A DNA stretch of 64,000 nt from Aulosira sp. ZfuVER01 (GCA_034530615.2 JAVRCV020000008.1:32001-96000); one strand, 5' to 3'; shown: positions 1 to 64,000, counted from the first letter of the stretch. Translations and numbers: made by a program. The notes: a model not told the origin generated them from the sequence alone.

Positions 1-2748
1 ACATTTGACAGACCAGGCGCGAGAGATACCACTGATGAAGCTAGTTTAAAACGCCTCAGCTTAACGGCATCGTTGAATTTGAGTGTACAGCGATTGCCAG
101 ATGAGGAAAGAGAATATTTTACTTGGCTGGGGGTGTTACCGGAAGATGCAACTATTAGCCCTAAAATGACCGCAACACTTTGGGATATGGCAGATGAGCG
201 TGATGCTGCTGATGCATTGGAATATTTGCGAAGTAAAGCATTACTATTAACTGGTGTGACGCTAGCTGATCGGACGCTGACCTATCGCTTGCATGACTTA
301 TTCCACGATTTAGCATGTAATTTGTTAACTGAGCCAAAAACACCTAAGCGTCGCGGTGATTTACCTGGACTAGGTATTTCCCTTGCCAATGCTCACGCTG
401 CATTGTTGGAGAAATATCGGCAGAAAACCCAAAATAATTTATGGCACATCTTGCCTGATGATGGTTACATTCATCAGCATTTAGTATGGCATTTGGAGAA
501 GGCGGGACGGTTTGAAGAGATTCATTCTTTGTTGCGGGAAGAGTCGGCAACTGGGGATAATGGCTGGTATGAAGTGCGGGAAAAGTTGGGGCAAACTGGG
601 GGTTACATCACAGATATTTCTCGTGCTTGGGAATTAGCACAAGTAAATTGGACTGAATCAACTCTGCCGCAAGTGGTGGGTTTGCAGTGTCGCTATGCTT
701 TGATTATGGCTTCTCTTAATAGTGTGGCAGCTAATATACCAGTGGAATTGCTAATGGCGTTGGTCAAAGAAAAGGTGTGGACTGCTGCACAAGGGCTAAC
801 TTACGCACTGCAAAACCCGAATCAATATGAGAAAGCGACAGCCCTTGTAGAGCTGGTCAACTATTTGCCGCCAAATTTAAAAAAACTAGCACTTTCAGAA
901 GCACTCATTGCCGCTAGAGCGATTGAGTCTGACAGAGATCGCGCCTTTACTTTAATAGCATTAGCCGAGCAACTACCAGAAGCATTGCCAGAAGCACTCA
1001 TCGCCGCTAGGGCAATTTGGGATGAGTGTTCTCGCGCCTATGCTTTGATAGCATTAACTGAGAAACTACCAGGGGTATTACTAGAAGCACTCAATGCCAC
1101 TAAGGCGATTCAGGATCAGTATGCTCGCCCCTATGTCCTCAGGGCATTAGCTGAGAAACTACCATCAGATTTGTTGCCAGAAGTACTCACTACTGCTAGG
1201 TCAATTCAGGATGAGTATTTTCGCGCCTCTGCCCTCAGCGCATTAGCCAAGAAACTACCAGAGGTATTGCCAGAAGCACTCACGGCCGCTAGGGCAATTC
1301 AGGATGAGTATTTTCGCGCCTCTGCCCTCAGCGCATTAGCCAAGAAACTACCAGAGGTATTGCCAGAAGCACTCACGGCCGCTAGGGCAATTCAGGATGA
1401 GTCTTCTCGCGCCTCTGCCCTCAGCGCATTAGCCAAGAAACTACCACCAAATTTGTTGCCAGAAGCACTTACTGCCGCTAGGGCAATTCAGAATGAGTCC
1501 TCTCGTGCCTCTGCCCTGAGCACATTAGCCGAGAAGCTACCAGAGATATTACCCGAAGCACTCACTGCCGCTAAGGCAATTCAGAATGAGTATTCTCGTG
1601 CCTCTGCCCTGAGCACATTAGCCGAGAAGCTACCACCAGATTTGTTGCCAGAAGCACTCACTGCCGCTAGGGCAATTCAGAATGAGTATTCTCGTGCCTC
1701 TGCCCTGAGCACATTAGCCGAGAAGCTACCACCAGATTTGTTGCCAGAAGCACTCACTGCCGCTAGGGCAATTCAGAATGAGTCCTCTCGCGCCTCTGCC
1801 CTCAGCGCATTAGCCGAGAAGCTACCAGAGTTGTTGCCAGAAGCACTTACTGCCGCCAGGGCAATTCAGGATGAGTCCTCTCGCGCCTCTGCCCTGAGAG
1901 TATTAGCTAATAAACTACTACCAGAGTTGTTGCCAGAAGCACTCACCGCGATTCAGGATGAGTATTCTCGTACCTCTGCCCTGAGCGCATTAGCCGAGAA
2001 GCTACCAGAGGTATTACCAGAAGCACTCACTGCTGCTAGGGCGATTCAGCCTCAGAGAGATCGCGCCTCTGCCCTGAGCGCATTAGCCGAAAAGCTACCA
2101 GAGGTATTACCAGAAGCACTCACTGCCGCTAGGGCAATTCAGGATGAGTCCTCTCGCGCCTCTGCCCTGAGCGCATTAACCGAAAAACTACCACCAGAGT
2201 TGTTGCCAGAAGCACTCACTGCTGCTAGGGCGATTCAGTCTCAGAGAGATCGCGCCTCTGCCCTGAGCGCATTAGCCGAGAAGTTACCAGAGGTATTGCC
2301 AGAAGCACTCACTGCCGCTAGGGCAATTCAGGATGAGTCCTCTCGCGCCTCTGCCCTGAGCGCATTAACCGAAAAACTACCACCAGAGTTGTTGCCAGAA
2401 GCACTCACTGCTGCTAGGGCGATTCAGTCTCAGAAAGATCGCGCCTCTGCCCTCAGTGCATTAGCCAATAAACTACCAGAAGTATTGCCAGAAGCACTCA
2501 CCGCGATTCAGGATGAGTATTCTCGTGTCTGTGCCCTCAAAGCATTAGCTATAGGTCTGTCAAAAATGCCATCTGTTACACTTTTCCCACTTTGGCGAGA
2601 TACACTTTATCAGCTATCCCTTCGCACTCGCCCTAATTTGCTGGCAGATATCAAGGCATTGTTTCCAGTTATCTTTGCATTAGGTGGTGAAGCAGCAACG
2701 GCAGAAGTTGCTCGTGCGATCGCAGATGTGGCGCGATGGTGGCGGTAA
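1..2748 (+). CDS. NB-ARC/STAND (NLR-like) protein, C-terminal part: winged helix, APAF-1-like helical domain and ~18 helical TPR/HEAT-like repeats; 5'-truncated by window edge
   Basis: Frame 1 is open from base 1 (TFDRPGARD...SLTASLNLSVQRL). Contains YRLHDLFHDLA (MHD-like motif), DDGYIHQHLVWHL, tandem LPEALTAARAIQxxxxRASALSALAEKL units and a C-terminal DVARWWR cap. Confidence 0.85.
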   Translation, partial: TFDRPGARDTTDEASLKRLSLTASLNLSVQRLPDEEREYFTWLGVLPEDATISPKMTATLWDMADERDAADALEYLRSKALLLTGVTLADRTLTYRLHDLFHDLACNLLTEPKTPKRRGDLPGLGISLANAHAALLEKYRQKTQNNLWHILPDDGYIHQHLVWHLEKAGRFEEIHSLLREESATGDNGWYEVREKLGQTGGYITDISRAWELAQVNWTESTLPQVVGLQCRYALIMASLNSVAANIPVELLMALVKEKVWTAAQGLTYALQNPNQYEKATALVELVNYLPPNLKKLALSEALIAARAIESDRDRAFTLIALAEQLPEALPEALIAARAIWDECSRAYALIALTEKLPGVLLEALNATKAIQDQYARPYVLRALAEKLPSDLLPEVLTTARSIQDEYFRASALSALAKKLPEVLPEALTAARAIQDEYFRASALSALAKKLPEVLPEALTAARAIQDESSRASALSALAKKLPPNLLPEALTAARAIQNESSRASALSTLAEKLPEILPEALTAAKAIQNEYSRASALSTLAEKLPPDLLPEALTAARAIQNEYSRASALSTLAEKLPPDLLPEALTAARAIQNESSRASALSALAEKLPELLPEALTAARAIQDESSRASALRVLANKLLPELLPEALTAIQDEYSRTSALSALAEKLPEVLPEALTAARAIQPQRDRASALSALAEKLPEVLPEALTAARAIQDESSRASALSALTEKLPPELLPEALTAARAIQSQRDRASALSALAEKLPEVLPEALTAARAIQDESSRASALSALTEKLPPELLPEALTAARAIQSQKDRASALSALANKLPEVLPEALTAIQDEYSRVCALKALAIGLSKMPSVTLFPLWRDTLYQLSLRTRPNLLADIKALFPVIFALGGEAATAEVARAIADVARWWR
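892..2557 (+). repeat. Intragenic tandem array of ~18 units of 93/96 bp (two shortened 84-bp units)
   Basis: gaagcact recurs with 93-96 bp period (e.g. 1273 and 1366); protein units of 31/32 aa. Confidence 0.95.
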
Positions 2749-2830
2749 ATAGACTCAGGAAATGCAGTATTTATAGTTTTACCAAAGTGCGATCGCACTC
2801 TATCTCTTCTAAACTGCGATCGCAAAATCA

Positions 2831-2956
2831 GCTTTCGTTACCAAAATTACCTCATCTATAGAGAACCCGATCGCATTCATAACCAACGAGATCGGGTTCT
2901 CTATCAACGAGTACTCATTCATACAGAACCTCATCTCATTCGTAACCAACGAGTTA
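2831..2956. repeat. Degenerate 21-bp tandem repeat, 6 units
   Basis: Units ctttcgttaccaaaattacct / catctatagagaacccgatcg / cattcataaccaacgagatcg / ggttctctatcaacgagtact / cattcatacagaacctcatct / cattcgtaaccaacgagttaa. Confidence 0.6.
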
Positions 2957-3171
2957 ATTTTCTGGGTACAAAGGTTGCAGCAGATGATGAGAAATTGCAC
3001 TGCTACAAGCTGGCAAATTCCAATAACATATACTATAGAATACGCATAATTACAGAGTTTTATCCCTAAATACTCTTAAAAAAAAGTCCAATATTTTGTG
3101 ATTTTCCCTGAACCGGAATATAGCTTTTTTAAGACAAGATAACAGTATAAAAGTTATTCAGGAGTAGAACT

Positions 3172-3591
3172 ATGACCCTACCAAAACGTTCATCTCGTAT
3201 TCTCGAAAAAGCTCAAAAAAGAGTTTCTGGAATGCAAGCTATCGATCCGAATCTTGATTTTGGCAATTATAACAACTTGTAAAATATACTACAACAAATT
3301 GAGTAATTACGTAGTAAGCTGAACACCCACAACACTGCTCTGGCTGTAATTGATGCTTCCAGAACTGATATTGAACAGCTAGAAAAAAGCTTGAGCGTTT
3401 TGTGTGAAAATATGCTGATGTCAGTTGGCGGGAGATACGGCAAAGACAGCGCTGAATATGTTCAAGCTGGTGGTGTGCGTAAGAGCGATGGCTTCGCCAA
3501 CGCCAAGGGCGAACGCATCCGCAAAGGCGCGATCGCTAGGATAAAATCAACCACAGAGAAAGTAACAGTTGAGCCGACAGAAACAGCTTGA
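3172..3591 (+). pseudogene. Pseudogene of a cyanobacterial coiled-coil hypothetical protein
   Basis: GGAG SD then ATG at 3172. One frame reads MTLPKRSSRILEKAQKRVSGMQAIDPNLDFG...YGKDSAEYVQAGGVRKS with in-frame TAA at 3280 and 3304. Confidence 0.8.
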
Positions 3592-3631
3592 TGGTTGGGC
3601 ATTGGGCATTGGTAGTTTCTTCGCCATACCC

Positions 3632-3663
3632 AAAAACTCCATACCCTTGTGGGTGGAGTTTTT
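3632..3663. terminator. Bidirectional intrinsic terminator candidate
   Basis: aaaaactcca...tggagttttt hairpin between convergent genes. Confidence 0.6.
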
Positions 3664-3785
3664 CATTTGAATTGCAAATGCAAGGATAAAGAAAAGAACC
3701 TGAAGAGGTTTGATGATGGAGTGCGGTGTCAGGTTTTAGTAACTACGCAAGAAGGCGCGATCGCTCACATATTTTCCATGAGGAG

Positions 3786-4379
3786 CTAAAAACAAAAACG
3801 AAAGTTATCAAGAGTGAATTGACCATCAAAAGCGCTGAAGGTCACATAATAAATATCATTTGCCGCTACAGATAATAGAGTATTAGGGGGTATGGGGGAG
3901 TCAGAATTGGCCAGGTTTGATCCTGGTAGTACAGTTTGAGCTACTAGTTTGCGATCGCGATCGTAAGCTGTCAGCACTAGCCGCTGTGAACTTGTCACTA
4001 AGGCACTAACCCAATTAACTGGTCGCAAAAAACTCACCTCTAACAATCCACTCTCAGGCGAACCCATCAATACTGTTAACCCTGAGTTGGTAGGAAATGC
4101 CGGATTTGATGGTTGAATTGCCAGAGAATTTTGAAAAATCACACCCCAAGATTCATACTGACGCTCCACAACTTCAAAACACTTCAAATCATCAAAGTTC
4201 AAAGCAATACAACTAGGTGTATTTTCTTGGCTAGTATCAGATGCATCCTTGGCATCATTTACCTGACCCTGCCACTCTGAAGCTATTGCTTGGTGATGAA
4301 TATTACAGTTGTCAAGCCCAAATCCAGTGCCTTCAAACCTTGGTATTTTATCTGATTTAAGAATAACCTCCTTGACCAT
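3786..4379 (-). CDS. Hypothetical protein
   Basis: 197-aa ORF with AAGG upstream of ATG; beta-rich C-terminal region ending FTLDNFRF. Confidence 0.75.
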   Translation of the reverse strand: MVKEVILKSDKIPRFEGTGFGLDNCNIHHQAIASEWQGQVNDAKDASDTSQENTPSCIALNFDDLKCFEVVERQYESWGVIFQNSLAIQPSNPAFPTNSGLTVLMGSPESGLLEVSFLRPVNWVSALVTSSQRLVLTAYDRDRKLVAQTVLPGSNLANSDSPIPPNTLLSVAANDIYYVTFSAFDGQFTLDNFRFCF

Positions 4380-4927
4380 GACACCTTACCTTAAAATTTC
4401 CTATAGAAGAATAATCAATTTAATATTTTCATCAAAATTATTTTTGCCGTTTACAGCTAGAGAATTCATGGCTGTTTTTCTCTAGCGTCTTGCCGATAAC
4501 TTAATTCTCAAAATTATCCGTAATCTTTCTGATAGATTACCATAGAAAACCATGCCAAAATTAATAACCCAGTTCTCGTTGCTACCAACTCAAATCCTCA
4601 CAGCGCAGTAAATCCAAGCAACGCATCCCAGTATGTGTAACAAAAAGATCACGATATCTTCACAGATAGTCAGGTAATTTTACATCTACTTAATCTGGCA
4701 TTGGCCAGAAGTCTAACAATGATGGATTCCCGGATAATAGTGGGGAGTTTAAAGCCTACAAGTAATACCAAACTGCGGGAAGGGGATCGGATAGATAACA
4801 GCAGATGTATTTTCATTTCTCCTGTCAATTTCTCGATGCTATTTCCGAACGCAATTTAGTATAAGTACTCAGTAGTGACTTAAAGATCACCTATGCCAAG
4901 CAACCACAACAGTGAATTAAAAAATAC

Positions 4928-5827
4928 ATGATGTTTCAGCCACTAGGATTTGAGCAACGCTCGATAATTACCTCGCTGGGGAGAATAGTGTACTATACGA
5001 ACACTGGTTCACTTTGGCAGCACGATGTAGCCACACAAGGCGAACGAGAAACTTTAGTGTTTCTCCACGGCTTTGGTGGTGGTTCTTCTGCTTATGAGTG
5101 GTCTAAAGTTTATCCCGCCTTCGCCAGCGACTATCGGATTATTGCACCAGACTTATTAGGTTGGGGTAAATCTGAGCATTTAGGACGGAATTATCAGATT
5201 GAAGATTATTTAACCACGATTCAAGAGTTTTTGCAGCAGACTTGTATCGAGCCTGTAACAGCGATCGCTTCTTCCCTCACCGCAGCGATTGTCATTCGAG
5301 TGGCGATCGCTCATCCCAATTTATTCAAATCTCTAATTCTTACCACTCCCGCCGGATTGTCGGATTTTGGTGAAGACTATTCTCGCAGCTTTTTTGCTCA
5401 GTTAGCCAGCGTTCCCATTGTGGATCGTTTGTTGTACAGCACGGGAGTAGCTACCAGTAACGGGATTCGCACTTTTTTAGAGCAGCGACAATTTGCCCAA
5501 CCTAGCCGAGTTTACCAAGAAATTGTCGATGCTTACCTAGAATCCGCACAACAACCTAATGCTGAGTACACCGCCCTGTCTTTTGTTCGGGGTGATTTGT
5601 GCTTTGATTTATCGTTGTATATTCAGCAATTGACCGTTCCCACCGCGATTATTTGGGGAGAAAAGTCGCAATTTACCGGGCCAGAAATTGGTCGTCGTCT
5701 CGCGAATCTCAATCCCCAAGCGATTCGAGTTTTTCAACATTTAGAAGATGTGGGATTAACACCACAATTAGAATTACCAGCAGTGACGATTGGCTTAATT
5801 CGACAGTTTTTACCTTTGCTGGATTAA
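4928..5827 (+). CDS. Alpha/beta fold hydrolase
   Basis: VFLHGFGGG, APDLLGWGKS, PTAIIWGEK motifs. Confidence 0.9.
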   Translation: MMFQPLGFEQRSIITSLGRIVYYTNTGSLWQHDVATQGERETLVFLHGFGGGSSAYEWSKVYPAFASDYRIIAPDLLGWGKSEHLGRNYQIEDYLTTIQEFLQQTCIEPVTAIASSLTAAIVIRVAIAHPNLFKSLILTTPAGLSDFGEDYSRSFFAQLASVPIVDRLLYSTGVATSNGIRTFLEQRQFAQPSRVYQEIVDAYLESAQQPNAEYTALSFVRGDLCFDLSLYIQQLTVPTAIIWGEKSQFTGPEIGRRLANLNPQAIRVFQHLEDVGLTPQLELPAVTIGLIRQFLPLLD

Positions 5828-5924
5828 TTATTGGCATTGTTTGCGATCGCTAAAATGCTCGTCATTGGGTATTGGTGACTCTTAGCCATGACGGCAGTTC
5901 CTACAAGCCGGAAAACCCGTCTAA

Positions 5925-6085
5925 GAGGTTGTTTTAAAAGTATTTGGCTGTGACTTTAGACACTTATTGATCCCCTCTACCCCCTTAAAAAAGGGGGAAA
6001 TAGAATTAAAGTCCCCCTTAAAAAGGGGGATTTAGGGGGATCTAAAATTATTTGCTACATCATTGATGACTTTTCAAATATCCTC
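5925..6085. mobile_element. MITE (161 bp) with ~17-bp imperfect TIRs and TAA target duplication
   Basis: taa|gaggttgttttaaaagt ... acttttcaaatatcctc|taa; internal cccctt-aaaa-agggg palindromes. Confidence 0.8.
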
Positions 6086-6098
6086 TAAGGCACTGCCT

Positions 6099-6130
6099 CC
6101 CCAATGCTCAATGCCCAATGCCCAATGCCC
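6099..6130. repeat. STRR heptamer tract (CCCAATG)n
   Basis: cccaatgctcaatgcccaatgcccaatgccc; related tracts at ~3596, 37147, 47422 and 49763. Confidence 0.8.
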
Positions 6131-6150
6131 AAAAAATCCAGAATTTTTCT

Positions 6151-7281
6151 ATGCTGCCAGTTATTGAAACGATTTTCTTACGTCAAATGGCTTCAGGCGA
6201 TCGCCTATCTCTACAAGTTTACAAATTTATCGGCGCTCATCCTGGTAAAAAAGTCTACATTCAGTCTAATTTACACGGTGCAGAAATTGCTGGTAATGCA
6301 GTTATTCATCAACTTATTGAGTTTTTGCTAACACTAAATGATACAGATTTAGCGGGAGAAATTTGGTTGGTTCCTGTTTGTAATCCAATGGGAGCAAATG
6401 AGCGTTCTCACCATTTTTCTGCTGGGAGATACTGTGTTTACGAAGCCAAGGACTGGAATCGGATTTTTTGGGATTACGAGAAAGAAGCTGATGATTTAGT
6501 AGCTTTTACTAAATCACAACTTCACATTGATAGAGAGGTCGTCCGACTAAATTATCTAACTACAATCAAACAAAAATTTGCAAAAATTTTAGAAAAAATT
6601 AATTCCCCTTATGGTCTACCATATACTGAACAATTTAGCTACCAACTACAATCTCTCAGTTTAGATGCAGACTATTTGATTGACTTACACAGTTCTACAA
6701 ATCAAGCAATCAACTATCTTTATTACTTCCGAAATCGCGAAGATAGTGCCAAATACTTCCTGTTCGCTCGCGGAATTTTACTAGATCCTTATGATGGTGA
6801 TGCTTTTGATGAGTCATTTATCAAGCCTTGGTTAGCATTAGAAGCTTGTTTTCAAAAGCTGGGTAGAAACATGCGATTTGATATCGAAGCCTGGACACTC
6901 GAACTTGGTTCAGGAATGCAGATGAACCCTGATTCAGTTAGCAAAGGTATTTTAGGTATAAAAAATTATTTAGCACAAAAAGGTGTATTGCAAATCCCTG
7001 ACTTTCCTCGAGATCAAACCACAGAGCATAAAATGACCTTTTCGGCTACAAGTAAAGTCATCAAATATTATGCGATCGCAGGTGGTATGATTCAATGCCG
7101 GGTCGAATTAGGTAGTAAAGTCAAAGCTAAAGACAAACTGTATCAAATTCTCAGTTTCAACAAAGAAAGCCAATTACCTCAGGTGATTGATATCTTTGCC
7201 GAACATGATGGATTAGTTTATGAGATTTCGACAAATCAAGCTGTAAATCAAGGCGAATTTGTACTCAGAATTATTCAGTAG
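6151..7281 (+). CDS. Succinylglutamate desuccinylase/aspartoacylase (M14-like) family protein
   Basis: NLHGAE, PVCNPMG, DWNRIF, IDLHS, TLELG motifs; start taken at ATG 6151 because the upstream extension is STRR-derived. Confidence 0.88.
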   Translation: MLPVIETIFLRQMASGDRLSLQVYKFIGAHPGKKVYIQSNLHGAEIAGNAVIHQLIEFLLTLNDTDLAGEIWLVPVCNPMGANERSHHFSAGRYCVYEAKDWNRIFWDYEKEADDLVAFTKSQLHIDREVVRLNYLTTIKQKFAKILEKINSPYGLPYTEQFSYQLQSLSLDADYLIDLHSSTNQAINYLYYFRNREDSAKYFLFARGILLDPYDGDAFDESFIKPWLALEACFQKLGRNMRFDIEAWTLELGSGMQMNPDSVSKGILGIKNYLAQKGVLQIPDFPRDQTTEHKMTFSATSKVIKYYAIAGGMIQCRVELGSKVKAKDKLYQILSFNKESQLPQVIDIFAEHDGLVYEISTNQAVNQGEFVLRIIQ

Positions 7282-7538
7282 TTCCTGCTGACTTCTAGAT
7301 TCTTGGTATTCATGGCACAATGAAATATAATTGCAGCACAGTGTTCTCAAGAGAGCAATACCCTATAGATAGATAAAGTAAGGGAGTTTGTATACTCCTA
7401 TCTCTTTTTTTGATATGGGAACACAATATATTTAGTAGTAGATTAAACTTAAGCAGAGGCACTCCCTAAAAAATGCCAGGGTGATCTTATGTTTATTACT
7501 TGTCTAAGAAAAAAAACAACTTATCCCAACTATAAAAT

Positions 7539-8513
7539 ATGACGGTGGAGCTAAAGGTGACTAGTATTGATAATCACATCTTCTCTTTTTCAGGAGAAGT
7601 ATCGATTCCCCAAGCTCCTCCTGAATTTAAGTCGGGTTTCATCGGCATTATCGGTCGCCCTAATGTCGGTAAATCTACTTTGATGAATCAATTAGTAGGG
7701 CAAAAAGTTGCCATTACTTCTCCAGTAGCCCAAACTACACGTAATCGTTTAAGAGGTATTTTAACTACACCCGAAGCGCAGCTAATTTTTGTAGACACAC
7801 CAGGGATTCATAAGCCCCATCATCAATTGGGTGAGGTACTGGTGCAAAATGCCAAAATTGCTATTGAATCAGTGGATGTAGTGCTATTTGTAGTAGATGG
7901 GGCGGTAGCTTGTGGTGCAGGCGATCGCTTTATTGCTGAGTTGCTGAGTCGTAGTCAAACGCCGGTGATCTTGGGTGTGAATAAAATCGATCAACAACCC
8001 CCAGATTCCCAGGTGATAGATGATAGCTACACACAGTTAGCTAAATCTTACCAGTGGCAAACAGTGAAATTTTCCGCCAAGACTGGTGCAGGACTGCCAG
8101 AACTGCAAAACTTATTAATTGAAGATTTAGAGCACGGGCCGTTCTACTATCCTCCTGACTTGGTAACTGACCAACCAGAACGCTTTATTATGGGTGAATT
8201 GATTCGCGAACAGATTTTACTTCTAACACGCGAAGAAGTCCCACATTCAGTTGCGATCGCGATTGATCTGGTGGAGGAAACCCCAAGTATTACCCGCGTA
8301 CTAGCCACAATCAACGTTGAGCGAGATTCCCAAAAAGGAATTCTCATTGGCAAAGGCGGCTCGATGCTGAAGTCTATTGGTAGCGCAGCTCGCGAACAAA
8401 TTCAAAAGTTGATTTCAGGCAAAGTATACCTAGAATTATTCGTCAAAGTCCAGCCAAAATGGCGTCAGTCTCGCGTTAGTTTAGCAGAATTAGGATATCG
8501 CGTGGAAGAATAG
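7539..8513 (+). CDS. era: GTPase Era
   Basis: GRPNVGKS, QTTR, DTPG, NKID, KH domain with IGKGG. Confidence 0.97.
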   Translation: MTVELKVTSIDNHIFSFSGEVSIPQAPPEFKSGFIGIIGRPNVGKSTLMNQLVGQKVAITSPVAQTTRNRLRGILTTPEAQLIFVDTPGIHKPHHQLGEVLVQNAKIAIESVDVVLFVVDGAVACGAGDRFIAELLSRSQTPVILGVNKIDQQPPDSQVIDDSYTQLAKSYQWQTVKFSAKTGAGLPELQNLLIEDLEHGPFYYPPDLVTDQPERFIMGELIREQILLLTREEVPHSVAIAIDLVEETPSITRVLATINVERDSQKGILIGKGGSMLKSIGSAAREQIQKLISGKVYLELFVKVQPKWRQSRVSLAELGYRVEE

Positions 8514-8520
8514 AAAAGTT

Positions 8521-8601
8521 GGTCATTAGCCCTTGGTCATTAGTCATTTGTCATTAGTCAAAAAACAAAGGACAAAAGACAAAAAACAACTGACTAATGA
8601 C
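8521..8601. repeat. STRR tracts (GTCATTA / GACAAAA) in inverted arrangement
   Basis: ggtcattag...gtcattagtcatttgtcattagtca...tgactaatgacc. Confidence 0.7.
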
Positions 8602-8638
8602 CCCTAAGCGATAACAGATAACTACTAACCACTTGAGA

Positions 8639-9316
8639 ATGTCTTTAGATAATAGCTCCTTCTTAAATCTGCCAACAGATGCACCGCCGTTGCGGGTGTT
8701 AATTGTTGAAGACGATCCGATGATGCAACTGGGACTGGAACAATCATTAATGGTTCATCCCCAGTTGGAAATTGTTGGACAAGCAGAAGATGGCTATTTA
8801 GGCGTGCAAGCAGCACTCCAACTCAAACCTGACTTGGTAGTGATGGATATCGGGCTACCACGACTTGATGGAATTGCAGCAACACAGCAAATCAAAGCAG
8901 CATTGCCAGAAACTCATGTAGTGATGCTGACTTCCCACCAAACAGAGACAGAAATTATTGCGGCTTTGTCTAGCGGTGCAGATGCTTATTGTATCAAAGG
9001 TGCTAGTGTAGAGCGACTGTTAAGTGCGATCGCCGCCGCAGTTGATGGCGCAACTTATCTCGACCCCCAAATTGCGCGGCGAGTGATTGAAAATCTCCGC
9101 ACCCCAACACCCAAAGGAAACACCGCTAATCTGTCTCAACGTGAGTTAGAAGTATTGAAACTGATGGTAGACGGTTTGAGCAACCCAGAGATTGCCGAAA
9201 AACTCTATCTCAGTCCCAATACTGTGAAAACTCACGTCCGGGGGATTATGAATAAACTATCAGTAGACGATCGCGTACAAGCCGCAGTCGTCGCCCTCCG
9301 TTCGGGATTGGTTTAG
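8639..9316 (+). CDS. NarL/LuxR family response regulator
   Basis: REC domain (VEDD, VMDIGLP) plus LuxR HTH (LSQRELEVL...TVKTHV). Confidence 0.95.
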   Translation: MSLDNSSFLNLPTDAPPLRVLIVEDDPMMQLGLEQSLMVHPQLEIVGQAEDGYLGVQAALQLKPDLVVMDIGLPRLDGIAATQQIKAALPETHVVMLTSHQTETEIIAALSSGADAYCIKGASVERLLSAIAAAVDGATYLDPQIARRVIENLRTPTPKGNTANLSQRELEVLKLMVDGLSNPEIAEKLYLSPNTVKTHVRGIMNKLSVDDRVQAAVVALRSGLV

Positions 9317-9525
9317 AAGACATTGGGGCGTGAAAGATAATATTGATCTCGAATGCGCCGCAAATCTTCTTCTACTTGTAAAGCTGTTCGGAGTTTCGCC
9401 TGATTCTCTGATTCCAATTGGATTTGAGATTGTTTTTGGTTGAGTGCAACATCAGATTTTGTGTCAGATTTGGGCTGAATCGCGAACCAGGTTTTCAGGC
9501 GATCGTATAATTTTAAGGACAACAT
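9313..9525 (-). CDS. Small hypothetical protein
   Basis: 70-aa ORF with GGAG SD; 4-bp convergent overlap with the regulator. Confidence 0.55.
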   Translation of the reverse strand: MLSLKLYDRLKTWFAIQPKSDTKSDVALNQKQSQIQLESENQAKLRTALQVEEDLRRIRDQYYLSRPNVF

Positions 9526-9812
9526 ATAGTTATTCTCCCTGGAATTCAGCTGCTTTCCCAGGTTACAGGTAGCAGTAGGGAGTAGACTTCACCCAGGCGT
9601 CTCACCTAATTGGGTGAACTAAGAGACTTTCAAATAAAAAAATATCCCATCGCTATGAATGCAGGGGAGCAGCGCCTCGGCTCCGCTCGGCAACCAGGAG
9701 CAGGGGAGAGGAACAGTCATATTGAATTAATGAAGTTCCAAGACTCGTCAACCATTAGCGAAAGTAACGCACTATCTTTATTGTTAATGGTGCGTTACTT
9801 AATTACGAATTA

Positions 9813-10382
9813 TTAATGTTGATTAACTCGCTCAAGTAGCCACAGTGAAGAGACAGTACCGACAAAATGAGCTGCAATTCCATTGATATTTGCTACCGCC
9901 ACAAACACATCAAGCGCGCGAATAATTTTATAAGGGTCAGTGATTGCTACTCCTGGAGGTTGGGAGATAGATTTTGCTACTAATACTCCTACCGTTGAAC
10001 CAGCACCTAGGAGCGTTAAAAGTATACCTATCAAAGCTGCGATTATTCCTAGTCGAATTACCTTAACTGTATCTGCCTTACTAGGATGAAGCGCTGGATT
10101 TACATTTCTTAAGCGCTTACCTATGCGGGTATAACGAAAATCCCAATATATAGTAAATAATAAAACGAGAATTCCAAATGCAGCCCAAAACATCCCAACC
10201 CCAATACCTGCATTTGGTTGATCGGCAAAACCTCGACCACTAGCAGCAAACAACAAAGCCAAGCCAGAAACCACAGCCAATCCCAACTGTACCCAAAAGG
10301 TAATCCAGCCTGTGATGTAAATGGTATTAGCGATTCCTTGAATTTCTGGTGCGAGCGAACGCATTTCTGATTCAGTCTGCAT
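9813..10382 (-). CDS. DUF3611 family membrane protein
   Basis: GWITFWVQL, IIRALDVFV..ANIN.IAAHF pattern, several TM segments; start taken at MQTESE. Confidence 0.85.
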   Translation of the reverse strand: MQTESEMRSLAPEIQGIANTIYITGWITFWVQLGLAVVSGLALLFAASGRGFADQPNAGIGVGMFWAAFGILVLLFTIYWDFRYTRIGKRLRNVNPALHPSKADTVKVIRLGIIAALIGILLTLLGAGSTVGVLVAKSISQPPGVAITDPYKIIRALDVFVAVANINGIAAHFVGTVSSLWLLERVNQH

Positions 10383-10643
10383 ATTACTTTCCATCTGATT
10401 AGCTCCCCCCCAATCGTCAAGAATATCTCTACAGCTTTCCCCATACCCCCATCCCCAGGCAGAATTACTACCACATCCTGGGAAATACAATCGCAACTAT
10501 ATAGTAGTGCTGGCGGAAATTCCTCCGGCTGATGACGAGTAATCAAACTCAAGGATGATGAGAGAACAGAGCTAAATTGCCAATATTAGACTTGAATGTG
10601 TGAAATTTTTATATTTGCTAGCGATCGCAAAGGATAAGGCGGC

Positions 10644-11117
10644 ATGATTAGATCTTGGATGGTAATTGGGGGTTTAGCTTTCGTAGTAGCCTTAGCGGCC
10701 AATTTTATTACACCAAGCGATCGCAAGTGGTTCGAGCGATTGCAACGCCCCAGATGGCTAACTTTTGAAGCAGCAATTCCCATCATCTGGACTGTAATTT
10801 TTATTTGCGGCGCTTGGTCAGCTTATATTGTTTGGGAAAGAAACCCAGGAACCAACGCCACTTGGTTACTGATGGGTTTGTATCTACTCCTAGAAATTGT
10901 GACTATTGCCTACACCCCTGTGATGTTTCGACTCCGTAGCCTGAAAGTCGGTACAATTCTAGGCGGCACAGGTTTTATTATTGGTTTATTATTGGCACTT
11001 GCAGTCTTAACTACTTCTGGTTGGGCAGCTCTATTACTAGTTCCTTACTTACTGTGGAGTCCCATCGGTACTTATACTACTTGGCAAATGCTTCACCTTA
11101 ATCCGCAAGCTGCCTGA
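10644..11117 (+). CDS. TspO/MBR tryptophan-rich sensory protein
   Basis: WFERLQRPRWL, LLVPYLLW, five hydrophobic segments. Confidence 0.9.
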   Translation: MIRSWMVIGGLAFVVALAANFITPSDRKWFERLQRPRWLTFEAAIPIIWTVIFICGAWSAYIVWERNPGTNATWLLMGLYLLLEIVTIAYTPVMFRLRSLKVGTILGGTGFIIGLLLALAVLTTSGWAALLLVPYLLWSPIGTYTTWQMLHLNPQAA

Positions 11118-11157
11118 TATCAATTTTGGATTTTGGATTAAACCAATCAGAATTTAG

Positions 11158-11266
11158 TAGTGGCGTGGCAAGCCTAAAATGTTGCAATAAAAAAGGTTCG
11201 TAGTTGCGCTTTAGCGCCCTATCAATTAGAAATTTAATGCACAACTTTAGCATTGCCAGGCCAGTA
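11158..11266. mobile_element. MITE-like element with ~29-bp imperfect TIRs
   Basis: tagtggcgtggcaagcctaaaatgttgca ... tgcacaactttagcattgccaggccagta. Confidence 0.65.
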
Positions 11267-11298
11267 GGGTGCGTTAGGACTGATGTCCATAACGCACC
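11264..11298. repeat. GTAG-type REP-like palindrome
   Basis: gtagggtgcgttaggactgatgtccataacgcacc; related copies near 13870 and 55994. Confidence 0.6.
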
Positions 11299-11369
11299 GA
11301 AAATTTTTGATAGTACCATTCCCACAGGAATAACACACTTACTGGCGAATAGTGTTCTACAAGTTGTAA

Positions 11370-12275
11370 TTATTCATTTTTATGGTTAATTTTAAAGAGA
11401 AACTGTCGCCTTTTTTCCTGCTGACGTACTCTTTTTTCTTCAGTAAGGCTATCAAAACAGTAGGGGCAAGCAATACCTTCCTCATACTGAGGTGAAGCCT
11501 TATCTGCCGCAGAAACTGGGCGACCACAACCTTGACACATATCATAGCTGCCTTCTTCCAAGCCGTGACGGACAGCAACTCGTTCATCAAAAACAAAACA
11601 TTCTCCTTCCCACAAGCTTTCTTGGGCAGGAACTTCTTCTAAATATTTGAGAATACCGCCCTTCAAGTGATAAACTTCCGCAAAGCCTTGCGACAGCATA
11701 AAGGATGAAGCTTTCTCACAACGAATACCGCCAGTACAAAACAGCGCTATCTTTTTGTGTTTATTGGGGTCAAGCTGCTGCTGGACATAATCGGGAAACT
11801 CTCGAAATGTATTAGTTTGAGGATTTTCTGCCCTTTTAAAAGTACCGATATTCACCTCGTAATCGTTGCGGGTGTCAATCACTGTCACCTCCGGATCAGA
11901 AATTAACTCATTCCATTCTTGAGGACTGACATAAGTACCAACCTGTTCATTCGGGTCAACTTCCGGTAATCCCAAAGTGACAATTTCTGACTTCAACCGC
12001 ACCTTCATGCGTTCAAATGGCGGGGTGTCAGTATAAGATTCCTTATGTTCTAAGTCTGCCAACCGAGGATCGGAACGCAGAAATTCCAGAACTGAGTCAA
12101 CAGCCTGACGAGAACCCGCAATTGTCCCATTAATACCTTCTTGTGCCAACAGGATTGTGCCCTTCATCCCTTGCTGTTGGCAGTAAGATAACAAAGAGTC
12201 TCGTTTCTCGGCAAAATCTGGCAAACTGACGAATTTATAAAGTGTTGCAACAACTAGGCTATTTTCTTGCTTCAT
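11370..12275 (-). CDS. trhO: Rhodanese-domain tRNA U34 hydroxylase (TrhO/UPF0176)
   Basis: [44 protein letters not shown]. Confidence 0.9.
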
Positions 12276-12346
12276 TCCTTTGGCAACGGAACCATCTTAA
12301 GTTACAATGACGAAAGTAGATTAATCACCTACTTCTTTAATTTTAT

Positions 12347-12419
12347 GGGGGTTTAGCTCAGTTGGTAGAGCGCCTGCTTTGCAAGCAGGATGTCAGCGGT
12401 TCGAGTCCGCTAACCTCCA
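12347..12419 (+). tRNA. trnA: tRNA-Ala(UGC)
   Basis: GGGGGTTTAGCTCAGTTGGTAGAGCG-CCTGC-TTTGCAA-GCAGG-ATGTCAGCGGTTCGAGTCCGCTAACCTCCA; cloverleaf, G3:U70, anticodon TGC, CCA not encoded. Confidence 0.98.
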
Positions 12420-12635
12420 TTAATTCACACAATGCAAACTTCAGATTAGAAGATTCTCTCATCAAAGAGAGTACAGCGACCGTGACCGCATAAACTATTT
12501 TGTCCGTATGCCCTATGGCTGCACATCCTTTAATAAAAATAGGGCATTTGGGTTTTTACAAGTTCTGATGTGAGAATGCTATAAAATAATTTTAAAATTC
12601 CAGCGGCTCACTCCAGTTTTGAGGTCAAACATTAT

Positions 12636-13331
12636 TTGCAAGCAAAAAATATTAAAAAACAATTAAAATTGCTGATCGAGGAAGCATCTGCAATAGATCC
12701 TAGTTTGGCGAAAAGGTTAAATGAGATTAATCGCTGGGTTAAAGATGTTAAGCCTGGTTCCTTAACTGCTAAAAAATTTGTACTCTTTTTTCTGCAACAA
12801 ATAATTAAAGATGCTCTAATTTGGCTGGATATTCAAGCCCTAGCCTCGGAAGAGGAGCAACAACAGTATTATGAGCGCATGACACCAACGGAATATTTTT
12901 GGTATAAATATTTATTTCCCAAATGGCTCAATCAACTAGATCCAAAGTTTTCTATATGGAAACAAAGATTAATGGCTGGGGATTTTACTCAAGCTGATAC
13001 TCATGTTCTGCAAATGGTTGCTAGTGATATCGTCCATCGTGAAGGTACTTTTTGGCAATGTTATATTGCAGACTTCTCAATGGCGACTGATATAATTGTC
13101 AGTAGTAGGCAAAACGATCCACTGTGCATACAGATCACTAGCCTCGCTGATGAATTTTGCCAAGAAAAGTCTGATAATTGGGAAAATACTTTACGACGCT
13201 GGGGGATAGATAGAGGTTTATTCTTAAGTTACAATCCCCACATTACGGATTTTGTCAATCAAGTAGTGAATATATCACTGTATAACAGCGATCATTTGAA
13301 AACGGGCGTTTATTTAAAATTTAGTTTATAG
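12636..13331 (+). CDS. Hypothetical protein, possible PD-(D/E)XK-like nuclease fold in C-terminal half
   Basis: 231-aa ORF with TTG start; AD..MATDIIV....PLCIQIT resembles the D...(E/Q)xK/T core. Confidence 0.7.
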   Translation: MQAKNIKKQLKLLIEEASAIDPSLAKRLNEINRWVKDVKPGSLTAKKFVLFFLQQIIKDALIWLDIQALASEEEQQQYYERMTPTEYFWYKYLFPKWLNQLDPKFSIWKQRLMAGDFTQADTHVLQMVASDIVHREGTFWQCYIADFSMATDIIVSSRQNDPLCIQITSLADEFCQEKSDNWENTLRRWGIDRGLFLSYNPHITDFVNQVVNISLYNSDHLKTGVYLKFSL

Positions 13332-13375
13332 TTTTAGGTCATTTTCCTTCACTGTCTTAACCAAATTACATTATT

Positions 13376-13840
13376 ATGGGGAAACAAAGGCCAGTTGAAC
13401 CTCCAGAAAGATTGGAAAAATTTTTAGAACATTTAGAAGCAGCTAGAGAATTACAAAGAAATTGGATGACTTATGGACTTGACTGTGTAGACATCTATTT
13501 TGAGGATGTGGATGAAGACTGGTGGGAAAAGTGGGTAGAAGAAGACCACCAGAGTTTTGTAAATTCAGTAATAGAGTTCCTCAAAAGTGACGACTGGGTT
13601 GCGGTAAGAGTACGCAAGCAGCTAGCAAACAAACCCATCCTAGAAATTGCCGAAAAGCTAGAAAAATACCTGAGTTTCCCAGAAGCAGAGCGAATATTTG
13701 CTATAAAAAACTTTTTAGCAGGTAGGTTTACAGTTACAGAAAATAACCGCAATATCAGTAATGAAATTGATGAAATTGAAATTTGCGATTTAGTAGCAGA
13801 ACTTTTAGAGAAATTAGTAGAGATTCAAGACAGAACCTAA
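13376..13840 (+). CDS. Acidic hypothetical protein
   Basis: 154-aa Glu/Asp-rich ORF, 44 bp downstream of the previous gene. Confidence 0.75.
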   Translation: MGKQRPVEPPERLEKFLEHLEAARELQRNWMTYGLDCVDIYFEDVDEDWWEKWVEEDHQSFVNSVIEFLKSDDWVAVRVRKQLANKPILEIAEKLEKYLSFPEAERIFAIKNFLAGRFTVTENNRNISNEIDEIEICDLVAELLEKLVEIQDRT

Positions 13841-14072
13841 GAGAAATTTACTCGCATTTCTCACAAGCAGTAGGGGCGGGTTGACAGATTACGACCAATC
13901 ATTCGCGAATATCTCACTCAACCTGCCTTTAAGACCTCTAGGCAAACGAAAAGCTTCGGCTTGAGAATAGGAGTGAGAAATCCGGGTTTAAGTATTTTTA
14001 TTCAGTACCTTATTTTTTATTCCCGGCTGAAAAGCATGGGGGTCTTCAGCATGTCTTATATAAGACAAAAAA

Positions 14073-14203
14073 TAGTAGGGCTAACGCATCTCAACTCTAG
14101 AGGTTGTATAAAATAAGGCTTTTAAAATTTCTAAGCAAAGATACTTAGAGCCTCAAATCCTTGATGGAAACAAGTTTTACAACTAAATTTGTTAGCCCCA
14201 CTG
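14073..14203. mobile_element. MITE-like/IS-end remnant
   Basis: agtagggctaac ... gttagccccact, 11/12 inverted match. Confidence 0.45.
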
Positions 14204-14416
14204 TAAACTGACGTACTCACTATAACTTTATGCCTTCTATTAACCCTGTTTTACTATGGGAAAAAATCATAAAAAATCAGGTATTTAGGCTAGCAGAGAA
14301 AATTTAGTTAAGTTGAGAAATTTTAATGTCCTCAGGAAAAGCCCAGATACTACCTTTTAATTCTTGAGCAAAATCTGCTGATGGTCGGGGTCAATTCAAA
14401 ATCTATTGGCTGTGAG

Positions 14417-15460
14417 TTACTCAAACTCAGTTTCACAAAAAGCTGTTAACAAATCTATACAGTTAGCGATCGCTCCTAAATGAGCAATTTCATAACCATG
14501 CGTGTTTTGTGTCGGAAACGCCAAACAAGCAGCACGACCCACATGACCAAATTTCATCGCAATCGAAGCATCGCTACCAAACTGACTCAAGATTGTTAGC
14601 TGCACTGGTATATCCCTTTGTTTAGCACAATGGCGCAGTTGCTCATTTAGCGTTTCATCATAAATACCATAAGCATCTTGAGAAAGGAGTGCAGGGCTTT
14701 TACCATCCTCAATGGGATATTCGCTAGATAGGGGACAAATTTCCAAAGCAATCAAAGCATCTAATACCTGATTTTGGGTGAAAAATAGTGCCCCAATTGC
14801 GCCAACTTCTTCTTTTGCTGACGCCACCAAATAAACATCGACTGCTGGCTGTTTCACTTGTTGAGCCAGAGCCAAGAGAATCGCTATAGAGGCTTTGTTA
14901 TCTAAAGTGTAACTGGCGATATGATCCTTTAACCTGACTGGGCGTTTGCGATGCTTGCCAATTACCATTCTCGTTCCAGGTCGAATACCAGCAGTTTCGA
15001 GTTCGTCCGCGGTCAGTTTTGTTTCAATCCAGGCATTTTCCCACTTCACAGCAGTATCTTCCTGTTGGACTTTTTGCGGTGATTCATGGGAGACGTGACG
15101 AGAACCAAAGCTGAGAATACCGCTAATAGTTTCGCGATCGCCCAATAAATCTACAACACCTTCACCGTAAACCCACGGGTAAGAACCACCTAGCTTACGG
15201 ACTTCAACACGACCGTTATCGCCAATAGTTTTGACAATTGCACCAATTTCGTCTTTATGAGCAGTAATCGCAATTGCTTTGCCAGGATTTTTACCAGGAA
15301 GTTTGGCAATTACATTATCCGCGTGATCGCACCACACTTCCAAGCCCAGATTGCTAAATTCCTGGAGCAAAAATTCGTTAATTTCAGTTTCTACACCACT
15401 AGGAGAATGGTGCATGACCAATTCTTCAATTATTTTAAATAACTGCTCGTAATCCCACAT
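14417..15460 (-). CDS. M42 family metallopeptidase
   Basis: SPSGVE, TAHKDEIG, LDNK, KEEVG, GSDA, THGYE. Confidence 0.9.
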   Translation of the reverse strand: MWDYEQLFKIIEELVMHHSPSGVETEINEFLLQEFSNLGLEVWCDHADNVIAKLPGKNPGKAIAITAHKDEIGAIVKTIGDNGRVEVRKLGGSYPWVYGEGVVDLLGDRETISGILSFGSRHVSHESPQKVQQEDTAVKWENAWIETKLTADELETAGIRPGTRMVIGKHRKRPVRLKDHIASYTLDNKASIAILLALAQQVKQPAVDVYLVASAKEEVGAIGALFFTQNQVLDALIALEICPLSSEYPIEDGKSPALLSQDAYGIYDETLNEQLRHCAKQRDIPVQLTILSQFGSDASIAMKFGHVGRAACLAFPTQNTHGYEIAHLGAIANCIDLLTAFCETEFE

Positions 15461-15529
15461 AGATATATGATTTTAAGTTAACAATTAAGTATCAAGATTT
15501 TTACTGAAAATCCCATATTCAGGGGTAAT

Positions 15530-16306
15530 ATGCAAGCTATATCCACAGCCAAGCCAAACTTTTTTCAGCAACCCACCTTTGCTTCGTTGAAAGAAGAACG
15601 CCTGCACCGCAAGCAACGCCTAGCAGCAGCATTTCGTCTATTCGCGCGATTTGGATTTGATGAAGGTATTGCAGGTCATATTACTGTACGTGACCCAGAA
15701 CACCCTGAACAGTTTTGGGTAAACCCCTTAGGAAAACACTTCGGTTTAATTCGAGTCAGTGACCTGATTTTAGTAAATCAGAAAGGAGAGGTAATCGCAG
15801 GCGATCGCCCAGTAAATACAGCAGCCTTTGCCATTCATTCCCAAATTCATGCAGCACGTCCCGATGTCGTAGCAGCAGCTCATGCTCATTCTATCTACGG
15901 CAAAAGCTGGTCTAGCCTCGGTCGCCTCCTCGACCCCCTGACTCAAGATGCTTGTGCTTTCTATCAAGACCATAGCCTCTTTGATGACTATACAGGCGTG
16001 GTTTTAGAACTAGCAGAAGGTAAGCGCATTGCTCAAACATTAGCCAATAATAAAGCCATCATTCTCAAGAATCATGGCTTGCTCACCGTCGGTCATTCAG
16101 TTGATGAAGCTGCTTGGTGGTTTATTACTATGGAGCGTTCTTGTCAAGCCCAATTACTTGCTGAGGCCGCAGGTAAACCTAGCTTAATTAAACCAGAATC
16201 TGCTAGTGTGGCACATCAGCAAGTAGGAGGACATGATTTAGGTTGGTTTAGCTTTCAACCTTTGTACGAGTTGATTGTCCAGCAGGAACCTGATTTGCTG
16301 TCGTAA
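15530..16306 (+). CDS. Class II aldolase/adducin family protein
   Basis: GHITVRDP, IHSQIH, AHAHS, LKNHGLL. Confidence 0.92.
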   Translation: MQAISTAKPNFFQQPTFASLKEERLHRKQRLAAAFRLFARFGFDEGIAGHITVRDPEHPEQFWVNPLGKHFGLIRVSDLILVNQKGEVIAGDRPVNTAAFAIHSQIHAARPDVVAAAHAHSIYGKSWSSLGRLLDPLTQDACAFYQDHSLFDDYTGVVLELAEGKRIAQTLANNKAIILKNHGLLTVGHSVDEAAWWFITMERSCQAQLLAEAAGKPSLIKPESASVAHQQVGGHDLGWFSFQPLYELIVQQEPDLLS

Positions 16307-17312
16307 CCAGTAACTTTTTGCGTTTACGCTTTAGTACTGCTGCTGCACCCCAAGCGCCAATTGCCAACGTCCCCAATGCTGTTGAAGGTTCGGGGACTGA
16401 CTTCGCCTCTATCGCTGCCAGTGCTCTGTCTGCTATCAGCTTTTGCGCAGCGGTCGTGGGATGGACTTCATCCCAAAACAAATACTGGTTTGGATTAGAA
16501 CAGAATTCGTAAGTTGTTTGACTCGTTTGTACTCGGCAAGAGTTAGCGACATTTGTAAAACCGAAGGTGCCAGGAGATTTACTCACCTGATCAAATAGAG
16601 AATAAGTATCAACAGAAATGATGTTGAGATTCGGGTTGTTACTCAAACCATCCAAGGTTTGCTTTAAGGTAGTGTTATATTGATCAACCGCATCGTGTAC
16701 AGATTGCGGTGCAGTTCCCTGAAATAAAGGTACTTTACTCAAATCTGGCAAATTAAAGACGAGAATATTTTTTGCGCCAACTGCTACAAGAGTATTCAAA
16801 GCCTGCGATATTCTATCGGCTGGGGGTGTAGAGTCATTCGGATTCGGAGGAAAAATAAAATCGTTCGCACCTCCCCACACAGTATAAAGTGCATTGGGAT
16901 CAGCCTTCGGATTGTTTGCTGCGAAACCCTGGACTTGTTCCAGCACTCCTGGTAAATGTTGGCCTGGTGGATCTGGCACGACAGCATTACCAAAACCAGC
17001 ACGAGCACCACCAAAGGCGAAGTTAACGCCTCCGTTAGGAAATTTAGGATCGGTCACTAATGTTGGCTGGGTAATCTTTAGCTGATCTGCGAGATAATCT
17101 ACCCAGATCTGACCATTAGAAAAACGCCCCGGAAAAACCGACGAATAAAGTGAGCTTTGAGGGTATGCCCCTCCCGTAGCATTAAATATGTTACCTGTAT
17201 CGGAAAGACTATCGCCAAATACATACATTGCACCAAATTGTGCAGCATTTGCCTTCAGTGGCAACATGAAAGAGAAGAGAACAAATCCTGCCGCTACGAA
17301 TTGTTTTTTCAT
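16248..17312 (-). CDS. SGNH/GDSL hydrolase with PEP-CTERM sorting signal
   Basis: Signal peptide, FGDSLSDTGN, GRFSNG, GANDF, FWDEVHPT, then VPEPST + TM + KRKRKK. Confidence 0.93.
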   Translation of the reverse strand: MKKQFVAAGFVLFSFMLPLKANAAQFGAMYVFGDSLSDTGNIFNATGGAYPQSSLYSSVFPGRFSNGQIWVDYLADQLKITQPTLVTDPKFPNGGVNFAFGGARAGFGNAVVPDPPGQHLPGVLEQVQGFAANNPKADPNALYTVWGGANDFIFPPNPNDSTPPADRISQALNTLVAVGAKNILVFNLPDLSKVPLFQGTAPQSVHDAVDQYNTTLKQTLDGLSNNPNLNIISVDTYSLFDQVSKSPGTFGFTNVANSCRVQTSQTTYEFCSNPNQYLFWDEVHPTTAAQKLIADRALAAIEAKSVPEPSTALGTLAIGAWGAAAVLKRKRKKLLVTTANQVPAGQSTRTKVES

Positions 17313-17701
17313 GATTATTTTACCTGGTATTACTTGGTGCTTATTAACCTAAAAAGCTGTAAGTGAATAAATAAACTTACTGATTTTCTTTTTGGCTGCT
17401 GCAAAAAACATATTTTTTTAATTATCAAAATTATTTGCGTGTTTCTAACGAGGTAACAGCAAAATATTCATCAATAAAATATTAAGCTTAAATGATGGTT
17501 TATGCCTAAATTTACTGAATTTTTATATATAAGCTACAGTTTTTTTACAAAGAAATTACAGAGGTTAACTCTCAAAAATTAGTAAGTTGAAATACTTACC
17601 TACTTGTAACTATAGATCAATACGGTTGAGATAGCTGCATCCTACAAGCGATCGCTACCTTTAACTAAAATGTAGTGAAATATGGGCTAACCACCCCATA
17701 A

Positions 17702-19117
17702 TTAGGTTTGTGGACGCTTTAACTTTAAAGCATCAACAGCCGATATTCCTTCACTCTGAGTTCCGAAATACCACAAAGCCGCCGCCGCCTCAGCACGAGT
17801 AACAGGTTTTTTGGGTTGAAACAGTGTGGTATACCCGAATACTCTCCGGATATTAGATTGTTCGGCATTTTGATAATCAGCTAACACTGCTCTTAAAGCT
17901 TTCGGGTCAATTTTCCCCACATCCTGAAAACCCCAGGTTTGTTTGACTGCATCTAAGTTAGCAGCGGGTAAAGCTTGGCGAGTATCCAATGGTAACTTCC
18001 ACAGTATTAACTGCTCCCGCGTTAGAGGCGCATCTGGACGAAATAAAACTGCTGTGGTGTCGCCAGACAAGGAACTGGGAATTAATCCTGCTTCCGCTAA
18101 TCCTTGAATTTCGGGAAAATCAGGATCTTTTGAAGACACGTCACTAAAAGTAGGTTGAGCAGTTTCCGCAGCTAAACGAATTTGCTTCGCTGGATTGTTA
18201 ACATTCATCGCATTGTTAGCAGCCACTAGCCAACGAGCGTATTCCCGACGAGTTATGGTTTTGCTGGGTACGAATTGGTTAGTTGTCGTATTCGAGTTGC
18301 TCTTAGTTACTGGAGATTCTATAGATAAAACACCTAAATTTGCCAAGTCTTGGATGTGTTGTCGCAGTTCTTGAGGCGCTTTGTTCAAATCGCTAAATTG
18401 CTGTGAAGCTAATGTAGTTGTAGTAGTAGATTGACTATTAGATGTGTTTGTTGGCTGTGTTGCTACGTTTCCAGCTAGTACAGGCCCAATAAATTCAGGA
18501 TCGCCTGGTTGCGGAACTTCGTTAGGCGTTTGGGCGTTAGTAGTTTCGCTAGGATTGGTAGTTTGCGTAGGTTGTGCTGTGGCAGTGGTAGCAGGTAAGT
18601 ACTCAATCAGTAATTCAGTGGCTGTTTGTGGTTGATTGGGTGCTGGGTTAGTGACTGATTTAGCTTGAATAGAAACCTTCACCAGCAGATCGTTGCGCTG
18701 CGCCTCAAAAACTCCTCCCACATCATCTGTTGGTTTTTGCAAAATCTGCCAATTATTCGTTTGGAATTGGTCGCGGTAGAAATTTGCAATAAAATTGCTA
18801 GGGTCAGAACTTAGCCAACGAGTAGAGACTTTATTTTCTGCACCAGTAGTTGGTGTAACTTCCTCTAATTTGGCATTGGGATATAACGGAATATCTTGAG
18901 GAAAATCAGCTGGCAATTTAACTGTAGATTCGTTTTGCTGTGCTTGTAGTTGGTTACTCTTAGCTTCTCCAAACACAACTGGGTTAGTTTGCAACTGAGG
19001 ATCGGCCGCTACAGATTGCTCAAGGTTTTTGGCGACGGGACTATTAGCGCAGGCTGTTAACGAAGAAAGTAAAACAGCCAAACTTAGAAATACAGCTGGA
19101 TTTTTACAGGGCAGCAC
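17702..19117 (-). CDS. S-layer homology (SLH) domain lipoprotein
   Basis: Lipobox LTAC; SLH motifs ITRREYA, FRPDAPLTRE, FQPKKPVTRAEAA. Confidence 0.9.
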   Translation of the reverse strand: MLPCKNPAVFLSLAVLLSSLTACANSPVAKNLEQSVAADPQLQTNPVVFGEAKSNQLQAQQNESTVKLPADFPQDIPLYPNAKLEEVTPTTGAENKVSTRWLSSDPSNFIANFYRDQFQTNNWQILQKPTDDVGGVFEAQRNDLLVKVSIQAKSVTNPAPNQPQTATELLIEYLPATTATAQPTQTTNPSETTNAQTPNEVPQPGDPEFIGPVLAGNVATQPTNTSNSQSTTTTTLASQQFSDLNKAPQELRQHIQDLANLGVLSIESPVTKSNSNTTTNQFVPSKTITRREYARWLVAANNAMNVNNPAKQIRLAAETAQPTFSDVSSKDPDFPEIQGLAEAGLIPSSLSGDTTAVLFRPDAPLTREQLILWKLPLDTRQALPAANLDAVKQTWGFQDVGKIDPKALRAVLADYQNAEQSNIRRVFGYTTLFQPKKPVTRAEAAAALWYFGTQSEGISAVDALKLKRPQT

Positions 19118-19199
19118 AGGAAATTATCAAATCTGGTGACAATTCCTACCCTAGCGCAGACTGTCAACTGAAGCTAAAGTCTCAAGTAAGAAGTTTTAA

Positions 19200-20087
19200 T
19201 CACAAATTTAAGGTCAATTGTCTAACAACCGCAAAACTGAGTAGCCTAAGAGGAGAGCTAGAACCTTGGAACACTTTGACTCGTAGAAAGCGTCCAGTTA
19301 GCAAACGGACAATTCCCTTAACACGCGCCCAGAGCCTGACGGACAGTAACCTCAAATTACAACCATTATTACCAGCAGCATACAAGGGCATAAAAGCCAG
19401 CTTACCGTAGAGAATATCAGCACGGTGAGTTTTACTTAATTTATTTTGGTAATGCTCAGGATTAGGTAAACCTCCATGTTCACCATAGTTCCGCCAAGGA
19501 ATGTAGTTTTTCAGCTTTTTGTGGCGGAGAAAAGAATCAATACTAGAGTCCCAAGTTGAATAGTTCGTTACTCCAACTTTTTCTCGAATTTCCTCTGCCA
19601 GTTCTAGTAAGTAATTGGCACTTTGGGGAGTCACAATATAGGCAACGGCTGAAGTGGAAAACCCTTCAGCATAACCATCAGATGAAACATAGTATAGTTG
19701 CGGCGCACAAGTGTATAGCCAGCTAATACCGACATCATTTTGGTGAGGATTGAAGGGTAAAGGTAGCTGACCAAAACCTACTACTGGTACAAAATCTGCT
19801 TCAATAATCATCGTTGGTTGAGCTACTTGCATTGCTCGTTCCCAAGCTGTGCGATGGTTCATGAGGCAAAGATAACTCCGCGAAAAATTTTGATATTCTG
19901 GTTTGGCTTCCTGTCTCAGAACTTCAACATTGAACCCTTGACTAGTTAATAATTCTTCAATTTCCTGAGTTGATTCTTGATAAGCAATGATAAAAACTTT
20001 GCTAATGTGCTTAACAAGTTGATTTTGGCTAAATTCTTGCTTTGTAAAAGTCTCAATTTCCTTGATTTTATCATCATGAGTTTGCAT
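19200..20087 (-). CDS. Putative LPS/EPS glycosyltransferase (GT25-like)
   Basis: CLMNHRTAW, IIEADF, SAVAYIVTP; follows a GT2 gene. Confidence 0.75.
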   Translation of the reverse strand: MQTHDDKIKEIETFTKQEFSQNQLVKHISKVFIIAYQESTQEIEELLTSQGFNVEVLRQEAKPEYQNFSRSYLCLMNHRTAWERAMQVAQPTMIIEADFVPVVGFGQLPLPFNPHQNDVGISWLYTCAPQLYYVSSDGYAEGFSTSAVAYIVTPQSANYLLELAEEIREKVGVTNYSTWDSSIDSFLRHKKLKNYIPWRNYGEHGGLPNPEHYQNKLSKTHRADILYGKLAFMPLYAAGNNGCNLRLLSVRLWARVKGIVRLLTGRFLRVKVFQGSSSPLRLLSFAVVRQLTLNL

Positions 20088-20125
20088 ATATTTTATTAAT
20101 AAATAGTTTTGAAATTGTTTTTTTG

Positions 20126-21112
20126 CTACTGTTTATAAAAAAATGCTGTATAAAAAGGACTCATGAAAATTCCTATTAATAATTCCATTTCACAGGCTAC
20201 TACAATATCATTTTGAAATAGCTTACGATATTTAATCCAGTAAAAAATTAGCTTGCGTAAATCATTAGCACTATAAAGTGGCAGAACAAACGGTCTTAAC
20301 CAAGCAGGGAAGTCTAGCATTCTAATGTGGTGACGACTTAAACCAATACCTCGCATTAATTTAATTAAATAATCTTTCTCCAGACGCTCTTTATAAATGC
20401 GATGAGATATTTTCATTTCTGGTGTGTACCAAATTTCCCAGCCAGCGTTTCTAATATGTACTAAGGCTTCTAAATCTTCGGAAGTAACGAAGGAATTATT
20501 TAAACGTCCGGTAAAAAAAAGTTGTTTAGGAACATTTTCAGTCCAAGCTTGTTTACGAACAACTAATCCAGCGCCTGGAGGTAACATTTTTCTAACATAA
20601 TAGTTCTGTTCATAGGTGTTATAGCAAAAAGATTTATTACCATCTACGATAGCTAAAAAACGACTTATTCTATCAAAGTTATTAGGGGGAGTAACTTCAT
20701 AGTCTGCTTTGATTTGTCCACCATAAGCCCCAGCTTGAGGATGATTTTTACCAAAAATATAGGCAGATGTAACCCAATTAGGAGTAGGTAAATTATCATC
20801 GTCTAGAAAGCCAACAAATGTGCCTTGAGCTTCTTGAATAGCACGCTCTCGAGCAAAGCTTAATCCTTGCTTCTGTTCCAAAAAATATTTAATCGGATAT
20901 GCTGTAGGCCAATCTGCTTGATATTCTTGAACTACTTTTGCTGTATTATCTTTACTATTGTTGTCAATAACAATAATTTCCCAATTTATCGGCTCTTCAT
21001 TAATTGCTAATTGTGTAATATATGCACAGCATTCTTTTAACTTATCTAAAACATCTGGTAAACGTTTTTCTCCATTAAAGGTACATATAGCTACAGTAAA
21101 ATCAATCATCAT
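20126..21112 (-). CDS. hpsE: GT2 glycosyltransferase, HpsE-like (hormogonium polysaccharide family)
   Basis: FTVAICTFNG, IDNNSKD, QGLSFAR, FLDDDN, PPGAGLVVRK, SEDLE; orthology versus paralogy not resolvable here. Confidence 0.75.
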   Translation of the reverse strand: MMIDFTVAICTFNGEKRLPDVLDKLKECCAYITQLAINEEPINWEIIVIDNNSKDNTAKVVQEYQADWPTAYPIKYFLEQKQGLSFARERAIQEAQGTFVGFLDDDNLPTPNWVTSAYIFGKNHPQAGAYGGQIKADYEVTPPNNFDRISRFLAIVDGNKSFCYNTYEQNYYVRKMLPPGAGLVVRKQAWTENVPKQLFFTGRLNNSFVTSEDLEALVHIRNAGWEIWYTPEMKISHRIYKERLEKDYLIKLMRGIGLSRHHIRMLDFPAWLRPFVLPLYSANDLRKLIFYWIKYRKLFQNDIVVACEMELLIGIFMSPFYTAFFYKQ

Positions 21113-21235
21113 TTGAATGACCAAAAATTAGAAAAAATTATATCTTTTCCTCAAATGGTAGTAACTGATGATATAAATGTCACCAGCAGAAACACTGAAT
21201 GGGTATTGGCGATCGCGCAGATGTCAAAGTAACGA

Positions 21236-22750
21236 TCAAGAATTTCCAGCGGTTGCTAGGTCTTTAATTTGTGGTTCAGGAAATTGATGTAAAACTCGCC
21301 AAAGAATCGTATAGCTACCATCAGAACGGCGACGCACTGGCCGAAAAGCAATTAGGAGATCGCTACTACGTAATTGTTGGATTTGTCCTAGTAATTGGCG
21401 TTCTTCTGGCGAAAGCGGTCTACCGCTCAAAATCATATCTGGCAGTTGAAATTGGAGCGATCGCACTAAATACGTATGGTTTAATTCAGCTTTAGCATTA
21501 GCCAAAATAACCTGATTTAAATTCCAGTTCTGGTCTTTGCCCGTCAGGAACCGTCGCCGTTCTACTTGTAATTCATTTAATTTTTTGGGAGGCTGGTAGT
21601 TGAGAAAAAATTCTCGTGTTGGTTGCGCCACAGCTTTGAGTTTCTGCTCTAACTTGTTGATAGGCACATCGCCCAAATCTACCATGAAGCTGTAATCTAC
21701 ACCTTGATACCCCAGCCCAAAGCGATCGCCAATCAGCTGAAGTGCTAGACTGGGAGTAAATCCGCCTTGATTATCACCCAATGAGGGGAAAGGATAGCGT
21801 TCACTGACACTAGGTGCCAAGCGATTCTGAAGCGTATTCAGCGGACGCTGGTAAGCCAGATCGGGTAACACGCGGAAAATGCCAGTATCAGGCAATTTCA
21901 GAAAGGTAGCGTAGGTTTGCGGTTCTTGGGGATCGATGTCGTAAGAAAAGCGGTCAAGTACAGTAGAAGTTTCCTGAGGATTTGTAAATTGATTCTTTAA
22001 GGGGAATTCTACCTGGGCTGCGGTCAAGAATTTCTTAGCAGTTGCAAGTGTATTCAGTGCTTCATTTGGTGCTGCGATCGCGGGTTGTATGGGTGATACA
22101 TAGTCAGCTATGCCTGTTTTCGCAGTCCTACCAATAATTGGTGGCAATGGTGAAACTGCATTCGGTTCCTGTGTTGCAAAGGGTGTTGCTAGCTTGTCGA
22201 GTTGAGGACGCTGGATTGGTGCAATCGCCAGCGCCGGATCTGATTGTCGCTCACCCGTCACCAGCGGTAAACTTCGGACTAAGGCTAGCTCTCCCCGCCG
22301 AGATAACAAACGATCCAGTATTGGAGAAAGTTTTAATAATTCTTGGTTAGAAGTATACAAAGAGCAGTAAATTTTTAGTTGTGACCCAGTTAATTGCTCG
22401 GCTAAAGGGAAATTCTGAGTAGAATCCACTCTTGAGGTACATAAAGTTTTGGGACTTTTGCTTTGACGGTTCAAAAAAGCGTCTACAGACTTGGTGTGGA
22501 CAGTTAATTGCCCTTGCACCGCTCGCATCTGATTAGCATCAGGTGTAACGATCGCTTGCTCAATGCGGGCCATCAGATTGATCTGTTGCTGTACCAGATG
22601 ACTGGCTGTAGTATAAAAGCTTTCATTGGTTGGTTCCGCCGCCAGATTTTGATTTGGGGAGGATGTGAACTTAGAATCCACGTTTTGCATCTTCAGCGGC
22701 ACAGAAACCAAACTAAAAGGGAGCAAGAGACTGAAAAAGATGTATCTCAT
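21236..22750 (-). CDS. Hypothetical exported protein
   Basis: 504-aa ORF with N-terminal signal-like segment. Confidence 0.8.
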
Positions 22751-22876
22751 ATCAAAAACACAGGACTGTTAGGTGTAGAAAAATCTAAAATAGATATTAA
22801 ATTTAAAAGAAAGAACGACCACCGACCAGCGTCAGTCCATCTTAACTTTCTGTCAAGCGCGACCGGGTTGTTACCA

Positions 22877-24082
22877 GTGCTGAAACACGATTACATGCCA
22901 GTTTCCCAAGATCAGCCGATCTATTCTGAGGCTCCGCTCCAACTATTGCTGTTTGTCGATGGACGTCCCAAGTCCCGGCAACAAGTACAGCGAATACGTG
23001 CTTATTTGAAAGAATTGCAGACTGGGTATCATTTTGAACTGCAAATTATTGATGTTGGGCAACAACCCTATATGGCGGAACACTTTAAATTAGTGGCGAC
23101 GCCAGCTTTGATCAAAATCCACCCAGAACCAAGGCAAATCATTGCGGGAAGTAATATCGTCGGTCAACTAAAAAACTGGTGGCCCCGTTGGCAAGCCTCT
23201 GTAGATGCCTATTTGAAGCTACAAGAAGACTTACAAGAACGTCTAGACGAAAATGGTCGAGTAGTAGCACCCAAATCAACAATTGGTTCAGTTGCTGTTT
23301 CTGCCGAACTCATACGCCTCTCCGATGAGATTTTTCGCTTAAAGCAGGAACAAGAGAAACTCCAAGAGCAGTTGCAATTTAAAGATAGAGTAATCGCTGT
23401 GCTGGCCCATGACCTCCGTAATCCTTTAACAGCTGCTGCGATCGCTATAGAAACTCTCCAATCTAACTACAATATAGAGACAGGTCAATTCCAGCGCCTC
23501 AAACCAGCAATGACGGCGCATTTGTTAAAACAAGCCCGTAACCAAACCAAGACAATTGACCGTATGATTACGGATCTTTTGCAGGTAGGGAGAGGCAATG
23601 ATACTGAGCTACCAATCGTACCGCAAAAAATGGAAATCGGCAAATTCTGTCTAAATGTAGTGGAAGAATTGCGCGATCGCTATACTGCTAAATCTCAACA
23701 GGTAGAAACAGATGTCCCTCAAGACTTACCCTATGTGTATGCCGATCCAGAACGCATTCACCAAGTACTGGTGAATCTGTTAGACAATGCGATTAAATAT
23801 ACACCCACTGGTGGCAAGATTAGTGTGATAGGGTTGCACCGGACTACCCAAAAAGTTCAGATCAGCATTGGCGATACTGGCCCGGGAATTCCTTACGAAG
23901 ACCGCGATCGCATCTTTGAAAATCACTTCCGCCTGCAACGGGATGAAGGTACAGAAGGTTACGGTATCGGTCTGTGTGTTTGCCAACGAATTATTCGGGC
24001 GCACTATGGTCACATCTGGGTTGACTCTGTTCCCAATGGTGGAGCGTGGTTCCACTTTACATTGCCAGTTTATCCTTCTTAG
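22877..24082 (+). CDS. sasA: Circadian adaptive-response histidine kinase SasA
   Basis: KaiB-like N-domain (LQLLLFVD..., LVATPALIK), H-box [32 protein letters not shown] 22877 or ATG 22895 start. Confidence 0.95.
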
Positions 24083-24159
24083 TCGCCGCATTGTTTGGCT
24101 GGCAACCGATGATGTAAATTCTGATTTTGCTTTTCAAGTTTAATCCCAAAGCCAAAAAA

Positions 24160-25182
24160 TTATTTGAGGATAATGCGATCGCGCCCCTCCGCCTTTGCTT
24201 GGTAAAGTGCCTTATCTGCTGCCACAATTAAATCTGAAGGTGACGATTCCCAAGTAGGAACGACAGTCGCCACACCCATACTCAGGGTGACATATTGGCT
24301 AACTTCTGAGCCATGATGAGCAATTTTTAAATTTCTGACTCCAGCTTGCATTGCCGCCGCAACGTGAACTGCACCAAATGCATGAGTATTGGGCATAATA
24401 ACCGCAAATTCTTCTCCGCCATAACGTGCTACTAAATCTTGATTTTTCTGTGCCGTATGGCTGAGGACAGCACCTACTTTTTGTAAGCAGATATCTCCAG
24501 CAGGATGACCATATTTATCATTATAAAATTTAAAAAAGTCGATATCACACAAAATTAGTGACAGAGGTAATTCCTCTTGTGCTAAATTAATCCACTGAGT
24601 ATTCAAGTAATCATCAAAGCGGCGACGATTAGCTAACCCTGTTAAACCATCAACATTGGCGATATGCTGTAAAGCTTGGTTTGCCGCCTCTAACTGTTTA
24701 TATACTTGTGCTTGTTGTAACAAACGTCGCAAACGCTGACGCAAAACTGCCCAGTGAATGGGTTTGGTGATGTAATCCATTGCTCCTGCATCAAAGGCAC
24801 GGTTGACGGACTCTTCATCATCCAAACACGTAATCATCAAGATAGGAGTCCGCTCCCATAGTTTAGAGATGACAGTATTGCCTACAGCTGAGTCAGTATC
24901 AAAACTTGCAAGTGCTGACATCAAATTATTTCGGGCAATCTTGAGTAGTTGCTTACAGCATGTAAAGCCATCCATCACAGGCATGACCGCATCTAGCAAC
25001 ACTATATCCGGCTTAATAGTATCGTAAGCATCTAAACATTGCTGACCATCATTGACCTCGACCACTCGATAGCCTTCTTGTTCCATAGCTTTACGCAACA
25101 GCAGTCGCATGGTTTTGTCATCATCAGCCACTAAAATCAGTGGTGGTTGCTTGGAAATAGAAAATGAACTTATGCCTGACAT
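24160..25182 (-). CDS. Response-regulator diguanylate cyclase (REC-GGDEF)
   Basis: ILVADDD, LLDAVMP, DGLTGLANRR, RYGGEEF; start taken at MSGISS. Confidence 0.93.
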   Translation of the reverse strand: MSGISSFSISKQPPLILVADDDKTMRLLLRKAMEQEGYRVVEVNDGQQCLDAYDTIKPDIVLLDAVMPVMDGFTCCKQLLKIARNNLMSALASFDTDSAVGNTVISKLWERTPILMITCLDDEESVNRAFDAGAMDYITKPIHWAVLRQRLRRLLQQAQVYKQLEAANQALQHIANVDGLTGLANRRRFDDYLNTQWINLAQEELPLSLILCDIDFFKFYNDKYGHPAGDICLQKVGAVLSHTAQKNQDLVARYGGEEFAVIMPNTHAFGAVHVAAAMQAGVRNLKIAHHGSEVSQYVTLSMGVATVVPTWESSPSDLIVAADKALYQAKAEGRDRIILK

Positions 25183-25290
25183 GAGTTGCGTTCCACAGAA
25201 AATGAGAGTATCGGTAAGGGCGAATCTGGAAAAATTTGCCCCCTTAACCAAATCGCCTGTGAGCGAAAATTTTTTGCTGTAGTCACAATC

Positions 25291-25677
25291 CTACTGAACA
25301 ACCGATTTGGTAGAAGATACGTAGGCAACGCATGTGTTGTATATACAATGATTGCCCAGTTTTAACTGGATTTCTCGAAGCCGACAAATGTCCACTGGTT
25401 GATATACCAATTTTGTCTCCAGTGGTGCAAAGACTGGATTGAATAATTTGCCTAAGCGGGAAGTTTGGAAACTAGCCTGAAAAAAGGTTGTCCTCCCCAG
25501 CGTTAGGGATAAATGCGCCCTAATCAATGCCAATACTCGCCGCCAAAGGCTATCCAGCAATTGAAAAATAGAATACTTAATGATTCTCAGCCAAGTAAAC
25601 GGTAGATGACTAGTTTGCATAGACAATTGATTTGAAACACAAAGGCAATTTTTACCTTCCTGTCCAGCTAAGGACAT
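25291..25677 (-). CDS. Hypothetical protein (uncertain)
   Basis: 128-aa ORF co-oriented upstream of the diguanylate cyclase; no recognisable motif. Confidence 0.4.
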   Translation of the reverse strand: MSLAGQEGKNCLCVSNQLSMQTSHLPFTWLRIIKYSIFQLLDSLWRRVLALIRAHLSLTLGRTTFFQASFQTSRLGKLFNPVFAPLETKLVYQPVDICRLREIQLKLGNHCIYNTCVAYVSSTKSVVQ

Positions 25678-26413
25678 GGTAAGAAATTGATGATTTACGC
25701 TTTATGTGAATTAAGTCTTGAAACCCTTGTAATTTCGTTGATAGTCCCAAAACCATAATTTTGGGCTAACGGAGAAACCCTGAGGGGGTCAAAGACCTTT
25801 CTCATTCACATCTGGCGTATTATTTATATTTCCCTACTGCTAAAGCCGAATTGTCATTTCCGGGAAAACTTCAAATATTAACCTTGCTTTTTTAGTTATA
25901 CAGTGATTTTTAGCACTAAGGATAGGTGATGTAATAAACAAAATGTGCTAAGAAATTTTTAACTATAAATTCTGCTAGCTTTCAATTTCAACTCTGCATT
26001 TGTGCGATCGCAAGATTGTTTAAAGTAACGGTAAATCGTATACTTTGTTTTTTAATAACATTTACCATGAATAATTTCCGTAAAAACCCTGATACGGGAC
26101 CCGATCTACTTATGTATCTCGATTCAGAAAATTTCAACTAAACTGCACTTTTTGCAAAGTTTTACTCCAACTTTCCGCAAAATTTCCAAAGCTTAGTAAT
26201 AAGATATTATTGATTTTCGATGGCAGCTTGAGGTATTGGTAAAAGATGAAATAGAAATTTCAGTCTTTATCTGAGGCTTTGGCGATTTATACTCTTGGTG
26301 AATATACGCCCACGGGCGTCTAAAGCCTTAAAGAAATGAGTGACTGCATCCTTAGCCTTACTTATAGTAAAACTTATAAACTAAACTATCTTGTAATCTA
26401 GTAGGTAAAAACC

Positions 26414-27181
26414 GTGGCACAGGCTTTGTCTTCGTGGCAGCAACTAATTAACCAGCTTTCTAACTGGTCGCTTCCAGATTTTAAGACAGGAGCCTCAAAG
26501 CAGCGAAATTTCCAGCGCTTTTCTGGGCCAGGAGGCGTTCTGAGTTTCCTGACAATTATCGTTGCTATGCTGTTGTGGAACTGGAAACTTCTGTTGGCAC
26601 TGCTGATCGGCATTGGGGTCATGTTATCAGTCTACTCAATGCAGAAATGGGACTGGCAACAACGCTGGTCAAAGATGCAGAGGTTGTTCAATGGCCCCAA
26701 CCGTCAGCTCGTATTGGCAGTAAGTACTGGTGGGATTGCTACTTTTACCACTTACATCGCAGCTACAATCTGGTTTGACTCTAACAGTCCTTGGATTGCT
26801 TCTGGTGTAATTGTCCAAGGTTTGGGTATGGTATTAAGTTTAATTTTGTTGGTCTGCCAAATTGTAAATTTTTATGGAGTTCGCGAAGAAGACTACTGCG
26901 ATCGCTTATTAAACAAATTAACTGAACCAGATCCCTTAAAGCGTTTGCTTGCTGTGCGACAACTAACTAAATTGATTGGTCGTAAACGGGTTGACGCTTC
27001 AGTGCAGCAAAATGTGGTTGAATGCTTGCAACTGTTACTCAGCCAAGAAGAGGAAGCAGTAATTCGGGAAGCAGCTTTTGAGAGTTTAGAAACTTTAGAT
27101 AGTTCGCAAACTTTACCATCTAACACAGCAGGTATTTTTATTCCTGTATCTGCAAAACTCAAAAGTAAAATTCCTTCTTAA
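26414..27181 (+). CDS. Membrane protein with C-terminal HEAT/armadillo-type repeats
   Basis: TM segments then DPLKRLLAVRQL...EAVIREAAFESL. Confidence 0.8.
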   Translation: MAQALSSWQQLINQLSNWSLPDFKTGASKQRNFQRFSGPGGVLSFLTIIVAMLLWNWKLLLALLIGIGVMLSVYSMQKWDWQQRWSKMQRLFNGPNRQLVLAVSTGGIATFTTYIAATIWFDSNSPWIASGVIVQGLGMVLSLILLVCQIVNFYGVREEDYCDRLLNKLTEPDPLKRLLAVRQLTKLIGRKRVDASVQQNVVECLQLLLSQEEEAVIREAAFESLETLDSSQTLPSNTAGIFIPVSAKLKSKIPS

Positions 27182-27185
27182 GGAT

Positions 27186-28442
27186 TTATTTTAAGCGGTA
27201 AAGTATTTCACCTGCTTTCGGCACAAGTAAAATGCCTTCATCTTCCCGGTTAGCCCATTCTACTGGTTGAATGGTAGCCGGGTTACGATAATTTAAGTTA
27301 TGAGCAGCGCAGCGTTCTGGAGAAATACCAGTTGCGAGAGTTACCCGAATCCGTGCTTGTTCCCCTTTTATGGGGTCAAAAGTGCCCATACCTTTCAAGT
27401 GAGTACTATGAGCCAGCACTCCTGCAGGATAATCTGAGAATTTATCCCACTGTTTGAGAAAGTAATCCCGCACATGATAACCAATGTGGGCTAGGATTTC
27501 GCCGTATGTATAGCTAAACTCGGTAATGTGAGGAGCATAGATAATTACCTCACCGCCATCAGCTACTATTGGCTCTAGCTTGTACATTCCTTTAGCCGCT
27601 GTCCAAATATCGTCATACATTTCGGGCATGACTGAAAGCACTTGTTTAAAAGGCCGATCTACATATTTAATATGCACTTTGGCAGATAATTCCGCAGCGT
27701 TTTGCCAAGCTGCTTCTGGTTTATCTATATAAAGTCCCGCTAACTGATTTGTTCCTGGTGCGACTACCATAGCTAGGCAAAGCTTTGGGGTAGGAATCAG
27801 ACTAGTAGCGCGGTTAATTAAGCGGCGAACTGGCGTGATTCCTTGCGTACCAATAATTTCGTAACAGGTAATTAAAGCTCCTAACCAGTGTGATAAATTA
27901 ATTACTTCCTGACCGCTAATACCGGGGAAAAAATATTTATTTCCACCAGAAAACCCGACAACTTCGTGGGGAAAAACTGGGCCGCAAATAATTATCAGAT
28001 CGTATTCAGTTACCAATTTGTTAACACGCACATTAACTTCTTGATGCAGCATTCCACCGCTGATTTCTGCTATCTCATCTGCTGAAATCATGCCACAAGA
28101 AATAAATGTATCTGGTAGATGCCAAAGGTGGTTAAAAATTTGCACATTTTTAAATGTAGTCTCTCGCTCCTCCTGCGTTACCCCAACTAAGCGATTGATT
28201 TGTGATTCACTCATAGGATTATGTGTACCCAGAGCGATTAAAAAATCAAGTGCCATCACCCTCTTACCCAACTCTTGATGGAGTAATCGAAACATTTGGG
28301 GTATGGGAGCAGTGCGGGTTCCATCGGGAATTAATACGAGGATACGCTGTCCATTGAATTGCGGATCTGCCAAAGCTTGATGAACTAGTTCGGAAACTTG
28401 CTCATCGGAAAGCGTTCCATGATTTACGGCTAGTGAATACAT
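27186..28442 (-). CDS. hrmA: LarA-family nickel-pincer racemase/epimerase; positional equivalent of HrmA
   Basis: PDGTR, ALGTH, FPHEVVGFSGGNK, SH and AAKG match the LarA D/R, H, H/K, H and K catalytic positions; last gene after uxaC and the SDR. Confidence 0.85.
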   Translation of the reverse strand: MYSLAVNHGTLSDEQVSELVHQALADPQFNGQRILVLIPDGTRTAPIPQMFRLLHQELGKRVMALDFLIALGTHNPMSESQINRLVGVTQEERETTFKNVQIFNHLWHLPDTFISCGMISADEIAEISGGMLHQEVNVRVNKLVTEYDLIIICGPVFPHEVVGFSGGNKYFFPGISGQEVINLSHWLGALITCYEIIGTQGITPVRRLINRATSLIPTPKLCLAMVVAPGTNQLAGLYIDKPEAAWQNAAELSAKVHIKYVDRPFKQVLSVMPEMYDDIWTAAKGMYKLEPIVADGGEVIIYAPHITEFSYTYGEILAHIGYHVRDYFLKQWDKFSDYPAGVLAHSTHLKGMGTFDPIKGEQARIRVTLATGISPERCAAHNLNYRNPATIQPVEWANREDEGILLVPKAGEILYRLK

Positions 28443-28444
28443 TC

Positions 28445-29299
28445 TCAAACTCCGCTGTAGATACTAAAGCCACCGTCTACAGGTACAACCACCCCATTGA
28501 CGAAACTCGAACCAGAACTACATAACCAAATCAAAGTGCTGAGTAATTCCTCTGGTTCGCCAAAACGCCCAGCTGGGGTATGGTCAATAATTTTTTGCCC
28601 GCGATCACTTAAACTACCATCTGGATTTAACAGTAAATCTCGATTTTGCTCACCAATAAAAAAACCTGGTGCGATCGCATTCACTCGCAACCCTGCTCCA
28701 TACTTTTGGGCGAGTTCTACAGCTAGCCAACGTGTAAAATTATCGATCGCCGCTTTTGCTGCTGAATAACCCACCACCCGACTAATCGCACGAATAGCAG
28801 ACATCGAAGAAATATTGACAATGCAACCACGAGGCTGATTTCTGTCTACCATTGTTTGGCCAAAAACCTGACTAGGTAGTAGAGTACCCACCAAATTTAG
28901 ATCGACCACTTGCGCAAAAGCCGCGTGTGGCATATCAAAAAAAGTAGCATCAGGAGTAATTGTCGCCGCCGGAATATTCCCCCCAGCAGCGTTGATCAAG
29001 ATATCTATCTGTCCCCAATGCTTTAATACACTATCTCTGGCTACTTCTAACTGAGAGCGATCGCCCACATCTGCCAGCACAGCCATACTTTCCCCACCTT
29101 TGGCAGTAATATCAGCTACCACCCCCTTCGCACGTACTTCATTGCGACCGAGAACCACTACTCGCGCTCCTGTCAATGCTAAACCCCTAGCCATTGCCCC
29201 ACCAAGCACACCAGAACCACCTGTAACTACTGCTACCTGCTCTTCTAGACTAAAAAGCTTATGCAAAATCAAATCTGCTTTATTCAATAACTCTGGCAT
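28445..29299 (-). CDS. hrmU: SDR D-mannonate (fructuronate) oxidoreductase, HrmU/UxuB-type
   Basis: TGGSGVLG, INAAGGN, YSAAK, NAIAPGFF..QNR.LL, VDGGFS; directly follows uxaC. Confidence 0.88.
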   Translation of the reverse strand: MPELLNKADLILHKLFSLEEQVAVVTGGSGVLGGAMARGLALTGARVVVLGRNEVRAKGVVADITAKGGESMAVLADVGDRSQLEVARDSVLKHWGQIDILINAAGGNIPAATITPDATFFDMPHAAFAQVVDLNLVGTLLPSQVFGQTMVDRNQPRGCIVNISSMSAIRAISRVVGYSAAKAAIDNFTRWLAVELAQKYGAGLRVNAIAPGFFIGEQNRDLLLNPDGSLSDRGQKIIDHTPAGRFGEPEELLSTLIWLCSSGSSFVNGVVVPVDGGFSIYSGV

Positions 29300-29378
29300 T
29301 GATAACTCCTCTGCTAAAAAAAACTCTGCGTACCTTTGCGTTTACCTTTGCGCCCCTTTGCGTTAAAAAAGAAACTAA

Positions 29379-30800
29379 CTATTCCAACTTGTAAGCACTC
29401 TTAGCCAAGTCATAAACCAAAGCCTGCGCCATTTCGTAACCTTCCTCCTCCTCAACTAACCCACGCACTACCAATCCAGCTAACCAATTACAAGCAACAC
29501 GCCGCCAAACATTATGACGGGCAGGAATGGAAACAAAAGCCCGTGTATCATCATTAAACCCAGCAGTATTGTAAAGACCAGCAGTTTCCATCACCCGATC
29601 GAAGTAACGCTCCATACCATTCACACTGTCGTGAAACCACCAAGGCGGCCCAAGCAGTACAGCGGGATAATGACCAGCTAGTGGCGCTAATTCCCGGCTG
29701 TATGTGCTTTCATCCATGCCAAATAGAATTAAATGGAAGTCTTTATGATTACCGTAAGCTGATAACAACGGACGTAGATTTTGAGTCCACTCTAGTTGCA
29801 ATGGGATATCAGCACCTTTATCAGACTCAAACCGTTCAAAGATTGCTGGATTATGGTTGCGTGTGACACCACAATGCATTTGCATGACTAAGCCATCTTC
29901 CACACTCATCCGAGCCATTTCCATGAACATATGACCCGTAAATTGCTGCGCATCAAATGAATTTAGCTTGCCAGCTAATGCTCTAGCAAAAATAGCTTCG
30001 GCTTCTTGATCAGACAGTTGCGTGGTATAAGGTGTAGCTGCACTGTGGTCAGTAGCAGTCGCACCCATTTTTTTGAAGTAAGCCCGACGTTCTTCTAAAA
30101 CCTGGATAAAAGTAGCGTAATTGCTGATTTCCCTCCCGACAGTGCTTTCCAACTTGGCAAGATTTTCGCGCCAACCGGGAGTATCTAAATTAACTACTGC
30201 ATCTGGACGAAAGGTAGGTCTAATTTGAGTCCAACCCTCTTGATGTAAAGATTGATGGTGTTCAAGGCGATCGCTAGCTGCATCGGTGGTACAAAGTACT
30301 TCAATATGAAAGCGTTTAAATAAAGCCCGTGGTGAGAACTCAGGCAAAGCTAACTGTCTTTCCAGATAATCATAAATATGTCCAGCATTGCGAGAATTTA
30401 AAGGCTCATCCACCCCAAAGACGTTGGTTAGTTCTTCTTTCAACCACAAGCCGGAGGGAGTTCCCCGGAATAGGTAAAAATGGTCTGCAAAAAGTTGCCA
30501 GATTTTACGATGATCTGTTTCCACTGGCGAACCATCAGTGGTAGGTATGCCAAGAGCTTCTAGAGATATGCCCCGACTATAAAGCATACGGAAAACGTAG
30601 TGGTCGGGGATAATTAATAATTCCGTTGGCGAACCAAAACGGGCGGCTGGATCGGATAGCAAAGCTGGGTCAACATGACCGTGGGGACAGACAATTGGTG
30701 AAGAGGAGATACTGTCAAAAAATTTACGAGCTAGTTGTCGTTGAATTGGGTCTGGAGCAAAACAGCGATCGCGTGATAAACTCCATGTTTTAGTGAACAT
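29379..30800 (-). CDS. uxaC: Glucuronate (uronate) isomerase (HrmI)
   Basis: PHGHVDP, PDHYVFRMLYS, CTTD, PTFRPD, GPPWWFHD, GFNDDTRAF. Confidence 0.96.
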   Translation of the reverse strand: MFTKTWSLSRDRCFAPDPIQRQLARKFFDSISSSPIVCPHGHVDPALLSDPAARFGSPTELLIIPDHYVFRMLYSRGISLEALGIPTTDGSPVETDHRKIWQLFADHFYLFRGTPSGLWLKEELTNVFGVDEPLNSRNAGHIYDYLERQLALPEFSPRALFKRFHIEVLCTTDAASDRLEHHQSLHQEGWTQIRPTFRPDAVVNLDTPGWRENLAKLESTVGREISNYATFIQVLEERRAYFKKMGATATDHSAATPYTTQLSDQEAEAIFARALAGKLNSFDAQQFTGHMFMEMARMSVEDGLVMQMHCGVTRNHNPAIFERFESDKGADIPLQLEWTQNLRPLLSAYGNHKDFHLILFGMDESTYSRELAPLAGHYPAVLLGPPWWFHDSVNGMERYFDRVMETAGLYNTAGFNDDTRAFVSIPARHNVWRRVACNWLAGLVVRGLVEEEEGYEMAQALVYDLAKSAYKLE

Positions 30801-30828
30801 ATTTTTGTCTAGTTAAAGTTAGTTGATT

Positions 30829-31040
30829 GAAGGCAGAGGGCAAGGAGCAGGAGGCAGAATGGAAGAAAGATAAGAGGGTTAGTTTTATGTTTTATGCCTG
30901 AGGGTTTCAAGTTTATGAATTTATTGGTTTATTCCTTTCTCCTGTTTATAAATACTTAGAAACTCACCAATTCAGATAACTATTTAAAGAATCATAAATG
31001 AGTTCAAACCTTCTGCCTCTGCCCTCTGCCTCCTGCCTTC
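30829..31040. repeat. Inverted STRR-like (GGCAGGA/CTGCCTC) tracts bracketing the ndh-uxaC spacer
   Basis: gaaggcagagggcaaggagcaggaggcagaa ... ttctgcctctgccctctgcctcctgccttc; another tract at 32505-32532. Confidence 0.65.
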
Positions 31041-32342
31041 TCATTCACTTGGCTGTAATTCTTGACCTGTTATCAATCTTGCTCCCCGTTTGCGGGTGAC
31101 ATAATTCCATGCCCACTGGAGCATTACGATTAATTTATTGTCAAATTCGATTAAGAAGTAGATATGAATAAATAGCCAAAATAGCCATGCAATGAAATCT
31201 GTAAGTTTGATAAAGCCTAAATCTACAACGGCGGAATTATGACCAATCATCGCTAAACTGCCGCGGTCGATGTAAGAAAATTGTGGCAAGGTTTTATTGT
31301 GTAGTCGCTGTTTAATTAATGCCGCTACATATTCCCCTTCCTGCTTGGCTACAGGTGCAACTCCAGGTAGAGGTTTACCAGTTTGATGAGAGAAATTGGC
31401 TAAGTCTCCAATTACAAAAATATTCGGATAGCCTTTAATACTTAAGTCAGGTTCAACGATGACTCGCCCGACGCGATCGCATTCTACACCTGTGCGTTCT
31501 GCTAATACTTTCCCAATTGGCGAAGCTTGAACGCCTGCTGCCCACAATATTGTTTTTGAGGCAATCTTTTTCTCTTCATCTTCTTGTTTGATGGTAACAA
31601 TATCATTTTCAATATTTGTTACCAAGGTTTTTGTTTGCACCTCCACACCAAATCGTCGCAGAGATGCTTCTGCTGTTTGTGATAATTCTGGTGCATAAGG
31701 TGGCAAAATGCGATCCATACCTTCTAAAAGTAGAATTTTTGTTTCTGAAGTATCGATGTTACGAAAATCTTGTTTGAGGGTTTCGTATGCTAAATCTGCG
31801 AGTGCGCCAGCTAACTCTACACCTGTGGGGCCACCACCAACAATCACAAAAGTTAACCAAGCACGGCGTTTTTCTAAATCTGTTTCTTTTTCTGCTGCTT
31901 CAAATGCCATAAAAATTCGGCGGCGCATTTCGATAGCATCTTCTACAGTTTTCAAACCAGGGGCAAATTCTTCCCATTTATCTTTACCAAAATAGGAATG
32001 CTTAACACCTGTAGCAATAATTAATGTGTCATAGGGTATTGCTTCATCGCCAACGATCGCTTTTTGTGCTTGAGTATCAATATCGCTCACTTCACCCAGT
32101 ATCACTTTTGTATTCTTGCTCTTACTCAGTACTGCTCGCAACGGTGAAGAAATATCGGCAGGCGATAGTGTGCCTGTAGCAACTTGGTATAAAAGTGGTT
32201 GAAATAGGTGAAAGTTACGTTTATCAATGAGAGTAACGTTAACATTAGCTTTGGCGAGAGACTGTGCAGTGTACAATCCACCAAAGCCACCACCAACAAT
32301 CACGACTTGATGAGGTGAATTATTCTCAATTGAATCTATCAT
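31041..32342 (-). CDS. Type II NADH dehydrogenase (NDH-2 family)
   Basis: GGGFGG, FQPLLYQVATG, GGGPTGVELAG, IGD, PGVAPVAKQEG. Confidence 0.93.
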   Translation of the reverse strand: MIDSIENNSPHQVVIVGGGFGGLYTAQSLAKANVNVTLIDKRNFHLFQPLLYQVATGTLSPADISSPLRAVLSKSKNTKVILGEVSDIDTQAQKAIVGDEAIPYDTLIIATGVKHSYFGKDKWEEFAPGLKTVEDAIEMRRRIFMAFEAAEKETDLEKRRAWLTFVIVGGGPTGVELAGALADLAYETLKQDFRNIDTSETKILLLEGMDRILPPYAPELSQTAEASLRRFGVEVQTKTLVTNIENDIVTIKQEDEEKKIASKTILWAAGVQASPIGKVLAERTGVECDRVGRVIVEPDLSIKGYPNIFVIGDLANFSHQTGKPLPGVAPVAKQEGEYVAALIKQRLHNKTLPQFSYIDRGSLAMIGHNSAVVDLGFIKLTDFIAWLFWLFIHIYFLIEFDNKLIVMLQWAWNYVTRKRGARLITGQELQPSE

Positions 32343-32493
32343 AAGACATATTTTTGGGTGTTATGGGTGTGAAATTAGTATTAACAAAGATGTATTAAAA
32401 TGCTGAGAAAAAATTCTTTAACTATCGCTGAGTGCGCAAACAAAACGCGAACTATTTCTAAAATCAACTAATGCACTTCAGACTTTTTGAATC

Positions 32494-33552
32494 TCATTTT
32501 TCCTTCTGCCTCCTGCCTCCTGCCTCCTGCCTTTTAGCCGCACTACTACCCCGCTTAACTAAATAAGGAGTTAAAACGCAGTTTTCTACAGTTTTTTCCT
32601 GTAATAAATCGAGTAACATTTGCATCGCAGAACGACCAATTTCTAACATTGGCTGGCGAACTGTGGTGAGTGGGGGTGTAACGTAACCACCTAGAGCAAT
32701 ACCATCAAATCCGACTATGCTTAAATCTTGTGGAACCGAAGTACCTAGTTCTTGACAGCCTAAAAGAGCGCCTACCGCTACCATATCGTTGTAACAAAAG
32801 ATGCCTGTCACCCCAGCCGCAACTAGTTTAGGTAACATTTGTTGGCCTGTAACAACATCACTTGTTCTGACATTATATTCATCACTAATTGCTACCCAAT
32901 CCGCCTTTTGGGGTAAACCAGCTTCACTAAGAGTTTTTTGATATCCTTCTAGACGCTGCTGATTTGATCTGCTGCGATCGCTTACACCCAGGTATCCTAT
33001 AGAAGTGTGTCCTAGGCTGACTAAATGTTCTACAGCTAATCTAGCGCCTAAGCAGTCATCTACTGATACTGAGTGAAAGATTTCGGGTGGATCTTCAGTT
33101 TGGCTATGAATAAATACTGTTGGCACAGCAATTTGCCCTATTTGCTTCGTATCATGTTTACTAATTCGTGAATCCGCCACGAGAATACCGTCCACTCTCC
33201 GGCGATGAAAATTATCAATAGCCGCTATTTCCAGATCGACATTGCGGTGTGAAGTACTCAACAACACACTTAAACCTGATGTTCTGGCTATTTGTTCTAT
33301 TCCCTCTACTACTTCCGAAAAAAAGGGATCTGCTATTGAAGTTACTACTACCCCAATAGTATTAGTACGTTGAGTTTGTAAACTTTGCGCAATACTATTA
33401 GGAACATAACCCATCTCTCGCGCCAACTGCTTAATTTCCTCTCTTACCTTAGGGCTAATTAGAGTGCTATCTCGCAAAGCGCGTGAAACCGTGGTGTGAG
33501 AAACACCTGCTTTTCGAGCAATATCTTCTATTGAGATTTTTCGTTTACTCAT
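32494..33552 (-). CDS. hrmR: LacI/GalR family repressor (HrmR)
   Basis: ISIEDIARKAGVSHTTVSRAL, YVPNSIA, SIVGFD, PPLTTVRQP; hrm-type context. Confidence 0.9.
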   Translation of the reverse strand: MSKRKISIEDIARKAGVSHTTVSRALRDSTLISPKVREEIKQLAREMGYVPNSIAQSLQTQRTNTIGVVVTSIADPFFSEVVEGIEQIARTSGLSVLLSTSHRNVDLEIAAIDNFHRRRVDGILVADSRISKHDTKQIGQIAVPTVFIHSQTEDPPEIFHSVSVDDCLGARLAVEHLVSLGHTSIGYLGVSDRSRSNQQRLEGYQKTLSEAGLPQKADWVAISDEYNVRTSDVVTGQQMLPKLVAAGVTGIFCYNDMVAVGALLGCQELGTSVPQDLSIVGFDGIALGGYVTPPLTTVRQPMLEIGRSAMQMLLDLLQEKTVENCVLTPYLVKRGSSAAKRQEAGGRRQKEK

Positions 33553-33571
33553 TTATTATCTTACTTCTTTT

Positions 33572-33587
33572 ATGCACACGTGTGCAT
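33572..33587. promoter_or_regulatory. LacI-type operator candidate
   Basis: Perfect 16-bp palindrome ATGCACACGTGTGCAT with central CG in the 74-bp divergent hrmR/gluconokinase spacer. Confidence 0.8.
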
Positions 33588-33626
33588 TACAATATCAATT
33601 ATTAGGAAAATTGAATCACTTGTCAA

Positions 33627-34112
33627 ATGATTATTCTTGTAATGGGTGTTTCTGGATCTGGCAAAACCACCGTAGGAAAAATGCTAGCAGACTCGTTAGG
33701 CTGGACATTTAGCGACGCTGACGCTTTCCATTCGCCGGAGAATGTCGAAAAAATGCGGCAAGGTATTCCCTTGAGTGAAGCTGATAGGACACCTTGGTTA
33801 CAAGATTTGCAAACAGCTATTAAACATTGGCTACAAGAAAATAAAAATGTGGTGCTAGCGTGTTCGGCGTTAAAAGATAGCTATCGTCAATTTTTGGTGG
33901 TTGATAGCGAACGCATCAAGCTAGTGTACCTCAAAGGGTCTTATGAGTTGATTCAAAAGCGCCTTCAAGAACGTCAAAATCACTATATGAGTGATATACT
34001 TCTCACCAGCCAGTTTAATACTCTGGAAGAACCGTTAGAGACTATATATATAGATATTGCAGAGTCACCCCAGGCAATTGTCCAGAATATTAGAAGTGTT
34101 TTAGAAATTTAG
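33627..34112 (+). CDS. gntK: Gluconokinase (HrmK)
   Basis: MGVSGSGKT, DADAFH, VLACSALK, SQFNTLEEP. Confidence 0.95.
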   Translation: MIILVMGVSGSGKTTVGKMLADSLGWTFSDADAFHSPENVEKMRQGIPLSEADRTPWLQDLQTAIKHWLQENKNVVLACSALKDSYRQFLVVDSERIKLVYLKGSYELIQKRLQERQNHYMSDILLTSQFNTLEEPLETIYIDIAESPQAIVQNIRSVLEI

Positions 34113-34237
34113 CGGAAACAAAAAAGGTGAATTGCGCCTCTACGAATACAGAATATTTTGGCAATTAAATTACATTAGACATCAATCTCAAGAAAATATA
34201 CAAGCGATCGCCTAACTGCGATCGAAGGAGGGAACAA

Positions 34238-34582
34238 ATGTTTCTCAGATTAGCGCAACAACATCGGGAATTTGTCAAAGACTTGGTAATGAACCTGCAA
34301 GCCTTGGCAATTGTACTCGATCGCCGGGGTTATCCAGCCTCTTGTTATACTTGCGGCGACAAAATGAACAGCGGTTCATTTATGGTTAGCTTGGGAGAAA
34401 ATCACTTGATTCGGTTTTTAGTATCTGATTACGGCATTACGTGGACAGAAATGAAGGATGACCACGAATTAATGAAATTGGAAGGTGCAGAAGCGATAAA
34501 TCAATTACAAGAGTTGGCTAATATCGTCAAGTATCTGAATACAGATAATCAAATTGACTTTGTCAATAATATTTGTTGTTAG
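34238..34582 (+). CDS. DUF1815 family protein
   Basis: MFLRLAQQHR...ASCYTC...RFLVSDYGITWTE. Confidence 0.85.
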   Translation: MFLRLAQQHREFVKDLVMNLQALAIVLDRRGYPASCYTCGDKMNSGSFMVSLGENHLIRFLVSDYGITWTEMKDDHELMKLEGAEAINQLQELANIVKYLNTDNQIDFVNNICC

Positions 34583-34793
34583 CTTCATGTAGATATATTG
34601 CACTCCTATTTGATTTGTAAACTTAGATATGATTTTATCTATCCATTAGTTTCTGATGATCGCGATGCCGAAAAGAAAATGGCAAGAACTATTAGACAAC
34701 AAACTATCCATAATGATCTTGAAAGCGCGATCGCCTACTTTTAAAAGTGTCAAAATCAAGTAGGCGATTCTGAAAAACAATCTGGAGAGCAAC

Positions 34794-36185
34794 TTGCCTA
34801 AATCGATTCAATCCATTCAACCACCACTAAAATTTATTCCTCCACGCTTTAACGCAGTCATACTCCAGATTGCTAAGTGGTTGCTGCCAATTTTGTTGCG
34901 TTTGCGGCTGCGACCTTGGTTGCCAGCAGGTATTATCAAGATTGAAGCGAAAAATGCTGAAGTGTTAGCCCAGCTTTATGAAAAGTTCCAAGCTGGCAAA
35001 GTTCGCTTTTTGTTGGCGTTTCGGCATCCAGAGGTAGACGATCCGCTTTGTATGTTCTATCTACTTTCTCGGATTGTGCCAAAAGTCGCGCGTCAGCAAG
35101 GAATCAAGTTGCACTATCCAGTTCACTCTCACTTTCTCTACGATCGCGGTATGACTTTGTGGGCTGGTGACTGGCTGGGTTGGTTTTTCTCTTTGCTGGG
35201 AGGTGTTGCAATTCGTCGGGGTAAGCGATTAGATAGACAAGCTATCCAAACAGCACGAGATTTATTTGCCAATAGTAAAATGCCAATCTCAGTTGCACCA
35301 GAAGGCGGTACTAATGGTCATAGTGGCGTTGTTAGCCCCTTAGAACCTGGTGTTTCCCAACTGGGGTTTTGGTGTGTAGAAGACTTAGCCAAAGCCAACC
35401 GTCCTGAGACTGTTTTTGTTGTGCCGATCGCTATCCAGTATCGCTACGTTAACCCACCTTGGTCACAACTAGAGCGCTTGTTGAGTAAATTAGAAGCTGA
35501 TAGTGGCTTGCCAGTATTACCTGTTGAGAATGGTATAAATGGACAGCCAGAAATTTACTATCAACGCCTGTGTCGGCTGGCGGAACACGTTATTTCCGAA
35601 ATGGAAGAATTTTATCGTCGTTTCTATCATCAAAATCTTCCCCCTATCCCCAATCAAGAAATAATTTCCCGTCTGCACCGCCTGCTAGATACCGCCTTAC
35701 AAATGTCCGAGCAATATTTTAATATCCAGCCACAGGGAAATTTTATCGATCGCTGTCGTCGTTTGGAAGAGGCTGGTTGGAGTTACATTTACCGCGAAGA
35801 TATACCTGATATCGCTGCTTTATCACCCCTGAATCGCGGATTAGGCGACTGGATTGCTGAAGAAGCAGATTTGCGAATGCGACACATGCGCTTAGTCGAA
35901 AGTTTTGTCGCCGTCACCGCCAGCTATATTCAGGAACAACCAACAGCTGAACGCTGTGCAGAAATAACGCTACTGATATTCGATATGCTGTCTCGAATTA
36001 GTGAGCGAAAACCGCCTGCACGTCCCCGGTTAGGTTGGCGAACAGCAAGGATCAGCGTAGGTGAGCCAATTTCTGTTACAGAACGCTGGGCAAATTCTCA
36101 AGGCGATCGCCAAGCATCTCGCAACGCTACAAGTCAGTTAACACGAGACTTGAAACTTGCTTTAGAAGAGTTAATTGCCAGATAA
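34794..36185 (+). CDS. Glycerolipid acyltransferase (PlsC-like) family protein
   Basis: HPEVDD (HX4D), APEGG, VPIAIQY. Confidence 0.85.
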   Translation: MPKSIQSIQPPLKFIPPRFNAVILQIAKWLLPILLRLRLRPWLPAGIIKIEAKNAEVLAQLYEKFQAGKVRFLLAFRHPEVDDPLCMFYLLSRIVPKVARQQGIKLHYPVHSHFLYDRGMTLWAGDWLGWFFSLLGGVAIRRGKRLDRQAIQTARDLFANSKMPISVAPEGGTNGHSGVVSPLEPGVSQLGFWCVEDLAKANRPETVFVVPIAIQYRYVNPPWSQLERLLSKLEADSGLPVLPVENGINGQPEIYYQRLCRLAEHVISEMEEFYRRFYHQNLPPIPNQEIISRLHRLLDTALQMSEQYFNIQPQGNFIDRCRRLEEAGWSYIYREDIPDIAALSPLNRGLGDWIAEEADLRMRHMRLVESFVAVTASYIQEQPTAERCAEITLLIFDMLSRISERKPPARPRLGWRTARISVGEPISVTERWANSQGDRQASRNATSQLTRDLKLALEELIAR

Positions 36186-36230
36186 AATTCGATATATGAA
36201 TTATAAATATTTTAACCACTTGCTACTAAC

Positions 36231-36264
36231 AAGATCCCCGAATTATTGAAGAAGTCGGGGATCT
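36231..36264. repeat. Dispersed palindrome / possible terminator
   Basis: aagatccccgaattattgaagaagtcggggatct. Confidence 0.55.
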
Positions 36265-36342
36265 GAACCTCTCGATTTTCATAAATCAAATATCTTAAAT
36301 GCTCGTTTGATGATTTTTTCTCAGCGTTGAGAAATCTGGCAC

Positions 36343-37110
36343 ATGCTATCTCAGAATTTCATTATTCAAAACTTCTCAGAAATTTTAATTTTTGTGACTT
36401 TTATCGGATTAGTTGGGTGGACGATAAGCGATCGCGTTAGTCGTACTCAACTAAAAGTTAAAAGTCGTCAAGATTGGTTGCTCGATGGTATAGGTTTAAC
36501 GATTCAAGGAATTTTGATTCCTTTACTACAGGCGACCTTAGTTTATTGGCTTTACCATAATTTATTACCGAATTATCAGGGATATCTAAAAGTATCACCA
36601 ATTTTTACTTTTTTTATCAGCTTTGTTCTAATTGATTACTTATATTATTGGAATCATCGTTTATTGCATAGTCAATGGTTTTGGCAAGTGCATCAAGTAC
36701 ATCATACCGTCACGCAGATGGATGTACTAGGAACTTCTCGTAATACCATTTGGACAAGTTTGTTAATTATTTATTTATGGATACACACTTTGTTTGTATA
36801 TTTATTAGCCGATCCAACAGGTTATCTATTGGGAGTAAGTTTAACTTCTGCTCTGGATTTATGGCGACATAGCCGCTTGATGATTGCTGAAAATTACTGG
36901 CTATATAGATTTTTATTCCCTTGGTTAATCCTACCGCAGGATCATGCATGGCATCATTGCAGTGAAGTTTTTAATCGCAACTATGGCGCTAATGTAAAAA
37001 TTTGGGATAAGTTACATGGAACATATTATGAAAGTCAATATTCACCATCTACAATCGGAATTACTACTTCCCTAACTTTCACTCAAAAACTCTTATTTCC
37101 CTTTTTATAA
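36343..37110 (+). CDS. Sterol desaturase/fatty-acid hydroxylase family di-iron enzyme
   Basis: His boxes HRLLH, HQVHH, HAWHH; NYG...WDKLHGT. Confidence 0.92.
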   Translation: MLSQNFIIQNFSEILIFVTFIGLVGWTISDRVSRTQLKVKSRQDWLLDGIGLTIQGILIPLLQATLVYWLYHNLLPNYQGYLKVSPIFTFFISFVLIDYLYYWNHRLLHSQWFWQVHQVHHTVTQMDVLGTSRNTIWTSLLIIYLWIHTLFVYLLADPTGYLLGVSLTSALDLWRHSRLMIAENYWLYRFLFPWLILPQDHAWHHCSEVFNRNYGANVKIWDKLHGTYYESQYSPSTIGITTSLTFTQKLLFPFL

Positions 37111-37180
37111 GAGCAGACTATACACTGAATAAAAATCTTTCTCTCTATGCCCAATCCCCCATGCCCGATGCCCAATTTAC

Positions 37181-37789
37181 ATGACCTTTTTAAGTAAAAT
37201 TCTGTTATTTTTTCCCACCCTGATATTAATGCTAACTGGGGCAGCAATAGTCTATCTCGCCTATTCACCCAGCATATTCAGTATTCTGGCTGTGTTGCTT
37301 TCTATTTATGGTTTGCCTCTAATAGTTTACCGCTGGCATCAATGGGTATACCCTGTACAGGAAGGCATTAGTTATTTAATTGGGAAAGAATATAGCCCTT
37401 GGTGGGGTAGTCATCAAATCCAGGTAATTTATATTACTATTCCGGTGTTAGAAGCAGTTCTGCGACTGATACCAGGTGCATTTTCGTTTTGGTTGCGATT
37501 GTGGGGTGCTAAGGTGGGGCGAAATGTCTACTGGACACCGGGATTAGAAATTGCCGATCGCGGTTTATTAGAAATTGGCGATCGCGTGGTTATGGGTCAT
37601 CGGGTTGCTATTTCTTCCCATGTCATCAAGCCCCGCAAGCAAAACTTAATGTTGTATGTCAAAAAAGTCAAGATTGGCAACGATGTCTTTGTGGGAGCCG
37701 GATCTATTCTCGCACCTGGTGTAGTCATTGGGGATGGCACATTTTTGACAATGGCTACCAACCTTTCTCCTAACCAGCAGGTTCCATAA
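37181..37789 (+). CDS. Membrane-anchored hexapeptide-repeat (LbH) acyltransferase-like protein
   Basis: TM segments, LRLWGAKVG, VKIGNDVFVGAGSILAPGVVIG. Confidence 0.85.
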   Translation: MTFLSKILLFFPTLILMLTGAAIVYLAYSPSIFSILAVLLSIYGLPLIVYRWHQWVYPVQEGISYLIGKEYSPWWGSHQIQVIYITIPVLEAVLRLIPGAFSFWLRLWGAKVGRNVYWTPGLEIADRGLLEIGDRVVMGHRVAISSHVIKPRKQNLMLYVKKVKIGNDVFVGAGSILAPGVVIGDGTFLTMATNLSPNQQVP

Positions 37790-39303
37790 TGCGTCCAATT
37801 ATTCAACTCTTTGGGCAAATACTCGCAGCAAGTGCAAGGCGATTTCAGCAAGCATTGGATAATCCTGAGTCAATGCAGATATCTGTACACAAAGAGATTT
37901 GCGATCGCCTAATTAAAAGTGAGTATGGTAAAGCCTTGGGAATTCATTCTGTAGCAGATTGGCAAAACGTACCGATTGTTAATTACGACGCACTCGAACC
38001 TTGGATTCCTGCACATAACAAACCTCAGCAAATTCCCCTGACTCCCGAACCCATTTTGTTTTATGAAAAAACCTCTGGTAGTAGTGGGGCGGCGAAATGG
38101 ATTCCCTACACTAAGTCTTTGCGCCGATCTTTCAATCAGATGTTTTGTGTATGGGCGCACGATCTGATTGTAAATGGCCCGAAATTCTCCACAGGTAAGC
38201 TTTACGCCTGTATATCGCTGCAATTAAATCTGCCTGATTCCCAATCTTTACAGGATGACCTAGATTATTTAGATGGTTGGCTGCGTTGGTTGCTGCGCCC
38301 TTGGTTGGTGATACCGGATGGACTAAATCGCCTCCACGATCCGCAGTTGTTTAAACATCAGCTGGCTTTGGCATTATTGCAGGCTGAGACACTGGAAATT
38401 ATTTCGATTTGGAGTCCGAGTTTCCTGCAAGTACATCTAAAATACATTCAGGAAAATCAGGAGTTATTGCGAACAGAATTACATAACCGAGTATCGCGCG
38501 ATCGCTTACAAATCCTTAGCGAAAGTAAAATTCCCTGGACACAACTTTGGTCAAACTTAAAGCTGATTTCTTGCTGGGATAGCGCCAACGCCGCCGATCA
38601 AGCACAAGGATTGCGATCGCAATTTCCGGGTGTGTTAGTTCAAGGTAAAGGACTACTAGCAACCGAAGCCCCAATGACGATTCCGTTAATTGCTGCTGGG
38701 GGTTATGTTCCGGTTCTCGATGAAGTTTTTTTCGAGTTTGAGGATGATGCTGGTTCACTACATGGGTTACACGAACTCAGCAACGGACAGGAATACACGA
38801 TTATTTTGTCACAGAAAGGAGGTTTGTATCGTTATCGAATAGGCGATCGCGTCCGGGTGACTCATTGGTATCGCCAAACCCCCTGTTTAGAATTTTTGGG
38901 GCGACACCAAACCATCAGCGATTTAGTGGGCGAAAAGTTGCACGAAGCTTTTGTACATGATGCTTTGAATCGCATGAACTTACAGGGAACTCACTTTAAA
39001 AGTTTAGTTCCCGTTGCTAATCCACCTCATTATCTTTTGTTACTTGATGCAGCAAAAGAAACCCCAGAAACCATTGCCCAACAACTGGATTATGCCTTAT
39101 CACAGTCGCATCACTACTATCGTGCGCGCGCGATCGGTCAACTTGCACCAGTACAGGTTTTAATTTCTCATCAAATTCCTGAACTGTTAGCCTTGCATCG
39201 CATCCGTAGTGGTAGTATCTGGGGAGGTATTAAGCATCAAATTCTGGCAACATCACCTATTAATACTGAACTTTTAGAAGCATTGCAATTAGGGAATTCC
39301 TAA
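37789..39303 (+). CDS. GH3 family acyl-adenylate/amido synthetase
   Basis: EKTSGSSG, GLLATEA, GLYRYRIGD, GEKL; TAATG stop/start coupling with the upstream gene. Confidence 0.9.
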   Translation: MRPIIQLFGQILAASARRFQQALDNPESMQISVHKEICDRLIKSEYGKALGIHSVADWQNVPIVNYDALEPWIPAHNKPQQIPLTPEPILFYEKTSGSSGAAKWIPYTKSLRRSFNQMFCVWAHDLIVNGPKFSTGKLYACISLQLNLPDSQSLQDDLDYLDGWLRWLLRPWLVIPDGLNRLHDPQLFKHQLALALLQAETLEIISIWSPSFLQVHLKYIQENQELLRTELHNRVSRDRLQILSESKIPWTQLWSNLKLISCWDSANAADQAQGLRSQFPGVLVQGKGLLATEAPMTIPLIAAGGYVPVLDEVFFEFEDDAGSLHGLHELSNGQEYTIILSQKGGLYRYRIGDRVRVTHWYRQTPCLEFLGRHQTISDLVGEKLHEAFVHDALNRMNLQGTHFKSLVPVANPPHYLLLLDAAKETPETIAQQLDYALSQSHHYYRARAIGQLAPVQVLISHQIPELLALHRIRSGSIWGGIKHQILATSPINTELLEALQLGNS

Positions 39304-40100
39304 TTTCTTTTGAGTTCATGCATACTTTTTACCACTTTTGTTACCAGATTTCTTGGTGTAAATCTGACACTTTCAGCTAGTATTTTATTTCTTAAACCAG
39401 GAACTACAACTGTTTTATTTGCCATTAAGCTGCGATAACCGATTTTGGCAACTGTTTCTGTATCCATCATTCGATTAACGCTAGAAATCTTGGATTCTTC
39501 CATTGCAGCTGATTGTTGAAATGCCGTTGCTGTTGGCCCTGGACAAAGAGTCGTAACAGTAACACCTGTATCTTCTAATTCATTAGCAATTGCTTCCGAA
39601 AAAGATAAAACATAGGCTTTAGTAGCGAAATAAACTGCCATTAAAGGCCCTGGTTGAAAAGCAGCAACCGAGGCAACATTTAATATTTTTCCATAGCGTT
39701 GCGCTACCATATCTTTGAGAAACAACTTTGTTAAATGGGTGAGACTCACTATATTGACCTGTAACATCTTCAGTTCAGTATTCAGGTCTGTTTCAGCAAA
39801 TACTCCATAGGTACCAAATCCGGCATTGTTAACCAACACATCAACCTTGATAGATACTTGCTGTAACTCAATAAAAATTTCTTCTGGAGATGTTGATATA
39901 GATAAATCCTTAACAAGAGTTTTGACAAAAATGCCAAACTTTTCCGGAAATTCCGCTGCCATCTCATTGAGTTTTTCTTCTTGCTTATCTACTAACACAA
40001 GATTGTAACGATTCCGAGCAAAAATGTATGCTAATTGGTAGCCAATTCCACTAGATGCCCCAGTAATCAGAGCAGTTTTTTGGCGCTGACCTTCATTCAT
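39300..40100 (-). CDS. Short-chain dehydrogenase/reductase
   Basis: TGASSGIG, NNAGFG, YFATK. Confidence 0.92.
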   Translation of the reverse strand: MNEGQRQKTALITGASSGIGYQLAYIFARNRYNLVLVDKQEEKLNEMAAEFPEKFGIFVKTLVKDLSISTSPEEIFIELQQVSIKVDVLVNNAGFGTYGVFAETDLNTELKMLQVNIVSLTHLTKLFLKDMVAQRYGKILNVASVAAFQPGPLMAVYFATKAYVLSFSEAIANELEDTGVTVTTLCPGPTATAFQQSAAMEESKISSVNRMMDTETVAKIGYRSLMANKTVVVPGLRNKILAESVRFTPRNLVTKVVKSMHELKRN

Positions 40101-40514
40101 GTGTTGTATTTATCTCAAAAATATAGTGAATCCAAGTCGATTAAAGTTTGGTAGATGATGTAATAAATAGCAGTATTTTACGTAGCAATATCTTGGGCAT
40201 AACTATCCAAAGATTCTTGCTTGGCTAATAGTAATAGAAAGCTGCGGTTAATTCCGTTAACAAATTAACCAATATAGGAACTATGTTGAATATTTAAAAA
40301 ATTGTAGAGTGGCCAATGCGCACTAAAACTTGTATATAAAATTGCTCTTCTATGAGCTTCACGTAAAAATACAGTTAACTTGAAAATAATAATATAATAA
40401 ATTACAGCCTATTGTGTGCTATTAACTACATAGATAAAAACCGAAACTTTTCAGAAACACTAAATTATAGCTTCTATATGTGGTTCATAAAAATGCCAAT
40501 GCAAAATACTGTAT

Positions 40515-41660
40515 CTAATTTAATTTTTTGAACAACCATGAATATGAACCTTTTTTATCTTTTCCATGCCCAGATATTTGCTTGAAATCAAATGATAAAG
40601 TGCCTTGATTTTCTCCTAGTCTCCAGTAACCTGATAATATTTTAGTTTCTTGTAACATGACTACATTTTTTTTAGAATCCAATTTCCCACTGATAACAAT
40701 CTTAGCTGTTCCGTTCCACCAGTGTTGATGAATTAAAGTTCCATCAAAATAATCCCCTGACTGGCGAGTTATAGAAAGGGTAGCTCTACCACTTCCAAAA
40801 TTGCCGTACCATGTTCCAAGCATTTCTGGGAAACTTTCAGAAGTATCATTATTTATCATAAATAATGCTAACCATTCTTGTAGTGACTGAGGGCGATTCT
40901 CTGGCTTTATCTCCATACCCTTGAGAATTGCCTGATTAACGCTTTCACTGATATTAGAATTAATCTTCTTTGGTTCCTCTAATGGTGTACCAATTGCTCT
41001 AATTGGAGCCATTGTTGGTACTTCTCCAGTTAACAAAGAATACAGTGTTGCAGCTAAAGCGTAAACATCTGTAAAAGCACCCCGTTTTGTTCGCTTGTCA
41101 TATTGCTCAATTGGTGAAAAGCCATCGGTTAGCATTTCTGTCTGAGTCTGAGTCAAATTTTGAGAAAATTCTCTTGCAATCCCAAAATCAATTAATACTG
41201 CTTCTGATTTACCAGCACGCAACATAATATTTTGCGGTTTTACATCCCGATGTAGCAAGCCATGATTGTGAACTACAGTTAACGCCTCACCAATCTGCTG
41301 AATGTATCGTAATGCTTGCGCGTCTGGCAAAACGCCTTGATTCTCAACTCTATGGGCTAAATTGTCTCCATCAATGTATTCCATGACAATGCACCATAGG
41401 GTATCCTCATGTATTACCTCATCAATTTTCACAATATGGGTATGACTGCATTTAGCTAGTTTTACCGCCTCATTAAGAAAGTTTTGCTGAAACTTGCCAA
41501 AGTCGGGGCGGCGTTGAACTTTATCATTCAAAGTTTTAATCACAACGTAGCGCCCATTGTTATCTCTAGCGAGGTAAGTTATACCAAAGCCACCTTCGCC
41601 TAATTCTTTTTCAATTGTGTACTTACCACCCTGCAACTGCTGTCCTGATTTCCAAGCCAT
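40515..41660 (-). CDS. Ser/Thr protein kinase with C-terminal beta domain
   Basis: LGEGGFG, HRDVKPQN, DFG, DVYAL; start taken at MAWKSG. Confidence 0.93.
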   Translation of the reverse strand: MAWKSGQQLQGGKYTIEKELGEGGFGITYLARDNNGRYVVIKTLNDKVQRRPDFGKFQQNFLNEAVKLAKCSHTHIVKIDEVIHEDTLWCIVMEYIDGDNLAHRVENQGVLPDAQALRYIQQIGEALTVVHNHGLLHRDVKPQNIMLRAGKSEAVLIDFGIAREFSQNLTQTQTEMLTDGFSPIEQYDKRTKRGAFTDVYALAATLYSLLTGEVPTMAPIRAIGTPLEEPKKINSNISESVNQAILKGMEIKPENRPQSLQEWLALFMINNDTSESFPEMLGTWYGNFGSGRATLSITRQSGDYFDGTLIHQHWWNGTAKIVISGKLDSKKNVVMLQETKILSGYWRLGENQGTLSFDFKQISGHGKDKKGSYSWLFKKLN

Positions 41661-42027
41661 GATTAAAAATTCAATGTGACAATATATGTCAATTTTGGCA
41701 CAACGGTACATGATTGTTTATCAGCTTAAACCATTTAAATTTCAAGTTTGAGCGCTATTAGTTCATGTAAGAAAAATCAAATTACTTTAAAATTACTAGA
41801 ATTATTACTGAGTCAAAATTCAAAAGCCAAATATAAAATCCAGCCTGCCTAATTTTCTAGGTTGGTAACGGGTGAAAAACGCCCCGGAATTGTGACGATT
41901 ACGCTAGAATTGTTAAAGCTTCTTTACAGAGTTTGTACTTCATCCTCAATTCTGTTAAAACAGCCTGGCATCCTAACCTTAAGATGTACATCTGAAAACC
42001 CCTTCTGAGAGTTCACCAAAAGCTTCT

Positions 42028-43818
42028 ATGACGCTCCCAATTCGTAACGTCGCCATTATTGCCCACGTTGACCACGGCAAAACCACCCTGGTTGATGCAC
42101 TCCTCAAACAGTCCGGCATTTTCCGAGAAGGTGAAGACGTTCCGGATTGCGTTATGGACTCCAACGCCCTAGAACGGGAACGGGGAATTACAATTCTGTC
42201 TAAAAACACAGCGGTTCGCTACAAAGAAACCCTGATCAATATTGTTGATACCCCTGGTCACGCTGACTTTGGTGGTGAAGTTGAACGTGTACTTGGCATG
42301 GTTGACGGATGTCTTCTGATTGTCGATGCCAATGAAGGCCCCATGCCCCAAACACGCTTTGTACTAAAAAAGGCTTTGGAAAAAGGCTTGCGCCCCATCG
42401 TTGTTGTCAACAAAATCGACCGTGCCCAAGCTGACCCCCACGTTGCTGTGGATAAAGTATTAGATCTGTTCCTGGAATTAGGAGCAGATGAAGACCAATG
42501 TGATTTTACCTATCTGTTTGCCTCTGGTATGGGAGGTTATGCGAAGGAAAGTATGGAAGCAGAATCGGTAGATATGCAACCTCTATTTAATGCGATTCTG
42601 CAACACGTTCCACCTCCTGTAGGCGATATCAACAAGCCCCTACAATTGCAAGTCACAACCCTAGATTATTCTGAATATCTGGGACGGATTGTGATTGGTA
42701 GAATTCACAACGGCATCATCCGTGCTGGACAACAAGCGGCTTTAATTACAGAAAGTGGTTCAATTGTCAAAGCCAAAATCACCAAGTTGATGGGCTTTGA
42801 AGGACTGAAGCGGGTGGATATGGAAGAAGCATCCGCAGGTTATATTGTCGCTGTAGCTGGTTTCGCTGACGCCAATATTGGAGAAACAATTACAGATCCC
42901 AACGAACCGCAAGCTTTGCCATTAATTAAGGTCGATGAGCCAACCTTACAAATGACCTTCTGGGTGAATGATTCACCTTTTGCTGGTCAAGAAGGAAAGT
43001 TAGTAACATCACGGCAAATACGCGATCGCCTGCTGCGAGAATTAGAAACTAACGTCGCCTTGCGTGTTGAAGAAACTGATTCTCCTGATAAATTCTTGGT
43101 TTCTGGTCGTGGCGAACTTCACCTGGGTATCTTAATCGAAACCATGCGCCGTGAAGGTTATGAGTTTCAAGTATCTCAGCCACAGGTAATTTACCGCGAA
43201 GTCAACGGTCAACCTTGTGAACCTTACGAACTTTTGGTTCTAGATATCCCCGCAGATGCAGTTGGTAGCTGTATCGAACGCTTGGGACAACGCAAGGGTG
43301 AAATGCAAGATATGCAACCCGGTGGTAACGATCGCACCCAGCTAGAGTTTGTCATCCCAGCCCGTGGCTTGATTGGTTTCCGGGGTGAATTCATGCGGAT
43401 GACTCGTGGCGAAGGCATCATGAATCACAGTTTCCTCGACTATCGTCAACTTAGTGGTGATATTGAAGCCAGAAACAAAGGTGTTTTAATCTCCTTTGAA
43501 GAAGGCGTCTCTACCTTCTATGCTATGAGAAACGCTGAAGATAGAGGCGTATTCTTTATTACCCCAGGAACCAAGGTTTACAGAGGCATGATTGTGGGAG
43601 AACACAATCGTCCTCAAGACTTAGAATTGAATATCTGTAAGACTAAGCAACTTACCAACCACCGAGCGGCTGGTGGTGATGAACTAGTGCAGTTGCAAGC
43701 ACCAGTAGAAATGAGCTTAGAGCGTGCTTTAGAGTACATTGGCCCAGACGAATTGGTGGAAGTCACACCCCAATCAATTCGCTTGCGGAAGATGTCGAAG
43801 AAATTAGCAAAACGCTAA
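42028..43818 (+). CDS. typA: Translational GTPase TypA/BipA
   Basis: [38 protein letters not shown]. Confidence 0.98.
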
Positions 43819-43841
43819 GTAAAGTTGATTAATTAATTGGT

Positions 43842-43866
43842 AAAGCCTGCATCTGCGGGCTTTTTT
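43842..43866 (+). terminator. Intrinsic terminator of typA
   Basis: aaagcctgc-atct-gcgggctttttt. Confidence 0.8.
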
Positions 43867-43872
43867 ATTTTG

Positions 43873-44007
43873 TGATAAGTAAGTCGGTGCAAATTATTGT
43901 CACTTGTTTGTAGTCGCGCTTTAGCGCTAAAGCGCGACTACGAGCCAAATACAGAGATTTTGCTTTTCCTTACATAGTTTGGGTTTTTCTCAACGACTTA
44001 CTTATCA
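43873..44007. mobile_element. MITE-like element with 14-bp perfect inverted ends and internal 32-bp perfect palindrome
   Basis: tgataagtaagtcg ... cgacttacttatca; gtagtcgcgctttagcgctaaagcgcgactac at 43910-43941. Confidence 0.75.
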
Positions 44008-44073
44008 ATTTGAGAAAATTTCAAAACTTATACTACGTCAGGGTAAGGAAGTAACCTTTTCCTAATTTCGATA

Positions 44074-44167
44074 ATACTAATTCAAATAATGTTTGCGACA
44101 CATCAATATATTCTAGAGGGCAGTGCCGTGCCTCTACAATCTGTCGCATTCTTTTTTCAAATTGGTA
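44074..44167. mobile_element. MITE-like element of a TACCAATT-ended family
   Basis: atactaattcaaataatgtttgcgacacat ... atctgtcgcattcttttttcaaattggtat; related ends at 53361-53432, 60204-60306 and ~60318. Confidence 0.6.
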
Positions 44168-44172
44168 TAACT

Positions 44173-44553
44173 TTAATTTTTTACTTTTCTCTTGGTGCTG
44201 TTTTCTAACAACAAAACTATGGCGATGCCTATTGTATAAGCAATTATATCTTTCCAATCAAATGTACTTCCTAACGCAACAGCTATAATCTTATATTTTT
44301 GCCATCCCAATTTACTTACAAAATTAAAATATTGCAGAATTTCAATAATATAAGAAAATACAAAAACTGAGAGAGCTACGATGGAGGAACTTATCTTACA
44401 AAAAGCTCTCACAAAACAATAAATTAGTATAACTACTAAAACATCACCAATAAAAGGACGGATGAAACCGTCATTGATAAAAACAGCAATATATACCTCT
44501 AATAAAAATAATATGAGCGTGAAGTAGAAGTATTTTTTGTTGAAAGTAAACAT
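44173..44553 (-). CDS. DUF2809 family membrane protein
   Basis: IRPFIGDVL, IEILQYF, LGSTFDWKDIIAY. Confidence 0.88.
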   Translation of the reverse strand: MFTFNKKYFYFTLILFLLEVYIAVFINDGFIRPFIGDVLVVILIYCFVRAFCKISSSIVALSVFVFSYIIEILQYFNFVSKLGWQKYKIIAVALGSTFDWKDIIAYTIGIAIVLLLENSTKRKVKN

Positions 44554-44765
44554 AGTAATAGATATACTATTCTCTTGATTGCAATATATATAAATCCGAT
44601 AGAATCAGCTTTCATAAGCTAGAATTTTTCAATTACAATATGCTAAAAAATGTAATGGAAAATTCTCTGAGAGGCGAATACCTAATCTAACACCAAGTTT
44701 TCAAACCGCAAGAAACGGGTGGTTTTTGATCTACACCGTCTGTAAAGTAGGAAAATGCAGATGGG

Positions 44766-45656
44766 GTGAATCATGTAACGATGAATAGTATAGATGTCTC
44801 TGGCAGTAAAGATTACAGCCGAATTGCTCAAGCGATCGCATTCATGCGGCAAAACCACCTGATCCAACCGGATTTGGCAACTGTGGCACAGCAAATAGGG
44901 CTGAGTGAGTATCATTTCCAACGATTATTTACCCAATGGACGGGTATCAGCCCCAAAAGGTTTTTGCAATATCTCACTGTGGAATATGCCAAGTCAAAAA
45001 TTATCGAGACTAAAAGCCTTTTAGACTTAACTCTTGATGTGGGCTTGTCGAGTCCAGGACGATTACACGATTTGTTTGTGAACTTAGAAGCAATGTCTCC
45101 TGGTGAGTTTAAGGCAGGAGGAGCAGGTTTGCAAATTCGTTATGGCATTCATGACACCTTATTTGGTAAATCTCTAATTGCTACAACCTCTCGTGGTGTT
45201 TGTAACTTGTATTTCTTAGATACCGCAGATGAGCAGATTGCCGAGCAAACACTGCATCGCTCATGGAAAAATGCGGAAATTATCCACGATCAACAAACAA
45301 CCCAACCCTTGCACGACCAGATTTTTAACCCCAATAGCTTGAATATTGATAAGCCATTAACACTCCTAGTCAAGGGTACTAATTTTCAGATTCAAGTTTG
45401 GAAAGCACTTTTGCAAGTACCATTTGGGGGTATGACAACTTATCAAAAAATTGCTGAAATGATTGGCCGCCCAACTGCTGCTAGAGCCGTGGGTAATGCT
45501 GTGGGTAATAATCCCATCGCTTATATCATTCCATGTCATCGCGTGATTCGAGAATCAGGGGAAATGGGCGGCTATCACTGGGGTTTGGAGCGTAAAGCAA
45601 TCATGTTGGGTTGGGAAGCTAGTCGTACAATCTGCAATGATTCTAGTAGAAGCTGA
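44766..45656 (+). CDS. AraC-HTH / methylated-DNA-protein-cysteine methyltransferase (Ada/Ogt-like)
   Basis: FQRLFTQWTGISPKRF; GTNFQIQVW, ARAVG, IPCHRV active site; alternative ATG at 44781. Confidence 0.93.
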   Translation: MNHVTMNSIDVSGSKDYSRIAQAIAFMRQNHLIQPDLATVAQQIGLSEYHFQRLFTQWTGISPKRFLQYLTVEYAKSKIIETKSLLDLTLDVGLSSPGRLHDLFVNLEAMSPGEFKAGGAGLQIRYGIHDTLFGKSLIATTSRGVCNLYFLDTADEQIAEQTLHRSWKNAEIIHDQQTTQPLHDQIFNPNSLNIDKPLTLLVKGTNFQIQVWKALLQVPFGGMTTYQKIAEMIGRPTAARAVGNAVGNNPIAYIIPCHRVIRESGEMGGYHWGLERKAIMLGWEASRTICNDSSRS

Positions 45657-45786
45657 AGTCTGAACTACTCGTTCATCCCAAAATAAAATCCCCCAGAGGC
45701 TAGCTGAGGGATTTACCAGGAACGCGAATTGAGAACAATATACAATACAATTGTACTATACACGGATAAGTTTGTACTCAAAGAAA

Positions 45787-47343
45787 TTAAACGTAACCAA
45801 TATCCTCAAGCATGGCTAAATGCTGCTGTACAGGTGCTAGCGTATTTGCAGCAATCATTCCACTAGCGGCGACTGCTGGTAAACCAATACCTGGAAATGT
45901 CGAATCGCCACAACACAGAAATCCTGGTAAGGGTGTCTTAGGGCCGGGAAACATTGCCACTCCTGCTTTCAGCGCTGGTCCATAAGAACCGCGATCGCGT
46001 CTTAGAAAACGTTCATGAGTCAGAGGTGTACCCACCAGCGTAATTTCGCAACGAGAGCGAATATCTGGAATAATGCGCTCTAAAGCTTGCCACATCACTT
46101 CTGCACGTAAACGCTTTTGTTGCGCATATTCTTGGCTTTTTCTGTCCATTCCCTGCCAAAGAGCATACGGTTCATTACCAGGAGTGTAAACATGAATTAC
46201 GTGCTTACCTGGTGGTGCTAGAGATGGGTCAAGAATTGATGGAATTGATATCAGTACAACATTCTGAGGTGCTGTCACGCCCAGTTCCCAGTTATTGACT
46301 ACTATGTAGTGACAAGCCAGATTTGGCGGTAAGCCTTGGGCATCAATACCTAAATGCAGATGCATGAAGCTATCACACTCAGGTGTAGCTTGTCTTTGAT
46401 TCCGGTACTTTTGGGGAATTGCCTTTTCTGGTAATAACTTCAGTGTATCCCAAACAGATGTACCAGAAATTACCGCTTTTTGTGCCCGAATTTCTTGGCG
46501 ATCGCGCAGACGCACACCTACCGCCCTACCTCCTTCTACCAGCACTTGTTCTACATGAGCGCCAAGTATCAATTTACCGCCGTGTCTCTCCAGTCCCTTA
46601 ACTAAGGCCTCAACTAAAGCACCACTCCCACCAATCGGATAGTCAAGTTGTACTCCTGGGCGATACCAATCAGCAAACATGAACGCTACTTCTGCTGCAC
46701 TCGTACCATCTGCGGGTAAACCAGAGAGTAAAAAACAAAGCAAATTCAGCCAATTTTGAATAAAAGGGTCTTTAACAACACCATCCATAATTTTACTGAA
46801 AGGGCCAGTCAGCTTCAGCACATTTGCACTATGCTTTGCCAACGATGGAGCAAATCGGCTCACTGTTTTCACTGCACCCCAATCAAAGCGCAATGCTGCT
46901 GGTGATATTGCTGTTGCAGCACTAGCTAGAGGTTCCATAACGCGCTGGAGTTGTCGCCATTCCCTCACCGCATCTTCACCCCGCAGTCGCATCAGCACTT
47001 CACAAAATTGTTCCGCACCGACTGTTGTATCAAAATCACCTTCTGGTAGGCAGCATCCCCAAGTATCGTAAGTAACACAGGGTAACTCAGAGCCAATTGC
47101 ATCTAATACTTGTCGCAGTGGGTTAGCAGAAGGGCTGTAAGATAGCCCAGAGTACAGAGATGGGCCTGAATCAAACTTGAATCCATTACGCTCAAAAGCG
47201 TGCGCTGCACCACCAGCAATAGAGTGGCTTTCACAAACTATGACATCAAAACCATACCGCGCTAATAGTGCAGCACAACTTAAACCGCCAACACCGCTAC
47301 CAATGACGACTACATCTGTCTTTAACAAACTTGCTCTCTCCAA
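45787..47343 (-). CDS. Phytoene desaturase/carotenoid isomerase (CrtI/CrtH) family FAD oxidoreductase
   Basis: IGSGVGG, FDSGPS, GTPLTH, CGDSTFPGIGLPAVAASG. Confidence 0.88.
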   Translation of the reverse strand: MERASLLKTDVVVIGSGVGGLSCAALLARYGFDVIVCESHSIAGGAAHAFERNGFKFDSGPSLYSGLSYSPSANPLRQVLDAIGSELPCVTYDTWGCCLPEGDFDTTVGAEQFCEVLMRLRGEDAVREWRQLQRVMEPLASAATAISPAALRFDWGAVKTVSRFAPSLAKHSANVLKLTGPFSKIMDGVVKDPFIQNWLNLLCFLLSGLPADGTSAAEVAFMFADWYRPGVQLDYPIGGSGALVEALVKGLERHGGKLILGAHVEQVLVEGGRAVGVRLRDRQEIRAQKAVISGTSVWDTLKLLPEKAIPQKYRNQRQATPECDSFMHLHLGIDAQGLPPNLACHYIVVNNWELGVTAPQNVVLISIPSILDPSLAPPGKHVIHVYTPGNEPYALWQGMDRKSQEYAQQKRLRAEVMWQALERIIPDIRSRCEITLVGTPLTHERFLRRDRGSYGPALKAGVAMFPGPKTPLPGFLCCGDSTFPGIGLPAVAASGMIAANTLAPVQQHLAMLEDIGYV

Positions 47344-47458
47344 ACGGCTGCTTCCAATTTGAATTGTATAGTTTTATGAATAGGCGATCGCAATGGCAGG
47401 CAGGGTAGAGTGTGGGGAGAAATGCCCAATGCCCCATGCCCCATACCCCATGCCCAAA

Positions 47459-48058
47459 TCACTGTGTTCTTGGGCAATAAGCAAGGTATCTTGACTGTGC
47501 ATAACCCATCAAAGGAGTTGAAATTGGCACCCAACCATTTTTTCCCCGTGCAATTACAACATTTTCGCCATTGGGTACCACTCCCACCCTGGCTGAATTA
47601 TTAGAAGGAGCTGTTCGCACCACCAACCCACTATCAGCAGCAACCTTGCGACAAAAGTTTAGCTCAGGAGGTGTTGCTACTTGTGAGGCTTGGCATGAGC
47701 TAAGAAAATTAGTATGTAATATGTAGCCCTTTACAGGAGATGAAATTGGCACCCAGCCATTTTTGCCGCGATCGCGAATCGTAAGATTCGTTCCATAATC
47801 TAAAAGACCAACTACTTGACTATCAACTGTTGGCTTTTGCAAAACAAAAAGACCATTTCTTGCCATTACCCGACGGCAGCTGCTTGAATAGCGAGCTATT
47901 AGATATTCACTCTGGTTATTTTGTAAAGCTCTTGCTGGGGTGGGAGATTTAATACCCTGGTTAACTGTATCCACAGCAAAAGAGGGTGCGATCAAAACTG
48001 TAGCAGCTAAGACTAGTGCAGTTGTTAAACTTGAGTATTCCTGATATATAAATTTCAT
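47459..48058 (-). CDS. Secreted protein with two bacterial SH3 domains
   Basis: Signal peptide; duplicated C.(R/K)V...GL.V...P.....G.....NGWVPISxP..GY. Confidence 0.85.
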   Translation of the reverse strand: MKFIYQEYSSLTTALVLAATVLIAPSFAVDTVNQGIKSPTPARALQNNQSEYLIARYSSSCRRVMARNGLFVLQKPTVDSQVVGLLDYGTNLTIRDRGKNGWVPISSPVKGYILHTNFLSSCQASQVATPPELNFCRKVAADSGLVVRTAPSNNSARVGVVPNGENVVIARGKNGWVPISTPLMGYAQSRYLAYCPRTQ

Positions 48059-48307
48059 TTTCCTACTAAATCCTCTTTTATATTTTCCTGGATAAATAGA
48101 TGAGCTTGTGATCAGCGATTTATATCCTGCAAAATGTCGAATTTTTATACAAAAAAAGTTGTATATAAAGCTTTTGCTTTGAAAATGTTTGCTAACAATT
48201 TACATAAAAATTTTTGTTATAACATCTTTTTTAGGGTTGAATAACTCTTCATCCTAATGAAATAGATAAGTAGAAATATAAATTTTTACTCTAATTTTGC
48301 ATCGAGT

Positions 48308-48449
48308 TATAGCGGTTCCTAGTCTACTGAGGTACGAATTCATCTATATACCCTCCCGCAGTGCTGAACTCACCGCTGCGCGTCTAGATGTGTCTTTATC
48401 TTTGGTTAATTACTTCTTTCTGTACCTCACTGCGTTGGGAAACGCTATA
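48308..48449. mobile_element. MITE-like element with ~28-bp imperfect TIRs
   Basis: tatagcggttcctagtctactgaggtac ... gtacctcactgcgttgggaaacgctata. Confidence 0.7.
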
Positions 48450-48553
48450 TTTTATACAAAGATTGCTAAAAGAAAAACTATACTTCTTGATAATTTAAGT
48501 AAGTGCGTTAGCCTCTTGTAGGATGAGGCTAAATAGTTTTTAAACTCAATATC

Positions 48554-49477
48554 ATGAGTGTTATTGTTTTTGGCAGCATCAATATAGATTTAGTAGCCAC
48601 AGTCCCCCGATTGCCAATGGCGGGAGAAACATTATTAGGGCATAGCTTTGTTCAAATTCCGGGAGGAAAAGGCGCAAACCAAGCGGTAGCACTAGCCCGT
48701 TTACAAATTCCAAGTCACATGGTTGGGCGTGTAGGTACAGACAGTTTTGCATCAGAATTACTGTACAATTTGCAAAACTCTGGTGTGGAAATTGACAATG
48801 TTTCTATCGATGAAAATGCCAGTTCGGGAGTAGCAATAATCGCTGTCGATGACAAAGGTGAAAATCAAATTATTGTCATTCCTGGTGCTAATGGACGAGT
48901 CAATCAAGAAGATGTAGAGCAATTGTCTGATTTATTACCGAATAGCACCGCATTGCTTTTACAATTTGAAATTCCAATGGCTGCTGTAGTAGCTGCGGCT
49001 AAAGCAGCACGTCAAGCAGGAGTCAAAGTTATTCTCGACCCTGCACCTGCACAATCTAATGTGCCAGATGAACTTTATTCATTAGTAGATATCATGACAC
49101 CGAATGAAGTGGAAGCAGGGCAATTGGTAGGCTTTTCGGTAAATGACCAAGAATCGGCAAAAGAAGCAGCAGCAGTTTTATTACAACGGGGTGTGAAATG
49201 TGCGATCGTCAAACTCGGTTCAAAGGGTGTTTTCTGTGCCACTGCTGAAGAAAGTTTTTTTGTACCAGCGTTTCCAATTCAAGTGGTTGACACAGTAGCC
49301 GCTGGTGATGCTTTTAATGGCGGTTTAGCAGCAGCATTTTACGAAGGACTTTCTTTACATCAGGCGGTTGTTTGGGGCGCAGCTGCGGGTGCTTTGGCTG
49401 CAACAAAACCAGGGGCGCAAACTTCTTTACCTGATAGGTTAACGTTTGATGCGTTTCTGAAGGAAAGGGGTGTTTAA
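48554..49477 (+). CDS. rbsK: Ribokinase
   Basis: GSINID, PGGKGANQA, TPNEVE, VDTVAAGDAF. Confidence 0.95.
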   Translation: MSVIVFGSINIDLVATVPRLPMAGETLLGHSFVQIPGGKGANQAVALARLQIPSHMVGRVGTDSFASELLYNLQNSGVEIDNVSIDENASSGVAIIAVDDKGENQIIVIPGANGRVNQEDVEQLSDLLPNSTALLLQFEIPMAAVVAAAKAARQAGVKVILDPAPAQSNVPDELYSLVDIMTPNEVEAGQLVGFSVNDQESAKEAAAVLLQRGVKCAIVKLGSKGVFCATAEESFFVPAFPIQVVDTVAAGDAFNGGLAAAFYEGLSLHQAVVWGAAAGALAATKPGAQTSLPDRLTFDAFLKERGV

Positions 49478-49521
49478 CAAACCGCAGAAGACGCAGAGAG
49501 GAGAAAATGTAACTTAATACA

Positions 49522-49716
49522 ATCGCATTGCATCCCGATGCATTAACAATGTCACTCGATGCGATCGCATTGCATCCCGATGCATTAACAATGTTACCCG
49601 ATGCGATCGCATTGCATCCCGATGCATTAACAATGTTACCCGATGCGATCGCATTGCATCCCGATGCATTAACAATGTCACTCGATGCGATCGCATTGCA
49701 TCCCGATGCATTAACA
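49522..49716. repeat. 42-bp tandem repeat, ~4.6 copies, with a HIP1 site at each junction
   Basis: Unit atcgcattgcatcccgatgcattaacaatgt(cact/tacc)cgatgcg. Confidence 0.97.
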
Positions 49717-49796
49717 TAGCACGCTAATGTTTCCGGACAAAGGGGGTAGGGAGAAAAATAATCAATGCCCAATGCCCAATGCCCAATGCCCTATGC

Positions 49797-50228
49797 TTAC
49801 TTCCCAATATCCTCATTCCATAGTTCAGGATTAGTTTCAATAAAATCACTCATCATTTTTTCGCATTCATCCAGACCGAGATCGATTACTTCTACACCGT
49901 GAGATATCATAAATTCTTTAGCACCAGGAAAAGTTCTTGACTCTCCGGCGATGACTTTTTTAATGCCAAATTGCACGACTGCGCCAGCGCACAAGTAGCA
50001 AGGCATTAAGGTTGAATAGAGTGTTGTACCTCTGTAATTACCTACTCTCCCAGCATTGCGGAGACAATCAATTTCGGCGTGGGTGACAGGATCGCCATCT
50101 TGTACGCGCTTGTTGTGTCCTCTGCCGAGAATTTTGCCGTCCTTGACAAGAACTGAACCAATGGGAATTCCACCTTCTTGCCTACCGTGTTTTGCTTCTT
50201 GAATTGCAGCTTGCATAAATTCATCCAT
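49797..50228 (-). CDS. Zn-dependent nucleobase/nucleoside deaminase (Fcy1-like cytosine deaminase)
   Basis: HAE, PCYLC, C-terminal PELWNEDIG. Confidence 0.9.
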   Translation of the reverse strand: MDEFMQAAIQEAKHGRQEGGIPIGSVLVKDGKILGRGHNKRVQDGDPVTHAEIDCLRNAGRVGNYRGTTLYSTLMPCYLCAGAVVQFGIKKVIAGESRTFPGAKEFMISHGVEVIDLGLDECEKMMSDFIETNPELWNEDIGK

Positions 50229-50244
50229 TATTTAATTCTCCTAT

Positions 50245-51168
50245 ATGTCCAAACAACTTGTATTAATGGATCACGATGGTGGTGTAGATGATTATCTAGC
50301 AACCATGCTGTTGTTGACGATGGATCGTGTGGAACTGCTTGGTATTGTTGTCACTCCGGCTGATTGCTATATCCAACCAGCTGTTAGCGCTACACGTAAA
50401 ATCTTAGATTTGATGGGATTTTCTCATATCCCGGTTGCAGAAAGCACAGTACAGGGTATTAATCCTTTCCCCTATCTCTATCGCCGTGATTCTTTTATCG
50501 TTGACCATCTACCAATTCTCAATCAAAACGAAACTATTAATACGCAGTTGGTTGGTGAATCAGGTCAAGATTTTATGGTCAGGGTTTTGCGTGAAGCTGC
50601 TGCACCAGTAACCTTGATGGTGACAGGGCCGTTGACGACAGTCGCAGTCGCTTTAGAAAAAGCACCAGACATTGAAGCGAAAATACAAAAGATTGTCTGG
50701 ATGGGTGGTGCGTTAAATGTCCCTGGCAATGTAGAAAAGAATTGGGAACCAGGACAAGATGGTTCTGCGGAATGGAATGTGTATTGGAACCCCATTTCCG
50801 CAGCAAGGGTGTGGGAAAGCCAAATTGAAATTATTATGTGTCCTTTGGATTTAACTAATAATGTACCCGTGACATCAGATTTAGTACGAAAAATGGGAAG
50901 ACAACGCAACTATCCCATCTCTGATTTAGCAGGGCAATGTTATGCCCTAGTTATTCCCCAAGATTATTATTTTTGGGATGTTTTGGCAACGGCTTATCTT
51001 GGACATCCAGAATTCTATCAACTGCGGGAGTGGGAGACAGAAATTATTACCACTGGTATCAGTCAGGGACGTACTAAAGTTGTACCTGGTGGTCGGAAAA
51101 TTTATGCTATGGACAAGGTCGATAAAGATGCTTTTTATGATTATATTTTGCAGCAGTGGGCGAGGTAA
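50245..51168 (+). CDS. Nucleoside hydrolase
   Basis: DHDGGVDD, TGPLT, AEWNVYW, YYFWD. Confidence 0.93.
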   Translation: MSKQLVLMDHDGGVDDYLATMLLLTMDRVELLGIVVTPADCYIQPAVSATRKILDLMGFSHIPVAESTVQGINPFPYLYRRDSFIVDHLPILNQNETINTQLVGESGQDFMVRVLREAAAPVTLMVTGPLTTVAVALEKAPDIEAKIQKIVWMGGALNVPGNVEKNWEPGQDGSAEWNVYWNPISAARVWESQIEIIMCPLDLTNNVPVTSDLVRKMGRQRNYPISDLAGQCYALVIPQDYYFWDVLATAYLGHPEFYQLREWETEIITTGISQGRTKVVPGGRKIYAMDKVDKDAFYDYILQQWAR

Positions 51169-51283
51169 ATTTTAGATTTTTAATTGAGATATTCCGCAGT
51201 TAGGCAAAAAATTTCCTCGACTTTTCAAATCCTTGTATGACAAGATTTGAGATAGTTGGTTAAAAGAGCGATCGCTCATCCAA

Positions 51284-51790
51284 CTAGTAAACACTTACAT
51301 TAAGAGTGTAGTTTAATACTCCATTGCCACTAGTTGCCTGAGTCACATCAATACCAGGCCCAGTCAATTCTACATTTACTGAAGATGATGTAGGATAATA
51401 ACGCGCAACAATTTTCACTGTGTATTCTCCCACAGAGAGATAAGGTGACAGATTAATATAAGCGCTCTTACCACGGATTTGTTTAATCACTTTGCCATTA
51501 AAGATGATCTTACCTTGTAATTGAGAGCCTGAAGTATTAATGCTGAGGATATGTGGATGACTAAGATTGTCTGCACTGAGACTAATGGCATTTTCTTGAT
51601 AATCAGATGAACTGCGAGAATTTCGGATACTAATGGCTGTGATGCTATTATCAACAGCTTGAAATTCTGGCAATTTTTGTACATTAGGAGCATTGAGTGA
51701 TGAGTATGCTGAACTCAAAATGCTCAAGTTTAATATTCCAAAAAATACCAGTGTAATTCCGAATAATGATGCTATTTGGTTGTATTTCAT
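51284..51790 (-). CDS. Hypothetical exported beta-rich protein
   Basis: N-terminal hydrophobic segment; Ser-rich; INLSPYLSVG. Confidence 0.75.
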   Translation of the reverse strand: MKYNQIASLFGITLVFFGILNLSILSSAYSSLNAPNVQKLPEFQAVDNSITAISIRNSRSSSDYQENAISLSADNLSHPHILSINTSGSQLQGKIIFNGKVIKQIRGKSAYINLSPYLSVGEYTVKIVARYYPTSSSVNVELTGPGIDVTQATSGNGVLNYTLNVSVY

Positions 51791-52101
51791 AACTCTCTAA
51801 TCCTCCTGCATGGAGTGAAAGATGGATTAAAAACTAATAATATTCGGCTAACTAATTGAAGAATTAAATAAAGAATATTTATTGCTATATATTTTTAACT
51901 AATACCAAGAAACTAACTTGGATTGTTTTTGCTAGAACACCAATTCAATAATACGAATTTTCTCAATTGCAACTACCAGGTGATTGAAACATTACTATTT
52001 GTTCCTCATCATATCGATTAACAAATTGATGTTCTAGAGACTACTTTAAATCAAGTTTTCAACTGTTGTGTAGGACTTAGTTGCAGCAATCTGAAGTATG
52101 A

Positions 52102-52514
52102 TTAATGTAATTCGATACGTGCAAGGGACATAGATTTGTCTCCGCCTTCGCTGGAAGCATCATAACAACGATACTCAGATTATCTCAGCCTTACTAGCCT
52201 GCCTTGATCGTGAGCTTTTCGGCTAGCCTCAAGAAATCAGGATACTTATTCTTATTCCATGCAAATGTTCTTTTTACACAGTATTCAGTTCCTACTTGTC
52301 TAACGGGATCGTATCGTGTAAAGGGATGATCTCGATCAATAGTTAAAGTGCAGGTATCAGCATAACAACCAACACTGATAACCTTTACATTGTCAACATC
52401 TTGCGTGGCATAGGCTTTTGTTCCTACTCCTAAAAATCCTATAGCTATTGCCAGACCAAAGATAGTTTTAACAAAATTCCTTGTTACATTATTTCCTCCT
52501 AATTTGTTTAGCAT
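52102..52514 (-). pseudogene. Small secreted Cys-containing protein, probably frameshifted with an additional nonsense codon
   Basis: AAGGAGG SD and signal peptide. ORF stops at 52194, but adding one base in the A-run (52216-52219) continues EKAHDQGRLVRLR*SEYRCYD...RIELH*. Confidence 0.55.
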
Positions 52515-52650
52515 TTTCTTTTACCTCCTTCGCTCTTTTACTAGTTAAACTAGTGAAAGTCTGATCCAGAATCTAAGAAAAATCGTTACACACTAGATCG
52601 TTACTGGATAAGAATTTTGGCTCTGATTTTGTCTAATTAATTTTGCTCCA

Positions 52651-53145
52651 CTACTGAGTTTGAGCCTGAGCAGCCGCTATAGCTTCATTGGCTTTAGTAA
52701 TAGCTGTAGTTATTGCTTGTACAGAACCAGCATCTGCTGTGGCATGAGCTGAAGCCTCACTCATGAAAGATACTGCTTGAGATACCGCTGTAGCTACTTG
52801 CGCGTTATCTCCCTTATATACTGAACTTTGCGCTCTAGCCATAGAGTCTTGGGCTTGTTTAAGCCTCGGTAAAACAATATATTCGTACTCTGGTCGGACT
52901 TTTATCGGTACAGTTTTTGCGACTGTTTCAACTACACTAACTGTCCGATTCAATACCCTCACCGCAATAGCAACAGCAAAAGCTACCGATTGATTATGTT
53001 GCGCAATAACGAAATCAGAATTACCTAGGACATCCCCATTAATTAACATTTTGTTATTAGATGAAAATGAGAATGCTTGACCAGAGGAAATTACCAGCAA
53101 GCCCATCACTAAAGCAGTTACTTTACTCAAGCGATTATTTTTCAT
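52651..53145 (-). CDS. Secreted Ala-rich helical protein (paralogue 3, divergent)
   Basis: MKNNRLSKVTALVMG...AFS signal, GNSDFVIAQ motif. Confidence 0.8.
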   Translation of the reverse strand: MKNNRLSKVTALVMGLLVISSGQAFSFSSNNKMLINGDVLGNSDFVIAQHNQSVAFAVAIAVRVLNRTVSVVETVAKTVPIKVRPEYEYIVLPRLKQAQDSMARAQSSVYKGDNAQVATAVSQAVSFMSEASAHATADAGSVQAITTAITKANEAIAAAQAQTQ

Positions 53146-53482
53146 CTTGCTCATCTCCTGATTCAAAAACTGAGAGGGTGCGCCCATTCTCTTTGAACTC
53201 AGGGGTTCCGCGCGCCCTCTCCAACCCTCACATGAAGATAAGGTTTTCTTGGTTGAATTTTGCTAATTAAAGTTGCTCTTCAATCCAACTATCTCTTCAT
53301 CTTCAACTAAGTCACTCAATACGGTTCGTTTTAAGGGAAAAGGTTTTAATTTACCTCTTATACCAATTCTTCAAAATTTAGCGACAGATTCAAAGCTAGA
53401 TTTTGTCGGACTTTTTTAATTACGAATTGGTATTACACTTTTCCCAGACAAAAAAGCCTAACCTTAAGGTAACTGATGAACC

Positions 53483-54037
53483 TTATTGAGATTCAGCATG
53501 ACTTATAGCAATAGCAGTCGCGTTGCCCACAGATGTTTTAGCACTGGCTAGTGATTGAGCAATAGCTTCTCGGCCAGGCCCACTAACAGCACCCGATGTC
53601 GCAATAGCCAATGCATCACCAAGGCATGTTTCTGCTTCAGCTAGCGAGCTTGCAACTGCTCTTTGGTCACTTATAGCAGTTGAATTAGAAAGAGCACTAG
53701 CATTGCCGATCAAAGTTGAGGCTTTAGCGATTGACTCAGCCAAAGCGCTTTTCCCTGTTCCAGCAAGAGCTTCTGATTGAGCAGCAGCCGAAGCGTTTCC
53801 CAATGCAGTTTCTGCAACAGCTAACGATTGTGAGAACACTGGCACGTCTCTTAGACGACCTGGACGAGGAACTGGACGACGACCTGGACGTTGAGCAATT
53901 AGAATCGCGGAGTCACCCAATCTACTTGCATGGGTTATTTCTCCAATTTTATATGTATTTGCAAATGCTGTACTTGAGAAAGCTAAGAGCGAACCTATCG
54001 CTACAGCAGTAACTTTATGGAATAGTGTATTTTTCAT
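53483..54037 (-). CDS. Secreted Ala-rich helical protein (paralogue 2)
   Basis: MKNTLFHKVTA...TAFA signal, GDSAILIAQ, AIAQSLASAKTSVGN. Confidence 0.85.
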   Translation of the reverse strand: MKNTLFHKVTAVAIGSLLAFSSTAFANTYKIGEITHASRLGDSAILIAQRPGRRPVPRPGRLRDVPVFSQSLAVAETALGNASAAAQSEALAGTGKSALAESIAKASTLIGNASALSNSTAISDQRAVASSLAEAETCLGDALAIATSGAVSGPGREAIAQSLASAKTSVGNATAIAISHAESQ

Positions 54038-54152
54038 ACTTACCTCTAGAGAGTTGAACTCTCATCTGCTTAAAACTCGATTGAGTTTTAGATTTTATCC
54101 ATTATTTTTTTGGGTAAAAAACCTAGTTGTCGCTGACTTTAAATTATCAGCT

Positions 54153-54689
54153 TTATTGAACACTGCTCTTAGCAATTGCAGCTAGGTTCCCCACAGATGT
54201 TTTGGCACTAGCTAATGATTGAGCAATAGCTGATTTACCAGGCCCGCGAATAGCTTCTGATTGCGCCATAGCAAAAGCATCATCAAGAACTGTTTCTGCT
54301 TCAGTTAGCAATTTAGCAACTGCCTTTTTGTCAGCAATATTACTTGAACAAGAAAGAGCATAGGCCTGCTCTATCAATTCTCTTGCTTTAGTAATCAACT
54401 TAGCCAAAGTGCCTTTCTTAGTCCCAAGAATAGCATCTGATTGATTAGCTGCTATAGCATTCCCCAAACTAGTTTCTGCAATGGCTAGCCCTTGTAATAA
54501 GCCTCGCAGGTTTCTTAGAGAACCTTGACAATAAACTCGACTTTGGGCAATCAGGATCTCGGAGTTACCCCCTCTAGTTACATGGGATATCTTGCCAATT
54601 TTATCTGTACTGGCAAATGCTGTTCCGCAGAATGCAAAGAGCGAACCCATAACTAAGGCAGCAGCTTTCCTAAAAAGTATGTTTTTCAT
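54153..54689 (-). CDS. Secreted Ala-rich helical protein (paralogue 1)
   Basis: MKNILFRKAAA...TAFA signal, GNSEILIAQ, AIAQSLASAKTSVGN. Confidence 0.85.
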   Translation of the reverse strand: MKNILFRKAAALVMGSLFAFCGTAFASTDKIGKISHVTRGGNSEILIAQSRVYCQGSLRNLRGLLQGLAIAETSLGNAIAANQSDAILGTKKGTLAKLITKARELIEQAYALSCSSNIADKKAVAKLLTEAETVLDDAFAMAQSEAIRGPGKSAIAQSLASAKTSVGNLAAIAKSSVQ

Positions 54690-55256
54690 AAATTTTAGTA
54701 ATTAAGCGTTTAACTCTTGCTTTTTTAACTAGATTAATTACTCCAGTAACAGAACCTTTTTATCCCTAAATATTTAACAACCTTTTAGGGAAATCAGGTA
54801 ATTTACACTTTTCAATTTATAATGAGCTTCATTTATATTTTACCAAGAGTAAATAGATACTATTGCTAATAACTAAAAACTTAACATTTGCATAAAAGCG
54901 TTGAGACAGGTTGGATAATGTTTTTGCAATTTATTTCCGTAATTACTCTAATAAAACTCCACAAAAATAAATATTTCCTCTAGAGTTTTTTATAAATAGT
55001 TCTTTCGTATACCCAACATACTGCCCGCAGGCTAAAATGCATTTGCTACAACGCAGCGAAACCCCAAAAGCGCACTGCTTCACCCGTTCCCTCCCTATCA
55101 CGCTTGCGCTGCGCGAAGCCGCACCAAGCAAGTAATTTCTCGAATCAAATCTGGTTGCTATGGAAGTGACAGAAGAGGGTTAAGTATGTGCCATTCTTTG
55201 GAATGTCAGTTAAATTTGGAATATTCTCATGGCGTACAAACGCAGTGGTAAGCAAA

Positions 55257-55955
55257 ATGAATCATTCAATAGTGTTTTTTGTTGTAATATTCTATATTGT
55301 TATATTCGCAATAAATATTGGTTATTTAGTTTGGAGAAATCAACAGGAAAAGAATAGAACTAATAGAATTAAAGCTATTGCTACTCAGAAAAAAGTAATT
55401 TTTTTAGAGGAAGAAGCTCATAATATTAAATTAAAGCTACATGAGTTTAAATTATTAAATACAGGGCGGAGTAGTCTAGTTAAAAATATATTATTCTTGA
55501 ATTTGGTTAATGCAAAATTATATATTTTTGATTATAAATATTCGGCGTTTGTTGGGAAAGGTAAAGATGATTATTGGCAAACAGTTGCTTTATTTTCAAA
55601 TTCTCATATACGAATTCCTAATTTTTCACTCAAACCAAGGGGTGTCATAGCTCAACTTGGTAATTTTTTAGGATCTCAGGATATAAAGTTTAAAGCTTAT
55701 ACCAGATTTTCCGAAAACTATTTATTACGAGGAAGTAATGAGAATGCCATCCGCTTAGTATTTAGCGATCATATACTTACCTTCTGCGAATCTAAAATAG
55801 GGTTCTACCCACCCATAAAAACAACACCATCTATAGAGGTGGAAGATACAGGCTTTATATATTACCGTGCAAACATTCGTCTTGAACCTGAACAGATTGA
55901 ATCATTTATCCAAGAGGGAATTGAGGTTTTTGATTTGTTTCAAGCTAGACAATAA
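55257..55955 (+). CDS. Hypothetical membrane-anchored protein
   Basis: N-terminal TM helix; IFDYKY, QTV, PNFSLKP, QDIKF...FSENYLLRG; AT-rich. Confidence 0.75.
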   Translation: MNHSIVFFVVIFYIVIFAINIGYLVWRNQQEKNRTNRIKAIATQKKVIFLEEEAHNIKLKLHEFKLLNTGRSSLVKNILFLNLVNAKLYIFDYKYSAFVGKGKDDYWQTVALFSNSHIRIPNFSLKPRGVIAQLGNFLGSQDIKFKAYTRFSENYLLRGSNENAIRLVFSDHILTFCESKIGFYPPIKTTPSIEVEDTGFIYYRANIRLEPEQIESFIQEGIEVFDLFQARQ

Positions 55956-56056
55956 TTAACATCTACTAGTCAGTTCAAAAATCTAGGTATTTTTAGGGTG
56001 TGTTATGCCGTAGGCTAACGCACCATTAAGCGTATCTCAAAAATCAAAGAGGATAG

Positions 56057-56740
56057 CTATATAGGAACAGTTAGAGGAATACCATTATCTGTAGGTTTCA
56101 AATTGAGTATAAAAGGAACAGCTTTCAATACCCAATCAGAAACAGGTGTGTAATTAGCAGCTTCTTCTCCGAAACTAATTTTTAACATATCAGTATGAAT
56201 AATCCCCGGATTGAGAGGAATAGCCGCCATACCATTAGGTAATTCTTGAGCTAAAGAACCTGTTAGCCCTTCGATTGCCCATTTAGAAGCACAGTATGGC
56301 GCAACTTGAGGGGAAGTAGAGCGTCCCCAGCCAGAACTGAAGTTAACAATAATGCCCCGGTTTTTTTCTACCATTGCTGGTACGAAATGGCGAATTATAT
56401 TAAATACACCTTTAATATTGATATCAATCAGCTGAGAAAACTCTTTGGAAGAAACTTCCCACAAAGGCGCTGGATAATTAATAATGGCAGCATTGTTAAT
56501 CAGTATATCTGGTGGTTCATATTTATAAAGTAAATGTTTTGCCCAATTTTCTACTTGCTGCTCATTGGTTACATCTACAACGGCGAAATTGTTGAGTGCA
56601 GTAAACTTTTGATTTAATTCCTTGATAGCGTCTTGTGAACGAGCGCAACCGAGAACAGTATGTCCCTCACGAATAAAACCCTCGGTCATCGCGCAACCTA
56701 GACCTCGACTGATACCTGTGATTAAAATGAGCTTTGCCAT
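56057..56740 (-). CDS. SDR oxidoreductase, pterin aldehyde reductase-like
   Basis: TGISRGLG, NFSSGWGRS, APYCASKWAIEGL, LNPGIIHT. Confidence 0.9.
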   Translation of the reverse strand: MAKLILITGISRGLGCAMTEGFIREGHTVLGCARSQDAIKELNQKFTALNNFAVVDVTNEQQVENWAKHLLYKYEPPDILINNAAIINYPAPLWEVSSKEFSQLIDINIKGVFNIIRHFVPAMVEKNRGIIVNFSSGWGRSTSPQVAPYCASKWAIEGLTGSLAQELPNGMAAIPLNPGIIHTDMLKISFGEEAANYTPVSDWVLKAVPFILNLKPTDNGIPLTVPI

Positions 56741-57204
56741 GTTTTTTTGCTCTTATCAAATCGCGAAAATAATATGAGTCTAATAGCAAAATTTCTATAA
56801 TTTATTCATATTACAGCATACTGAAAGAGATACACATCTGGAACCCAAATATTCACTCAATAACCCAACGTTTTGGTAAGAGAACTAAACTTCCTAATAC
56901 TAAGGCTTTAACCACAATTGACAATGCTAAAGCCATCACAAGGGTAAATTCTCTTAATTCGGAAAATTTGGCGAAGTTGAAAGCGCTCAAGGCTACAAGT
57001 CCAAGTGAGGGAAAAATCTAAGCAGTGACGAAACAATAACTTAAGGTGCGATCGCGCATTCAAAAAAATTTTTATTCGTAAAGACATAACATCTTTACTT
57101 TTGGCAGAAGCTTAACCTTTCCTACAATAACTCAAAACAAGTTTGAGCTATTGCCACTTTGATTAAACTATAGGAAATACGTTCTTGTCTACTCAATTAT
57201 CTGA

Positions 57205-57762
57205 CTACTGGCTCGCATTGAGAAAATTTAAACCTAAGAAAAGTGCTGCTACACTACCTGCTACAGCAATTTCTCCTTGAGTAATTTTTGCTAAAACTGA
57301 TTCTACAGGAATTAATATAACTTCAATTTCTTCTGTAATATCTAACTGTTGTTCTTTAACTTTTATGACATTTTCTGCTAAAAATAAATGGATTTGATTG
57401 GTATCTTTACTGGGTTTATCGTATAGTGTGGCGATTTTTGTCACTTGTTGAGTAATATAGCCAGTTTCTTCTACCAATTCTCTCACGGCTGCTACTTCTG
57501 CACTTTCTTTTTCTGGATCAAAACTCCCAGCAGGTAGTTCTATAAAAAATTCACCTACAGCGTGTCTATATTGCCGAACAAATACAATTTCTTGATTGCT
57601 AGTTATTGGTAAAATTAACGCTACTTCTGGTTTGAGATTAACAAAATAATCATCGATAAATTTACCATTAGGTAATTCTATTTCATCTTGCCTCACCTTG
57701 CACCAAGGATGATCCAATACCATTTTTGATTTCAATGTCTTCCATTTTTGGAGGTTTTTCAT
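57205..57762 (-). CDS. NUDIX hydrolase (ADP-ribose pyrophosphatase-like)
   Basis: RQYRH, ELPAG...AVRELVEETGY. Confidence 0.92.
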   Translation of the reverse strand: MKNLQKWKTLKSKMVLDHPWCKVRQDEIELPNGKFIDDYFVNLKPEVALILPITSNQEIVFVRQYRHAVGEFFIELPAGSFDPEKESAEVAAVRELVEETGYITQQVTKIATLYDKPSKDTNQIHLFLAENVIKVKEQQLDITEEIEVILIPVESVLAKITQGEIAVAGSVAALFLGLNFLNASQ

Positions 57763-58000
57763 AAATACTCTATCTGATTTGTATAGTTACTGGTTGAGGC
57801 AGACAATAGCTAATAAGCAATGGGCAATAGATTTTTTTGAGCTTTATTTAGACTTACTATCTAATCTGGTAGAAATATCTTTAGATGAAGGGCAATTTTA
57901 GCATATGTAACAAAGTATAACAGATGTATAAAAATAACTAAAATTTAGAATAACACTGTGATATTTGTGTTATTTGCCCTAGCTTTAGATAAAAATATTT

Positions 58001-59053
58001 ATGCAAATTCAGGTCAAAATATTTACTGTCAATAAACGCTTTCCCTTGACAATTAGTCGGGGTACAACTGCACAGACAACAAATATATGGGTGAGTATTT
58101 CCCATGACGGGATTGACGGTTGGGGAGAGGCGTCACCGTTCGGTGTCGGCAATCATTCCCAATCCACCGATAAAATTAAAGATGCTTTGCAGCAAGTTAC
58201 ACCGATTTTAGAAACATTCAGCCCGTTGCAGCGGCAGCAAGTTGAGCAAGAGTTGATCGAAGCGCAGGTTCTTTCTTCAGTGAGGGCGGCGCTAGATATG
58301 GCCATGCATGACTGGCTAGGCAAGCGTGTAGGATTACCACTGTGGCAACTCTGGGGACTCGATCGCAATGTCATAGTGCCGACTTCCGTAACTATTGGTA
58401 TAAATTCTCCAGAGGGGGCGCGAGCTAGGGCGAAAGACTGGTTACAATTTACAGATGTCCGTCTTTTTAAGGTGAAGCTAGGTAGTCCGGATGGCATAGC
58501 TGCCGATCGGAAAATGTTATTAGCGGTAAAAGAAGAAGCACCAAATTTGGAATTCTTCGTTGATGCCAACGGTGGTTGGAGTTTGAGCGATGCTATTGAA
58601 ATGTGTAGTTGGCTAGCTGATTTAGGTATAAAGTATGTAGAACAGCCACTGCCAAGGGGACAGGAAAAAAATTTAGCAGAATTAAAGCAGCATACGCCTC
58701 TGCCTATTTTTGTTGATGAAAGTTGCTTTAGCAGCACTGATATTCCCCAATTAGCAAACTATGTGGATGGCATTAATATCAAACTCATGAAATCAGGAGG
58801 CTTAACAGAGGCAATACGAATGGTACATACAGCACGAGCCTATGGTTTGCAAGTTATGTTTGGTTGCTATTCTGATAGTTCGCTAGCCAATACAGCAGCC
58901 GCACATCTGGCACCTCTAGCCGATTATTTAGATTTAGACAGTCATCTCAACTTAATCGACGATCCTTTTACAGGTGCATCGATTCAAGAAGGAAGAGTTT
59001 TGCCCAACGATTTACCAGGTTTGGGGGTACAACAAAGTGCGTCTGCCACTTAA
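58001..59053 (+). CDS. Enolase-superfamily dipeptide epimerase (L-Ala-D/L-Glu epimerase / DgcA-like)
   Basis: FKVKLG, VDANGGW, VEQP, VDES, NIKLMKSGG, DLD. Confidence 0.92.
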   Translation: MQIQVKIFTVNKRFPLTISRGTTAQTTNIWVSISHDGIDGWGEASPFGVGNHSQSTDKIKDALQQVTPILETFSPLQRQQVEQELIEAQVLSSVRAALDMAMHDWLGKRVGLPLWQLWGLDRNVIVPTSVTIGINSPEGARARAKDWLQFTDVRLFKVKLGSPDGIAADRKMLLAVKEEAPNLEFFVDANGGWSLSDAIEMCSWLADLGIKYVEQPLPRGQEKNLAELKQHTPLPIFVDESCFSSTDIPQLANYVDGINIKLMKSGGLTEAIRMVHTARAYGLQVMFGCYSDSSLANTAAAHLAPLADYLDLDSHLNLIDDPFTGASIQEGRVLPNDLPGLGVQQSASAT

Positions 59054-60083
59054 TCAACGAATAGCTATTTTGCTGCATGAGGGAACTGCTGGAACTCAAG
59101 GCAAAACAGGGTTGTCACTTTTACGCTACAGTGAAGCCCCAATCGTCGCCGTTATCGATCGCGAATGTGAAGGAAAATCTTTACCAGCAATTACAGGTAT
59201 CAAGCGTGATGTGCCAATTGTCGGCTCAGTAACCGCGTCTTTGGAATACAAGCCGCAAGTTTTGGTAATTGGCATTGCCCCCAAAGGCGGTGTCGTGCCA
59301 GATGATTATTGGCATGAAATCAAAGATGCCCTAGAAGCTGGGATGTCATTGGTGAACGGTTTACACACACCATTGGCAACGATGCCAGAGTTAAATGCAC
59401 TGCTGAAACCAGGGCAATTAATTTGGGATGTACGCAAAGAACCACCTAATTTAGGCGTTGCTAGTGGACTAGCGCGCACCCTCCCTTGTCGGCGGGTGTT
59501 GACTGTGGGAACTGATATGTCGATTGGCAAAATGTCAACTAGCCTAGAAATGCACTGGGCATCACGGCTGAGGGGTTGGCGTTCTAAGTTCTTAGCCACC
59601 GGTCAAACTGGTGTCATGCTAGAAGGCGATGGCATACCTTTAGATGCCGTGCGAGTAGACTTTGCGGCGGGTGCTGTTGAACAAATGCTGATGCGCTATG
59701 GCAAAAACTACGACATCGTCCATGTCGAGGGACAAGGTTCACTATTGCATCCCGGTTCAACAGCAACTCTGCCTTTAATCCGTGGTTCCCAACCAACTCA
59801 ACTTATATTAGTGCATCGAGTCGGACAAACTCATAACCGCAATAATCCCCATGTGCCGATTCCACCTTTACCAGAAGTGATCCGGCTTTATGAAGCAGTT
59901 GCTAGTGCGGCGGGTGCTTTTGCTCCTGTGCGTGTAGTTGCTGTAGCACTGAATACGGCTCATTTAGATGAAGCTGCGGCTAAAGAAGCGATCGCCCAAA
60001 CAACAAAACAAACTGGGCTACCCTGTACTGATGCCGTACGTTTCGATGCTAATGTCCTGTTGGATGCAGTGATGAAAGATTAA
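59037..60083 (+). CDS. DUF1611 protein (DgcN-like)
   Basis: GKTG..LLRY, NGLH, VGTDMSIGKM, ATGQTG, VEGQGSL; GTG start overlapping the epimerase end. Confidence 0.9.
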   Translation: MRLPLNQRIAILLHEGTAGTQGKTGLSLLRYSEAPIVAVIDRECEGKSLPAITGIKRDVPIVGSVTASLEYKPQVLVIGIAPKGGVVPDDYWHEIKDALEAGMSLVNGLHTPLATMPELNALLKPGQLIWDVRKEPPNLGVASGLARTLPCRRVLTVGTDMSIGKMSTSLEMHWASRLRGWRSKFLATGQTGVMLEGDGIPLDAVRVDFAAGAVEQMLMRYGKNYDIVHVEGQGSLLHPGSTATLPLIRGSQPTQLILVHRVGQTHNRNNPHVPIPPLPEVIRLYEAVASAAGAFAPVRVVAVALNTAHLDEAAAKEAIAQTTKQTGLPCTDAVRFDANVLLDAVMKD

Positions 60084-60114
60084 TTCTATATGTTGCTCAT
60101 AATTCAATAAATTT

Positions 60115-60147
60115 ATCAACTCGTTGGCAACAGCGGGTTGATTTTTT
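60115..60147 (+). terminator. Intrinsic terminator candidate
   Basis: atcaactcgttg-gcaa-cagcgggttgat followed by a T run. Confidence 0.65.
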
Positions 60148-60418
60148 GTTGTTGATTATACTTGAAAACAACAATGCAACAAATGGAGCAAAACCCCTTC
60201 CTCATACCATTTCACCAAAAATATGATGCAGACGCAAACCCTGGAACCTTTGCTGAGTCTCAATTTCTTAATTTTGAATTTTGAATTTTGAATTTTGAAT
60301 TGGTATCAGGCAGGTTCTACCAATTTGAAAAATGATAGCGACAGGAACGTACTGGCTCAATTTTTCGCAAAATCCAAAATTGTATTACAGTGCGATCGAG
60401 AAGAATCTTTAAAATACA

Positions 60419-60991
60419 ATGCTTTCCGAACGCTTTACCGCAGCCCTTACCTACGCCACTGAACTGCACGCCAAACAAGTACGCAAAGGTTCTGGCGTTC
60501 CGTATATTGCCCATTTATTAGGCGTCGCCAGTATTGCTTTAGAATACGGCGCAAGTGAAGATGAAGCCATAGCAGCTCTGTTACATGATGCAGTTGAAGA
60601 CCAAGGTGGCGCAGCAACTAGAGAAGAAATTCGTCGCCGTTTTGGAGACAATGTGACAGCAATTGTTGATGGTTGTACCGATGCTGACACTTTACCTAAA
60701 CCGCCTTGGCGACAACGTAAAGCAGCATATATTGCCCATCTTCCCACAGCATCTTCATCAGTGCTGCTGGTATCAGCTGCTGATAAACTCTACAATGCCC
60801 GATCAATTCTTAAAGATTACCGCGTGTTAGGCGAATCACTTTGGGAACGCTTTCAGGGAGGTAAAGACGGCACTCTTTGGTATTATCGAACGCTTGTCGA
60901 TACTTTCAAAAATATCGACTCAACTGCGATCGCAGAAGAATTGGAACGAGTAGTTTTAGAAGTAGAGGCGTTGGCATTTCCGCAAAAATGA
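60419..60991 (+). CDS. Stand-alone HD-domain protein, (p)ppGpp hydrolase-like
   Basis: HAKQVRK..G.PYIAHL, ALLHDAVED, ADKLYN. Confidence 0.9.
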   Translation: MLSERFTAALTYATELHAKQVRKGSGVPYIAHLLGVASIALEYGASEDEAIAALLHDAVEDQGGAATREEIRRRFGDNVTAIVDGCTDADTLPKPPWRQRKAAYIAHLPTASSSVLLVSAADKLYNARSILKDYRVLGESLWERFQGGKDGTLWYYRTLVDTFKNIDSTAIAEELERVVLEVEALAFPQK

Positions 60992-61087
60992 AGGCTGAAG
61001 GATGAAACTGGAAAAATTTCATCCTTGATACTTCATCTTCATACTTATTTACGCAGAACTGTAACAGAGGTAACAGTCGTTTTTCTG

Positions 61088-62107
61088 CTAGCGGAACATA
61101 CTACTTACTGAACTGTCCTCGTGAATCCGCCAGATGGTTTCTCCGAGTAGGTTAGCCACTGTCAGCACTACCAGTTGCGGAAAGCGATCGCTCTCTGGGA
61201 TGGGAATTGTATTAGTGACAATCACTTCCTCAAACAAGCCACTAGACAACCGATCGACTGCTGGCGGAGAGAAAACTGCATGAGTTGCACAGGCATATAC
61301 CTGACGCGCTCCTTCTTCACGCAGCAATCTTGCTCCTGCGGCAATTGTGCCTCCAGTGTCGATCATATCGTCCACTAAGACAGCCGTTTTGCCCCTGACA
61401 TCACCAATTACATTCAACACTTCAGCGACGTTGTGAGCTTGGCGACGTTTATCAATAATCGCTAGGGGAGCATCGTTCAGTTTTTTCGCAAAGGCTCTGG
61501 CTCTTGCTACACCACCGACATCAGGAGAAACAACTACCAAATCCGACAGCTGTTTACTTGCCAGATAATCTAGTAAAACTGGCGAACCATAAACATGGTC
61601 AAAAGGTATGTCGAAATATCCCTGAATCTGGGCTGAGTGCAAATCCATTGCCAGAACTCGGTTGGCACCTGCTTGAGTGATCAGGTTGGCAACCAACTTA
61701 GCAGTGATTGATTCTCGTCCTGCTGTTTTCCGGTCAGCGCGGGCATAACCATAGTAAGGAATTACCGCCGTTACCTGGCGTGCAGAAGCACGACGACAGG
61801 CGTCAATCATAATCAGCAATTCCATCAAATGGTCGTTGACGGGTTGACAAGAAGGCTGGATTAGATAAACATCACAACCCCGAATCGATTCTTGGATTTG
61901 AATATAGAGTTCGCCGTCCGCAAACCTTTTACGGATCATGGGACCTAAGTCCATCCCCAGGTAACGAGCGACTTCTTGAGACAGTTGTACATTGGCAGAG
62001 CCAGAAAACAGCCGCAGGCGATGATTTTCATTCAGTCCTGTTGCAGCTGGCTGCAATTTGGACAAAGTTGCAGAACTGAGCACAGCAGATCCTCGATGTG
62101 CATTCAT
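61088..62107 (-). CDS. prs: Ribose-phosphate pyrophosphokinase
   Basis: FADGE, PYYGYARADRK, DLHSAQIQGYFD, SPDVGG, VDDMIDTGGT. Confidence 0.97.
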   Translation of the reverse strand: MNAHRGSAVLSSATLSKLQPAATGLNENHRLRLFSGSANVQLSQEVARYLGMDLGPMIRKRFADGELYIQIQESIRGCDVYLIQPSCQPVNDHLMELLIMIDACRRASARQVTAVIPYYGYARADRKTAGRESITAKLVANLITQAGANRVLAMDLHSAQIQGYFDIPFDHVYGSPVLLDYLASKQLSDLVVVSPDVGGVARARAFAKKLNDAPLAIIDKRRQAHNVAEVLNVIGDVRGKTAVLVDDMIDTGGTIAAGARLLREEGARQVYACATHAVFSPPAVDRLSSGLFEEVIVTNTIPIPESDRFPQLVVLTVANLLGETIWRIHEDSSVSSMFR

Positions 62108-63013
62108 GGCAATCTTAACATCAGCAATTTAGCAAATTTAACCGGAATAGTGTAAAAAAATATCTGTAAAAGTTAAAACATTTCTCCTGAAAATTATGAT
62201 TTGCTAATTTTTGAGTAGGTTTAGTAAACAAACCACTGATAGCTTAACTGAACAACAAGCTTATTAACTAGGCCTATTGTTCGGATTTTTTGCTGTATGG
62301 AAGAAAAACACCAGTTTTCCGAAGTTGATTTAGGAGATTGCTGCTTTTACGCACCTACTTTGATCGCTAAGAATAAACTTTTTACAGTTTTAGCAAAATT
62401 AGTCCGAGATATTATATAGTCGAACGCTGATAAATAAACATCTAAGAAGCAGCCAAATATTTTATGATACAACCTGCAAATTTATAATTAGTAGATTGGG
62501 TTATTTTGTGACAAATTACACAACATAATCAAATAACATCTAAGTTTCCCAACTGTCATACAATTCATTTCTGGTAAAGTTTAGTTCCTAAAATAGGGCT
62601 AGTAGTACTACGGCTAAAATATGCTTTATCTGTATAAAAAAGCAGCATAAATCTAGGCTTTTGACGTATTTTGATCTGACTAGTTATTTATACTGCCGTG
62701 CAATAGTATTATTGATTGCTTTGCAATAGTCACGCGGCAGCCATCTTAGCTTATTTTTTCAAGGTGCATCACACTTAAGTACTGATAACAGAGTGTAGCA
62801 ATAAATTCGAGCTTGTCTTAATTAAACTGACTTCGCACCCACTAAAGCAGAATGTCAGCCTTACCTGTGAAAATGTATAAAGCAGAGTGCGGTTGCCATA
62901 AGTACCCATAAGGTAGGGTAGAATATCGCCGCAAGTAAATGTTGTCGCTGCTTAGACTTAATCTTGGGGGAGGACTTCCTTCTCAGTTGCCATAACACTT
63001 AAATTATTCGATT

Positions 63014-64000
63014 ATGCAACCACCTATTACAGTTGGCACTGTCTTACAAAACCGTTACCGTATTGTTCAGATTCTCGGACAAGGAGGATTTGGCAGAACC
63101 TATCTGGCGGAAGACCAAAGGCGTTTTGATGAACTTTGTGCCATCAAAGAATTAATTCCTACCACAATTGGAACTTCTGTTTGGGAGAAGACACAAGAAC
63201 TTTTCCACCGAGAAGCAGCAATTTTGTATCAAATTGAGCATCCACAAGTGCCGAAATTTCGGGAAAGATTTGAACAAGATCAGCGCTTGTTTTTGGTAGA
63301 AGACTATGTTGCTGGGAAGACTTACCGGACTATACTAGCGGAACGCCAAGCTGTTAATCAAACATTGACAGAACCAGAAGTATTACAGCTAATGCTTTCC
63401 TTATTGCCTGTATTAGAGCATATTCACAGTCGCGGAATTATTCACAGAGATATCTCACCAGAAAATATTATTTTACGAGATAGTGATACAAAACCAGTAT
63501 TAATTGACTTTGGGGTAGTTAAAGAATTAGCAACTAGAATACAAGCTCCAAATAGCACAGCACCAGTCACCACCGTGGGAAAATTAGGTTATTCTCCCAG
63601 CGAACAAATGCAAACAGGGCAAGCTTACCCTAATAGCGATCTGTATGCATTAGCAGTCACAGCAATAGTTTTACTGACTGGTAGAGAACCCTCAGAGTTA
63701 TTTAATGACAGTCAACTAACTTGGAATTGGCAACAATGGGCGAGAGTTAATCCACGATTTGCCCAAGTTATTAATCGGATGTTGAATTATCGACCAAGCG
63801 ATCGCTATCAAAATGCGGCTGAGGTCATTCAAGCATTACAAGCTATCAATCAATCCAATGTCCCTGACCCTATTGTTTCTAATATACAGACAATAGCTGT
63901 TGGTGGTGGTCGTCAACCAAACCCAGTACCATCACCTTCGCCTTCGCCTAATAGACCTGCACCTGTTATTCCACCCAGCAATAATAGCTCTGTCTTAGAT
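63014..64000 (+). CDS. Ser/Thr protein kinase, 3'-truncated by window edge (absent from the ORF track)
   Basis: ATG 63014: MQPPITVGTVLQNRYRIVQILGQGGFGRTYLAED...AIKE...HRDISPEN...DFG...DLYAL. Confidence 0.93.
   Translation, partial: MQPPITVGTVLQNRYRIVQILGQGGFGRTYLAEDQRRFDELCAIKELIPTTIGTSVWEKTQELFHREAAILYQIEHPQVPKFRERFEQDQRLFLVEDYVAGKTYRTILAERQAVNQTLTEPEVLQLMLSLLPVLEHIHSRGIIHRDISPENIILRDSDTKPVLIDFGVVKELATRIQAPNSTAPVTTVGKLGYSPSEQMQTGQAYPNSDLYALAVTAIVLLTGREPSELFNDSQLTWNWQQWARVNPRFAQVINRMLNYRPSDRYQNAAEVIQALQAINQSNVPDPIVSNIQTIAVGGGRQPNPVPSPSPSPNRPAPVIPPSNNSSVLD

What the first reader, a model, noticed from the sequence alone, without database searches (positions are those of the whole stretch)
27186..34112. 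hrm locus: HrmA looks like a nickel-pincer (LarA-family) mannonate/gluconate epimerase, giving a UxuA-independent hexuronate route
Seen: uxaC, a mannonate-type SDR and a LarA-like gene form a tight co-oriented run, with a LacI gene and a divergent gluconokinase next door. No mannonate dehydratase (uxuA), kdgK or eda is present in the window. The LarA-like protein retains PDxTR, GTH, H-x9-K, a further H and K, which are the NPN-binding/catalytic positions. Established: this gene set matches the Nostoc punctiforme hrm (hormogonium regulation, symbiosis) locus, where HrmA was described without a biochemical function; LarA homologues include a D-gluconate/D-mannonate 2-epimerase (GntE); the NPN cofactor requires LarB/C/E. 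Inference: glucuronate > fructuronate (UxaC) > D-mannonate (HrmU) > D-gluconate (HrmA, C2 epimerisation) > 6-phosphogluconate (GntK) > oxidative pentose phosphate pathway. This would explain the gluconokinase, make hrm function nickel-dependent, and give cyanobacterial larBCE a client enzyme.
Basis: partly seen in the sequence, partly recalled or inferred. Interest (0 to 1): 0.88.

Follow-up and report, generated by a model that had tools for sequence, protein, structure and literature searches.

The report
Nostoc hrm locus nickel sugar-acid epimerase
This is the known hormogonium-regulating (hrm) gene cluster of plant-symbiotic cyanobacteria, and its unexplained gene hrmA most likely encodes a nickel-cofactor enzyme that turns mannonate into gluconate, completing a route from inositol or glucuronate into the pentose phosphate pathway.

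Summary
The genes are real, with one omission: a duplicated NDH-2 gene lies between the LacI gene and uxaC. The LarA-like protein is 86.6% identical to N. punctiforme HrmA (ACC83654). It keeps all seven cofactor and catalytic residues, and its model matches GntE2 (4NAR, TM 0.91). It belongs to group 19 (GntE1), whose one assayed member has a poor KM for mannonate (120 mM).

The genome has larB, larC, larE and gnd, but no uxuA, uxaA or uxaE. The HrmR-type operator occurs exactly three times: once here and twice before an unlinked inositol oxygenase (hrmE), so the route probably starts at myo-inositol. Among 131 family genomes, LarA and UxaC occur in the same 11, all with the oxygenase; UxuA is in none. 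LarC and LarE (131) are near-universal, so HrmA does not explain why they are kept.

The pieces are in print: HrmA as LarA-like (2018 supplement), the orthologue as a putative gluconate epimerase (2020 dataset), the route for Thermotoga (2012). I did not find them joined. This scan reported the same reading on other genomes (e1-4250464, e1-2696310). No activity has been shown for HrmA.

The parts
27186..28442 (-). hrmA: LarA-superfamily group 19 (GntE1-like) nickel-pincer enzyme, predicted D-mannonate/D-gluconate 2-epimerase, 418 aa from ATG
   Evidence: 86.6% identical to HrmA ACC83654; D40, R43, H74, H159, K169, H185, K284 invariant in 157/157 (61); best PDB hit 4NAR by sequence E 1e-65 (6) and fold TM 0.91 (96); dN/dS 0.09 (75)
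28445..29299 (-). hrmU: SDR, D-mannonate oxidoreductase (fructuronate reductase) type
   Evidence: PRK08277 over cut-off; upstream of hrmA in 20 of 20 Nostocales loci
29379..30800 (-). hrmI: uronate isomerase UxaC
   Evidence: PRK02925 over cut-off; found in the same 11 of 131 family genomes as Lar_N
31041..32342 (-). type II NADH dehydrogenase, a duplicate inserted between hrmR and hrmI; not a core hrm gene
   Evidence: Pyr_redox_2 + NDH2_C; 82% paralogue on contig C28; absent from 20 Nostocales loci; present at this place in G428 (61)
32494..33552 (-). hrmR: LacI/GalR-family repressor
   Evidence: LacI + Peripla_BP_3 (4); 73-81% identical to the gene at this place in 17 of 20 Nostocales loci
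33573..33586 (.). perfect 14-bp palindrome TGCACACGTGTGCA, predicted HrmR operator, between the divergent hrmR and hrmK
   Evidence: 3 exact copies in the 8.0-Mb genome: this one and two before MIOX on C7 (43); invariant in 10 of 10 aligned loci; binding not tested
33598..33626 (-). sigma-70-like promoter for hrmR (TTGACA-17-AATAAT) just upstream of the operator
   Evidence: 11 of 12 consensus match; TTGACA invariant in 10 of 10 loci; the scan overall found fewer sites than shuffles, so conservation is the evidence
33627..34112 (+). hrmK: GntK/IdnK-type gluconokinase
   Evidence: TIGR01313 over cut-off; PDB gluconokinases E 1e-31 to 1e-33; only copy found in the genome
34238..34582 (+). DUF1815 gene ('unk2' of the hrm locus), function unknown
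   Evidence: PF08844 E 1e-52 (4); beside hrmK in 14 of 20 Nostocales loci; named as part of the locus in PMC5987646 supplement

Best explanation
This is the hrmKRIUA half of the hrm regulon; the other half (hrmE = myo-inositol oxygenase, a sugar ABC transporter, porin and sugar porter) lies on contig C7 with two copies of the same operator. When an inducing sugar acid releases HrmR, the cell runs: myo-inositol + O2 -> D-glucuronate (HrmE) -> D-fructuronate (HrmI) -> D-mannonate (HrmU, NAD(P)H) -> D-gluconate (HrmA, C2 epimerisation by hydride transfer on the nickel-pincer cofactor made by the resident LarB/LarC/LarE) -> 6-phosphogluconate (HrmK, ATP) -> Gnd and the oxidative pentose phosphate pathway. 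HrmA replaces the missing mannonate dehydratase as the exit from mannonate. Shown here: gene identities, residues, fold, operator distribution, co-occurrence and absences. Shown by others on homologues: the epimerase chemistry (GntE1, GntE2, LarAH15) and cofactor synthesis by Synechocystis larBCE. Inferred: HrmA's substrate, the direction of flux, inositol as the input, and any link from this flux to repression of hormogonia.
For: Identity. Group 19 'G2E2' label for Npun_F5335, same 20 signature residues as the window, 18 of 20 shared with assayed GntE1. Fold closest to GntE2, TM 0.91 against 0.55-0.77 for the lactate, malate and other LarA structures. No other exit: UxuA 0 in own genome, 0 of 131 family genomes, 0 of 20 Nostocales genomes holding hrmA; no UxaA; no UxaE by tblastn; the two enolase-fold proteins are MenC (over cut-off) and a dipeptide-epimerase-like protein (below cut-off); both IlvD/Edd-family genes score as IlvD. 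Co-occurrence: Lar_N and UxaC in the same 11 of 131 genomes, all 11 with MIOX (51-53). hrmI, U and A are lost or decayed together in G189, G402, G365 and in a lichen symbiont. Gene order: in G403 and G361 the genes form one strand R-I-U-A-K, with hrmK under 30 bp behind hrmA. G380 has intact E-R-I-U-A and only an ordinary unlinked gluconokinase. Operator: the two exact sites outside the window both precede MIOX (0.003 expected), matching the published HrmR targets hrmR and hrmE. Cofactor genes over cut-off; Gnd present. In 60 non-cyanobacterial loci the neighbours are SDR 39, UxaE 20, Gnd 18, UxaC 5.
Against: No activity has been measured for HrmA. The only assayed group-19 enzyme has KM 120 mM for D-mannonate and its authors suggest another native substrate. 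The protein passes no curated LarA-family cut-off (best 194 bits against 500). hrm-linked kinases carry Tyr for Phe in the lid motif, which may mean altered specificity. The published in-vitro effector of HrmR is galacturonate, which this genome cannot obviously catabolise. MIOX persists in 4 genomes (plus one broken copy) that lack intact hrmIUA, so it can be kept without the lower route. Campbell et al. are cited as favouring synthesis of an inhibitor over catabolism. larBCE presence is uninformative because it is near-universal. The co-occurring genomes are kin and linked genes travel together, so 11 of 11 is not 11 independent tests. UxuA and this epimerase are not exclusive outside cyanobacteria (8 of 30 genomes have both).
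Confidence: 0.7

Rival explanations
1. Kinase first: HrmK phosphorylates D-mannonate and HrmA epimerises 6-phosphomannonate to 6-phosphogluconate, as the activities found in Lactobacillus suebicus extracts do. Same end product, different order.
For: L. suebicus uses this order, genes unidentified. It would explain GntE1's 120 mM KM for free mannonate.
Against: G380 keeps intact hrmEIUA with only an HFM-type unlinked kinase. HrmK is a standard TIGR01313 gluconokinase, and E. coli GntK is reported not to use mannonate. All three assayed GntE enzymes act on the free acid. Operon order is A then K in G403 and G361.
Confidence: 0.12
2. Signal-making locus: the enzymes have these chemistries, but their role is to make or clear a sugar-acid signal (inducer of HrmR or inhibitor of hormogonia), with little carbon reaching the pentose phosphate pathway.
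For: This is the published hypothesis (Campbell 2003 as reported in PMC5987646). MIOX, hrmR, operators and transporters survive loss of hrmIUA in G402, G365 and G189 (98).
Against: The run ends in an ATP-driven kinase feeding a central metabolite, and non-cyanobacterial relatives place the same epimerase beside gnd and uxaE in plainly catabolic operons. The rival is compatible with the same enzyme assignment for HrmA.
Confidence: 0.1
3. HrmA acts on another sugar acid (altronate from galacturonate, a uronate, or an aldarate such as glucarate/mannarate).
For: Desguin et al. suggest a uronic or aldaric acid for group 19; galacturonate is the published HrmR effector.
Against: The upstream enzyme scores as D-mannonate oxidoreductase, the co-regulated MIOX makes glucuronate, and no UxaA or UxaE was found to finish a galacturonate branch. 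The C2 epimer of altronate (allonate) has no evident fate (own knowledge).
Confidence: 0.08

Closest known systems
hrm locus of Nostoc punctiforme ATCC 29133 (hrmE, hrmK, hrmR, hrmI, hrmU, hrmA; Cohen & Meeks 1997, Campbell et al. 2003, both seen only as reported in PMC5987646 and PMC8461463)
   Same: Same gene set and order (unk2, K, R, I, U, A); HrmA 86.6% identical; operator sites lie at hrmR and hrmE, the two published HrmR targets. The split from hrmE and the sugar transporters is described for Nostoc N6 and 232.
   Different: An NDH-2 duplicate sits between hrmR and hrmI. The C7 half has an aldose-1-epimerase after the sugar porter and no mviM-like ORF between porin and porter.
LarAH19/GntE1 of Corynebacterium glutamicum and group 19 'G2E2' (PMC7583248)
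   Same: Same group as the N. punctiforme orthologue Npun_F5335; 18 of 20 signature residues; uronate-isomerase and LacI neighbours typical of the group.
   Different: GntE1 was assayed (KM 120 mM, kcat 59/s); HrmA was not. Identity to GntE1 was not computed because its sequence was not held as a tool record.
Thermotoga maritima gnd-uxaR-uxaE-uxaD-gntE-gntK operon with GntE2/LarAH20 (PDB 4NAR; Rodionova 2012 as reported in PMC6978723 and PMC3750489)
   Same: Same proposed fructuronate > mannonate > gluconate > 6-phosphogluconate route; same fold (TM 0.91, rmsd 2.2, 33% identity).
   Different: Thermotoga enters from galacturonate through UxaE, uses a GntR regulator and also has uxuA. Here entry is from glucuronate or inositol (MIOX), the regulator is LacI-type, and there is no UxuA. 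Only 11 of 20 signature residues match GntE2.
Eukaryotic myo-inositol oxygenation route (MIOX; PDB 2HUO, 2IBN)
   Same: HrmE matches solved inositol oxygenases at E 3e-78, so the first step would be the same.
   Different: Animals and plants take glucuronate on to gulonate or UDP-glucuronate (own knowledge); here it would pass through the bacterial isomerase, reductase and nickel epimerase.

Membership tests
LarA superfamily (NPN-dependent 2-hydroxyacid racemases/epimerases) | Lar_N domain and LarA fold | tested here: met
   PF09861 E 4e-22 (4); model pLDDT 93 (91); the 13 listed top Foldseek hits are all LarA-family structures
LarA superfamily | Cofactor-binding R75, K184, H200 and catalytic D72, H108, H174, K298 (LarA numbering) | tested here: met
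   R43, K169, H185, D40, H74, H159, K284; invariant in 157 of 157 (61)
LarA superfamily | larB, larC and larE in the genome | tested here: met
   All over curated cut-offs with open frames; not discriminating, since LarC is in 130 and LarE in 131 of 131 family genomes
LarA superfamily | Binds NPN and needs it for activity | not testable with these tools
   Needs holoprotein mass and assay
Group 19 / GntE1-type gluconate 2-epimerases | Group signature (loop EV, helix-11 W-T-A-K, helix-14 G-L/I-A-S-T-H-K/R) | tested here: met
   20 of 20 positions as in Npun_F5335, 18 of 20 as in GntE1; positions placed by motif, following the published row
Group 20 / GntE2 | Group signature (ES, A, G, N-A-A-V-I-N-R) | tested here: not met
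   11 of 20 positions; works like GntE2 but is not a group-20 member
Group 18 (NCBIfam NPN_18_hexonate) | Score above 500 bits | tested here: not met
   194 bits
Gluconate 2-epimerase (activity) | Interconverts D-mannonate and D-gluconate | not testable with these tools
   Shown only for GntE1, GntE2, LarAH15 and LarAH10
hrm locus | hrmK, R, I, U, A in order and orthology to N. punctiforme HrmA | tested here: met
   NDH-2 inserted
hrm locus | hrmE and sugar transporters under the same operator | tested here: met
   MIOX on C7 with two exact operators, followed by ABC transporter, porin and sugar porter; unlinked
hrm locus | Induced by plant extract and needed to repress hormogonia | not testable with these tools
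   Phenotype known only for N. punctiforme
Canonical UxuA-KdgK-Eda hexuronate pathway | uxuA and kdgK present | tested here: not met
   UxuA 0; no PfkB protein over a KdgK cut-off; Eda present

The most novel reading that the evidence does not exclude
The hrm regulon is a chimeric inositol-catabolic pathway: a eukaryote-type inositol oxygenase joined to a Chloroflexota-related nickel-pincer epimerase that plugged into cofactor synthesis and a gluconokinase already resident in cyanobacteria. The plant's unidentified hormogonium-repressing factor is myo-inositol or glucuronate, and repression works through flux into 6-phosphogluconate. The switch from motile to nitrogen-fixing symbiont would then depend on nickel and on larBCE, with HrmA the first native client of the cofactor in a cyanobacterium.
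Probability: 0.25. Interest if true: 0.75.

Novelty: new member of a known kind. Interest (0 to 1): 0.45.

Why it matters
HrmA has lacked a reaction since the locus was described in 1997; a 2018 figure legend still lists it as unknown. Joining two supplements gives a specific, cheap assay and turns the old question of whether hrm is catabolic or makes a signal into a tracing experiment. It predicts that larC or larE mutants and nickel limitation will copy the hrmUA phenotype, and it names inositol as a candidate input. It does not solve why nearly all these cyanobacteria keep larBCE: 120 of 131 genomes have no Lar_N protein.

Tried and rejected
Single-sequence fold was useless (pLDDT 42); repeated with a 101-row alignment. 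RNA runs: none was listed; no evidence either way. Literature search by locus tag returned unrelated papers in the 20 of 87 listed. Three papers were not held (PMC120779, PMC3613469, PMC94640), so the original hrm papers were not read. The first tree script gave no answer; a FastTree run replaced it, without a formal clade test. A tree including GntE1 and GntE2 was not built because those sequences were not held as tool records; group membership rests on the published dataset row and signature residues. Rejected: lactate or malate racemase (65-91 bits against cut-offs of 460-500; signature differs); a hidden mannonate dehydratase among the enolase-fold or IlvD/Edd proteins; larBCE as specific support; the NDH-2 as a core member (0 of 20 named Nostocales loci); the two-mismatch operator-like site on C38, which lies inside a long unrelated ORF (43, 47). 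The promoter/terminator scan was not enriched over shuffles and showed no terminator between hrmR, the NDH-2 and hrmI.
Full report
Observation. The six-frame listing confirms the LarA-like gene, SDR and uxaC as a tight run on the minus strand (2 bp and 79 bp gaps), and LacI and gluconokinase genes 74 bp apart and divergent. Family scans support each name, the SDR, UxaC and GntK over curated cut-offs. It has an 82% paralogue on contig C28 and is missing from all 20 Nostocales loci fetched by name, but stands at the same place in G428.

Identity with hrmA. The closest named relatives are Nostocales proteins at 84-94%, then mostly unnamed or Chloroflexota proteins at 66-77%. One cluster member is ACC83654 of N. 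punctiforme ATCC 29133, 86.6% identical over 417 residues. A supplementary table of PMC5987646 lists ACC83654 as 'HrmA protein', and its supplementary text already says hrmA resembles nickel-dependent lactate racemase. So the identification is firm, and the LarA likeness has been in print since 2018, although the paper's main figure calls hrmA unknown.

Which LarA group. By sequence the best solved structure is 4NAR (E 1e-65; next 4.5e-9), which PMC7583248 identifies as GntE2 of T. maritima. A model built on 101 sequences (pLDDT 93) matches 4NAR at TM 0.91 and other LarA structures at 0.55-0.77. Dataset S2 of that paper lists Npun_F5335 in group 19 with putative function 'G2E2', beside the assayed C. 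glutamicum GntE1; its printed start agrees with P0135. The window protein has the same 20 signature residues as that row, 18 of 20 of GntE1 and 11 of 20 of GntE2. The seven cofactor and catalytic residues are invariant in 157 of 157 close homologues; pairwise dN/dS to 25 Nostocales copies has median 0.09, like hrmU and hrmI (pairs not independent). The caveat is real: GntE1 has KM 120 mM for mannonate against 17 mM for GntE2 and 9.4 mM for LarAH15, and the authors suspect another native substrate for group 19.

Genome context. The 99.99%-complete genome has one larB, larC and larE over cut-off, one Lar_N gene, Gnd and Eda. It has no UxuA, UxaA or, by tblastn, UxaE; its enolase-fold, IlvD/Edd and PfkB proteins score as other enzymes. 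PMC11796402 shows that Synechocystis larB, larC and larE make the cofactor and states that most cyanobacteria lack LarA.

The regulon is larger than the window. A perfect palindrome at 33573-33586 sits just downstream of a TTGACA-17-AATAAT promoter for hrmR and of a weaker rightward one for hrmK; palindrome and TTGACA are invariant in 10 of 10 aligned loci. The exact word occurs three times in the genome; the two other copies are 34 bp apart before a myo-inositol oxygenase on C7, against 0.003 expected (the word was picked from the window, so only the C7 sites are a test). This gene matches solved inositol oxygenases at E 3e-78 and is followed by two sugar-binding proteins, ABC ATPase, permease, porin, sugar porter and aldose epimerase. 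It corresponds to hrmE, and hrmR and hrmE are the published HrmR targets. MIOX lies within the fetched flank in 15 of 20 Nostocales loci. MIOX makes glucuronate, the substrate of UxaC, so the route likely begins at inositol.

Distribution. In 131 genomes of the family (own included), Lar_N is in 11 and UxaC in the same 11; MIOX in 16, including all 11; UxuA in 0; LarC in 130; LarE in 131; gluconokinase in 105. LarB is in 30 of 30 handles with hrmA (29 distinct genomes). UxuA was sought in the genomes of 50 of the 80 loci: 0 of 20 Nostocales, 8 of 30 others over cut-off. In a phylum sample of 301 the protein matched 6 genomes, only 3 (own included) as full-length close orthologues. Of the five MIOX-only genomes, three inspected with enough flank (G402, G365, G189) are relics that kept operators and transporters and lost or broke hrmI, U and A; G433's contig starts just before MIOX, and G422's copy is broken and was not fetched. 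These are kin, and linked genes move together, so the counts show one cassette rather than independent events.

Order of steps. G403 and G361 carry R-I-U-A-K on one strand with hrmK right behind hrmA. G380 has intact E-R-I-U-A without hrmK and only an ordinary unlinked gluconokinase. Both favour epimerase first. Against it, the 15 closest kinases have HYM in the lid where 14 of the next 15 have HFM (30 loci fetched of 105 genomes), as PMC5987646 noted, and L. suebicus phosphorylates mannonate first.

Origin. In a FastTree tree of 79 of the 80 loci (truncated L087 dropped), the window and one distant outgroup, the 20 Nostocales proteins form one clade (1.0) inside a clade with three Chloroflexota proteins (0.998). 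This suggests transfer from a Chloroflexota-related donor; the root is weak, the sample is the top 80 hits and no clade test was run. The 60 non-cyanobacterial loci hold SDR (39), UxaE (20), Gnd (18), UxaC (5) and varied kinases.

What is known. The route mannonate > gluconate > 6-phosphogluconate was proposed for T. maritima in 2012 (as reported) and the epimerase shown in 2020. I found no paper joining this to hrm in searches; one search (hrmA, Nostoc, epimerase) gave one paper on a sponge symbiont, seen as listing only. The library lacks most subscription journals, and bioRxiv supplements are closed, so this is not proof of absence. This scan reached the same reading on other genomes; my reading was fixed before that call.

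Papers seen. PMC7583248: parts 1-3 of 6 of the text, rows of supplement 1, part 1 of 2 of supplement 2. PMC5987646: passages, supplement 2 part 3, two rows of supplement 6. Passages only: PMC11770544, PMC8461463, PMC6978723, PMC3750489, PMC11796402, PMC13524815, PMC9620832, PMC10095879, PMC6702271, PMC10575698, bioRxiv 10.1101/2021.10.27.465970. Cohen & Meeks 1997, Campbell 2003, Rodionova 2012 and Ekman 2013 were not seen, only reported by others.

Verdict. A real, known locus with a well-supported but untested assignment for HrmA. My odds: NPN-dependent hexonate 2-epimerase about 0.9; free mannonate to gluconate in the full route 0.7. The value lies in making a 1997 question testable, not in a new kind of system.

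Noticed in passing
window 31041-32342 (-); paralogue G000:C28:52233-53591; L098:6763-8061: An intact NDH-2 duplicate sits inside the hrm run here and in G428 (94% identical, dN/dS 0.08), with no terminator-like site around it. It may be co-transcribed under HrmR; it would compete with HrmU for NADH, so its role is unclear.
   Followed up: partly
L104:1624-1671 (G000:C7:56623-56670) and L104:3529-13222: The hrmE half of the regulon, with two different sugar-binding proteins (about 60% identical). One may bind inositol rather than fructose; untested inference.
   Followed up: partly
L150 (G403) and L151 (G361): hrm genes rearranged onto one strand as R-I-U-A-K-DUF1815-E-transporters.
   Followed up: partly
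L102 (G189), L112 (G402), L114 (G365), L133 (G435), L127 (G095): Decayed or partial hrm loci: hrmI, U and A lost or in fragments while hrmR and its operator, and often MIOX, remain.
   Followed up: partly
family sample: LarC and LarE are kept in 130 and 131 of 131 genomes, while 120 have no Lar_N protein: an unknown nickel-pincer client. NPN-binding aldo-keto reductases and an ornithine cyclodeaminase are reported elsewhere; not searched here.
   Followed up: no
L038:8926-9870 and 10 other non-cyanobacterial loci: A conserved ORF with no Pfam hit at E 1e-8 (HAD-phosphatase-like by eye) lies beside the epimerase in 11 of 60 loci.
   Followed up: no
L065, L069, L085, L040, L042 (Chloroflexota loci): The same 14-bp palindrome (0-1 mismatch) occurs in Chloroflexota loci, in three of them just before the LacI gene, so regulator and operator may have come with the epimerase.
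   Followed up: no
window 34238-34582; G000:C31:93229-93522: DUF1815 has a 90% identical second copy in the genome; in several relatives the hrm copy has its own operator sites, here it has none.
   Followed up: no
G000:C25:71743 and C6:146229: Two near-identical IlvD genes and no dedicated Edd.
   Followed up: partly
L011 (G295) and L012 (G022): Two distant LarA homologues (27-29%) in other genomes of the phylum sample, without hrm genes in the short flanks read.
   Followed up: no
window 22508-24082 (+) and 34794-40100 (+): A SasA-like kinase, and a run of acyltransferase, hydroxylase, GH3-like and SDR genes; labels recalled from the translations, not from a call.
   Followed up: no
G000:C38:19600-30000: Phage-tail-like gene cluster resembling a contractile injection system (label recalled from the translations).
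   Followed up: no
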